This document shows, in pieces, positions 1 through 64,000 of a DNA stretch of 64,000 nt; the first letter of the stretch is position 1, and each line of letters begins with the position of its first letter. Made by a program: the position numbers and the translations under genes. Origin of the DNA: Octopus sinensis (lineage: Eukaryota); the NCBI RefSeq assembly GCF_006345805.1, contig NC_042999.1, positions 126,666,001-126,730,000 on the forward strand. The letters run 5' to 3'. Below the pieces are notes generated by a model. That model did not search any database. It had not been told where the DNA came from and saw only the letters and a program-made list of their open reading frames with translations.

Positions 1-639
1 AGTTGAACCGTCCAACCCATGCTAGCATGGAAAACGGACGCTAAATGAATGATGATGATGATGATATGTATATATACAAGTATATATAGACATACACACA
101 CACACACACATATAATTTAAGAAAATGAAAAGATTTAATGGATATAAATTAAGTTATTAAAACTGTTGATAAATTAATTTATACCTGTTAAATCTCTCCA
201 TTTTTTTTTACTTAATAATGTTTGATATTTATAATATACCTATTTTTATATTGACGAGATATTTCTCAACAATATAATATATTAAACCAGTGTAACTTGG
301 ATGAAACCATCACCACAAGAGGTTTATTTATCCTCCTAGCGACTGAAAACTATATATATATATAACAATACATACATTCATATATATACACGTTATGTGT
401 ATATGTACTTATATATATATATAAAAGTAGATAAATAGAGTTGAATGCAGAACAACTCCATTTATTTACTTATACTACACAAATTACTGCACATTAATCC
501 GGAGTTTCTACCTTTGAATAGGTCGCTTCATTTGTGTTACCTGCGTGAATTTTGCTACCCTGGTAACTGTTTATTGAATTTTCCATGTTAATGATAAACA
601 AAGGATAATTCATTCATCCATTTACATATTCTTCTACAG

Positions 640-677
<38 letters not shown>

Positions 678-2307
678 GTATGATGTTATATTTCCCATTA
701 TATCATGAGGCTTGATTCCAAAAAGCCAAGTGTTAATATTGAAAGGAAAGATAATTTACAAACTGAGTAAATAAATTTGCTGTGTTGTTATGGTAACCAG
801 GCTTGAGTCAATTTGTATTCTACATATCCTCTCTGAGTACCATGACAACCACAGTTACATTAATTAGGATTTCATAAGTCATTTCTTGATCAAAACCCTC
901 AAGATATAATTACAGCATCCTCTTCAGAGAATGCTACAGAAAATCTTAGTGACCCTATTTAAGAGGTAAATCTACAAAATTAGCCAATATCAATTGCAGC
1001 TCGTTGTTTCAGGAATGGAATGTTGTCAATGGTTAATAGCCTAACATAAATAAAATTTGTGTGCAATATGTGAGATCATACTCATGGCTGATGTCAGTGT
1101 CAAATCAATGGCACTCATGCCAGTGGCACATAAAAAACACCCACTACACTCTTGGAGTGGTCAACATTAAGAAGGGCATCCAGCTGTAGAGACCATGCCA
1201 AATCAGAATGGAACCTGGTGCAGCTCCCCAGCTTACCAGTTTTCAGTCAAACCATCCAACCCATGGCAGCATGGAAAGCAGACGTTATATGATGATGATG
1301 ACATTAATGAGACAGAAATACAACAGCTAACAGAGTCATTCACAAGAATTTGGTGGGGGACTATAGTAGATGGACAACACCTCAGCTCATCTGCTATAGT
1401 CCCAGTTTCCACATGGTTGGAGAACATACCACTTAACCACATTGCCATTGAGTGATAAAGCAAAAAAACAAAAAAAGGTAAAATGCAGAAAGAACTTCAG
1501 TTGTATGGATTTTTCAAATAGTGGCTCTTGGTTTATTTATCTATGCATTTGGCTTCTTTTTTTTTAAATGGTGGAATCTTGTCATACACCCAAAATCTTA
1601 CATCTGATATCAAGAAGATTAAAAACTAATTCTATTTTCTGACAAAAATAATAATCTATACAAATTAGACCTAAATGTATATGGAAGCTCTCAAAAACTA
1701 TAAAAAGACAACTAGTTAAAGTTACAATGACATTAATATAAAATTTAAATATATATAAAAGTGGTTAAATATATTACTAACAAAGTAGGATTATATAACA
1801 GAAATTAATGTTGATCTAGGCAAGTAGTTTATATTACAGTAAAGGATCATGAAGATAATTCTGACATCAACTCTAGATTTAGTCTTATATACCCAGTTAA
1901 AACAGAAGTTAGAATAATCAGTATCCTATTTAAAGTTTTAGAAAGTAGCAAACTAATCTTGCTTAAACTTCCCCTGTGCAGGCTGCAGCTCCACAGGATA
2001 TACAGGATGCCAGCATTTTAAAGCTACAATAACTACAGAACCTATTGATTCTTAGTATAACCAACAAACTCTTCATCAGAATAGTTCCATAAAGGTTTGA
2101 GAAATTTACAGAGTATATCCTGTGTTACAATGAGGTTTCTGCACCAACAGGTCCACCATTGATATAAATTAGTCAGTGTAACTTCCATTGACCTAACAAA
2201 AACCTTTGTCCTCACCAATACAGAGAACCTGTTTAGGATGTTACCACTCAATGGTTGCCATATAAGCACACACACACACAAGTGTAAGTGTGTGTATATA
2301 AAAATAA

Positions 2308-2522
2308 ATGAAGGGATGCTGAAAAGTTCCGGGCTTTGAAGAAAAGAAAATACAGGAAAACCAGTTAATTATAATTTTATTCAGCATATTCCCCTCCCAG
2401 ATTCACATTTATTGCAGCAGACATTCAGGTTCTCTAAGCCCTGTAAAAGAACTCAGGTTAGGCCTCCAACCAAACCTTTCACGATACCCTTAAAGCCAGG
2501 AACTTTTCAGCACCACCTCATA
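2308..2522. mobile_element. Tc1/mariner-type MITE
   Basis: TIRs ..GCTGAAAAGTTCC.GGCTTT / AAAGCCAGGAACTTTTCAGC..; same family as 36742-36962 and the partial copy at 34180-34315. Confidence 0.75.
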
Positions 2523-3399
2523 TGCATGCACAAAATCTAGAGACTGAGAAACTCGGAAGCATGATGAAAACTCCTAAGCCTTGATGTCAACACTGTGAAG
2601 ACCAAAATGTTAGAGTGAATACATAATCTCGGTGACATCCAGAAAGTTATTTTGCTTCTTATGTAGAAAAGTCATTGGTAGGAATTCAGTACAGAAGAAA
2701 GGGATAGAAAACTGAGATGCATTGGGATTTCTGAGACTGACAGCATCAGGGTATTAGATCTTAAAGATACACAAGTGCACTTCAGTAATAGGTGCATCTA
2801 TGAAGTGCTCATGTGTCTCACTAGACATTGTTAAATAATTTCTGCTACTAACTAGTGTTGATTGTGTTTGTAGCAATATTATCATTGCTAGAGGTCAAAA
2901 GAGAAAGAAGTTCTCAAGAGCTCCTGATACTGACATGACTAGGAAGCCAAGAGGCTCCCTTCCATCTGAATCACCACATCATCTTGCAATAAGAAGCATA
3001 GAGGTTTGAAAGCAGTGATAAACTCTCCTAAAGGACAAGAAGTAAAGGAAGAAGGGATAAAAGAAATGTGGCTAAAATAGGGAGTTAAGACCCATGAAGT
3101 GAGGCACATCCCAACCTAAGGTGACATGAGATTCATGGTTGCATCAAATACCAATAAGTAATTGATGAGAATAATATATGGTAAGAAGGAAGATGAGGTT
3201 GTTAAGGGGGAAGAAACAGGACCAGAACTCAAAAGACACTCTGACGATATACTACTTATGACAACCTCATTGAAACTGAAATGCTTAGAGGACATGGGAT
3301 GCCTTTTACTTTGTCTTATACATCCCAGGATGTTTACTAACACTTTTGGATGTATCATGTTCCAATATAAAGTGTAGAAACTAGTTGTTATAAGTTACT

Positions 3400-3960
3400 C
3401 CAATCTTTTGGACTGTATTTAACATTGTGTGCCCTGAGGTACTTTTTATGATCTTGTTAATTTTAATCATGTATAAAGCTCCAATTATTATTGGTATTGT
3501 TTTGCTTGTTTGAATTCCAAGTTCCTGGTACTTTGTCAATTTCTCTTCTTCCTTCTGGGCAATGTTTTGATCGTTGGAGTATAGACATTTTCATTCCAGT
3601 TTTTGAGATTAAAATCTGGATGTTTTGTCTTGATCCCCTTGTCAGCCAGAACAGGCATATTCCAGATAATTGTGATCAGGTCGTTGTCATGTAGTACATT
3701 TGGTATATATTTATACTGCTTCTTATGCATTTTTACAATGGATATAGCTGATGGCTCCATTGTATCCATGCAAACTAGGCAAAGATTGGGCAACCAGAAA
3801 AGATATGTTTATTTGTTTCATTGTACTGATTGCACATGGTGTTATCCATTTTCAGTATTATTACTAAAGCAATGGATAGGTAGAATTGTTAGACCATCAT
3901 ACATAATGTCTTCTCTTATTTATTCTGGTTATTAACATTTTGAATACAAACGTTTCAGAG
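3400..3960 (-). mobile_element. Decayed R4/Dong-like (RLE-type) non-LTR retrotransposon, 3' part
   Basis: Frameshifted translation gives C..ETNKHIFSGCP (CCHC knuckle), IIWNMPVLADKGIKTKHPD and DQNIAQKEEEKLTKYQELGIQ..TIPIIIGAL, typical of the restriction-like endonuclease region. Confidence 0.7.
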
Positions 3961-4513
3961 GTCAACTTTGCCTTTCATTCTTCCTGGCTACTGAAATAAA
4001 GTATCAGTCAAGTATGGGAATCAAATCCTTCCTAGATGCTAAAATAAAGTATGGAGATCTATTTAATCAATTATATATCTCTTTCCCCAAATTTCTGGCT
4101 TGTGCCTGTTTTAGAAACAATCACTATCATTAAATGGGAGAATAACAACAATGGCATAAAGGCATTTCATTATATAAGTTTATTTCTCTCCTTACTTTTT
4201 GAATTCAAATCCTACCAAGGACCATTTTACCTGCCATTTTTTGGGGTTGTGAACAAACACGTTAGGTTGATTCAATCAACTTTACCCTTCTTCATATTGT
4301 CTTGGGACCATATGAAAAATTACGGTAATTATAATTATAATAATGAGGCTGCTGGAGTGATAGAAATAGTATGCTAAATTAAATGTGATATTGAGTTCAA
4401 ATTTCAGTGAGACTGATTTTCTCACTAGTTTTGCAGGATCAATAAAATAATATATTAGGCTTGTTTCAATCAACTTCACTCTCTTCTTACAAATTTGTGG
4501 TCTTGTGTTAAAG

Positions 4514-4681
4514 CTGTGGTTCCCAACCTGTGTACGCAAAGGTAGTACTGGAGGTCCGTGAACTAAATTCAAAATGTCATATATATACATATACATAAGG
4601 ATAAGCATATTAAAAGGGGTCAGTGGGAAAACTCATTTAAATAAAAGGGGTCCTAGGTAGTGAAAAGGTCGGGAACCATTA
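4514..4681. mobile_element. hAT-type MITE
   Basis: Imperfect TIRs (CTGTGGTTCCCAACCT / AGGTCGGGAACCATTA) with an exact 8-bp TSD TGTTAAAG at 4506-4513 and 4682-4689. Confidence 0.85.
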
Positions 4682-5107
4682 TGTTAAAGTTAGAAATTAT
4701 TATTATTATAGTTCGGATACAAACGGTGTCTCAAAGACTCTTTCTAGACTTATGAAATTAACCAATCAAAACTCACCACTGCAGTAACTGCCAACAAATA
4801 TCAATTTGCAGCAACGCGTCCATTCACAGAGGCTGTGAAACATATATCATAACTATCATCACATGATGCACCACTGTTATATGCATTAAGGGTGGGTGTG
4901 TGTGTCGAATTTTGTTAATTTTTTTTTAATATATTACATACTTGTCTGGCATATACCAGCAAAGACTAAATTACAACAGAACTCATTATTTGTGTCCTTG
5001 CATGAGCACTGTTTGACTTTTCTTTGGCTCACTCGCTCTCAATCTGAGCAAATTCACGTAGTATATCTAAAGACCCATACCCAGCCCTAGTTGATAAATC
5101 AGTATTG

Positions 5108-6137
5108 CTAGTTTGTTCTCACTTCTTTATACACGATTATAAATATCAAAAGTATCAAGATGGTAGAAATCCTAGTACAATGAACCAAACGCTGGAATGA
5201 ATTTTGAGTTTTATATCCCTTCAAGTGGAAAAGTGAGAGCCAGTAATATACTGGAATTGATTCGAACAATGTCACAACCAAAGAAAAGACTATTATAAGC
5301 ATTGAAACGTGCCCCATGAAGCTAAATAATCCAAACAAGGGGCGAACAACTGTTTATTTACATTGTTACAAAATATAAACTATGAAATAAGACATAAAGT
5401 GATAATTGTTACATTTTTTCATTTTTTAAAAAGTTTTATTCTGTCAACCTTTGTTGTTTCTTGCACAAGTGTTATAAGCGAAATATGAACATTGTAAAAG
5501 CAAAATTAAACTTGTCTGCAAGAGTTTAGCAGAAACAATTTTGCCAAACGAGCAGATGATTTCATTCGAATAGATCTAAACTTTTACTTTCGAAAATGTG
5601 ATTTCCTTTATCACCTGTAAAAAGCAGATAAATTATATGTGACTGCTACTAAAATTGATTACTTTAGAGTTGGTGAAATCATGATTAAAGCAGTCAAGGC
5701 TGAATGAAAGGCGTCAATTAATTGAAGACACCTGTAGTACAGAGAGTAGCGTGCATTCATACAGACTAATGTTAAGTATGCATATATATATGTGTGCATG
5801 TGTAATTGAGAGTGTGCGCTAACACATTAAAAGCAGTCTTACATGCACGCAACGGTAAAAGAAATTAATAGCAATAAAGCATCTTAGTAAATAATTAAAG
5901 TGCAAAAGAATATTTAAATCAATAAGCTGCAAGTAAATAAATGGTTATGTGAAAAGTTTATAGGGAGACTTTTTGAACGGTTGACTGTTTTCTTTCCATC
6001 GCGGCTATCGGTGTCTTCCGAAAAATCAACAAAGGCCGCTTTGCCAGTGAAAATAATAATAAAAAGCTTCAGCCATCATCCAGATATCTTCAGAAGCCGC
6101 ACAGCAATCGACATTTACCAACTTCGGTAAGTTGCAT
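5108..6137 (-). CDS. Tentative small hydrophobic protein (about 86 aa): exon 6137-6119 joined to 5349-5108
   Basis: ATG CAA CTT ACC GAA GTT G|gtaaat joins in phase to an exon reading VRPLFGLFSF...LILLIFIIVYKEVRTN*. Two or three hydrophobic stretches. The acceptor polypyrimidine tract is weak. Confidence 0.25.
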
Positions 6138-7307
6138 TGATATTAGTCTGTCTCTGCACTGTTGTAGCACGACATAAGTTAGAGTGGGAGAAAGTGTTAA
6201 TGAGTGATAGTACTATTTTATTCTTTCTTTCTTTAATTACATTTAAAATAATAATAGTAATAACAACAAATGAATCTAGCAAGACTCCGAGTGGCTCAAT
6301 ATTTTTTGCTAGTATGTTGTTTATGGAGTTCAGTTCATTAGAAGGAAGTTCAGATCAGTCGCGCAGAATGTTTATTGAAATAAATCATCTGTAAGTACGT
6401 GTTATGAATAATAAATCATAGCTTCGACAGAAGACACGTGCATCCATTCTAATTCTTGATCTGTCTATATATATACAATGATAAAATCGGTATATTTACA
6501 GTATAATGTGTAAGAATTGAGCACTTATAATGCTAATATTTAAACAAACATCAGCAATTAAGTTTAATAACAATCATTACGTTAATTTCTTAAATAAAAC
6601 GCTTTAATTTTTATAAAAAATTATTATTTGCATTTTTACTATTCGCGTTATATTTGAATGTTAACCACAATTTGTAGCTTATTAACTGTTTTGAGGGGTT
6701 CCTCTGTATGGGTAAGTATTAATTAGGTTTTATTGTTTGCTGTCTCAGCAGTTATGCTTCGATCTTATGTTCACTAAATTAGTAAAAATGCATATAAGAA
6801 ACATGTTTCAAGCATAAAAATGAATAGTTCAGGAAATGAACTTTTTAAAACGTGTTTTCTTCGAGCTACAAATCTTAAGTTTCCGTCTTGCTTTTGACGC
6901 CATTTTTTTAGTTTCTTTTGATAATGTCGATAAATAATGAAAACGAACTCTTTATTGATTTTAGTGAAGCCTATCTAGATATTTCGAACCTGTCTTAAGT
7001 TTTAAAGATATATTTAAATACTTTTAAAATATCTAGAGTTTATCGAAGAAATATTTAAAACAATCTCAGAGAAGTTTTATGGCAAAATTTTAACCGGTTT
7101 CTTGAGATTACTTCCCTTGGATTGGAAATTTTCTATTTCTGAAGTTTGTTTTTCTTTTGTTATTGATAGCACAATCTTAATATTTTTTGCTCTTGGAATA
7201 TTTTCCCCAACTTTCCATTGTTGACTATCTTTTGCTTGTTTCACTTTATGGGCAGTGGCCATGCCGGGGCACCACCTTGAAGGGTTTAGTCGAACAAATC
7301 GAGTCAG

Positions 7308-7391
7308 AGGTAAAGAATACGCACACCACCCATTTTCGGCGTAACCCCAACCCTAACCGCCGAAAACGGATGGTGTGCGTATTCTTTACCT
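7308..7391. repeat. 84-bp foldback with telomere-like loop
   Basis: About 34-bp near-perfect arms around TAACCCCAACCCTAAC. Confidence 0.85.
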
Positions 7392-10300
7392 TCCCCAAAT
7401 CGATTCCAACAGTTATGCTTTTAAGCCTAGTACATATTCTATCATTCACTTTTTCCGAACCGGTTGTAGGAAACAGACATCATCATTTAATGTCCATTGT
7501 CCATGTTGGCATGGGTTGTACGGTTTGACCGGGCTGCGCCAAACTCGTCTGATTTGGCGTGGTTTTCTACGGCTGGATGCCCTTCTTAACGCCAACCACT
7601 TCGAGAGTGTAATGGGTGCTTTTACGTGACACCGTTATCTGCTACGACTGCGATTTTGCTCGGTTTGATGGGTCTTCTCAAACGCGGCATAATACCAAAG
7701 GTCTCGGTCATTGCCTCTATGAGGCCCAACACTCGAAAGGAACTCAGTCTTCGTGAGGCTCAATGTCACCAGCACAGCACACTATATAATATATATACAC
7801 ACAACGGTTTTTCATTTCCCGCCTACCAAATCCACTCACAGCATTGGTCGGCCCTATGTTATCATGGAAGACACTTGCCCGAAGTGCCGTCCGGTGTATC
7901 TCAATCCCAAACTACATAGTTGGGAAGCTTTTTAGACCAATGTATTCTAAAATTATTTGCATAATTTTCTATATTTTTTTCCTGACACTTTTCTTATCCT
8001 ATATTTCTTTAGGTCTTTTTCACATAAACTATCTTGCTACAGTATTCAAGTCACTCTTTTCAGCTGGTTTTGATCCCTCATTGAAATGCAGATTATATCA
8101 TGAAATTATACAAATTTCAATCTTAACAATTTAGTATATGTGCTTTGTAAAAAGTCATTATTCCAACCATTTCTCATTAGAGTTCCAGGATTAATATGGT
8201 GTTATGTCTGATAATTCTTGAAGTGCAATATAAAGAATATAGTCTCCTCTCAACCAACCTGACTTCTTTACTCAGCTTTCACCCAAATTATGCATTTATT
8301 CCTCTGCAGTTTTCATATATAAAATAAAAACTTTCTTGCATTTATGTCCACCAATCAATACATTAGGTCTGGTTAAATGATTTATATAATTATTAAATTA
8401 ATCGTATTTGAGACAAAGCATAATCTTTATATAGTTTGGGCACTTTAATAATAAGAAAATATCTTAAATACAAGTAATCATTTCAAAATCTAAATAATCT
8501 TAATCTCTTATACAATATTATACTTGTATATTATTTGCACCCTGATTACAATAATTTTCCTATTGGCTTTCAAGTCCATGAAAAGATATATCTTTTGTTC
8601 AAAACCTGATCAGATTCATGTTGACAGTATTTCTGTGTGAAATGCCTTTATCACCTTTTTCGTCCTCCATACATAATAAAAATAAAAAAATTACGATATG
8701 CACTTATATAATTCGCAATGCAAGATCTAAAATAATTTTTCTATTTGAAGAAAAAGTTACCTTCTAAAAGAATGCAGTGAGGGTCTTTTTACCATTCAGA
8801 TTACTGTCAAATGTAATACTTTTTAAAAAAAATAACATTGTATTGTAGGTATGAAAAGGATGGATCCGGTAGAATATTTCGGCCAGATATGGCTGGTTTA
8901 AATGCTAAAGGGTTAGAAATGTAATAAAGATTGCAGTGGCTACAACAAAAATCATAGCTTGATAGGTGTGTACATAAAGAAATAAAATATTAATTAGGTT
9001 TCAGAGACCTTGTTGGATTATTGTGGTTAAAAAAAGAAAAGCAAATACTGAAAGATTTTAATGTTTTTTTTTTCAGTCATAAAAATCCATTTATAAACTT
9101 GGTATGATTGCAAAGCAAGGGACATAAAAAGAAAAGTAATGGCGAGAATGCTAGAGTCAGTAATTTCTTGTACTCTTTATTGCAATTTGAAACAAATGAA
9201 AATATCTTTCCAGTCATTTTGATTAGGCATGGGCCAGCATTCTTGACAAGTGAGCTTGTCACCAGGTGGGTTGCATTACTAAAAAATTCAAAGTATTTTT
9301 ATGATTTGCATGCCGTTTGTGAAGTCCTGCAGGCTGCAGTTTGCCCACAACTGATGTAGATCAAGTGTCCCAGTAAGTTTTCTTCATTCATTAATTATAT
9401 ATTTTAGTTTTACAAATGTTAATGCAATGTGATAAAAGTCCAACACATTGCCTTTTTTTTGTTTCACTCTGTGACAAAGATGACCCACACTTCTTTGGCT
9501 AGATTGATTAGCAGTGTATGAATGGACTAACTGAAAAACAAAGCGAGATAAAATCAATAAACATATTAGTAGATGTAAAATAAAGTTGCTTTTATTACTG
9601 AATATCATAAACCAAGTGAATCCACATAAAGAGACTTCAAAACCTTTCCGAATAGAGCAAGCATTTATGTTGCACTCATCTTTCTGCCTTCTTTAACCCT
9701 TTAGCATATTCATGCAGTCTTATACTTTTGAGGTTTTGATGATGTAGTTGCTTATTTTGAGAATATTGTAGGGTACTTGTGAGGATGAAACCAATCAGAT
9801 TGAAGTACATCTATTTGGGCCAGAGAGGTACTTTAACTCTTTAGCATTAAGATTACTTTCTCAAATATAATGCTTATTTATTAATATTGTTTTGAATTAA
9901 TCATGCATTATCTCAGATTCAAGATTTCGATGCTGTGATTGTTCATCTTTTAGAATGACATTGTAGAATAAGTGTGAGAGGCTGGATCTGACTGGTTTGA
10001 ACATTTTGGTTGATTTAAATGCCCCTTCATTAAATATTTTTCACCAAGCAGTTAATCAAATTAACTGTCACATTCACGTCTTTCCTTGCTGACAGTTTAT
10101 ATGGGCTGTACAAAATCCCAATCCTTGTCATCTGGAACCTGCAACAATGAAATCAGGCTAACTTTGTTGTACTGGACATCATTTCTAATGTTGCCTTTGA
10201 TTCTTCTTGGAATGACCTTTTACAGCTGGATGCCCTTCCTTATCTTGTCAACTATTTTACAACATGGACTGGTGCACTTCATTGTACTGTACACTAGAAA

Positions 10301-11835
10301 TTTCATTCCTTTCATAGAAATGAAACCAGAATTGTCAATGTGAGGTAGTCTGCAACAAAAATTCATGAACTTTGCATTTTCCTCTCTAATGACAGGTGTT
10401 GCTGAAATTAATCTTTCCAGTAGCACATAATTGCATTCTAATTGAGACATTTTTTCAATGCAAGATACTCTCTTTATTTCCTATGCATCTGATTGAGCAT
10501 TCCAGCCATCACCATCTGCCTAGGACTTAGATAATTAAGTCGTTTATATAAATTAACACATTTATTTTTTAAGGCAACAAGGTATAAATTAAGGGATATT
10601 AGAGTGCCATTTCTTACTGGTTAAGCAACTTCATTGACTGATATTTTTCTATAGCTTTTGTTTTTAACTCATTTCACTCCTTTTCGAAAACTGATACTTC
10701 ATTTGAAACAGCAAAGCAACATAACAGGATAACTAAAATTGCCCAAGATCTACAAAAATTTACTCTAGAAATCAGTGTATTAAGTATTTGCTTTAACCCT
10801 CTAGCATCCAGAATTCTTGCAGCTTTGAGATTTCAATGACATGATTATTTATTTTTATAATAACGTAAATAAAGTAAGTGTGAGAGACTGGATCTGGTCA
10901 TTTAGATGCTAAAGGGTGAAGTTAGAACCCATAACTTAAAGCTTTCACATTGGTGACTGATACCTGCTGGAAAATAAGGGCCCAGTAATTTTAATATGCA
11001 GCATCTGAAAGGTAAGACAAGTTAATTGTAAGGGTATATGGAGTTCATCTGTGAATCTTTACCAGTCTCAAAAGTTTGTTCCCTGAAAAGCTAAATTTGA
11101 AGCATATTCCCAGACATGTAACATCTCTCCTGTAGGATATGTTAGGGTTAGTCTTTGATGTAAAGATACATGAGGTAGCAAGATCAATTCCCAGACCAGA
11201 CTGTGTTGTGTTCTTGAGCCAGACACTGCTTCATATTGCTCCAGTTCATGCAGCTGTAGCAGTGAGTTGCAATGTCACTGGTGCCAAGCCACATTAGCCT
11301 TTGCCTTTCAATTGGATAACATTGATGACATGAAGGGGAGGCTGGTATGCATTGCCGACTGCTGGTCTTCCATGAACAACCTTGTTCCTTGGAGTGGAAC
11401 TTTCTAGGTGCAATCCCATGGTCATTCTTGACCAAAGGGGGTTTCACCTTTATAGCTGTTGGTAATGAATCATTTCAGTCTTATTTTGACGTAATATATT
11501 ACATTGAAAAAACAAGTTTCCAAATATTTAAAATTAGAACAGGTGTCTATTTAACAGCTTAACCCTTCAGATTTTGAAAGTTTCTTGCTGTAAGTATTCT
11601 TGTCTAAATAGTATACAGTATCTAAATTTGCATTGACACTTCACTCCACTAAGCATGTAAAAAAAAAATCCACATCAACATTAGATGAAACTTGTTAGCT
11701 TCTTTTTAAAACTATTGCCATAAGACATTAATTTATATTACTTTGACTTTTCAATTTGCAGGCTACCACAAAAACCATACATTAAAGATACAATGACCAA
11801 CTAAGATATCTTGTTTACATTAAGCAGAAGCAACC

Positions 11836-14800
11836 ATGTTAGTGCACCATGTTGAAGGAGTGTGTACTTACACATATGACCAGGATCTTTATATCAATAC
11901 AAGTAACATTCGATCAAACTCTCTTCTTGACCTTTGCTGCCAATATGTTGTTCAACATGCTTCATTAACTTTGCAAGCCTTGGATTATCTTCCATCACAT
12001 CTCTATAGAACTCTCACAGGATTTGCAGTTGTTGGCCATCGAGATAGGGCTTTAAACTTCTTATTACCAAACTGGCCAGATCAGAAAATGAGTGTCTTTG
12101 ATTTAGTTCATGATCATTATACATCATTTAGTACAGTAGTACCTTGTACATGGGCAGAAGAGAAATACTACTTACCCAACTTCATTATCACAACATTTGT
12201 TCATAAACTACTTCATTGCTTAGAAAGGGAACTTCCTCTAACATTGCAGTTGTTGGACTTAAGCGGTTTTAATATAGGTAAGTGCTAAATACTTTGACAT
12301 TTCATATGAAATCAATGTTTTTTAAAGTCAAATGACTGGTACTTTGTATTAAATCATTTCTCATATTGCTTCTGGGCCACTTTCTCAAAATCTTTAACTG
12401 TTAAAAGAGTATGTTTGTAATCAAGTCATTTTCCATAAAAATCAGTTTCACTCTTTCGAGAATTTCAGTTTATTACCTGTAATTTCCGCAGACTCTGCCA
12501 GCTTTCATCCTGTTTAGTTTGCATGTTTACAAGTCCCTGAACTTAATGGTCAAACTATTACCAAAACGATTTTAAATAAGCATCAAGATCGCTTGACTTG
12601 ATGCAGGCATTGGCGTGTGGTTTGTCAACAGTCAACTAATAAATGAAATGGTTAGGGGGATCTGACAAAAATATATCCAAGGTGTGGATGACTATCGTTG
12701 GCAATGGGTTTTTAGAGCTATAACTTAAGACAAAAGTTTCCTTAGGAGACGGATATTTTCTCAGTATCACATTGTTTTCTATTTTACCAACACGCAAGAA
12801 CGCTTAAGTAAAATGTAATACTGAAAAGGTGAAATGCACCTATGTTGTGTTAAAAACACACAAATGTTACTTAACTCATAAAAAGGGAATATAAAGGATG
12901 GGGGTTCCCATCAACTTCCCAGTTGAAATGGGTACTTGTACCAGTGTATAAAACATTTCACCACTTTTGTTTTAATTCTGAATAATTTCAACGTCAGTAT
13001 ACACACAGCTGATAAAATGGCACATCTAAAGGCCTAACTACAGATTTCTGCCCCTCCGATATTCGATGATCATAACTTTCAGAAAAATGGATATTTTTAA
13101 ATAAAATTTCCTGCGAATATGTATTATATCATGTAGATTCTGAATATACAAATTTTTTTTGGCGCGGGGGGAGGGGGCGACTTTAGGAGGGGGGTTGCAT
13201 ATTTTTAAATGAAATTCTCTGCAAATATACCTCGGACAGGAAGGGGGTTATTTTTTAAAACCATTTCCCACTCGAGGGTGTTTCGGAACAAGTCGTCCAT
13301 ATTTTATTTTCTCCGCTTTTCCGATGTAGTGAGAAAAGTTCAAATGGGGAATTATTTAATTCATTACAGATTATGTAACAAAATTAATTTTTAAAAAATC
13401 TGCGAATGAGATGAAATAGATCCACAAACTACACACTTCTATATTTAACTGAGCGTGCATATTTCTTATTTATGCTTCTGCCTTTCTATTAGATACGTTT
13501 ACCTGGGAATTTACTAAAAGAATAAAATCGTATGCAACAGATTAAGTTGTCTTAATAGCATATTTTTGTGTACCAGACCGTTAGGTGTTATTTTTAGCAT
13601 AACGAGCTTTCTGTTGAGGGCTTCATTTGCCTTCATTGCACGGATGAACAAATACACAAAACGGGGAAACTGAAACAAATACGGACGACTTGTTCCGCCC
13701 CCCCCCCCCGAGCGGGCTACCCGAAGATAAATGACATGGACCGTACCCCCCCACTTTTCGGTTACACTTTCAACTATGATATAGTGCACAAACAAATTAA
13801 GATTGGGATGGTTTTTAGAGTAATCAATAAACTGAATGTTTGGGGGGAATAGATTATAAAGCTAAATCGTCACTGGTCACTAATCTGAGAACCCAGTCGA
13901 ACAAGAACTACCTTATCGCCCGCATAACCGATATGGTCTTACAATTTATCTCAATTTGCAGCATCATAAGCCATAAAACTCAAGGCATTAATTGCTAGGA
14001 AAACGAACCACGTGTACGCCATTATATTTGCACGATACAACCTAACACGTTCGAGTTACATCGTTACCAATCAATATGCTATGCATATTATAAATAGTAA
14101 TAAAATACAGTAAAGAATTCAGAATTTAATACAAGACATGGATTCTGTACTGCACTGTAATTTTTAAAAAATATTAGAGGGGTCGTTTGCCGGGTACTAT
14201 TTAAGAAGATTGGTCCCGGTGCGCGCATTCGCTAGTCGATCCTACGAATACCTAGCTAAGTAAATAAAACAAATTTTTTTTTACACAAACTAAATGTTTT
14301 AAAACAATGGATCGACTAGTCACGACTAGCGCGGATGCGCATCGGGACCACTCTTCTTAAATAGTTTGTCGTAGGAAAAAAAAAAACTGTTTACTTTTCC
14401 TATGCGTATAGGTTAGTTATACTATAACTTCAACTCACTAACAATATATCTAGCATATGAATTTAATTTTGAAGCAGAAATCTTCATACCAAGTTGTGAA
14501 AATGACACTATTCAGAATACCAATTTGTGAAATATATAAAAAAAAAAAAAAAATGAACGGATGTCGATATTTTCATTTCTGTTTAGTGTCTTCGGGGGAC
14601 ACACTACTCTTTTTACAGTAAACTGTTAATTAGGTAAGAACGTAACGGCGGTGTTGCAATTTTTTGGCTCTAATTTCTGAAAATGATTGACCGCCGCCAT
14701 GTGAGCCTCACTTCAGAATAAAAATGGCATCCATATTGTCGATGAAGAAATTGCCGGAACGAAATTCAGAATGGTAACCGATAAATGAAATAGGATTGTT

Positions 14801-17800
14801 AAATGGAAATCAAATAAATGCTAGATAAATCAGACATATTAAGTGTTCAATTGATATAAACGATAACGTAAATAACGGTGGTAGAAACGGAATATATTCA
14901 TGAACAGCGAACACACAAAAAATTCAAGTAAATAAAAAGAAAATTATACCTCCAATACACTCCTTTATTCTTGACACGCATTACGTGAAAATGAACAATT
15001 TCTGATTAGAATAATAATAAAAAAAAAAAAGAGTGAGTCTAAACAGTCATTTTTCCACAGGTGTGTCTTTTTCCCTTAATGTTGTTAAACGAAGCCAAAT
15101 TAGTTAATAAGGCCAATAGGGGGATTTGAGAGCCACGTGTTCGTTAACACGGATGGAGAAAAAAGTTCTTCATTCATTCTCTACATTCATTGTCTGAAGA
15201 CCTTTGAAAGTAGCACATGGAACATGAGAGACAAGTGTGTAGAGTTTGTGTGGTGAATCTTCATCTTCATTACGTCGGCGAGAAAGCTTAACACGCACGC
15301 GGAAAGGTACATGTCGGATGCCTTTAGACCAAATGTGTTTGTTCAGCTTTGTGTCAATACGAACATCCTTGGTTCTCATCATCTTTTCAGCGAACAACTT
15401 GATCTTTTTTATGGCTTTTGGTGCCTTTTTCTTCAGCTTCACGCCATAGACTTTCTTGTGTAGATGAATGGTACATTCCTTAGTAATAACATCATTCATA
15501 GAAGACTTCTTCCTCTCAAACTTTTGCTTCGCCATCTTTAGTCAGAAAGACCGGAACGAGGCTTGAGGCTTAATTTATATCAGTCGCCACTACTGCCACC
15601 TAGCAGCGAGACTGAAGGGGAATAACTCTAAACTACACTTAGTTTTCGCTTTCCTACTGCAATTGTTTACTTTCTCTTTTGTTATGCTACTAGATAAGTA
15701 CATAATTAATGCGGCTTTTTTTCAACAAATTTTATTCAACAAAAACAATAACAATATTTATCTTTAAATGACGGTCTGACCGTCTGGGATGGTGAATATG
15801 GTCTGGAATAATCATTTAAACATGTTTTTGTTCCATGTTATTGTTTTTGTTGAATAAAATTTGTTGAACAAAAAAAGCCGCAATAATTATGCACCAACCC
15901 AAGAGTATTGTAAACTAGTTATTGTAAAATAACTAATTTTATTTCTTATATCCTATTTAATAAAGATTTATATATCAAATCATATATGGTAAAATTTTTT
16001 TTCAAGATTATCTGTAGAACTTAATATATGTCGTAATCTGGACTCGGAGGCGTATCAACTCGATATGACACAACTAATTGGAAGGAGAGGGGAAGTTGGT
16101 ACTAGAAGATGTGTAAGAATCATAGGGGCAAGGCAGAAAATGTGTCTGGATGAAGTGGAGGCAGACGATGGAGCAGAATGTCACCTGGTGGATATAAAAG
16201 TAGAACCCACAGAGGGTTTATGATGTCCTTCCCAGGCCATCCAACCTGTTTACTTAAGACATAAATGAAAATACCTGCATGACACTTGTGTTCTAAGAGA
16301 GCCCCCGCTCTCCTGAACACATCCAAAGCAGCTGTTCTGAGGCACTAAATGAAGGAGACTGTGACAGCATTCGCATTTAGATTCTCAAGTGATGTTCAGC
16401 AAGAGGATCAAGTGACAGTGGAGATGTCCACACTACGTTAAGGGAGCACAGCTGAAAAATGAACTAAGGATATCTCTGATAGCTTGATTTCTACAGTACA
16501 CAACTGGGTGATGAAAGTTGAGCTAGAGAATGAGCTAAAATTTACATAAAATATTACTGAGAATGTGTTGATACCACATATTTTGGTTTCTGAAGCAACA
16601 AGTTAGCTCATCCTAGTGGAGTTAACTGTATATTGGGAGAGGAAGGGAGCTGAGTTCTAGAAGGTGGGCAATCAAAGATTTGCAGATCAAACATTGGGCA
16701 TTGCAAAAATGAGCAGAAGAAGAACCATCTAGAACAACTTCTAGAGGTTGCTGAGAAAGTATCTACTTTGTTCTAGCTGAAGAGAGGTGAGTTGTGGGGT
16801 TAGTAGAGCACCATATGTTATAAGACCCAAAACATCCAGTAACTCCAGGATTCAGTACTGGTGATGTGTCTAGGTACTGAGTCTGTAGACATTGAATTAC
16901 ATAATTGCTTAATGCATATACTCTTTTATTGGGTTCAGTCATTGGATTGCAGCCATGCTGGGTCATCACCTTCAAAAGGTTTTAGCTGTATTGACCTCTG
17001 GCACTTATTTTATGAAGTAAAACCCAGAAACGTATTTACCTTTTAAGAGCAGAAAAACAAAGTTGACATGCATGTAAAAGCATGGTGTGGAACAAATATA
17101 TGCAGTATATTTGTTCCACACTATGCTGGTATACATTTGAAATATTTTCACCTCATGTATATAAAATTTTGAAGCAGATTATTTACTCCATCATTATTCT
17201 GAGTGCCTCTATGTGTGATCTTTACGTTGGCAGAAAGATTGCATATTGCAAAAAAGTCTTAACAACATCAGAATGAATTATCAATTTCATGTATATATAT
17301 GTGTGTAATTTATATATATATAGTGTAGATCCTAGTAGGGTAAAAAAAATCAGTGTATTTCCAATTCAGCACTCTATGCGAGCTCTTGGCTATCTACAAT
17401 CTCATACAATAACTGAGAAAAATTGGAAATCCACTGATGTACAAACTCCAGGTGCTTTACTAGTAAAAGCAGTATATAAGCATTATGAAAAGTACTATAT
17501 AAGGAGATGGAGAGCAAATATAATACAACTTTGATATTAGTTACAGTTGTTTCTGTACCACTCCATTCAAACTACATTGCATGTAAATAACTGTGATGGT
17601 TGAATACATCAGAGTGGTGCTTCATCAAACTAGCATTAAGTCATACCTCTTTTCATTGTGTAAAGAACATATGTATTTTATGTTGTTTGTATAGGGAGGA
17701 AACAGAATAAAGAGTTCAAAAATAATAATAAAAAATAACATTTTCTATGTTAACCACTAAAGGTTCACAAAATGATCTAGAACAATATAGGTCAATACAA

Positions 17801-20800
17801 TGTGGTATTACATAAAAGAGTGCATAAAGAGAAAAATAAAATTGACAGTAAATTACAATAATGAATAATTACCCAAAAGAGGGATTCTTCTGAGAGCTAC
17901 ATCTGGAAACCATGCAAAACTTTGTCACTCTGACCACTAAGACAAGTGCCTTCTCCCTGTTGTCTTCATTCAGTCTAAAGGTGGCCATTCACTCAGATAG
18001 TATTCACCACTTTCATCTACCTTTTAACAAATTCACTGGAAGGTAGAACTTCCCTCTCTACTTTCATTTTCTTTTTCAAAACAATTGAAAAAGTTGATGA
18101 GAGCTTGGCCAAAGAAGGTGGTGGTGTCTGTCTTCAGTCTTTTCAATCTGGTCCACTACAGAACCTCTTTTTGCAAGAACCACCAGACAAATGAACACTG
18201 CCTGTCATTCCTAGCCAAATGAAAGTTGTGAGATGATCTCCATCAACAAACTCATTCAATGACAAGATCCATCCTACATGTAACTGTAGGTGTTCAACAT
18301 AACTCCACAAGTCAGCAGTGTTTGGGTACAAGATGAGTGCATACAGAACAGTTTCATTGCTGTACCTGCATCTCAGGCAGGTGCTACAGTGGTGTTTACC
18401 TTTAGTTGGCAGTGCTCCTCAGTAGCACTGTCAGACGAGGGATTTCTGGAAATTATCCATGGGCCCTCACCTGAAAGTCCTTTGGAATGAACCATCTACT
18501 TGATCAGCTTGTCAGTCTCTTTGAAGATGATGTACAAGATCACTTTTATGGAAGAAAAACTTTTCTTTTTCAACCTTAGTACATGACTAGTACTTATTAA
18601 CCACATGAGAATGAAAAGTAAAATTAATCACAGTAAGATTTGAATTCTACATGAAGGGGAGTTAGTAAATACCACAAATCACTTTGCTGCTCTGTAGATT
18701 CTGCCATTTACCATCATAAGAATAGTAATTAAAATATGTTTCAAAGAAGTTTAAAGGAATAAATGATGATGTTGTTTAGCTCCATGTCAGTCCTGATTGA
18801 GCAGCTCTGTAATCAAAGTTATTTCAGGATTACATTATCTAATGTATTGGTCCTTTTTAAGATGGTTGAGTGTAATGTGAGATGCAATTTAAGTTTTGGC
18901 TAGGTAGAGTTATCATTTCGAAGTTCCTTTGTTGGTTCATTTGACTGAATGTAATATTAGTAAATTACTAACTCTATTCATAAAAAAAAATTTTGTTTCT
19001 TTTGGAAATTATTTTTTACTGATATTTATTTCAGATGACCCAAAACTGCTGAAACTGTGTGAATATGTCATTGGAAATCAAAACTTTACTCCTAGAAAAA
19101 ATATACAATCTGGTAAGAACAATAAAAAAGTTCTTTCAATCAATTAAATTTCAGTGTATTCTAATAATTGTTTCTTTTTGTTCCTTTTATTTGATGTCAT
19201 GTTGGCATAAATTCAATAGCTTTCATTATATTATATTTTCCAAGGTAGCAAGCAAGCTTACAGAATTGTTTGTATGTCAGAGAAAACACTTAGTGGTATT
19301 TCTCATTACAATCAGATTTCAAAGTCAGCTGAGGTCGACTTTACCTTACATCTTTTTGGTAGAGTCAATACCAGACTTATTGCTGCCAGTCTAAGTGATT
19401 ATTGCACCACCAGAAAATCACTGCTTCAATCTGTGAATAAACATAAGTGACTCATATGGGCCAAAAAACACCAACCCTGGACCATTGATCAATAGAAACG
19501 GGTCTTCTGGACTGATACGGATCCCAATGTAATTCATGTGAGGTGAAGAATTGAAGAACAGGTGACTCCTGAGTGTATAATTCCTACTGTAAAGCATGGT
19601 GGTGGTGGGGGAATGTGATGATCTGGGGATGTTTTGCATGCAATAGTGCTAGAAAGGTAACAAGAATATTGAACCAAAACAGGTATCACTCTATCCTCCA
19701 GCATCATGCCAGTCCATCTGGGATGAAACTGATCAATGATAATTTTGTGCTGATGCAAGATAACGATCCTAAACATACTTCTAAGCTATGCGAAAAAGGT
19801 GACTGTAATGGAATGGCCAGCCCAATCTCCCGATTGCAATGCCATGGAAATTGTGTGGGATGAATTGGATCAGAGAGACAGAAAGCAACAACCAAGTAGT
19901 GCAGAAACCCTCTGGACACTCTTACATGAAGAGTGGCAAAATATTACCAATGAATATTTGCTTTCATTGCTTGAAAGAATGCCCAGGGTAGGGATCAAAT
20001 AGACCAAAGCACCAATCCTCATTTGTAATGTTTCATATTTAGTAACTTCAATTCTTACAATATCACTTGCTATTGCCTAACCTTATCTAATTTAATTGAA
20101 ACATTTGCAATTTTTAACTTGTGTCAGGTCATCTCTTTCTCAACATATCCAACATTTTACTCATGTGCAAACCTAATTTCTGTATTCATTAGTCTTCTGT
20201 GACAGCTAATTGCACTGCCGCAACAATTCTCTTTCATAGGCTAATTTTGTACCAATATGGTAATAAGCAAAGAAAAATACAGTTTGAAATCTGTATATAT
20301 ATTATCAATGAATCTTTATTTCAAAAATATATGGCATAATTTTTCTGATGTTTTACTTTTCAGTGGCAATACGATTAAATGCTGTTTTGACTAGAGCAGA
20401 TACTTTCAAGAAACTGGGAGAAGCTTTGGCAAAATGTATGAATTGTCGCTTAAAAATACAAATCAACAGACTAGACATTCGATCAATGCCATACATTGTT
20501 ATCAAACGTTTGCTGGAACTACTGAGTGGCAGAGAGGTAATTGAATTTTTATTTTTTAAAAGTACTGTATTTGATGGCATTAAAAAATACACAGACATAT
20601 TAAACACACACCCAATATCAGCAGCACATGTGCAGGATAAAAGTTTTTAGTAAATTAACCCTTCAAACTGGCCCAAATATTCAACCTGTTTTATGTTCAA
20701 ACCAACCAGATCCAGCCTCTCAGACATATCTTTCAATGTCATTCTAAAAATAAACAATCACATCATCAAAATTTTGAAGCTGTGAAATAATGCGTGACTA

Positions 20801-23199
20801 ATTCAAAACAATGTGAATAAATAAGCATTATATTTGACAAAGTAATCTGAATGCTTAAGGGTTAAAGCTTTTGGGAGACTCAACTTCACATATAGGACCT
20901 GGGGTGATTTTTTTAGAGACATTTATTTTTGGAAAAAAAAAAAATGGTGCATCTTATATACTATCAAATAGTCATTTTCTAAACTAGAATGAAAGAATAA
21001 CACACTTCCTTCATTCCACTTTGAGGAAGTGATACCACTTCCTTCATTCCACTTTGAGGAAGTGATACCACTTCCTTAGCTTTGCAATCAAGTAGAAAGT
21101 GTTGGGTGCAGAACATCAGCTGAATGTAATGATGAATCAACTCTATTTAAGAGCTAATTCATGGCTGGATAATGTTGAGCTTCATTTTTTTTTTCATGCT
21201 AGATAGGACATGGACCAGGATAACAAAGCAAATGTATGTCAGAATAAAAGTAAACATATGGGCAATTCATCTGAGTTGTTAGAATTAGAACAGATAGAGG
21301 TCTGCCCACCCATGCGGTAAAGGTGGTGCACCTATATTTGATTAGACAAGCATAGGGGTACAATGTAGAAGCGACAGTGGTATAAGTGAATGTACAACAG
21401 AACTAACAATTGAAATGAACCCCAAATTCAGCTCAAGAATTTAATTGTACTATAGGTGCAGGTGTGGATGTGTGGTTAAGAAGTTTGCTTCCCAACCACA
21501 TTATCTCATGTGTGTGGTACCTTGGGCAAGTGTCTTTCACTACATTGAAGCTCATCATTTTCCACCCATGAATTAGCTCTTATTTGCTATATGGAATCTG
21601 AAAGAGGCCCATCATATATATAACTAGTGACTGAAATTTCTGGCAATTTCCTGTGCTTGAGAAGCCACATTGAGCTAAGTGAAATCACAGTTGTGGCCAG
21701 TGCCACGTGAAAGGTACCTTTGCCGATGACATGTAAAAGACACCCAGTATACTCAGTGGAGTGGTTTATGTTAGGCAGGCCATCCAGTTGTAGAAACCAA
21801 GCCAAAACAGACTGGAGTCTGATGGTAAGCTCTCTGGCTTATCAGCTCCAGCCAAACTGTCTTACCCATGCTATCATGAAAAATGGATGCTAAATGATGA
21901 TATATATATATATGTGCGTGTGTGTGTGTTTGTATCTTTGTCTTGAGATCACATGGTTGTTGTAAATGAATGTCACTGTCATTCTTTTCCAATATTCTAC
22001 AAAAGCATGTCTGGCCAAAGAGGAAATATTACCCTACTAGGAAATAGATGAGAGCTGGTAACAGGAAGGGCCTCTGGCTATAGAAAATCTGCCTCAATAA
22101 GCACTGTGCAACCCAATCAAGCATAGAAAAGTGGACATTAAAATGATGATGATACAAAGTACTCAACAACTTAAGTGAAATGTTAATTATTATTAATATC
22201 AGCCTGCCATTTCTGTTCACAACCTATGTGATCATCAAAAGTTTATAGGTACTAAGCTATCCTTTTTAAAATGAAATATCAAGTAAAATATGTATGTACA
22301 TGTATATAATCTCTTGTTTGACTTCATGTTCAATGACATGAATGGAAATGGTGTCTTATGCAGAATTTGATGTTATGTGTCTTATTAATTATGATTAATA
22401 TTGTTGTGTTCTGTTAAATTTCTTTCTTTTCAATTTACAGTATATTCATGAAATCACTCTAAGGTACAACCATTTGATGGTGCGTGGAGTAGTAGCCTTG
22501 TCACCTTTCCTTCGAATAATGACAAGGCTGACCCATCTAGATCTGTCTTGCAACAACATACGCCTGCAGGATCATTTTAACTTTGGTACACAAATTTTAG
22601 GAGAACTTTTTGCACAGCTCAGCTGCTTGAAAGAACTGAATATGAGCAACAACTGGATAAAAGGAAACCTTCATTTACTACTTTCTAGAATATCACAGCC
22701 TCTTGAATCTCTCTGTATCTCTGGTTGTGGTATATCTATTGGAGATTTAAACTATCTGTCCAAATGTATTCACACCACTGGCCTAATTCATTTGGACTTG
22801 AGTGAAAACAATTTAAGTGACAAATTGCAACCCATGTTAGAATTTTTAAGTGCAGCCCGCAAAAACTTAAAGCATTTTGAAGTACAAAATTCCAGGCTTT
22901 CAAGTCACCACATGGAAGATCTTGGAAGAATGGTTTGTCAAATGGAAAAACTTGAGTACCTTAATTTGTGTTCAACAGTAATTTGTGAGTCTGACATGTT
23001 TAAATTGTTACGAACAATCTGCAATGCTGCTAACTTAAAACACATATGTTTTACTAGTCATATTGAGATGGGTCTTAGTATAGACAGCACTGGTTTCATA
23101 GCAGGAGATATACCAAAACAAATTCACACAATACTTCTACAGAACAGAAGAAATACAGGACTTAAAGTCTATTTTAAAATTACTCCTGATACTTACTAA
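11836..23199 (+). CDS. LRRC14: Leucine-rich repeat-containing protein 14-like (LRRC14/PRAME family), 4 coding exons, 483 aa
   Basis: Exons 11836-12277, 19035-19112, 20364-20536 and 22441-23199 all have GT-AG sites and compatible phases (1,1,0), total 1452 nt. N-terminus [23 protein letters not shown] resembles the PRAME/LRRC14 N-terminus. C-terminal LRRs include [22 protein letters not shown] and [14 protein letters not shown] context is gcaaccATG; the exon acceptor is at 11761. LRRC14 versus LRRC14B/PRAME orthology is not resolved. Confidence 0.85.
14196..14365. repeat. Foldback/MITE-like inverted repeat
   Basis: Arms ACTATTTAAGAAGA.TGGTCCCG...CTAGTCGATCC at 14196-14242 and 14309-14365. Confidence 0.8.
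15170..15535 (-). CDS. RPL31: 60S ribosomal protein L31 (eL31), intronless divergent copy nested in the LRRC14-like intron
   Basis: Intact 121-aa ORF with eL31 motifs ([52 protein letters not shown]). No introns. Pyrimidine-rich leader just 5' of the ATG; AATAAA on - at about 14964-14969. Confidence 0.93.
15701..15891. repeat. Foldback/MITE-like inverted repeat upstream of the RPL31 copy
   Basis: About 53-56-bp near-perfect arms (15701-15753, 15836-15891) around a spacer of about 80 bp. Confidence 0.85.
16050..16790 (+). mobile_element. Decayed HERO-like RLE non-LTR retrotransposon, 3' part
   Basis: Broken frames read [62 protein letters not shown] and EVAEKVS, matching the HERO zinc-knuckle/endonuclease order. 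Confidence 0.7.
17870..18520 (-). mobile_element. Decayed L1/Tx1-like LINE 3' end
   Basis: [29 protein letters not shown] (degenerate CCHC) followed by [19 protein letters not shown]. Confidence 0.55.
19380..20010 (+). pseudogene. Tc1/mariner transposase relic
   Basis: Frameshifted Tc1 DDE motifs: [57 protein letters not shown]. Confidence 0.9.
21003..21077. repeat. 33-bp direct tandem repeat (2 exact copies plus a partial)
   Basis: CACTTCCTTCATTCCACTTTGAGGAAGTGATAC at 21003-21035 and 21036-21068. Confidence 0.9.
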
Positions 23200-23679
23200 T
23201 TTGCATTTTGTATATCATTTCTAATTTTATAAAGCATTCATATATAAATGATATTTCAAATCAAAACATGCATCATCTATATTTTGCGAAATAAGAATTT
23301 CATTGTAGATATTTTCAAATGATGCATTGATGTGGCTGTTTGGTAAGCGGTTTGCTTCTCAACCACAATTTCTAGTTCAGTCCCATCATGTGGTACTTTG
23401 GGCAAGTACCTTCTACTATAGTCCTGGACCGACCAAATCCTAGTGATTAGGTTTAGTTGGAAAAAAGAAAAAAAAAACTGAAAGAAGTATGTCCTGTACA
23501 TATATGTGTGTGTGAGTGTGTCCTGTTGTCTTCACATTGGATGATAGTTGTAAAATAGTTGTCCAGTGTCATTTACAATATTTTACAAGAAAATGTCTGA
23601 CCAATGCAAACATGGAAAAATGAACATTTAGGTGATAATGATGACATTTTCAAGCCAGAATTCTACTAATGAAAACAAA

Positions 23680-23815
23680 TATTTACTTCTGTTGAGGGAA
23701 GTTGTGGAATGGGGAGACTCAGGAAGACATGGAACGAAGTACTGAAAGCTGATCTCAAAATGCTAAGCCTTATGAAATATGTAGTACATTGCTGTACTCA
23801 AAATCTGCCCACAAT
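23680..23815 (+). mobile_element. RTE LINE 3'-end fragment
   Basis: VEGSCGMGRLRKTWNEVLKADLKMLSL resembles the RTE C-terminal GRPRKTW motif. Confidence 0.55.
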
Positions 23816-26542
23816 AACAGACTCACAGACTTGATATTCTAAAACCAAGGTGCCATGTAAAAAGCAGCTGGTACACTCTGAAGTTGTTGGCATTGGGAAG
23901 GGCATTCAGCTGCAGAAACCAAACCAAAACAGACTATTGAACCTGATGCAGACCTTGGCCTTGCTAGTTCCTGTCCTGTCAAGCCATCCCCACCATGCCA
24001 ACATGGAAAACAGATGTTAAATGATGTTTTCAGTTGATTAATATTTGAGTTTGTTTGTTTGTTGAGGGCGGTAAGCTCGCAGAATTGTTATCTTGCCAAG
24101 CAAAATGCTTAGTGACATTTTATCCATCTTTACATTCTGAGTTCAAATTCCACCAACGTCAACTTGATTTTTTTCATCCTTTCAGGGTAGATAAAATAAG
24201 TATCAGTTGAGCATTGGAGTCAATGTAATCAACTCCTTCCTCCTCCTCACCCAAACTTGCTGACCCTGTGCCAAAATTTGAAATCAATATTTGAGATTGT
24301 TGCTGTTGTTACCAAAATGCTATGTCATTATTGCTGAATGTGTAAGATGTCATTTGTGGTATTAGATGTTTGGTTTGGATAGGAGTTAGCTAAGCTACAA
24401 ATTGATGACATAAATATATGCAGCTAAAAATATTAGCAAAGAGATAATTGATTTTATAGGAAGAAAAAGGTTGTGGAAGTGATTTGAAAATACCCAATGT
24501 GGTACTGGATATTGGACATGGTTTCAAATCAAATTACCATGTGAGGAAGTTGTAAATAATCATATTTCAATATGTCTATAAGAATGGAAGTTAATTCAAA
24601 TATTTTCACAGTTGTGGTATTCTTAGGTAGGTTCATGGTGAAAGAAAAAAAATTAGGTTTAATGCAGGCATGGTCTGTAGTAGGTGCAGGTATGGCTGTG
24701 TGGTTAAGAAGTTCACTTCCCAATCACATAGTTTCAGGTTCAGTATCACAGTATGGCACCTTGGGTATCTCTTTCTCAACATATTCATGATTGAATTTCA
24801 TCTGATATTACACACTTTGCTCATGTGCAAACCTAATTTCTATACTGATATATCTATGTAAATGTGCCAACCAAAGCCGTGAGAGTGGATTTCTTACATG
24901 GAAATTGGAAGAAATCTGTGTGTGTGTGTGAGATAGTGAGTGAGTGAGTGAATGAGTCTCCTTGTCTTGACATCATGGGATAGTTATGAGTGTCACTGTC
25001 ATATAAGTGAAGTTCCTCGTGAGGGTTGATGATAGGAAGGGCATCTTGCCATAGAAAAATCTGCCTCAACAAATTCCTTCTGACCTATGCAAGCATGGAA
25101 AAGTGAACATTAGAACAATGATGCTGATAATAAAGACAAGAATGACCTCAGTAATGTATAAGTGCAATTGCTGAAATGTTATTAGGACCAATTATTTTGT
25201 TTGTAATAAAGACATATTTTACAGTTTACAATTTTAAGTATGAAAAGGGTTTGAAAGAATTTTGTAAAATAGATTTAATATGTATGGAAAAAAAACGAAG
25301 ATGGACATAATGGAGAAATGAATGTGTTAGCTTTCGTAGCAATGGTATTAATGAGCAAACTTTTTCTACTGAGAATTTAAAGATATGACAATTCACCAAA
25401 GTTCATGTAAATATATACTTTACAAGCAAATAACAAGTGTTTTGTTAACTCAGCCTTATACTTTCAGCATCTCCTCTACTACTCTTAAGTTGTTGCTGCT
25501 TTCTTCATCATCATGTTTTTTAATGAATGACTATGATGAACATTAGAGTTATAAATGAGCAGGAGTTTAATTTTGTTGAACAAATTATCTGCAGAAGTAG
25601 GCTGCGTGGTTAAGAAGCTTGTTTTCCAATCATGTGGTCTTAAGTTCAGTTCCATTACACAACACCTTGGGCAAGTGTATTCTACTGTAGCTTCAAGCAG
25701 ACGAAAACCTTGTGAATGGATTTTATAGACGGAAGCTGAAAGAAGCCTGTTTTGTGCACGTGTGTGTGTGCTTCCTTGTCTAGACATCATGTGATGGTTG
25801 TAAATAAGCATCATAATATACAAGCAATATTTGTTTCCAATATTCTGTGAAAAACATGTCTAGCTATGGGAAAATATCTTGCTTGGAAACAGATGAGAGT
25901 TAGTGACATGAAGGGCCATAAAATATTTGCCTCAACAAATTTCATCTGGCCCATGCAAGCATGGAAAGTGGGCAATAAATGTTGATATGTATCCACAAAA
26001 TCTGTTCACTTTGTATTAACTGACCATTTCTGGAACTTAATTTATCTTCTTGGTATGCATCAATTGGTACTGAAGTTTTGAACATGGAGAGTTTGTACTT
26101 GCAAGGGATTCATGAAAGAAAATCATTGGTCACATAACCATATTTTCCAGTATACAAGCTGACATTGTACATAGTGTAAATATTCAAACATTGTCACTAT
26201 ATTTCCAAATCCTGCTACATTTCACATAGAATTTTTGGTCCTCCAAAATCATCTTGGTGTATAAGTTAACCTACCATTTTTGGCTGCAAAATTTGGACTG
26301 AAAAATTTGACTGCATCCCAGAAAATACAGTAATTTAAGTAGAAGCTTAATTGCTGGTTCTTTGATCAAGTGGTATAACAATTCAAGTGGTATAATAAAC
26401 AGAGAGGCGAGAGTTCAATATGGCAAAAAGTACAAAATGACTTTATTTTAAGTCCTAAAGCACTGAAATACTGAATTACAGTGATTGAATATTCTGAGAT
26501 TACTAAATGATAATGAATTCAGATGGTGGAGAAGTGACTGAA

Positions 26543-27512
26543 TTAAACTAAATATCTTGATCCACAAAGGGAATCTTCACAAAAAGTACAACTATGGGGT
26601 TCAGTTGTACATAGACCAGCTGCATCTGGTGGTGAAAAAGAAAAGAAAAAAGACAATTTTAGCTTAGAAATAACTGGACATTTTTTTTTTAAAGCTAGCT
26701 GATTTGTTGAAACATTACAATTTACGAACCAAATATAGCAGGAATGTATAGCATATCATAACATTTTTTTGCTTAATGTTATTTACACTTTCCTTTGTAT
26801 ACTAGAATAGACATGATGATTGGCTAAATTCACATTTGCAATAATTATTGGTGTAATTATTTTACAACCGATGTTTTTAAAATTTTTATTCTTTATTCTC
26901 TATTTTTGCAAAGTGAAGTAGCAGTGGCTATAGTTATCTTGTTAGTGTGTAGTGAGTTTATTCTGTGACCTTAGTAAACTTATTATGAAACAATTTGGTT
27001 CAAAATGTCAAACTAAAAAAAAAACAAAAAAAAAAACTGAGGACAAGACACACTGTATTCAATAATAAAATACATGTAACTTCTGAAATCTAAAAGCATA
27101 AAGATGACGAGAAAGACTGAAACTGAAAAAGTACTTAGAAGGATAAATATATACTTACCAGTAGTTACACTTATCGGCATAGCAACACTACTACAGAGAG
27201 AACATCTTCGGTAAGGAATCTCCTTACAGGGAAGTAAGGATTTACAGCATCGACCTGTAATAGTTGAACAAGATATTTTCAAAAAAACCAGAATAAACTG
27301 ATTAACTTTAGTTTAGTGCTGCCTGCTTTTAGCAGTGATACTGAAATGTATGAGTGTGTGTGTATCTCTCTCTATATATATAAGAAAGTAGCAGGTTAAA
27401 AGAAGCACTGTCAGACTATTTAGAATCAAGAACTCAAAGTAAGAAGTTTGAAAGTCAAAATTTTAATCCATAACTCTGACAGAATATATTTTGTCAGACT
27501 CACAATTATTGA

Positions 27513-27549
<37 letters not shown>

Positions 27550-30500
27550 GTGCAGGCTTAGTGGTTAAGGTGTTGCACTCATGATTACAAAATCGTGGGT
27601 TCAATTCCCAGACCAGGCATTGCTTTGTGTTCTTGAGCAAAACACTTCATTTCATCAACTGTCATGTGGTACATGGTGCACCTGTACAAATAATGTTGAT
27701 TTGATGGAAGGAGTAAGCTTACATGTACACAAACGTGTGATCATTATAAACAAATCATGTGTGGTTATTTGACAAGAAATTGCTGAACCCTTATATATTG
27801 TCTAATGACAGGAAAGTCCATGATATATATATATATATGCTGAGTTCAAAGGACTTCAACAGCCATTGCATTTTTTCCAGCCAGTTGGTGGGTTGGCTTT
27901 GTGAGTAAGCACCAGAAATATTTGGGCATTTGCTTACAGACTTCCCAATCAGTCTGGGAAATATGTTGAACATACACATGTCAGTGTAATGTTCTGCCCA
28001 CTTACACATGAATTCAGTCGATTGAACAACTTCATTTTCAAATGAAATTTTCATTGAAGCTTCATTTCCAAATGAAGAGGTCCATCACCATCATTTGAAA
28101 CTCTGTACATGATATAGAAATTAAAGAGAGAAAACTCTTACCAAATGTATGGTTTCCAGAACAAGCTACTGACATAACATCCACATCTTCAAGAAGTAAA
28201 ATAGTTAAGGAGCAATTCAACATTTCAAAATGAAAGCCAAGTCCACATTTGACCTTAATACTGAACATCGTTTTCAACAAAATTTGTTTCAAATATTGAT
28301 GTTGTTCAATTTCCATATGCTATTATATTGTATATCAATAAATCCCACTAACTATTCAAGAATATCCATCAAAAGCCGATAGAGGTGGGCACCAGAGTCT
28401 TTTTAGGGTGTTCACCTTGCAAAGCCCTCAACCAATTTGGCTTCATAGAGAGGGCAAAGAAGAGGGTCAATTCTCAACCACTTGGGCTTCATAGAGGAGA
28501 AAACTACCAGATGTAATTTGGATAAAAAGTGCTGATATATGGACTGCTGCTGGGATGCAAGTGGAGAGATCTAATGAATCCTCAGTTGGGTTCACTGGGT
28601 GAAGATGTCTGATGTTGAAAGGCTCAAAACACCTGATGACCTCAGGATACAACACTGATAATGTGTCCCAGTTCATCCAAATGTAACTTGCACAATATTT
28701 GAAGACCACATTAAATAACAAGTTTGACAGAATTTTTACCAATTTTTAAGCATATATAATAGGTAAAACTTTAAAATGTTCAAGTGGCCTAGTGGATAAA
28801 AAACATTATTAACCATAGTTTAGAAATAAAGATTCTTAGTTCAAATCCAGTCTGATACTAAGTATACACCCAGAAAAAAGATGAAGTCAGTTGAACTGTA
28901 GATGTAAACATTAAAAAAAAAAGTGCTCCCTAAAGATGAGGTTAACAAACTAATAAATTACAATCCTGTTAAAATATAACAAGTAATCCCAAAACACTAT
29001 TCAAGCTAATGAGGGAGCCTCTAGATCAGAGGTCCTCAACTTGGGTAGTACCATCCCCAAAGAAAAGGGTATTAGGCTTTAGAGGGTGGTGACGTAACAT
29101 ATTTTACCTATTGTAGTAATTATATCATAGAGGGTAAAACTAGTAATGGTTATTAAAATAAAATGAAGTTTCATAAGGCAGGGAAAGTCATTAACTTGTA
29201 ATGTATAAAGTAAATTTATAACTTTTATCTTTATCAATTTTTTTTATCATTTCACAGTTAAAAGCTTACATGATCCATTTTTAGGGAAAAATTTATAAAT
29301 TATTATCATCAATGGAGAAAGTTACTTTAGTTATCATACCTCACTCGCCACTTATGTAGGTGCTAGGCATAACAACTACTTATGGTTTATTTACATTGCT
29401 GTAACTTAGTGGTTCAGCAAAAGATACCCAATAAACTAATTAGTCATCAGAGGCATAAACAAGACTGAAGGGAAGAGGCCAAATAAATTATCGGACACAC
29501 TATAAAACGACACCGCTGACCAATAAACTAGGTACTAGGCTTTAAAAAACACATTGCCTTGGAGTCGATTTGTTTAAATAGAACCATTTACCACAATACC
29601 CCAGCATGACTGTGGTCCAATGACTGAAACTAGACAAAACATAAAATGATTTTACTTTATCTGTTAATTTAACAAGAAAAAAGGATATGTTCTCCACAAA
29701 TTGGACAATCTTCTTCAAATATGATGATTGAATGTTCTATGGAAGAGAGCATTTTTTTGACCGCTGCTGCAATAGAATCCCATCTGGAGAAGTGGTACAT
29801 CCGGGCATTTAACCATTGGCAGATTGATGAAATAATTCGTAATTCTGTATAAAAGATAAAAAGGAAATGGCTTTAAGTTAGCAAAAGTGCAAGTTTTAAA
29901 AGAATAAACAGAAATCAAAGGTGGAAGATATTTAAAAAGAAAAAGATAGAGAAAAAAATCATAAAGGTATGTTCTTTATGTCCATGCCTACCCACCTCTG
30001 CACACAATCTATCCCCAGACAAACCTCTACCCCATAACTCATCTTCCAACACCTCCACCTCTCCCAATTGGACTCATCACCCACTGTATTTCCCACCCCT
30101 TTATCTCTCACTCACCTGCACAAACCTACTGGCACACATTTTGTCCTTATTGAATCTCTTCTCCCATAATATATCCTTCAAGCACACCCCTCCCTCTATC
30201 TACTAGCTGCATTTTCCTCCACCTTCCATCTCCTACTCTCTGTTCACAATCTTGTGAACTCACCCACCCACCCACTTACCCTCACCAATCCCCAGTCCAC
30301 TTTGCTATATACACCAACCTGTAACTAAGGTACGTCTCCCCAACACCACCATAACATTTCCATCGTCTTCTCCCTCACCCCCGAGACAGCCATGTTTCTT
30401 TTCTTCTGCAAGACATCTTTTTTCCGTCCCTTGCTACTACTCTTCCCACTCAGTTGCAGTGTCCTATTTTGCAAGTTATTCAGTGACTTCATAATTGCTG

Positions 30501-33500
30501 GTGTCATGTAAAAAGCACTCAGTACACTCTGTAAAACCATGCCAAAGCAGACAGCAGAGCTTGGTACAATCTTCTGACTTGCTAGTTCCTGTCAAACCAG
30601 CCAAGTCATGCCAGTATGGAAAATGGACATCCTGTCACCCTCTATTATGCTTATGCATAATACACATGACTGGGGTACATACATGCAACAAACATCATAT
30701 TGTATTTTTTTGCTATAATAATAAGGAAGCATGCCAGTTGGCTGAATAAAACATGTGTATGTTATAAAAAGCTTAGAAATGCCAATTACATTTCCTGTTT
30801 TTCTTATTACTATACACACACACACACACACAGAGGCATTGTATCACTGTTTTATATCTGCTTTCCAATGCTTACATGAGTTGGTCCAAGTCAATTCTTA
30901 TTTTGAGTCAACAAACAAAAGAAAATTGCCTAAGAATCAATTTTGCAGAACATAAAATTAAACTAATATAGTGTTATGTGCTGACATAAGCCATTTCAAT
31001 GTAAAAAGGCAAATATGAATAATACAAATCATCTGTGAAAAGCAAAAAATATAAAATACTGCAATGAATCTTTCATTATGAGCACTTACCTAAATTATCC
31101 AGTTCTGTGATGCGTGGAATCAAAGTATTGACAATATAAGGCTGGATAAACTTGAACATGAGCAGAGTATGAAGATACTTCAGTGATTCTTTATTGTTAG
31201 ATGCAAATGATGAACTTGATGATGTAAGTGATGGTTGAGAAGATTGACCATGCTAGAAACGACAACAACAGTTATTATTATAATTACCACCACCACCACC
31301 ACCACCACCACTACTACCACCATTACAACCATTGTCAAAAGACAGATACAATAGTGGCAAAAGACCACTTTACAACAAAAAGGTTTCTATCTAGCAAAAT
31401 CTGAAAGACAGAAAATAAAAGCAAGAACAGCAACAACAGCAGGCCACAGAAACTGTTATTCTCAAAGTACCACAATTCAAGGCCTTAGAGATCATAGTAA
31501 GAGATTTCTTTGAGTGGTCACAAGTTGCCTCAAAATAGCAACTGAAGACCTCTACATCACAAAGCAAAAATACTGAAAGTACAATCGTACTCATACTTTC
31601 TAAGTGTGCAAATACCTAGCTCAGTACCACAACAGAAACCCCACATAACTCCAATTATTTTCAGATCCAGACAAAAAAAAGAAAGGTAAGTATATTCACA
31701 AAATTCAATAAAATTCATATGGTCTAGAAATTTGTTAACAATGAAAAGCAAAGAGACAACAACAAAGAAATTTTACTGCTTAGCAGTTGAAAATGCACTT
31801 TAGGGTTACTTGCTTTGAATATTAATAAGTGGTTATCCATCACCTGACCAGCTTATGATCAATAAGAAAGAAGGATGCCTACCACTGAAAACATAAAAAA
31901 TACTAGCACAATTGCACAACAGTTTCTGGTTCATGCTGAAGAGCTACTGCAGTCAAATAGAACCAGAAATCACCAACGTTTGTCCAGATTGCAATTGTCC
32001 CACACTTCCTAACTATCCCGCTAATCTAAATACAGTGGACATGAAACAATCCAGGAAAATAGCAGAATATCTTCAACTCAAATTGCAACAATGAACTTCA
32101 ATTGAAGCAGTGACAACACAACATTAAAACTGAAACAAATTTGAAGTAACTATATGAGATATTGCAATTCTTTAACTGCTAGGCCATTTCACCTGCATTA
32201 AAAAATGTCATTTTTATTAAATTAACAAAGTCAAAGAAGGAAGTAAAAAATACTTACAAGGTCAAAGCTATGTTCCCCCATGATTATAAGTTTGCGTGTA
32301 TTTTTATCCAGTGATAAAAGGCATCTAAAAATGAATTAATCAATCATTGAATTTAAAAAAGAAAAAAAAAATTATTCTTTGTTTTAATAAATTTCTAATG
32401 ATGTGAGAAATGGATTCATGGTAGATGTATGAAAATGAAGGTGACCCCAAGACTGGTGAGAGAGGTTGTTTGTGGAAGATATGAGAAAGGAGCTGGAAGG
32501 CTGGATGAGGTGATGAGGTGGAGACAGTGACAGGGTTTTGTTATTTGGGAGATGGGGTGAATGTAAGTGATGGATGTGAAGCAGCTGTGACAGCAAGAGT
32601 GAGACTTGGCTGGGTGAAGTTCAGGAAATGTGGAGCGTTGTTATATGGGAAAAGGTTCTCATTGAAGATGAAAGGAAAGGTCTAAAGGAGTTGTGTGAGA
32701 GCTGCAATGCTGTATGGGAGTGAGACATGGTGTTTGAGGGAGAGAGAGATGGCAATTTTGAGAAGGACAGAGAGCAATGGTGGGAGAAATGTGTGGCATG
32801 AGGCTGTTTGATAAGAGGAGGACTGAGGACTTGATGGGGATGCTGGGGTTGGAGGAATCAATAGAATGGCTGGCAAGGGCAAATGGAGTGTGTTGAGGAG
32901 GGATGAGGAGCATGTTCTGAAGAGGGTGCTAGAGTTTGAGGTAAATAGACAGTGAAAGCGAGGTATACCGGGGGACAGGTGGAGGAAGAGATTGGGAGGG
33001 TTGGCTTGAGAAGGGAGGACACCCAAAACTGGGCAAGATGGCGAGATGGTGTGAGGGCAGTTGCTATGGCATTGAGGTAGATCTGGCCACCCCTGTTAAT
33101 GGGGACAAAACCTGAATTTAAAATGATGAATGATGAACTCAGAAATAATGTAAAACATTTAGAATAACATAAATACCTGATCATTCGTAGTTGAGTGAGA
33201 GAGAGACCAGGCCAGGAGTCCATATCTGTGAGAAGGTGCAACACAGATGGAGCTATCAGAGGTTTGTCATTCATCAAACCCCATAGATAAAGAAGCAGTA
33301 CATCATGGATATCTCGAATTCCCCCTGAAACAGACAAGAACAATTAGTAAACAATAATACAGAGAAACAACTTTTGATAAGTTATTTTCATGGAGAACAT
33401 GGGATGAAATGCTAAGTAATATACAAGTGAGGAGCCAAACAACTATAATGAATATTAGAATAAACTAGAAATCAACCCATGCTTCACTTACTCTTCATTG

Positions 33501-36500
33501 TGCATGACTATAAGTCATCCATAACACCACATTATCTAGTAGTTGTTTAGCCCCAAGTCAACTCTGATTAAGCAAACCTACAATCAAAAACATTAAAATT
33601 ATGACAATCCCCTTTTTTTCAGGGAAAATGTACCCTGGATTACATTATCCAACCTTTTTTTAAGATGGCAGCATGTGATTTGAGTGAGGTTTGGCTTCTA
33701 TTTCAAGTGGATTGATTGACCACTTAGATAATTACTCAAAGGTTCATATCTCAATATCTTTTAAAAGGCAGTCTCATCATCATGGTAATAGAAGGAACAT
33801 ATAAATATTCATTCTCTTTAATCTTTGAATAGAAATAAAAGTCTGTAATTTGGCTAAGAAACAAGCATTGTAAAAAGTAAATGTGAGCTGCAATATAGTT
33901 AACAATTTAATGAAGAGAAATATTTTCGACAGTTCAGGTTTTGCTATTACATTTTGAAAATTTTTACTTTCATTTAGCCACTCACTTTGACCATTTCTGC
34001 TCATTCTCCTTCTTTCCATCAAAACAGTTTGATAACACTGTCTCACAAATTCTAATTTTTTTTTTATCTTTAGTCAATAAATATTATTTCTTATTTGTTT
34101 CTGTCAAGAAATCAAAGGAAGTGACTACTATTCCCTTCAAACTTTGTTTTTGTGACCTGGACATCAAGAGGATCAGTTAATTATAATTTTATTGAACACA
34201 CTTATTGCAGTGGTCTTTCAGTTTTTGTAAGCCCTGTAAAAGAACTCAGAAGGTTGGGCCTCCAGTCAGGCCTTTTGCAATACCCTTAAACCCAGGAACT
34301 TTTCAGCACACCCTTTAGTCAAAATTTATTTTAAAATTCATCATTTACTTTATTTTTCATGTTACATACTTTTCCAAACATTAAAATTGGATACTTGCAA
34401 AAATATAAATTGATTTATTTGAACTGGTGTAAAAAATATATTTTACTGTACATAGTTAATCATTCAACTAAAGAAAGCAGATAAATGTGGATAAAAAAGG
34501 AACATAAAACAATAACTGTATTAAGATTTCTACTCATTATATATTCAAGCATGTATTATTTCACACCAATGATGTATATTTACTCTCACATTTAGTCATG
34601 ATCAATACAAATCAAAAAACTACTTACTATGTTCAGAGAGCTGCAGAATATCAGGGTATTCTGGCCACAAGCTCAGACGGCTGACACACAGCTATAAAAA
34701 TAAACAGAGACAAAAAATAGTTATTTCTTACATAAGCAAAAGCTCCTAGACTTATAGACAGAGAAAAAAATGAGAGAGAGAGAGAAAAGAAAGAGTGCAG
34801 GGGAAGGTTGTATAAAAAGTAATATAATGTCATAGAAGCAAAACTTGAACTACTTTTGCACAGTAACATTACAATGTAAGATATGTGTGCATGTGTGCTT
34901 ACCTCCAATAACTGATCTAATTTTAAGAGTATTCCATGTAAATGTACAAAATAGTAATAGTGAATGTGTGTGTGTGCACACATATATATATATATAAAAC
35001 TATAGAAAAATACAAATATGTGTATCATGTTGTAATTGTAAGAGTATGTTTTTTGTTTCTTTACATGTGTATGAAGATGTAATCCACTCAATTTTTTGTA
35101 TTTCTCCACGTATAAGGTAGATCTTACTGTTTACTATTAGATATGAATAAATGACAATTAGGCTAAGGGGTATGCTGAAAGTCTGGAAAATGACATATAA
35201 TAAAAGATGACAATATCTTAGCTCACCATCAAAGGTTCCTTCAATTGCTTCTGATCAAAAGGGCAAGCAGGGCATGCGACAACAGCTAACAATGAAGCAT
35301 TTGGTGAGAGAGCTACACCGATGTATTGTAAAGCAAAAACGGGGCAGTCGATAGTTATAGGAAATAATTTACTATCCAACTTTAACTCTGGAAATAGGGT
35401 AAAAGAAAATGAATGAGTACAAAATCAGAAACTGAAGATTATTTTTAAGATTAATCATAACAAACATTAAAATTTTGACATGATCAATTGAAATATTGAT
35501 TTCAAATTTTGGCACAAGAGCAGCAATTATGATAGAAGATCTACTCAATTACATTGACCCCAGTGCTCAACTGGTACTTATTTTATTGACCTTTGAAGGA
35601 TGAAAAGCAAAGTCGACCCTTGGGGAATTTGAACTCTGAAGGTAAAGATGGACAAAATGTCACTAAGCATTCTGCCTGGCGTGCTAATGATTCTGGCTGC
35701 CTTGATCTATTGAAATATTAATGATTTCATTCTTAGGGTATTAACTAATCACATATTCTGTTTTATAGGTAGTTGATAATATAAATAGTGATTGATTGTA
35801 CAATCTTGTTATAAACACTAATTTTATATAAGTAAATAAGAGGTACATTAGTTGAGGGGTCAAAATGCTGGACTATTGAGTATATGGTCATAAGTTAAGA
35901 TCTTACTAGAGTTGCACCCTTAAACAATCTACCTAACTTGTATGAGAAGAAAAAAAGTGGTTCAACTCCTACTCTATGGTTAAGTAATTGGCAATAAAAT
36001 GATATACAAACTGCTGGAGAGAACTGCAGTTTGGAACATAAGCTTGGTTTAACTTATTAACTCATTGCTTTATCACATCCCTGCTCACTGCTATTGGAGC
36101 AGAGATGGCTGTCTGCAAGGGTGAGCCCTGTGAGTCAAGAGTGGATGTTCTAGCATATGTCCCTCACTATCCTCCAGGGCAACACCTTTTCCATTTTGTC
36201 TGCTAGGACCATGATGCAGTCTGAATTACACTGAAAGCTTATTATATTACGATGTTACTTAAACATTTTCAATTAATTTTTAAATATGATATCATTTGTA
36301 TTGTTTGGCAACTTGAGCTAGATTCTTCGAAGGAAATGCTTATTGTGAAACATGTGTCTTGAATATTTATAAAATTATCTTCTCATATGAGAATTTGTAC
36401 AGAATTTCTAATTGTGATAAAGTAAATAACTGCTTAAAAAAACCCAACTCATTGCCTCTATTTTCTTTTTTTGATCCCTAGGATTCATAAGGCTAGTTAC

Positions 36501-39500
36501 CCATTTTCCATGGCATACAAATGACCAAGACTACAACACTCTTTCTGAATGGGACACTGGCCCAGTTGCATGGTTTAAGAACAGAAATTTAGAGGAGGTG
36601 GGTGGCAAGTCAATTACATTGGTCACATTATGTGAGTGGTACTTTATTTTATCAACCCTGAAGGAATGAAAGACAAAGTTGACAGCTATACAAGCATGGA
36701 TGAATGACTGTAAAAAAATTAAAGATTGAATCAAATCAGTATACATGGGGATACTGAAAAGTTCCTGGGTTTAAGGGTATCACAAAAGGCCTGGTTGGAA
36801 GACCAGCTTTCCAAGTTCTTTTACAGGGCTTACAAAAACTGAAGGACTGCTGAAATAAGTGTGTGAATCCGAGAGGGGAATATGTTGACTAAAATCATAA
36901 TTAACTGATCCTCCTGTATTTTCTTTTACCCAAAGCCAAGAACTTTTCAGCACCCCTTCATATTATTGGAATGTATTTTATCAATTCCAGATTATGAAGT
37001 ATCAAACTAATCATCAAAGGTAATTTACATGCCATCAAAACTATCTTCATGCAGTTTCCAATTTACCTAACAACAGATTATATATTACATAATTATATAT
37101 CAGATGACAGTAGTAGCTTGCTCTGTTCTGTTGTTTTAGTTGCTCTGTCTCAGAAAAATGAGGGTTGTTTCTTCCCATTAGCTGGCAAGGGCTTTTTTTT
37201 AATCAGACAGGTTGGTGTGACACATAAATGGTTAATACAGGTATTACTGAGTTAGGAATGTCTTGTTTGGTGAGAATATATAAGAGAGAAACAAATTCTT
37301 ATGAAGGACTGCATGTATTATTTGATGTATGCTTTATAAGTAAAGAGAAATAAGATTGAGTAGCAGAAGAAATGAAATGGCTAAAATTGAGGATTAAAAA
37401 AAGGGGTCTTTGATTTAAATTGTAGGTAATTAGACCCTACTCCCTCAGTTGATTGTTATCATCTACTTATAAAATCTTATTCATATTTTGGCAATAGAAA
37501 ATAAAGTGCTTTTACTCTTATAAGCTATATTATAGGAAAAAGAAAGCTTAGAGAAAATTAACAGACCTCACTGCCAGGAATGTGGCACAAATCAATGCAA
37601 ATACTTAGTGTTAGTAACATAACTGTCCTGATATTATCTAACCACTATTGAGAATAAGTGTCATCATTTACCTTCTTCCTTCATTGTAGCTTTTATAAGT
37701 TGAACCTTTTCATCAGAAGCCGAGAGAACCAATGTACCACTACGCGAGGACATACCTGAAAGAAAATTAGTAAAAATAATTAAAACCTTATTAACAATGA
37801 AATTTTAAATGGAAATAAACCCAAGTATATGGGAGAAAATTAGTAAACTTGTAAAGATTTACTAAAAATTAGTAAACTCGTAAAATGACAAAGTCATCTG
37901 GAAAAGAAAGATAATTTGTAGACGGAAGATGATATATTTAATTTCTTTTAATTTCAGAAAGAAATTTATATCACATTTTGCAATAAACTGTGTCATTGGT
38001 TTTTAATGGGCCAATCATTGGTTCATTGCATTTTCAATGTTAAGAGTAACAAGAACTTAAGTACCAATTTAGTGGGATAAATTTCACAAGGTATTTTGGC
38101 TCAACAAACATATATTAATTTTCTAACCAATGGATATATATCATTCACCATGATACATGCACACAAACACACACACAGCATTTTGCATAATTTCAGTTTA
38201 CAAACTGCACAAAGCCCTTGGCTCAGGTATAAAACATTTGATTAATTTTGAGGTGATCTTCTTAACCTCACAGTTCTTTATGACCCTAATTTATCTTTCA
38301 CTGAAATTTAAAGCAAAAGCTTATAATTAATATATACAAAATTTCACTTCATAAAAAAGCAATGATGATGATGATGATTTTCATCAAGTAGTTTAATATG
38401 TATATATGTACAAATATATTTTACCTGTACAGGAAAGGTTGTACTGTCCTCTGATGTGTACCATTTGAGTACAAGTTAATTTAGCTCTGTCTAACACAAA
38501 AGCCATTATAAAAAGATCTTTTGAGGCAAACAAAAGCCATTGATCCTGTAAGGAAAATAAAAACATATATGGTTAGAAACACATAAAAGGAAATTATATA
38601 TATATATTACCAATATTATGGTACTGTACCTGTTGTGTTATTTCGAATATTGTATGGTAAAACTAACTATAGTAACAAATTCTGTACAGTTAATGACACT
38701 TAAAATGGTTAAATGATCTCAAGAAATATTGAGAATTATAGACCTTATTGATAACAAAGTCATTCTCTTTTACTACAAAGGGGTGGTTATATGAACAATG
38801 TTAAAAGCACAATGTAGAACACAGGAAAAACAAGGTCAGTAAGGAAAATAGCATTAAAATGTTTTGAGCTAAAATGGAAATTAGTTAGGAATCAGCTGCG
38901 ATAGAGAGACAATGTTAGGTTAAATCTATCTAAAGTGGAACAAATGCTTAACTATTTATGATAGTTGTGGTACTGGGTATTTTATAATTGTCATATGCTA
39001 CTTAATAACATCAGAATTATTTGAGATTGAAAATATCATGCTTATGTGTACTGGTCCATAGTGCAATATAGCTTGACATTCTTTATAAAGGTTGAATAAA
39101 CTACTCCAATAGTAAATGACTTCTGAAGTGTGAAATACATCCATGGTTAGATGCTGATTCTATGAAATGATAGACTACAACAATAACCTTAACCTGTATG
39201 CAGTTATGCATCAATAATGTTTTAATGCATAATTCTTTACACTTGTCAAAAATTAATTTAATGTACTTTAATGCATTTTTGTTTTTTTAATTAGTTAAGG
39301 TAGAGATATTTCCATTTGTGAGAAAAGTGTCCTGAAAGATGAGAAGCTAGGGTGAAATATGAAATAAGCTTGGTAAAGGTTAAAGGTTAAATGAACAAAT
39401 ATGAAGTACTAAGTTCATGCTGTTTTGATATAGTGTGGCTCTCATGCTGAGCTGAGAAAAACAGATTCTGAAAGTAGGATGAAACATAAAAGCAGAAGAG

Positions 39501-42500
39501 ATAAAGCCAAAAAATTTGGAAGGAACAGAAGAAAGAAAAATGTTACATAAGGGATAGTGAATAAATGTTTTTCTTTAAACATTTCCTAGATTCTATCTAC
39601 AAGTGTTAGTGAGAAGATTTTAGTTCTCTATTCCAAATACAATATCATTTTTCTACATTTTTTTTATTGTAGTTATTTTACATATATTCTTTTTTTTTAC
39701 CATACTCGCATGGATTGGATGGCTTTTGTTTGAGCAATTAAAAAAAAAAATTTTTTCACAGTTGAATGCCATTGCTACTACTAACCAGTCAACTGTCAAG
39801 TAAGGTAAAATCAATTTTTGTTAAGTAAAGCAAACTGAAATAGAGTTATATGCCTTGCTCAAAGTATGCCACAATAGCTATAGTGATGATCTCCAAATTC
39901 TGTGGTCAGAAATCCAGCTCACAAACCTGGAGTCATAGCGCAGTTTATTCAAGAAATAAATGTAAATTGATGTAAGACTAAAATTTATTATAAGATCACA
40001 TTCTAACCTGATGGATGTCGAGGCATTGCCAACTGAGAGCATTTACAGATATTAAATCAGGATCAGCCCAGACATCTTCGCTGTCAGACACAATGCCACA
40101 TGTCAAGTTGAAACGAATCACTTTTATCATTCCATCAGAATAGCCCACAGCTAATATCATATCTGAAATTATTAAAATAATGGTCAATGCAATCAGCAAA
40201 CAACAACCTTCAAATACAAAAATCAAATGTATAAGCAACAACAACAGCAAGACTGACATCTTACCTATGTACGCTTTAGTAATTATTTCCTCTACATATG
40301 TTATATACACTCTAACTTTCAAACAAATCAATGATGTCACAAGCCAGCTTCCAAATGGTCACTTGACTGCTAGAATTAGTTGCCAAATCTCCCTCAAAGC
40401 AGACAATGCTGTCTTAGTGAAAAGAACACATTGGATAATATGCATGCTGCTCTGCTGTGTTCTGTATTGCTTTACAATGAATAACTAAAAGGAATGCATT
40501 AGTGTTTAAACAACCCTGATTATGTAAGATGCTATGGATTCACATGTGTCATAATGATGTGTACAGAAAAGTAGAAGCAGTTAAGAAAGATTGACATTAC
40601 CAGAAGGTGATAATGGTTATGTCAAGCCACAGTATAAAGAAATAAGATATCCTTCATGTGGCTATTTAGTGGAAAAAAGGGAAAAGAGATCTACATACAA
40701 CTATGTCAGATTGCATGATGAGGAAAGGTTGAGAGACAGCTGGATTGTAAAATTTCAAGGACATCCAAGTGATAAAGGGCTGAATAAGTTAACGAAACTG
40801 GTTAATAAGATGAAGTAAACCTCCAATGAATAAACAGCTGCAAAACAAATTGCATGAGTATAAACAATTAAAAAATGGTTTCTACACCACAGAGGGATGA
40901 AGGAGTTTTAGACTCTGCATTAGTGCTCGACCTGCTAGAAATAGCAGTCAAAATCTCCTTCATATCATGCCCTACTGTCTTACAAAAAGAAAAATTCACA
41001 AGACAGTGTAGTCCCAAACATATATTAAGGAGGTGGAAAAACTTTGATCATAGGTTGGCTTAATTAGGGCTGACCTAGGTCTATACAACATCAACAACAA
41101 TAGTTCTAGATTACCTTCTTGAGAAGGGCACCATGACATGGAAGTAGGAATGCTGTCATGTATAGAAGCTGTGGTCAAATATACACAGTCCCCACTGAAA
41201 TAAGAAAATGGTAAAATAATGAAAGTATAAATAATTTAACAAATTTAACGAAATATTAAAAAAATCAATTATTACATTAGTAAATTGGTGTGGGTGTCTG
41301 TGTGTGCATAGCATCTTCTATACTAGCTTGTTGCAGCTGAGATTATATATCAAATAACCAAGGTGCCAATTAAAAAGCACTAGTGCTGGTACCACGTGAA
41401 AAGCACTAGTGCTGGTACCATGTGAAAGGCACTGGTGCTGGTACTACGTGAAAAGCACTGGTAATAGTGCCCTGTAAAATGCACTGATGATGGTGCCATA
41501 TAAAATGCACTGGTGCTGGTACCATGTCAGAAAGCACAGGTGATGGTGCTGCGTAAAAAGCACTGGTGATAGTACCATGTAAAAAAGCACAGGTGATGGT
41601 GCCACGTGAAAAGCACCCTGTACACTGTAAAGTGGTTGGCATTTGGAAGAAACCAAGCCAAAATAGACTGGAACCTGGTGCAATCTCTGGCCTTGCTAGT
41701 TCCTGTCAAGCCATCCAACCCTTAGCATGATTATGATGATGATGATGAATATAGGTATGTAAGCAGGTTTGATTTTTCAATAATTATACATTTCACAGGT
41801 ATTTCCCATTCTTTGAAAACCTGTATAATCAGTTACATCTTGCTTGATGGATTAAAGATCCAAGACGGACGTTTTGCCTTGCTGATAGTAATACCAGCAT
41901 CAATCTAATACAAAATATATTCATCATTTCTCCTCTAGCTTCATTCTAAAATGTAGCTCAACTTGAGAGAGGCAGTGATGCAATATGGTATGCTCTAAAA
42001 GAGGAGCATCCAACTATAAAGCAATTGTTCCAACAATATATTCCTTTACTAGTTTTAGTCTATTTGATGGTAATCATCAAGTATTTTAGCCAATCACGTT
42101 AACCCCAGTACTCTGTCTGCTTCTTATTTTATCTATTGAATGGCTAAGTCCATCTTATGTAAAAGCATGTAACTTGGAAATAAATACTGTAAGGTAATTT
42201 TTTTTGCTGTAGTGACTTATTGGCCATTCTTTGCTGACACATATTCAACAGCCATTGCATAGTTTGTTTCCTAAATTTCACTCACCAGGCTTTGGTCAAC
42301 TTAAGGCTCTGGTAGAAAAACACTTAGCCACAACACCATGCAGAGGGATTGAAACCAGAACTATGAGGTTTGCAAAGCTTAACTTCTTAACCACACAGCC
42401 AGTTTTGTAATAATCATTTCATCACATTAATATGGAAAGAAAAAGTTTTAAAAGCTAAAAGCAACATTAACCCTTTAGCATTTAAACTGCCTACACCCAG

Positions 42501-45500
42501 CCAAAATATTCTACTTGTTCTCTGTTCAAACTGACCAGATCTGGCATCTCACACCTACCTTAGAATGTCGTTTTGAACATAAACAATCACATCAATGAAA
42601 TCTCAAGGTTACAAGATAAAGCATGATTAATTCAAAGCATTGTGAATAAATAAGCATTACATTTCACAGAATAATCTGAATGCTAAAAGGTTAAACATAT
42701 ACACAGTTTAGGTAGTAATAATAAATGGAAATGGAAAAAGTCAAGTCAGTTTAATTTACCTGCATATTATAGGAAAGTGGACCTTCCAAAAGACAACATC
42801 CCCGTTTTTCATTGCTGAGGCAAATATGGAATATTTGGATTTTTCAGTGGAACTTTGCATCAGCAGATTCCGATCATCTGGGTGTATTATAGCAGGGAAT
42901 GTCTCATATGTGTTAGACCAGGCCATAGCTAATTAGAAAACAATCAAGTATATTAGGTTTGATGCATAACATAGTAAATTACAACATGATAAAATATATA
43001 ACAGTGAAATTACTTTATTTTTCTACTAATTTCAGCCAAGAATTTAATATAGTAAATAAATCAATTTCCCCATATGAGCATGAGAGCAATAAACTTTCAA
43101 AAATTGCCCTTCTGGCAGCTAAGCAAGAGGTAAAAGTGAAATTTCTTCTAGTTATAAATAAATCTATTAAACAAATATAGGAAAAATTTTGTCATTTTGA
43201 AATGCTTCAAATTAATATTAGGAAATAAATGCAACAACATTAAGACTAAAAATCTACTTGAAAGGCCTGAATATTATTTAGACATTCACAAAATATTTGA
43301 TTTGATAAGAGAGAGCTGGTGGATCTTATTTTCTTGTTTCATTCTTAAAAATAACTTATTTCTAAAATGTCTTCAAACAGATGATTAATTCTTTTGTGAC
43401 TATATTTCTGATGAAAAATACTGTTTAAGTGCTTCTAATAATTTTGAAAATAAGTAAAAATTGTTAGGGATTTAGACAAATATGTAACTTCATTATTTTG
43501 TCATCAATAATCGCAGCAAAATCATCATCATTTAATGTTCGCTTTCCATGCTGGCATGGGTTGGACAGTTTGACGAAGGGCTGGCGAGCCAGAAGGCTGC
43601 CTCAGTCTCCAGTCTGATCTGGCAAAGTTTCTACAGCTGGATGCCCTTCCTAACACCAACCACTCTGAGAGAGTAGTGGGTGCTTTTACGTGCCACTGGC
43701 ACAAGGGCCAGTTAGGTGGTACTGGCATCGGCCATGCTCAGTCATTGGGTATGACTCCTTCATGTATCACCTGGTTGACTATACGGGTGACTAGACTATA
43801 GCCGACACCACCAGATATTTTAAGCATCTCTGTGGTGATTGCTGATGGGCCGAGGGCTTTCCCTGTCTTCATACCTTTAATTGCTTTATCTATTCGGATA
43901 GCTGGTCCCTCTGTTGGGTCAACATTCGGCAAACTCTCTTTCTCCCATTCATTCTCTTCATTTAGTAACCTTTCATAGTGGCGTCTCCAAGTCTCTCTCC
44001 TTGCAGCATCACTAAATGCGAGCGAGCCATCATCCATGCAGAAACATTCCTCTCCTATGATATCATGATTCTCTCTCATACACTGTCTTGTAACACGAAA
44101 CACCTCAAGTCACTGGTCCTCACGATGCAAAACATTGACAAATTTTTTCTTATCTGCTTCCTTCTGGCTAAATAAACCTGTCTCCTAGCTTCCTTTCTGG
44201 CAGTCTGATACAATTCCCTGCTACCACCATTCTTCCAGTCCTTCCACACCTGTCTCTTCTCCCTAATGGCCCTGTCAACTACATTGTTCTACCACCACAT
44301 TACCTTGGGTTGAGAGGGGACTTTGCACCATCCACAGATCTGGTCAGTGGCCCTCAACAGGTTGTCCTGTAGAAACCTCCAGTTGTCTTTCACATCATGT
44401 GATGCTATATTGCTCTCTATTTCGTCAAAAGCTTTGAGTAATATGTCTCTGAATCTCTGTCCATTTGTTGGATCCTTAAGCTTCCAAACCCTTCTCCTCC
44501 ATGCTAGTAGTCTTCTGGGCATCCATTTAGCCATGATCCTAACTACTAATCTATGTTGTGAGGTGCATTCTTCATCTGGGAAGGTTTTGGCATTTATAAG
44601 TAGCCATCTTTCCCGTAGGTGAATAGGTAACTGACAGGTTTCCTGAAGTTAGTGTTACAAACCATAAGATCATTTGCATTGAAGAACTCCAACAGCCTGG
44701 TTCCCTCCTCATTGTGAGAACTAAAACCATAGCCTCCATGTATGCCATGGAAACCTGCATGTTGTCCAACATGCCCATTGAAGTCACCAGTCACAAAGAG
44801 AAGGTCCCTGTCATTCGTCAATGCGGTAGTCTGCAAGTGGGTGTCATGAAATCGGTCTTTCTGTCCATCAGGTAGCCCCGGCTGAGGGGCATAGGCCGAG
44901 ATAATGGTTGCTAACCCATGATGCAGCACTAATCTAATTTTAAGTATTCTATTGCAGACTCTGAGTACCTTGATTACCTTAACCCATTTCTCCGCAAGAA
45001 GTATACCCACACCCCCAACCCCGTCAGTGTTCCTTGCCCAGAAAATCTTACACCTATGTTTTTTGCCTGTGAGGAACCTAGCAGAACCACCTCTCCAATT
45101 TACTTCTTGGATGCAGCACAAATCTACACATCTCTGTTCAAGCATGAACATTTTCACATGAAATATGAACCCTTTAAAACAAAGTGTTTTGTGTCATGGA
45201 ACTGAAAGTAGTCTTATAAAGGTTCGCATCAAAAAATTAAAATAAGCAAAAAAAATCAAAACAAAGATGAAACTAAAATGAGTGACTAAAAGCTTACCAA
45301 CTGCTGCTAGTGCATAGGAGATTGTCTTCAGGTACTCAAAGTTTATCTCCTGTCCTTTTAAATAACTGCTGTTATTCTTTTTCCAAATGTCTTCATACAC
45401 TTTGGAGCAGTCGATGACCTGAAAGTTGAAATTAGAACTTATGTGGAAATTTAAAAGAAAAATCAAGACAATACACTTGAAATAAAGTTCATACTATCTT

Positions 45501-48153
45501 GTTTTATATGTTAATTCACTGACTGACTGGTTATTATCAGCAAGAATATCCTGTTATTAAATCTTCACTTTAATTATGCATGCTTTTATACTTTAGTTAT
45601 TATAACACTTTTGTGGATTTAGTTTGCTGACAACAGACATATTTAACATAAGCAAATTACAATATCTCAACACTTTTTGTGAGTAACTAAGTAGCTTGCC
45701 CATCACATTTAATAGATATTAATTGTAATGAACAAAACATGTACTTACTTTAATCCACACACTTCTGTATCTATCTTCCCGACAGATGGTGAGTCGGTGA
45801 TCAATGGCCAGGCATGCAAGGACACATCTACAGAAGTAGAGAAAATAATATTCACGATAAGTTAAAATGCATTGTCAGAAATCAATGTAAAAAAATAGGA
45901 ATGCAGTAAGTTGCACAATTATATTGTTCAGTCATTGATGTCAGAGACATATTATACCCAACACTTCAGTAATATCTATTGATAAATCCACAGACTTCAA
46001 AAATGTAGGGTGGTGAAATAAACTACATGTGTAAACAATTATCCTTATGCTTATATATAATGTGAAGATCTAAAGTATTAGGACAAGCTTTTACCTGCCA
46101 ACATCATCTGCCCCTTTTGGAGACCAGTTTGCAGACTTATAACCTTGAGGAGGAATGGAATATTGGACTGTGGGGCTAATTGTTCTGTCAATAAGGATGG
46201 AGTTGAATTCCTCTGAAACGAAAAATATTATCACCATCATGAAGAGATTTATTTTTAATACAAGACAAACAAAAGACACTATATATAGATATTTATATTG
46301 CAAGTGATAATCTGGTAATATTAAAACAGGCAATTAACTCTTACTTCATTGCTTTTGATAACATCCATGAGCCATCATTTACTAAATTACGAACTATGCA
46401 AAACAATACTGAAGGTACTATTTTGTTCATTAAGGCAGAATCATTAGATCAGACAAAATGCTTAGTGGCATTTCATCTGCCTTTACCTTCTGAATTCAAG
46501 TCCACCTAGGTCAGATTTGCCTTTCATCCTTTTAGGGTTGATAAAATAAGTACCAGTTGCTCTGAAATTGCTGGCCTTGTGCCAAAATTTTAAACCAATA
46601 TTTTGTTCAGTGAGGATTTCTTGAATGTGCTACAGATGGAATGTATTGTTTTTTTTTGTCAAGTCAGAAGCTCCACAAAGCTAACTTGCTCATGACACTA
46701 TACAATATCAAAAACTGCAGACTACTTTCATATATGTAAGCTGTTCCATAGCAAGATGGAGGAAAACTTCCATTTTGTTATGGAAACTTTCTTATCAATC
46801 CTCAGCCATTACCATTATTTCCATGCTGGCATTGGCTGGATGGCCAGATGCCTCTCCTGATGCTAACTATTTTAGTTGCTTCTTATGACACACAGAGGTA
46901 TGTGTACATATTCTAAAAAGCAGGATACTTACGGTGACTATTTCCCAAGTCATCCTGAAATAACATGCTTACAACCTGAATAAACACATTTATGAGGCAC
47001 GACTAAGTACATAACAGTTGAATAAACTATAATCTATTTATTCATTCATTTATCATATTTAAATGAAGTCAATAGAAAAGTTGCAATATTTAAGTCCAAT
47101 TAACCAACTAAAATAAAGACACAATCAAATGCATAGAAAATTGGTAAATTTTGGAATAGAAGATCAAAACTAATGTATTCACCTCGAGGTAGTCTGTTTT
47201 CAAGTTCTTCAAGATTAAAAATTTCTGTACTGTAAAAGATGTCTGAATGAGGTGAAATCATAGTTCTCCTTGCGAGAAGTGTTCCTCGCAAAAGATGGAA
47301 GTTGGTAGTTAGTTCCTTTCATAGAAAACAAAGCATAGATTTTATTGTAACGTTTACAGAATATTTTATTTATAAATCATGAGATACAATCCCTGAAACA
47401 ATTTTTTGTCAATCAACCAGAAGGAAAAAAATGGTGAGATAAGTATAGTTAATGTGTAATTTGGTTCTTTGCAAGTGAACAGTTGGGGTAAAAATGTACA
47501 CAGTTGTAAAGATGTGAAATTCTTGCAAGGGTTGGGAAAATAGTACATGATCTATAAAGTGAGATGATATGCTTAACAAGAGAAGAGATAAATAAATTGA
47601 ATAAGTTCATATGACAGAAGAATGTAGTTAGTGAGACCAAGAGAATGGAATACTGCAAAAGTTAGAGATATTGAAAATATAATTACATATATAAGTATAG
47701 CTGTGGTTAAATAGTTTGTTTTGCTATTGTGGGGTTCTATGTTCACTCCCACTGTGCAGTACTTTGGGTAACTATCTTGTTACATTGTCTTATGAGTGAA
47801 ATTGTGTGGATTACAATTGCAGAAGCCTGTCAGCCTATACTTTTTAATTCATCACTTGCTTTAACATGACCTTCTGGTCTTTGAGTGCCTTTAGCAGAGT
47901 CCATTCTGTTGCAAGCATTTGAACCATATCTCTAGACTGATGACAAATCCATCTTGACTTCACACAGTTTTTTACTGCAATAACTTTTTTAATGGTTTAG
48001 TTAGATAAAGGGTTTTGTGAGTAGAGGGAGAAAGGGAGGAAGTTATCCTGAAATCTAGGACATGGAAATGAAATATGTTGACGGATTGCATTTACTGGAG
48101 ATATGACACACTGTAGTAATGTTTCCAAAGAATGATCAATCAATCAATCAAAT

Positions 48154-48217
<64 letters not shown>

Positions 48218-50571
48218 ATGGATGGATGAATGGATAGAGAGACAGAGAGAGAGAGTTTAGTGAAAGTAAGGGCTAACTCTGGTATTCATGGTTCAAAGTT
48301 AACTGACAAGATACTGTCAGGACCTGTGATCTTGTTGGTTTGAAGTAATTATAGGTGCTTTGACATTTGTGCAAATGTATGTGGTAGTGATTCTGGTGGA
48401 GTGAGGCTAGTTTTGGAGCTTTACCTAGGGTATGTAATGTGGAGTTGGATGCAAAGAAGACGACAAATGTGTAGGTTTTTCTGTTGAGTTCTTTTGTAGA
48501 GTCAATATAGTTGAGAAATGGAGAGAGTGAGGATTCTGTAAAACTGAAAGAATCCATTTGGCAAATGGCTAAAGGGATTAGCTGCAGTTTAGAAAGTGTG
48601 AGTTCTTGTGGGTTATGTGATGCACAGATGCTTTATCTGAGTTTCAGATGGTGGTCCTGCAGGAGTTAACAGTGTTTAGTAAAAGCTATCCAGTTAGGAG
48701 GGGTAGGATTTTCTCTATGCATTGTGTTTTTTGCCCGAACTGTAATGCGGAGGGATATAACAAAGAGGATGGTTTCAGTCACCCACTTGGCTGTGGAACA
48801 CTTGCGCTACCAAACACAGTTAGTATGGTAGGTTGATGTACCAAAACACTAACTACAAAATACGGATTCCATTCACTTGTTAATGTTTCATGCATTCCCA
48901 GAACGTATCAACACCTAAACAAATTTAAACTTATTGCAATAATAGACTTACGAGTTGTTTCCCTTCAAAAGCAGTCGTATGTATTTTTAAAATGTGACAA
49001 TCGATAAATACTGGCTGTGTGGTAAGAAGCTTGCTTCCCAACCACATGGTTCCGGGTTCAGTCCCACGGCGTGTGACACCTTTGCTAAGTGTTTTCTACT
49101 ATAGCCTCGGGCCAGCCAATGCCTTGTGAGTGGATTTGGTAGACGGAAACTGAAAGAAGCGGATGTGTGTGTCTGTGTTTGTCTCCCACCCTCCACCATC
49201 GCTTGACACCGATGTTGGTATGTTTACGTCCCCGTAGGTTAGTGGTTCGGCAAAAGAATGCATTAAAATAAGTACTAAGCTTACAAAGAATAAGTCCTGG
49301 GGTCGATTTGTTCGACTAAAAGGCGGTGCTCTTGCATGGCCGCAGTCAAATAAGTAAAAGAATAAAATATATAAACAAATTAAAATCCAACTCATTCTCT
49401 TCAAAGTTGGGGTTCACTCAACAAAATTAAAGCCTTTCGTGTGTCATCATGTTTGGAAAAACAATGGTTAATATTAACCAAAACAATTTACGTTGAATGC
49501 TAACATTCTAGAGAAAGACATTGCATTTTCCTTTTAAGAACCCCCCCCCCAAAAAAAAAATATATATTGCTATTTACAATATAAACTACATTGCAAATCC
49601 AGACAGTAAAGCTGTGTAGTCAACAAGCAAGTGTGGTATCATTAAGCAGTGGTAAGAAAGACAAGAGAAATCATCTGAACGGGAAAAAAATTGGATTTAA
49701 ACATATGTTGTGTAATACAACTGGAATATTTAATTATGAAAAACCATTTTCGGTGCCATTTAACAAAGCGGAACCTAAATCTTTCAAATAGCCCAATGCC
49801 ATAAAAAGAATCACTTGTTAATCAGTCTTAAAGTGGGAGGAGTCATTTTCTGCATTAATATTTCATAGCAGGTTATTTTTAAAACTCTTTATTGCTTTTA
49901 TAAAAATTATAAGAATATCATTATTGCTCGTTATATGCCATAATGGATCAGAGATAGAAAATGAAACATTAAAAACTATAACATAAGAAATATTGATTAT
50001 AAAATGAAGCACAAGTAGTATTTTATGCTTTACGTTTGCAATTGGAAATAAAACAAAACAAAAAAAAGAACAAGATATTCTATGCTCAGGAATGAATGAA
50101 AATTAGAATTTTTATAATTATAATTACTAACAAAATATCATGGATATAGCAAGCCTTTTCCACATAACTTTCATTATAAACAGGGAGTTGACATATTTAG
50201 AAAGCAAAATTTAGGTATTATTGAAATTAAATAAAAATTCTGTGCGTGAAGAGGAGCATAGAAATATACTGAGTAATTAAATATTTTCAAGAATATAAAT
50301 TATAAGCTTGGAAAGAGAAAAAAAACAGGTATTTTAAACTAGCATATAAAAATAATATATATTCACAGACGAATTAGTATACCAAGACAGGCATCTCATC
50401 CGATTGGATATGAAGAATAGAATAAAATTGTAAGATTCTTACAATTATGAATACACCATCATCAGCACACATAGCAATCCGATTGTCATCGGACCAAGTT
50501 AGTCCATTTTTACAAGTTACATTAGTTTTAAAAGCCCACACAATAGAAGATCCATCACTTTGCTTCGCCAT
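26543..50571 (-). CDS. GTF3C4: General transcription factor 3C polypeptide 4-like (TFIIIC90), 19 coding exons, 726 aa
   Basis: Exons 5'->3': 50571-50443, 47315-47183, 46212-46095, 45827-45749, 45418-45298, 42928-42760, 41194-41115, 40162-40008, 38545-38425, 37755-37672, 35387-35227, 34691-34628, 33324-33177, 32324-32258, 31252-31090, 29844-29689, 28195-28142, 27254-27159, 26625-26543. All phases join, total 2181 nt. Motifs match remembered GTF3C4: LTWSDDNRI; GYKSANWSPKGADDVGRCVLACLAIDHRL; GVALSPN; C-terminal Cys/His cluster CPIC-x13-CSGNHTFGRC..YRRCSLC..CTFC. AATAAA on - at 26442-26447. Confidence 0.88.
28196..29688 (-). other. U12-type AT-AC intron in the GTF3C4-like gene
   Basis: 5' end ATATCCTTT at 29688, branch site TCCTTAAC at 28211-28204, terminal AC at 28197-28196. 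Removing it restores the frame and the zinc-ligand spacing. Confidence 0.9.
32400..33135 (+). mobile_element. RTE-clade LINE 3' fragment, antisense in a GTF3C4 intron
   Basis: FCYLGDGVN..GCEAAVTARVRLGWVKFR..KGKV*RSCVRAAMLYGSETW; ends in a tgatgaatgatga tail. Confidence 0.85.
36742..36962. mobile_element. Tc1/mariner-type MITE
   Basis: TA-flanked, with inverted CTGAAAAGTT ends; internal sequence similar to 2308-2522 in the opposite orientation. Confidence 0.75.
41365..41615. repeat. Minisatellite, about 26-bp unit, about 9-10 degenerate copies
   Basis: Unit resembles AAAAGCACTGGTGCTGGTACCATGTG; forms the head of a family-4 SINE. Confidence 0.85.
42467..42694. mobile_element. piggyBac-like MITE (TTAA-flanked)
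   Basis: TTAA-CCCTTTAGCATT...AATGCTAAAAGG-TTAA. Related copies at about 8790-8915, 9833-10030, 10795-10920, 20655-20865 and 58675-58870. Confidence 0.8.
43525..43737 (-). mobile_element. SINE with RTE-like tail (family 4)
   Basis: Ends ..ccaacccatgccagcatggaaagcgaacattaaatgatgatg. Other copies at about 1-60, 1090-1300, 7485-7760, 23840-24030, 30495-30640, 41360-41725 and 55675-56050. Confidence 0.75.
43738..45160 (-). mobile_element. RTE-clade LINE fragment: apurinic endonuclease plus start of the RT region
   Basis: ORF-track pieces 44594-45157 (CIQEV.W, GVGILL, ISAYAPQ, GDFNGHVG, LMVCNTNF), 44289-44534 and 43738-44103, separated by frameshifts and stops. Confidence 0.9.
48150..48255. repeat. 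Compound microsatellite (CA)n(TA)n(GGAT)n(GA)n
   Basis: Read directly. Other simple repeats at about 640-670 (TA), 27517-27545 (TA), 31262-31330 (CAA/CCA) and 60930-60970 (CAT/CAC). Confidence 0.95.
49010..49365 (+). mobile_element. tRNA-derived SINE (family 1), near-complete copy
   Basis: A-box-like TGGCTGTGTGG (49012-49022), B-box-like GGTTCAGTCCC (49055-49065), central TG tract. Other copies at about 7225-7480, 7765-7915, 23325-23530, 25597-25990, 42250-42400, 51195-51550, 51805-52350, 54285-54690, 55225-55520 and 63105-63445. Confidence 0.85.
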
Positions 50572-50725
50572 TTTTAACCAACTAAAGATGATTAGAACAA
50601 TATCTCTGATTGGTCCACTTATGCAAGTTAGCCAATAGAACGAGGCGTTTTAGTGAGTAGTTACCGGTGCTTTTACACGTGCTTAATGTTTTGTTTGTGT
50701 CAGTGGAATATATCTAATACATTCT
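50572..50725. promoter_or_regulatory. Bidirectional promoter between GTF3C4-like and METTL18-like
   Basis: 154 bp between divergent ATGs; oppositely oriented CCAAT boxes (ATTGG 50609-50613, CCAAT 50632-50636); CpGs retained locally. Confidence 0.7.
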
Positions 50726-53700
50726 ATGTCATTTTGTTTCAATTTCCCGAATCCCGAAGCTGATAATGAAAATCAGTATGAAAAAACTGGTAGTATTTCG
50801 ACGGAAAAAGGTAATTCAGTTGTTTATTAGAGACTTTTATGTAAATAATTCCTCATACACACAAGTTTTGCTTCAGATCCTACTCAAATCAACTAGGAAA
50901 CTTTTACGAAGTCGCGCTACCTGCTAGAAAGTGTTTTAGTTCTTTGATGAAAGTTGATCTCCACAGTGTACTGTCTACATCATGTTATCACACCTCTGTA
51001 CTGTTGTTGATCTCATAGATAATTTTATACAAATATGTTCTCACTTTTTATTTCTATAAATTCAAATATTTATTATTTACTTCAGAATCACCTGATCAAG
51101 ATGAAGAAGAAATACCTGCTATTGAAATGAAATTGGACTGGAAGCATCTGGTAAAAAAAAAAAAAAGAAGAGATATTGATTATTTTACTTGTTTTAGTTA
51201 TTTGACGACGGCCATGCTGGAGCACCGCTTTGAAGGTTTTGATTTTTAGTCAAACAAATCGACCACAGGACTTATTTTTAAAGCCTAATACATCTATCGG
51301 TCTCTTTTGCCTCCGAACCGTTAAGTTACGTGAACGTAAACACACCAACACCGGTTGTCAAGCGGTCATGGTGGGATGGGGGCCAAACACTCACACACAT
51401 ACAATATATATATATACACACGATGGGCTTCTTTCAGTTTCCGTCTAGCAAATCCACTCACAAAGCTTTGGTCGGATTGAGGCTATAATAGAAGACACTT
51501 GCCCAAGTGGGATTGAACCTGGAACCATGTGGTTGGGAAGCAACCACACCTCAATAATTTTATTTTTGTTTTAGTCTATTTTTCAGCATTTGCCACAATT
51601 TCTAAATATCTATAAACTACACATTTTCTTGTTTCATTTGATACTATTAACTTCAAATTTATCTCACCCTATCACGTAGTGCCTCTTGATCTTCCATATT
51701 TTTGTTGCCCTACCGAAACTAATTCATACGCAATCTTTAATCTACAATGTTGTTATTTTTAAAGATACTTCAGTACATTTCATTCCAGAAATAAACTTAC
51801 AGCGAAGTTTGGTAAGAAGCTTGCATTCCAACGACATGGTTTCGGGTTCAGCCCCAGTGCGTGGCACTTTGGGCAAGTGTCTTCTACTATAGCCTCGGGC
51901 CAACCAAAGGATTGGAAGTGGATTTGGTAGATGGAAACTGAAGGAAACCCATTTTATATACATATATATCAGGGGCGTATATTCCAGGTGTGCACTGCAC
52001 ACCCATCAAAAATGGCAAATTCATTATTGATATTAACCTTACTCATTAATTCAATCACAAATCTTATTGGAAAATTTTTGCTATACCCCTCCTTGAAATC
52101 TGGTAGCATTGGGTGTGGCAGCACACCCAATACAGCAACTACCATACGCCACTGATATGTGTGTGTTGACAACTGATGACGGTATGTTTACGTCCCCGCT
52201 TGACAACTAGTGTCGGTATGTTTACGTTCTCGTAACTTCGCAGTTCGGCAAAAGAAACCGATAGAATATGTACCAGGCTTAAAACAAAAAGTATTGGGGT
52301 CGATTCAAGGCGGTGCCTCAGCATGAGCGCAGTCTAATGACTGAAACAAGTACAAGGATATGTTCATCAATGTTCTAACCTGCATTTTCCCCTTATTAGC
52401 ATGATTTGAGTGGTTCTGCCATATAGCTTATCACTGTACGTCGTAATATCTGTCCTGCATCATATCATTTGTGAGGCCTGGCATCTTAAGATTGGATGAT
52501 CTCGTTACTTCTCATTAGTATCTTATGCGGTCTGTAAACGACACTTTCGCCTAGCATTCAATATCCATTTTAAACCACATCTATACCAATGCAGTTGTCT
52601 CCCCTACAACCATTGGTTGATTTGTACTCAACTTTGATGCGAGTTACTTTACACAACAAAAATATCAAACTTGACATATCTTTTACATTCGATATCTGTG
52701 TCTCGCTGTTGCTTATATGTTCTGCTTAAATGCAAGAAATAGAAATTATGTGGGACTTCATTAATGACAAAAACTTATTAAGGCTCAAAGAATGCGAAAT
52801 GAAATACACAAGTGAAGACAGGACAACAGTTGGAGTTTTTACTTTGTATTTTGATATTTTGGAGTTAGGACCCCTTTATCAGGACACGTGGAGAAATAGG
52901 AGATGGAATAAAGCTATCATTGTTGTTCAGATATGTAGGAGAGGGTACAGACTGATATTGTTATAGTAGCGAAATGAATTTTGTCCTTGCAGTATATAAA
53001 TTCCGAATAATTTTTAATCTGTTACTAAGATCTCCATTTTCTCTGTCATTGTTATAATTAATTTTTCTTTTTTTAGACACCATGTAAAAATCCAAATACA
53101 ATTGCATATGATTTCAATGAAACTTCAACACTTGTGAGCATCAGTCCAAAACATTTAGAAATTATTTTAAAAGAGAATAGTGAAAATTCTGAAATCACAC
53201 CCTTAAAAGAAGCTTTACAGAACCAGTGTGATCTGATTCCAAATAAATATGAAGGTAAGTATTTTTTTAGCATTGAGGAAGTGCATTTTCAAGTCGTTAA
53301 TAAAATTGACAACTTGACTAAGATTATATGAAATTGTTTAAAATATTGTTGAGTTGCCACAGAAAGCTCTGCTTGTGTAAACATGGTGTATAGATAGCTA
53401 ATGAAATATTCAGTCACATTTTCTAGCCACAGCCATTCATCAATGTTTTGGATGTGGTATTTTAAGATTAAGAACTGGAAAATATAATTTCTAATTCATT
53501 GTCACTAATGTACTTTGCATAGTGCACGAGGAGAGAGAATTTGATGGTTCAGTGGCGATGATCAGTGTAACATATGAGTAGAGAGAATGATATTAATGGC
53601 TGTAGAATGTCTATCAAGTGAAATGGTTCCAGGTAGCAAGAAAAATAAAGTGATATCAAGAGAGACCAGCGGTGAGAGGGATGTACATATTTGAATAATA

Positions 53701-56700
53701 TGAATTATAGAATTAAACCATTTAAAAAATTTATTTTGAAACTAAATTCAAATGGTTTGATATGATTTGATGCATGAAACAAAATCTAAAAATGTCTTGT
53801 GTTCTGATAACTCATCATCAGTTAGTTTTTCTTTTGGCTGTCATTATGGGCATAATCAGCTGCAGTTCTTTGGGTATTTTCAAATACAACTATTTTCCTT
53901 GTTGTTATATAATTTACCCTTAGCAAATGTAGAGAGAAAGGTAACATGTTTGTACCTCAAATGCTTCTGCTGCAAAAGAGATGACACTATTCCATTGGAG
54001 CAAAATTCAATGTAATAAAAAGCCATACACATAGTGGTAGCAATTTGCAAATTGGCAGAAATTTTAACTTTTATGAATCCATTACTAAATCCACTTACAA
54101 GGCTTCAGTTAGCCTGTGGGAATAGAAGACACTTACACAAGATACCATGCAGTGAAGAAATCTTAATTATGCATTCATGCTCACACTTGTAAGCCATGCT
54201 TGTCATTCATTCATTTTTATATCTGTTTTTCCATGCTAGCAAATGTATGTCCTCCCTATATATATATATATCTTTTATCTTGTTCCAGTCATTAGACTGT
54301 GGCCATACTGGGGTACCACCTTGAAGAATTTTTAGTCGAACGAATCAATCCCAATATTTCATTTTTAATCCTCGCACATATTCTATTGGTCTTTTTTGCT
54401 GAACCACTAAGTTATGGGACATAAACACAACAGTGGGGGACAAGCACAGACCAAAGACCTCACCACACAGATATATATATATATATATATATACACACAA
54501 ACATACATACATGATGGGCTTCTTTCAGTTTCCATTTACCAAATCCATTCACAAAGTTTTGGTTGGCCCAAGGCTATAGCAGAAAGATACTTGTCAGAGG
54601 TATTACACAGTGGGACTGAACCCGGAATCATGTGGTTAGGAAGCAAACTTCTTACCACACACCTACTCCTGTGCCTATGTGTATGTTTGTGTGTGATTGC
54701 TTGCTTACAAATACATATAACTTTTTTTTCAATTTAGGTGGACTTCAGATTTGGGAATGCAGCATAGATCTTACAAAATATATAAGTAATCAAATGCTTT
54801 CTGGATCATCAGTAGCTGAGGTAGGTATATTTTATACATTAAAGTTAATCCCCACTTATCACAAATATATCATATATATATTGGTGATGGATTCTTGTGT
54901 TGATTTTGCTGTGTGTACATTCAAGTTGTTCATTCAATAAACTGTCTACTCATTGCATTCCATAATAATACAACATTTATAGAATTTCATCGTAGGACAC
55001 AGATTAAAAAGTGCAATCTATGAATGCAACTAAAATCTAACTGTAAACGTTTCTTCACAGATTGGTTGTGGTGCAGGATTACCAGGACTGTGTGCACTGA
55101 AAAAAGGTGCTAGCACTGTACTCTTCCAAGATTTTGTAAGTATTTGTATTATATGTATGATTTCTTTTTATTTGTGTTATTTGTAACAATATTAGCACTA
55201 CATATAATAATATAACCAAAAGCTGAACTGACACCTTGGGCGAGTGTGTTCTGATCAAAGCCTTGCGAGCGGATTTGGTAGATGGACATTGAAAAAAGCC
55301 CATCATATATATGTGTGTGTCTTAGTGCATATGTTTTCCCCCTCCCGTTGCTTGATTACTGATGTTGGTGTGTTTACGTCCCTTTAACTCAGCAGTTTCT
55401 ACAAAAAAGATTGATAGAATATGTACCAGGCTTTACCAAAAAATAATAAGTACTGGGGTCGATAGGTCAGACTAAAATTCTTGAAGGTGATACCCCAGCA
55501 TGGTCACATTCTAATGAATTAAACAAGTAAAAGATAAAAGAATGGTAGGTTCTAAATGCCTTTAACTCAGACTTGTAGTAAGTTACATGTTGTTACAAAA
55601 GGAAAATGTGACGCAACATACTGGGTCACATTCTGTTAACAGGTCAGTCAATGGCATAATGTAATTGTAGTTTCATCATCATCATCGTTTAACATCCATT
55701 GTCCATGCTGGCATTGGTTGGGCAGTTTGACTAGGGCTACTAAGCTGAGGGGCTGCACTAGACTCCAGTCTGAGTTGGCATGGTTTCTATGGCTGGCTGC
55801 CCTTCCTAATGCCAACCACTCCGTGAGTGTATTGGGTGCTTTTATGTGACACCTGTATCTGCCACAACTATGATTTCACTTGGCTTGATGGGTCTTCTGC
55901 TCAAGCATGGCTTATTGCCAAAGGTCCCAGACATTTGCCTTTGCCTCTGTGAGGCCCAATGCTCAAAAGATGATTTTTACATGCCAGTTATGTGACACCG
56001 ACATTGGCATTACTTGGCTTGATGGGTCTTCTCAAGCACAGCATGCATTATTCTTTCATAGCAGACAGGGTATTTATCTTTCTTTGGTTGATTGTTTCAG
56101 ATTCATAATCACTGTGGATATTGCATTGGTTGTGACGATGCAGCACAAGATGAGACATTTTAAGTTGTCATCATCATCATCATATGTCCATGTTCCTTGG
56201 GCTAGGTGGCGTGACAGAATTCCTGGACTGAAGGATTGCATTGTGCTCCGTGGTGCTTTACAAGATGGCAACACTAAGCAGTGTTATGTATGAATACAAG
56301 GCTATTACCAGTTCAAATATACACGGGGTATATTCGAACCCATAAGAAAGCTATTCACTGTGTTATATCTTTCTTGCAGGTTCAAAAATACCTTACAGTC
56401 TGGGTAGGTGGTGCTGAGGGCTAATTTTAGGTGTACTTACACCATTTGTCTACAGTGAGAAATTTTCTCCATGACAAAGCACAGCGAATGACTTTCTTAC
56501 AGGTTTAAATTTACCCCAAGCTTATTTGAACTGGTAATAACCTTGTATTTACTGTCTACTTTGGCTTGGGGAGGTGCATAGCTTAGTAGTTAGGATGCTG
56601 GACTCATGATCATAAAATTGTGGTTTTGATTCCTGGACCAGGCAATGCATTGTATTCTTGAGCAAAATACTTCATTTCCCATTGGTCCAGTCCACTCAGC

Positions 56701-59700
56701 TGGCAAAAATGAGTATTCCTTTGATGGACTGGCATTCCATCCAGGTGGAGAATATATACGTTATGAAACTGGGAAATTGGCCCTTATGAGTTGGTATGAC
56801 CTGAGAAGGTAACTTTACTTTACTTACCTACATTGGCTTGGTTTTTGTGTCTGGATGCCCTTAGCTAATGTCAGCTATTTTACAGTTTGTATGCTTAATG
56901 TTTTTTTAATGGTGCCAGGACTAGAGAGGGTGCCATACAGCTTGCAAGACTATGAATCCTGAGAGAAGCAGTTTTATGCTAGGAGATGAGGGAAGGGGTC
57001 AGAGGAGCAGAAGTTTCTTGTTGTAGAGAGACTACATGACTGCTCACATTTAATAGAGTGTGGGGGATTAATCAGAGTGCCATGAGGAAATGGTAAAAAT
57101 AACAGTAATGTGGTGTCTGTGTGGACCCTCAAGGTACAAGCTAAGCAGGCGTGAATAGAGGCAGAAGAAATGCGGATGTGGGTGGATAGAGGTTGCAAGA
57201 GTGTATGGGAGAGTGAGGGAGGAGGATGGTTGAAGGGTTGAATATAATGAATGAAGAACAAGTGTTGAGTGGATGTTAAGTGGGGTAGGTAGGGAAAAGT
57301 AGGTGACAACTGTAGAGATTAGGTAGGGATGAGGGATGGATGCAGTGAATGGTTGATAAAGAGTGGAGGGTGACTAATGATGCATGGGTGTGAAGTGTTG
57401 TAGAATAATAGTAATGAAGGTACAATAGACAAAGGAAGTATGAGAGAGAGAGATGACAAATGGTTTGGGGTGGGATAGTTGTGAAAGTGGGTATGGGAGA
57501 GAGGTTAGTATAGTGTGTGGGGGGAGTGAGAAGTGTATGGTGGTAGAGAAGGTGAGATGATTTTGTGACTCAGGCAGGAGGAAGGCAGTGTAAAAATAGT
57601 GTGGGAAAGAGGACATTATTAAAGACAAGGGATGTATATCAAATGAAATGTTTCTGGGGATTGAAGAAGACTAGTGGTATCAATAAAATATTGAAGTTAG
57701 AGAGATGATGTGTGGTGGGGATGTCTTGAGGGAGAACTTGGGCAAAGGGCCCTAATTTATGTATATATACATACACATAGTGCTTCCAGAATTTAGTTTC
57801 ACTGAGTTAGATGGGTCTTCCAAGTATCACATGTCACTAGACATCCTGGTTCTTTGTCATTACATTTTGAGATCAAGCTTCAAAGTGAAGTTCTAAATAT
57901 ATCAAGAAAAACCAAGTGTGTGTGTGTATTTAAGAAATGTAATCATTTGCTTTTAATTTCATCACATACATAATTTAAATTAGAAAAAAAAATTCAAAAT
58001 ATGTCCATGACATAAAATTTTTGTTGATTTTTCTCTTTGAATATGTTTGGTTAATAAACAGAATCTGTTAAACAATCTCTAATATAGTTTAAAATCTTCT
58101 CTTTCCAGTGTCTGCCTGAAATAAGCTATAAAATTTATCAAATTAACTTTTATTGAATGAAATAGTAGAATCATGTTATACCTATCACTGTAGGTCTATA
58201 TATAAAATATACAGTATATTTATCTGGTTATCAGTGAATGCAATTACAGTAGTTAGTTCAGTTTTCACATTTCTGATAAAAATACCAGTAGCATACTAGG
58301 TGTTTATAAATTGAACCTAAACAAAAGAGATGTGGCAGATTTAAAATATATGACATTATATCATAAGAAACATCTTGTTTGGATAGCTCAACATTACTTA
58401 TAACATTGTATGACATCTACTCCCAGGGTAGGTCAACGTGACTTTTAGCACTGCATGACATGCTATTGTGATAGGTCAGTATCAGATATACTGGATTACT
58501 GAATATTACTGTTATTAGGTACAATACATACTATGCATTACACTTTATACACTGTGTGAAGCTAAGATGAAACAGTATATAATGAGTACACTAAACAAAC
58601 ACAGACACATATTAACATACATTTAAGCTGGCATACATATATTTCAGTGTGAAGATAATTACATTTACAGTTTAATCCTTTAGCATTCTGATTTCTTTGT
58701 CAAATGAATGGTTTATTTATTCACATTGTCTTGAATTAATCATGCATTATCTTGTAACTTCAAGATTTCAATGGTGTGTTTATATACTTTTAGAATGACA
58801 TTTTAGGGCAGAAGTGAGAGGTTGGATCTGGTCAGTTTTAACATAAAACAAGTAGAATATTTGGTTGGATTGAATAATAATAGGTTAAAACAAAATTTAC
58901 AAAAAAGAAAAATTTTATTTAAAATATATCAAAAATATAAAAATATCAATTTATTTTACAGAACAGTGAAGTACTCACCAAATTAACACTTCCAAACATT
59001 TTGCTCAATTGCTATGAAGAAAGAGAAAGATGTTATCTTTTTAGTGGAGACTGGGGTAGCCTTCCACAAGCTGTTAATCATTCTACCATTTCTCTGCAGA
59101 AGTAAGTAAAGGTACAGATGTCCCTTTCCCAATACAATACCTGTTACCATTTTAGAACTTTTATTAAACATTTCATGTATTGTAGCTAAGTTGTTAGAAT
59201 AATTGTCACATGTATGGATTTACAGTTCACATCTTGCCATTGGTACTGTTTAGAACTCTTGAATTTCAAAGTGTTAGCCCACTGTTTTTTACTGCAATAA
59301 TGTTTTTTAGTGGTTTAGTCAGAGGAAGGTTTTGTGACTAGTGGGAGAAATGGAGGAAGTTATCTTCAAACTAGGGACATGGAAGTGAGGGAAATAGGTT
59401 GATAGTTAGCAGAGCATGAGGGATTGCACTTACTGGAAATATAACTCACTGTAGTAGTGTTCCCAAAAAGCAAGAAAGATCCAGATAGATAGATTTTTAA
59501 AAAATGGGTAAAGATTTCCTTTGGTCATGAATGACCATGGAATTGCATCTAGAAAGTTCCCCTCTGAGGCACAAGTCTGGGCAAGTTGTTTACGGAAGAC
59601 CAGAAGTCGCCCACGCATATCAGCCTCCCCACTCCATGTCATTGATGTTATCCAAGGGAAAGATTGATACAGCTTAGCACCAGCGATATTGCAACTCATT

Positions 59701-60938
59701 TCTACAGCTGAGTGAACTGGAGCAATGTGAAATAAAGTGTCTTGCTCAAGAACACAAACACAGTCTCGTGCAGGAATTGAACTTACTACCTCATGATTGT
59801 GAGCCTGACATGCTAACCAGAGAGCCATGAGCCTTCACAGATAGATAAATATATATAGAGAGAAAGAAAAAGTTTGGTGAAAGTAAGGGCTAACTGTAGT
59901 GTTCATGGTTTGAGATTAGCAGAAGGGATATTGTCAGCACCTGTGGTCTTGTTGGTTTGAAGTAACAGGCACAGCCCTTACCACTGTAGTCAGTGATTAC
60001 TCCATCTGCTAGAGATAGAAGCCCAGTATCATACTGTATCATGTTAAAATAAAAACAGGAAGGATATGTTGGAAAATGTATTCTTGGGTATACAAAAACA
60101 TGTAAGGGCTATGAGTGCAATGCTTTTTGCTCCTAGGGTTGTTTGATCATGAGTGACCCAGGGGCTAAGCAATAAGTTGGAAAGTTTTGGATTGGCAATA
60201 ACATTTGAAGATATAGCAACATAGAAAGAAACTGTTTACAAAAAAGAACAAAAACTGTCATATACCCTGCTGTTAATAAAATGCTTACTGAAAGTAAACC
60301 CAATCTTTTACTTAACCCTTTTGATACCAATCTGCCCAAGACTCACCCTGATTCAAAAATACAAACTTCCTATATAAAATAATCTAAATTAAAGCACTTC
60401 CCATTAAAATTCCATGTTAATTCATGTTCCATTTATCAGATTAATAATGCTCAAGATATTTTACTAAATTTTTCCTTATTTTCAAAATTAATTGAAACAA
60501 ACGCAGTATAGTTCAACAGAAAATAGTAAGAAAAGGGTTAAACATTTTTTCCTTAATATTCCTTTTGTTGTAGGCGGCAAGCTGGCAGAAACGTTAGCAC
60601 GCCAGGTAAAATGCTTAGCGGTATTTTGTCTGTCTTTACGTTCTGAATTCAAATTCCGCCAAGGTTGACCTTGCCTTTCATCCTTTCGGGTTCAATAAAT
60701 TAAGTACCAGTTGTGTACTGGGATCGATCTAATTGACTGGCCCTCCTCCCCAAAAATTTCAGGCCTTGTACCTAGAGTAAAAAAGAATATTTCTTTTGTT
60801 GTAGGTTTGACATAATATTGACTGCAGAAACAATTTACAACACCAAAAATTACCAGAAACTGATCAACATATTTGATTTCTTACTAAAAGAAAATGGTTA
60901 CATGTATCCTTTGTTTTCTTCTAATCAACACCATCATG

Positions 60939-60969
<31 letters not shown>

Positions 60970-63015
60970 TCAGTGCAATATAGTATTATGTGATATAATA
61001 TAAAGGAGTGCATATATGGTTGTATGGATACAGAATTTACTCTGTAACCATATAGTTCTGTCTCATTCCTTGGCACCTTATGTAAATGTCTTTTACAGAA
61101 GCCACAAGTCAGCCAATACTTATGAGTAGCAAGTACCTCTGTCAGTACTCATGCAAAATTCAGGCAAACTAAATGTAAATGAAGGAAAATTAAAATTAGT
61201 AGTTAGTTATTTCAAAAGAGACACTCCATACAAACTGTAAATCCAAGGATATGTACTGATTAACAGAATGGTGCATCCATCACAGGTAATAAATGTAGAC
61301 AAATAAATGCAGGTGATGATATTACATTTATTAATCAGTTCCAATCATGTTGGCAATTAGTGGAAATGTTACATCAATCAATACATTTGGTTGCACAAAT
61401 ATAAAAGATTTATCTAAAACCATAATGCTTAGTGGAAAAGGAAATTTTCCACCAGCCATCTCATCATTCTGAGCATAAATGTTTGTGTGTGTCTGTGTGA
61501 ATAGTTGTATTCCATATCTTTGCATGAAATGATGACATGTTGACATTTCTTGTTAACAAAACATCATGTAGTGCTGTACTACTTGAAAAATATTTAAGGG
61601 TTAATGACAGTAAAATAATGCTTCAGTAATAAGCATTCATCCAACTCATGCTAGCATGGGAAAATGGACATTAAATAAATGAATGGTATTAATTCTTAAC
61701 TAACTCTCAAGTCTAATCGCTGCTAAAAACTACTATTTTGGTGTTGGAGGTGGAACTAGACAGTTTGAAGAATCACTGAAAGAGGATGGCCGTTTTACAT
61801 CCTCTGTTTGCTGGACAAAAGCTGATGGTGAGTAAAGTATAATACAAAGTGTTTGTAAAGTATTTGTGTATTTCCAATGTAATAATGTTTGCATCCAAGC
61901 AAGTATTTTAGTTAACCTTTATGATCTTTTCTAGTTATTGGGATACCTTTTGTTAAATGTTTCATTGATAAGTTAAAAGACATTGCCATATATTTAGGTT
62001 TATTAAGAATTTAATTTAAAAACTGTTAGTCACTTAATTGATATTCATTTCTGGTCATTCATATGCAGCACATGACCATACCAGTGCAGTCGTCTCTCTT
62101 GCACACCACATCTGATACTTCTTATGTACAACATTGCTCTCAGGGTGCTTACACTCTGTAGTGTGTGCACACTGATTTTACATATCCAGTGGATCATACT
62201 AGCTTCATTTCTTTCAAGCCTACGCATGTCTTCCACAGTCATGGGCCATGTTTCACTGCCGTGTAGCATGGCAGTTCACACTCATGCATCATACAATCTA
62301 CCTTTCACTATGAGTGAGAGGCTCTTTGTCACTAGTAGAGATAGGAACTTTCTGAACTTTGAAAATAATATCTTATGTTTAATTAGGGTGGCAAGCTGGC
62401 AAAATCATTAGCATGCTGGACAAAATGCTAAGCAGCATTTCATTTAAATTCTTTCAAAGTAGACTTTGCCTTTCATCCTTTTGGGGTTGAACTCTAGGGT
62501 TGATGTAATTGACATACCCTATCCCCTAAAATTGCTGGCATTGTGCCAAAATTTGAAATCAATATCTTATGTTTAAATGTTGTTTTATTCATAGCTAAAT
62601 CCTATTGTTCTTGATTCAAATTATTTGATATATTGCACTAACTAGTCAATATTTACTTAAAATAACTTAGCAATAACTCTAAGATAAATGTTAGGGAAAC
62701 AAAATACCAAATGGAAATTTTTGCCAAAAACCTTCTCTTTCTCTGACCTTTACAATCTTATTTACTTGGTCTTATAAATACATAGTTTTTTTTAAATACC
62801 AACTCTTTTACTTCAGGATTGCATTGTTATTATTGGACCTTAGTTGCCATTTTAAAAGTTATCCCTTTCTTTTGTGAAGGTTTTGTGGTTCAATTGGTAC
62901 ATTTAAAGGTTCAATCTGATCAGCTAAATCTCTATAAATCTTTCATATTGAATTAATTCTTTTGTTTTCAGGGCTCTCCCGTGAAATCATCTGTGCTCAG
63001 CGAAAGAAAACTTAA
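50726..63015 (+). CDS. METTL18: Histidine protein methyltransferase 1 homolog (METTL18/Hpm1), 9 coding exons, 294 aa
   Basis: Exons 50726-50810, 51086-51150, 53077-53254, 54738-54820, 55061-55135, 58962-59101, 60805-60903, 61712-61827, 62972-63015. Phases join, total 885 nt. Motifs: MSFCFNF, DLIPNKYEGGLQIWECSIDL, SAM-binding EIGCGAGLPG, FQDFNSEV, FSGDW, FDIILTAETIYN, AAKNYYFGVGGG. Confidence 0.93.
51970..52154. mobile_element. hAT-like MITE inserted inside a SINE
   Basis: TIRs CAGGGGCGTAT / ATACGCCACTG; interrupts the TA/TG tract of the SINE at 51805-52350. Confidence 0.75.
59492..59837 (-). mobile_element. tRNA-derived SINE (family 3) with target-site duplication
   Basis: tRNA-like head plus a CTTGAGCAAGACACTT core; flanked by CAGATAGATA at 59482-59491 and 59838-59847. 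Related copies at about 11180-11460, 27547-27790 and 56570-56830. Confidence 0.75.
60572..60790 (+). mobile_element. tRNA-derived SINE (family 2)
   Basis: ggcggcaagctggcagaa..gttctgaattcaaattccgcc..gcctttcatcctttcggg. Other copies at about 24066-24295, 35510-35700, 46430-46600, 62385-62570 and 63930-64000. Confidence 0.8.
60904..61711 (+). other. U12-type GT-AG intron in the METTL18-like gene
   Basis: 5' end GTATCCTTT at 60904, branch-like TTCTTAAC at 61693-61700, AG at 61710-61711, no long polypyrimidine tract. The junction gives NGY-I-LIAAKNYYFG in frame. Confidence 0.88.
62045..62345 (-). mobile_element. RTE LINE RT C-terminal fragment
   Basis: MLHGSETWPMTVEDMRRLERNEASM..RRLHWYGHVLHM. 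Confidence 0.8.
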
Positions 63016-64000
63016 TTGTATTAAAGCTATAATTCTAAAAAGTTGTTTGTTATTTTTTAAAAGAAGGAATGATGAGTAATTGAAATATTTTATCTTTTAC
63101 TTGTTTCAGTCATAAGACTGTGATCATGCTGGAACACTGCCTTGAAGAATTTTCTTAGTTGAATGAATATTGACCCTAGTACTTACATTTTTTTAAAGCC
63201 TGGTATTTATTCTATCAATCTATTTTGCTGAACCACCAAGTTACAGGTTCTCAAGCAGCGGTAGGGGACACACACACACACATGCGATGGGCTACTTTCA
63301 GTTTCCAACTACCAAATCCACCCAAGGCTTTGGTCAGTTCAACACTATAGAAGACATCTGCTCAAGATGCCAATGCAGTGGGACTGAACTTAGGACCATA
63401 TGGTTGGGAAGCAAGCTTCTTACTACATAACCACACCTGCACCTACATATTGATGAATTTTAAAATTCACATTTATGTTATCAAAACCTTATTATACATG
63501 ATGGCTTTAATTGACACCAGGTATGGATGACCATTTTTGAGAAGCAATTTGAATGAGACATAGCTCATAATCAGGTGGGTTGCAATACTTAAAAAATTCA
63601 GGGTAGTAAGGACTTGGAAAATGGCTTGAATTAAATGATATGAATGCAGCAAAAATTGTAGTAGTAATTAGTAATGGTGTTAACCAAAGTCTGTTTCCAC
63701 CATTTATAGATGGTTTGGTGATTTTTAATTGATATGCAGTATCATCAAAATATTGAATCAGACCAAATGATAAAATCACAAAAGGCGCAGTTGGATCTTT
63801 AGCTGTTAATGCTGAATGGCATCTGGTTGTTGAAAATGTCACTCAACTTATTCTGACCTATGCAAGCATGGAAAAGTGGATGTTAAAATGATGATGATGT
63901 TTGGTTTTCTTTAATCACCTCTACTAATAATAATAGTTTCAAGTTTTGGCACAAGGTCAGCAATTTCAGAGGAGGGGTAAGTTGATTACATCAACCTCAG

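Follow-up and report, generated by a model that had tools for sequence, protein, structure and literature searches.

A U12-type AT-AC intron very probably divides the zinc-finger module of octopus GTF3C4

Judged from its splice signals and from protein homology, the minus-strand segment 28196-29688 of the Octopus sinensis window (the whole stretch of DNA analysed, 64,000 nucleotides) is very probably a true AT-AC intron of the U12 type, the sixteenth intron in octopus GTF3C4. As proposed in the original prediction, this intron splits a zinc-binding motif: on one side of it lies the CxxC knuckle, on the other the Cys/His ligands that come next in the C-terminal module.

The GTF3C4 gene and its spliced product

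The exon model was established by tblastn and by splice-site search against protein P0001. In this model, the GTF3C4 (TFIIIC90) coding region covers positions 26543-50571 of the minus strand and consists of 19 exons and 18 introns encoding 726 amino acids, the translation being in agreement with public entries. Two public proteins, XP_029633986.1 from Octopus sinensis and CAI9719955.1 from O. vulgaris, were 100% identical to the 726-residue protein obtained with the 29689/28195 junction. The zf-TFIIIC family (PF12660) was detected in the spliced product with 32.8 and 29.6 bits, above the Pfam gathering cut-off of 23. The N-terminal TFIIIC_delta beta-propeller (PF12657) was detected with exon 6 alone (E=0.001), and both families were present in the full-length cluster representative. 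Furthermore, the C-terminal 103 residues alone matched the human 8CLI_B chain with an E-value of 1.6e-5. The identity to the public Octopus entries, the zf-TFIIIC score and the human match bear out the predicted gene identity and, on this homology, the gene in the window is the GTF3C4/TFIIIC90 orthologue.

When the concatenated stop-free N-terminal segments were compared with the PDB by phmmer, zero matches were obtained, the propeller being too diverged from the human one. A homologue search with a three-sequence profile returned two cephalopod proteins and nothing further, and the Rfam scan of the window gave zero matches at the gathering score. Isoform P0005 (708 aa) was considered as a possible skipper of the 18-residue exon 17 and was rejected, as it differs at the N-terminus only.

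Exon 16 (29689-29844, minus strand, 156 nt) encodes ...ELRIISSICQWLNARMYHF...IIFEEDCPICGE and the first base (C) of a Leu codon; its 3' end reads ...TGT CCA ATT TGT GGA GAA C, with the last base at 29689. Exon 17 (28142-28195, minus strand, 54 nt) starts at 28195 with TT CTT GAA GAT GTG ... ACA TTT G, encodes (L)LEDVDVMSVACSGNHTF(G) and is followed by GTAAGAG; its length of 54 nt is kept in cuttlefish and Solemya. Exon 18 (27159-27254, minus strand) encodes (G)RCCKSLLPCKEIPYRRCSLCSSVAMPISVTT and is preceded by cag and followed by gtaagt, and exon 19 (26543-26625, minus strand) encodes (D)AAGLCTTEPHSCTFCEDSLCGSRYLV and then a stop.

The junction between 29689 and 28195 yields CPICGELLEDVDVMSVACSGNHTFGRCC / CPICGELLEDVDVMSVACSGNHTFG, to which RCC is added by the next exon. 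In this product, 13 residues separate the second and third Cys. Alignment with residues 742-796 of human GTF3C4 (PDB 8CLI_B) was gapless, with C-x2-C-x13-C in both proteins, so that the human spacing given in the original prediction was correct. The x13 spacing was present in 80 of the 98 homologues.

Splice signals of intron 16 and competing junctions

Intron 16 (28196-29688, minus strand, intron 16 of 18) is 1493 nt long and lies in phase 1; a bias of minor introns against phase 0 has been discussed (PMC7367187). Its 5' splice site, ATATCCTTT (29680-29688, minus strand), directly follows GGA GAA C and agrees at 9/9 positions with the U12 consensus [A/G]TATCCTTT. The branch-point sequence TCCTTAAC (28204-28211, minus strand) agrees at 8/8 positions, and its second A is located 9 nt ahead of the last intron base (some 10 nt from the AC end). 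The intron ends with TCCTTAAC-tatttt-AC, that is ...gcTCCTTAACtattttAC up to 28196 on the minus strand, the terminal AC being read from the sequence at 28196-28197. The donor, branch site and terminal AC that had been predicted were thus recovered base for base. At the 3' end, there is neither a separate polypyrimidine tract nor an AG. The same mRNA junction can be placed equivalently as CA-TA and AC-TT only, neither of which is a splice-site type. Among the 18 introns of the gene, U12 signals are confined to intron 16; the remaining 17 are ordinary GT-AG introns, with U12 scores of 2-7/9 at the 5' splice site and at most 6/8 at the branch site.

The frequency of these motifs alone was rejected as evidence for a U12 intron, since the counts in the 64 kb are at chance level for both ATATCCTT (7 found, 3.65 expected) and TCCTTAAC-N4-12-AC (1 found, 1.06 expected). 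It is the position of the motifs that is informative: ATATCCTT falls exactly where protein homology ends, the single branch-site-plus-AC match of the window falls exactly where homology restarts, and the reading frame is kept across the junction.

The chance frequency of single U12 motifs in the window could also suit another explanation, in which they are coincidental and a GT-AG intron is excised by the major spliceosome, giving the product CPICGEHILFSYVDVMSVAC.... The donor GT would be at 29672-29673 (ctt/GTTAAA) and the acceptor AG at 28187-28188 (ttgaAG/at, within exon 17), both on the minus strand. This junction also keeps the frame and is stop-free, so that the frame alone does not discriminate. 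The Pfam zf-TFIIIC score was likewise discarded as a discriminator (29.4 bits for the GT-AG product, 29.6 for the AT-AC product); it rules out read-through and exon-17 skipping only. However, the donor is a weak U2-type site, agreeing with MAG/GTRAGT at 4/9 positions as against 6-8/9 in every one of the gene's 17 real GT-AG introns, and the acceptor is a disfavoured AAG. The product would have an x15 spacing, found in 1 of the 98 homologues, and would break the gapless alignment to human GTF3C4; its HILFSY peptide occurs in no public cephalopod protein. In cuttlefish, the nearest downstream GT and the equivalent AG are out of frame. In addition, the U12 signals at this site are conserved across phyla. 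GT-AG removal as the explanation for this junction is very improbable; GT-AG splicing could occur as a minor isoform.

An intron with AT-AC ends might also be removed by the major, U2-dependent spliceosome, and such a rare U2-type AT-AC class does exist (PMC1557818). Here, however, ATATCCTTT at the 5' splice site fits the U12 form perfectly, agrees with MAG/GTRAGT at only 4/9 positions and is not U2-like. The perfect TCCTTAAC lies about 10 nt ahead of the 3' end, where a separate polypyrimidine tract and an AG are both missing, which argues in the same direction. Furthermore, orthologous introns alternate in subtype, AT-AC in some and GT-AG in others, yet keep TATCCTT, which is typical of U12-type introns. 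We regard U2-dependent removal as still less probable than the GT-AG junction.

For a U12-type intron 16, U11 snRNP would recognise the 5' splice site ATATCCTTT, with U6atac pairing later, and U12 would base-pair with TCCTTAAC, the branch site some 10 nt ahead of the AC end. Removal of the intron would join 29689 to 28195, restoring the codon C/TT, and would link the CxxC knuckle of exon 16 to the Cys/His ligands of exons 17-19, which together form the C-terminal double zinc-finger module. From these signals, we infer a dependence on U11/U12/U4atac/U6atac.

The orthologous site in other animals and its annotation

The comparison of intron positions that had been suggested was carried out across molluscs, a nemertean, deuterostomes and a coral. 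U12-type signals were found at the same codon and in the same phase in seven other species belonging to Mollusca, Nemertea and Hemichordata. In O. bimaculoides, the orthologous intron (L001 29067-31801) reads ATATCCTTT...TCCTTAACtatcttAC, with the same ends as the intron of the window. The corresponding sequences are ATATCCTCT...TTCTTTAACatttgcAC in the cuttlefish Acanthosepion, ATATCCTTT...TTCTTAACaattaAC in the gastropod Patella, ATATCCTTG...CCTTAACatcagcAG (AT-AG ends) in the gastropod Haliotis, ATATCCTTT...CCCTTAACtgaagtAC in the bivalve Solemya, GTATCCTTT...TGTTAACagtaattgtatAG (GT-AG ends) in the nemertean Tubulanus and ATATCCTTT...TCCCTAACtctatgattAC in the hemichordate Ptychodera. As in octopus, the introns of Acanthosepion, Patella, Haliotis, Solemya, Tubulanus and Ptychodera lie at the third codon after CxxC in phase 1, with TATCCTT at the 5' splice site and, 8-14 nt ahead of the 3' end, a branch site resembling CTTAAC. 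They differ in their terminal dinucleotides, which are mostly AT-AC, with AT-AG in Haliotis and GT-AG in Tubulanus.

In the chiton Liolophura, the same site is occupied by a plain U2-type intron, G/GTAAGA...AG, which fits the model of U12-to-U2 conversion (PMC7367187). In the teleost Mugilogobius, there is no intron at the site, the CxxC and the next Cys lying within one exon, and the amphioxus and coral GTF3C4 genes are intronless. Since same-site U12-type introns occur in molluscs, a nemertean and a hemichordate, intron 16 is probably older than the protostome-deuterostome split. It would be a minor intron of old bilaterian origin that cephalopods and other lineages have kept, whereas elsewhere it was converted to U2-type, was lost, or is missing from a gene that has no introns at all. 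This one site would illustrate every known fate of a minor intron: retention, AT-AC to AT-AG and GT-AG switches, U2 conversion, loss at the site and an intronless gene. GTF3C4 would also join the ancestral bilaterian minor-intron genes, and it is missing from the human and mouse lists checked.

The original prediction held that the gene looks broken under GT-AG rules, and that such introns are often mis-annotated. In the current octopus annotation, the gene does not look broken. The AT-AC-spliced peptide is present in the RefSeq/ENA models of O. sinensis, O. vulgaris, O. bimaculoides, Argonauta hians and Acanthosepion pharaonis, so that the current models of five cephalopods already splice the intron correctly. 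Protein homology may in part underlie the public models. An exact match to the public proteins of O. bimaculoides and cuttlefish was obtained only when AT-AC junctions were used at the orthologous site. As the 726-residue product is identical to public proteins, the octopus gene is not mis-annotated.

The expectation of mis-annotation was confirmed for Solemya velum, in whose model the donor is read through and the next exon is skipped. Four other homologues carry the same read-through signature, and these four further models are probably mis-annotated at this intron. The five models (Solemya velum and the four probable ones) lose or scramble the zinc module. Whether an essential Pol III factor is predicted with its zinc-finger module depends on a single AT-AC intron, which makes this site a clean test case for annotation.

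Intron retention and comparison with known minor introns

Past the end of exon 16, the sequence reads CAT ATC CTT TTT TCT TGT TAA. The in-frame TAA (29669-29671, minus strand) is at the place predicted for an unspliced exon, and the product ends in ...CPICGEHILFSC*. No zf-TFIIIC match was found by Pfam in this read-through peptide, in agreement with the proposal that retention deletes the C-terminal zinc module. Retention would stop translation 7 codons into the intron (...CPICGEHILFSC*), and the whole zinc module would be lost. Because the premature stop lies upstream of two further exon junctions, the retained transcript is likely, by the standard rule, to be a target of nonsense-mediated decay.

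The closure of the unspliced frame 7 codons past the exon end might also mean that the exon truly ends at this TAA, in a truncated gene, a pseudogene or a short isoform without the zinc module. Against this, three more exons with good splice sites extend the conserved domain as far as a C-terminus that is itself conserved. None of the 19 exons is disrupted, conservation of the protein extends to five cephalopods, and the Pfam domain is missing from the read-through peptide. A true end at the TAA has a negligible probability.

In the human cryo-EM structure (10.1101/2023.05.16.540835), WH1 of TFIIIC220 is the docking site for TFIIIC90's C-terminal zinc fingers. A wider proposal combines two elements. 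GTF3C4 would be an unlisted ancestral bilaterian minor-intron gene, whose U12 intron, separating the first zinc knuckle from the remainder of the module, predates the protostome-deuterostome split; in addition, the efficiency of the minor spliceosome would gate full-length TFIIIC90 and, via tauB assembly, Pol III output in cephalopods, gastropods, bivalves, nemerteans and hemichordates. Taken together, this is unlikely. If it were true, the teleost, amphioxus and coral examined would lack such coupling. Given the U2-type intron of the chiton, the missing intron of the teleost and the intronless genes of amphioxus and coral, U12 status is not required for GTF3C4 function. The minor-spliceosome control of a Pol III factor put forward in the original prediction is unsupported and speculative, and the octopus intron reveals no new mechanism.

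Human GTF3C4/TFIIIC90 (PDB 8CLI, 8CLJ and 8CLL, chain B) has the same C-terminal zinc-finger module and shares the N-terminal TFIIIC_delta propeller, the N-terminal similarity between the octopus and human proteins being below phmmer detection. Judged from the teleost Mugilogobius, vertebrate GTF3C4 appears to be without intron 16, whereas octopus has one. GTF3C4/Gtf3c4 is missing from the lists checked from Olthof et al. 2019 (PMC6717393) for human and mouse, in which GTF2H3 does appear, and our literature search found no paper tying GTF3C4 to U12 splicing.

The octopus intron is of the same type as the vertebrate AT-AC U12-type introns of the MIDB tables (Olthof et al. 2019, PMC6717393), for example that of HSBP1 with the 5' splice site GGAATATCCTTT. 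In the human and mouse minor-intron tables of that study, ATATCCTTT, identical to the octopus 5' splice site, occurs 221 times and the branch site TCCTTAACT, also identical to that of octopus, 106 times. On these sequence features, intron 16 is a real U12-type case in a known class, in a gene outside the minor-intron lists checked, and it has in common with vertebrate AT-AC introns a short distance from the branch site to the 3' end, an AC end and phase 1.

Junction and splicing signals of intron 16

The minus strand of 28000-30000 was read and translated, and everything that the original prediction had described in the sequence itself proved correct at its coordinates. Exon 16 ends in ...GAA GAT TGT CCA ATT TGT GGA GAA C at 29689 (-) and is followed by the nine intron bases ATATCCTTT (29688-29680 (-)). 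When left unspliced, the frame continues past the donor as H I L F S C until a TAA at 29671-29669 closes it. Intron 16 (28196-29688 (-)) ends in ...ttgaattgcTCCTTAACtattttAC at 28196, after which exon 17 (28195-28142) reads TT CTT GAA GAT GTG GAT GTT ATG TCA GTA GCT TGT TCT GGA AAC CAT ACA TTT G and precedes GTAAGAG. Joining 29689 to 28195 gives ...EEDCPICGELLEDVDVMSVACSGNHTFG, and the exon at 27254-27159 contributes RCCKSLLPCKEIPYRRCSLCSS... after exon 17.

The spliced C-terminal peptide matched Pfam zf-TFIIIC (PF12660) with 32.8 bits (cut-off 23), and its top match among PDB sequences was human GTF3C4 (8CLI_B, E=1.6e-5); in the Pfam search, the read-through peptide gave no match. The alignment of query residues 42-96 with residues 742-796 of human GTF3C4 is gapless and sets human CSLCKEILPFTDRKQAVCSNGH opposite octopus CPICGELLEDVDVMSVACSGNH. 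Thus, the spacing that the original prediction gave for the human protein, C-x2-C-x13-C, is present in both species.

The roughly joined candidate exons found the GTF3C4 proteins of Octopus bimaculoides (P0001) and Acanthosepion pharaonis (P0002) and a GTF3C4-like protein of Haliotis rufescens (P0003). With P0001 as guide, a 19-exon model was built on the minus strand, from 50571 to 26543. The model yields a protein of 726 aa that equals XP_029633986.1 (O. sinensis) and CAI9719955.1 (O. vulgaris) residue for residue, and both entries carry the name general transcription factor 3C polypeptide 4. This match assigns the window to O. vulgaris/sinensis or to a genome almost identical to theirs. The same spliced peptide is present in N-terminal isoforms and in an Argonauta hians protein. 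Comparison with the current gene model, proposed at the outset, showed that the public models already splice at 29689/28195.

The donors of the 17 GT-AG introns of this gene score 6-8/9 against MAG/GTRAGT. Intron 16 alone matches the U12 donor motif [A/G]TATCCTTT at 9/9 and the branch motif TCCTTAAC at 8/8 positions, the other introns reaching at most 7/9 and 6/8, respectively. The branch adenosine is located 9 nt ahead of the last intron base, and the terminal dinucleotide is AC. Olthof et al. 2019 (PMC6717393) tabulated human and mouse minor introns, and their tables contain ATATCCTTT 221 times and TCCTTAACT 106 times. Intron 16 lies in phase 1, which is consistent with the bias against phase 0 reported for U12-type introns (PMC7367187). 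Over the 64 kb, motif counts were near chance (donor, 7 against 3.65 expected; branch plus AC, 1 against 1.06). The motifs alone are not rare; the U12 case rests on their placement exactly at both homology breakpoints with the frame kept.

Use of the GT-AG junction that the original prediction named as a refuting case (29674/28186; donor GT 29673-29672, acceptor AG 28188-28187) would interrupt the gapless match to human GTF3C4 and produce an x15 spacing; among 98 homologues, 80 have x13, 12 have x12 and 1 has x15. The frame would be kept, with CPICGEHILFSYVDVMSVAC as product, and Pfam does not tell the two products apart (29.4 bits, against 29.6 for AT-AC); however, the donor fits the U2 consensus at only 4/9 positions, the acceptor is AAG, and the product was in none of the public cephalopod proteins found. 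In cuttlefish, pairing the nearest downstream GT with the equivalent AG would break the frame. The GT-AG junction may correspond to a minor isoform beside the AT-AC product.

The orthologous site and the age of the intron

Loci of homologues were compared at a single site, phase 1 of the third codon past CxxC (slashes mark the 5' splice site; the branch and 3' end follow). Among cephalopods, O. bimaculoides carries aac/ATATCCTTT and TCCTTAACtatcttAC, and the cuttlefish Acanthosepion pharaonis aac/ATATCCTCT and TTCTTTAACatttgcAC; in both, models with the AT-AC-site junctions equal the public proteins exactly. A U12-type intron is also present in the gastropods Patella vulgata (gaaa/ATATCCTTT, TTCTTAACaattaAC) and Haliotis rufescens (aga/ATATCCTTG, ACCTTAACatcagcAG), the bivalve Solemya velum (gat/ATATCCTTT, CCCTTAACtgaagtAC), the nemertean Tubulanus polymorphus (aac/GTATCCTTT, TGTTAACagtaattgtatAG) and the hemichordate Ptychodera flava (gca/ATATCCTTT, TCCCTAACtctatgattAC). 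It is AT-AG in Haliotis, where the frame permits AT-AG only, and of the GT-AG subtype in Tubulanus. The intron of the chiton Liolophura sinensis (tcg/GTAAGATTT, 3' end tttttttttaaaAG) is plain U2-type.

In the teleost Mugilogobius chulae, no intron was found at the site, and CxxC and the next Cys share one exon. The GTF3C4 homologues of Branchiostoma belcheri (L008 301-2268) and Acropora (L010 301-2646) are single uninterrupted ORFs, compared with 19-20 exons in cephalopods, which suggests that a retrogene took the place of the original gene or that all introns were lost. GTF3C4/Gtf3c4 was not found in the human and mouse tables of Olthof 2019 in the copies searched, which may be truncated but do include GTF2H3.

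Since separate U12-type gains at one codon in molluscs, nemerteans and hemichordates are very unlikely, the simplest reading of these sequences is that the intron was already present in the protostome-deuterostome ancestor. The same reading would include later subtype switches in some lineages and a U12-to-U2 conversion in the chiton, in line with the direction of change advocated in PMC7367187; the teleost gene and the amphioxus gene, which has no introns at all, would be without it. The coral gene, being intronless, is uninformative on earlier history. Taken together, the chiton conversion, the lack of an intron at the site in the fish and the amphioxus and coral genes without any introns show that U12 status is dispensable for GTF3C4.

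The O. bimaculoides orthologue of intron 16 (L001 29067-31801) measures 2735 nt, against 1493 nt in the window, with ~92% identity across the shared parts. Two additional blocks, one of roughly 980 nt and the other of roughly 220 nt, are present in O. bimaculoides and presumably reflect inserted repeats or deletions.

Surroundings of the gene

Octopus, cuttlefish, abalone, limpet and Solemya all have a Methyltransf_16 (lysine methyltransferase) gene in head-to-head arrangement with GTF3C4 (homologue loci L001 1-1846, L002 1-851, L003 1-771, L004 1-303 and L011 1-121), and a Methyltransf_16 exon was weakly matched at 60776-61000 (+) of the window (E=0.0027). The arrangement suggests a bidirectional gene pair kept across molluscs. 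Within GTF3C4 intron 5 (45297-42929), ORFs in gene-sense orientation (44597-45193 (-), with more to ~43500) gave weak, sub-threshold matches to the endonuclease/exonuclease/phosphatase (E=1e-4) and endonuclease-reverse-transcriptase (E=5e-4) families and are probably a LINE fragment. On the strand opposite to GTF3C4 and downstream of it, a 266-aa stop-free stretch containing several leucine-rich repeats (22399-23196 (+); LRR_1, LRR_4 and LRR_6 matches) and a 154-aa stretch upstream of it (11824-12285 (+); no Pfam match) may belong as exons to a single LRR-protein gene. An uninterrupted ORF for a complete ribosomal protein eL31 (15173-15541 (-); Pfam Ribosomal_L31e, E=3.6e-39) may be nested in one of the introns of this LRR gene; either a processed retrocopy or a gene without introns could explain it.

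Consequences of splicing, annotation and known minor introns

By analogy with established U12-type splicing, ATATCCTTT would be recognised by U11 and TCCTTAAC paired by U12, with catalysis completed by U4atac/U6atac.U5. Retention had been expected to remove the C-terminal zinc module; indeed, the retained product read from the sequence, ...CPICGEHILFSC followed by a stop, is missing the final 77 residues together with the zf-TFIIIC domain. With two exon junctions downstream of its stop, a transcript that keeps the intron would be expected to undergo nonsense-mediated decay. TFIIIC90 contacts TFIIIC220 WH1 through its two C-terminal zinc fingers, which also help to build the rigid tauB scaffold (10.1101/2023.05.16.540835); any protein translated from the retained transcript would be unable to form this contact.

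The remark that AT-AC introns are often mis-annotated does not hold for the octopus models, which splice correctly, but it does for the Solemya velum model KAL5006845.1 (L011 58069-58663), which reads through the donor. Here T/AT ATC CTT is read as Y-I-L, giving ...CQICGGYILSMQYTLHVRLQSS, and the true 54-nt exon located after CCCTTAACtgaagtAC (L011 58610-58663, ...SLKEDNLVVTCSRGHLFG) is omitted; the zinc-finger motif is scrambled by read-through and exon skip. The homologous proteins P0013, P0021, P0114 and P0146 show [Y/N/D]-I-L precisely at the site, then a non-homologous or truncated tail. Reading through N/ATATCCTT would be expected to leave such a pattern, and mis-annotation is suspected.

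No paper linking GTF3C4 with U12 splicing was found in a literature search, and the single paper in which the two terms occur together is on an unrelated matter. IAOD covers 24 genomes, with molluscs unmentioned in the text of its paper; a 263-species study took minor introns orthologous to human ones as the centre of its evolutionary analysis, and GTF3C4 does not occur in its text. The intron class is textbook and the junction is already in RefSeq and ENA models; what the GTF3C4 intron adds is a minor point on evolution and a practical lesson for annotation.
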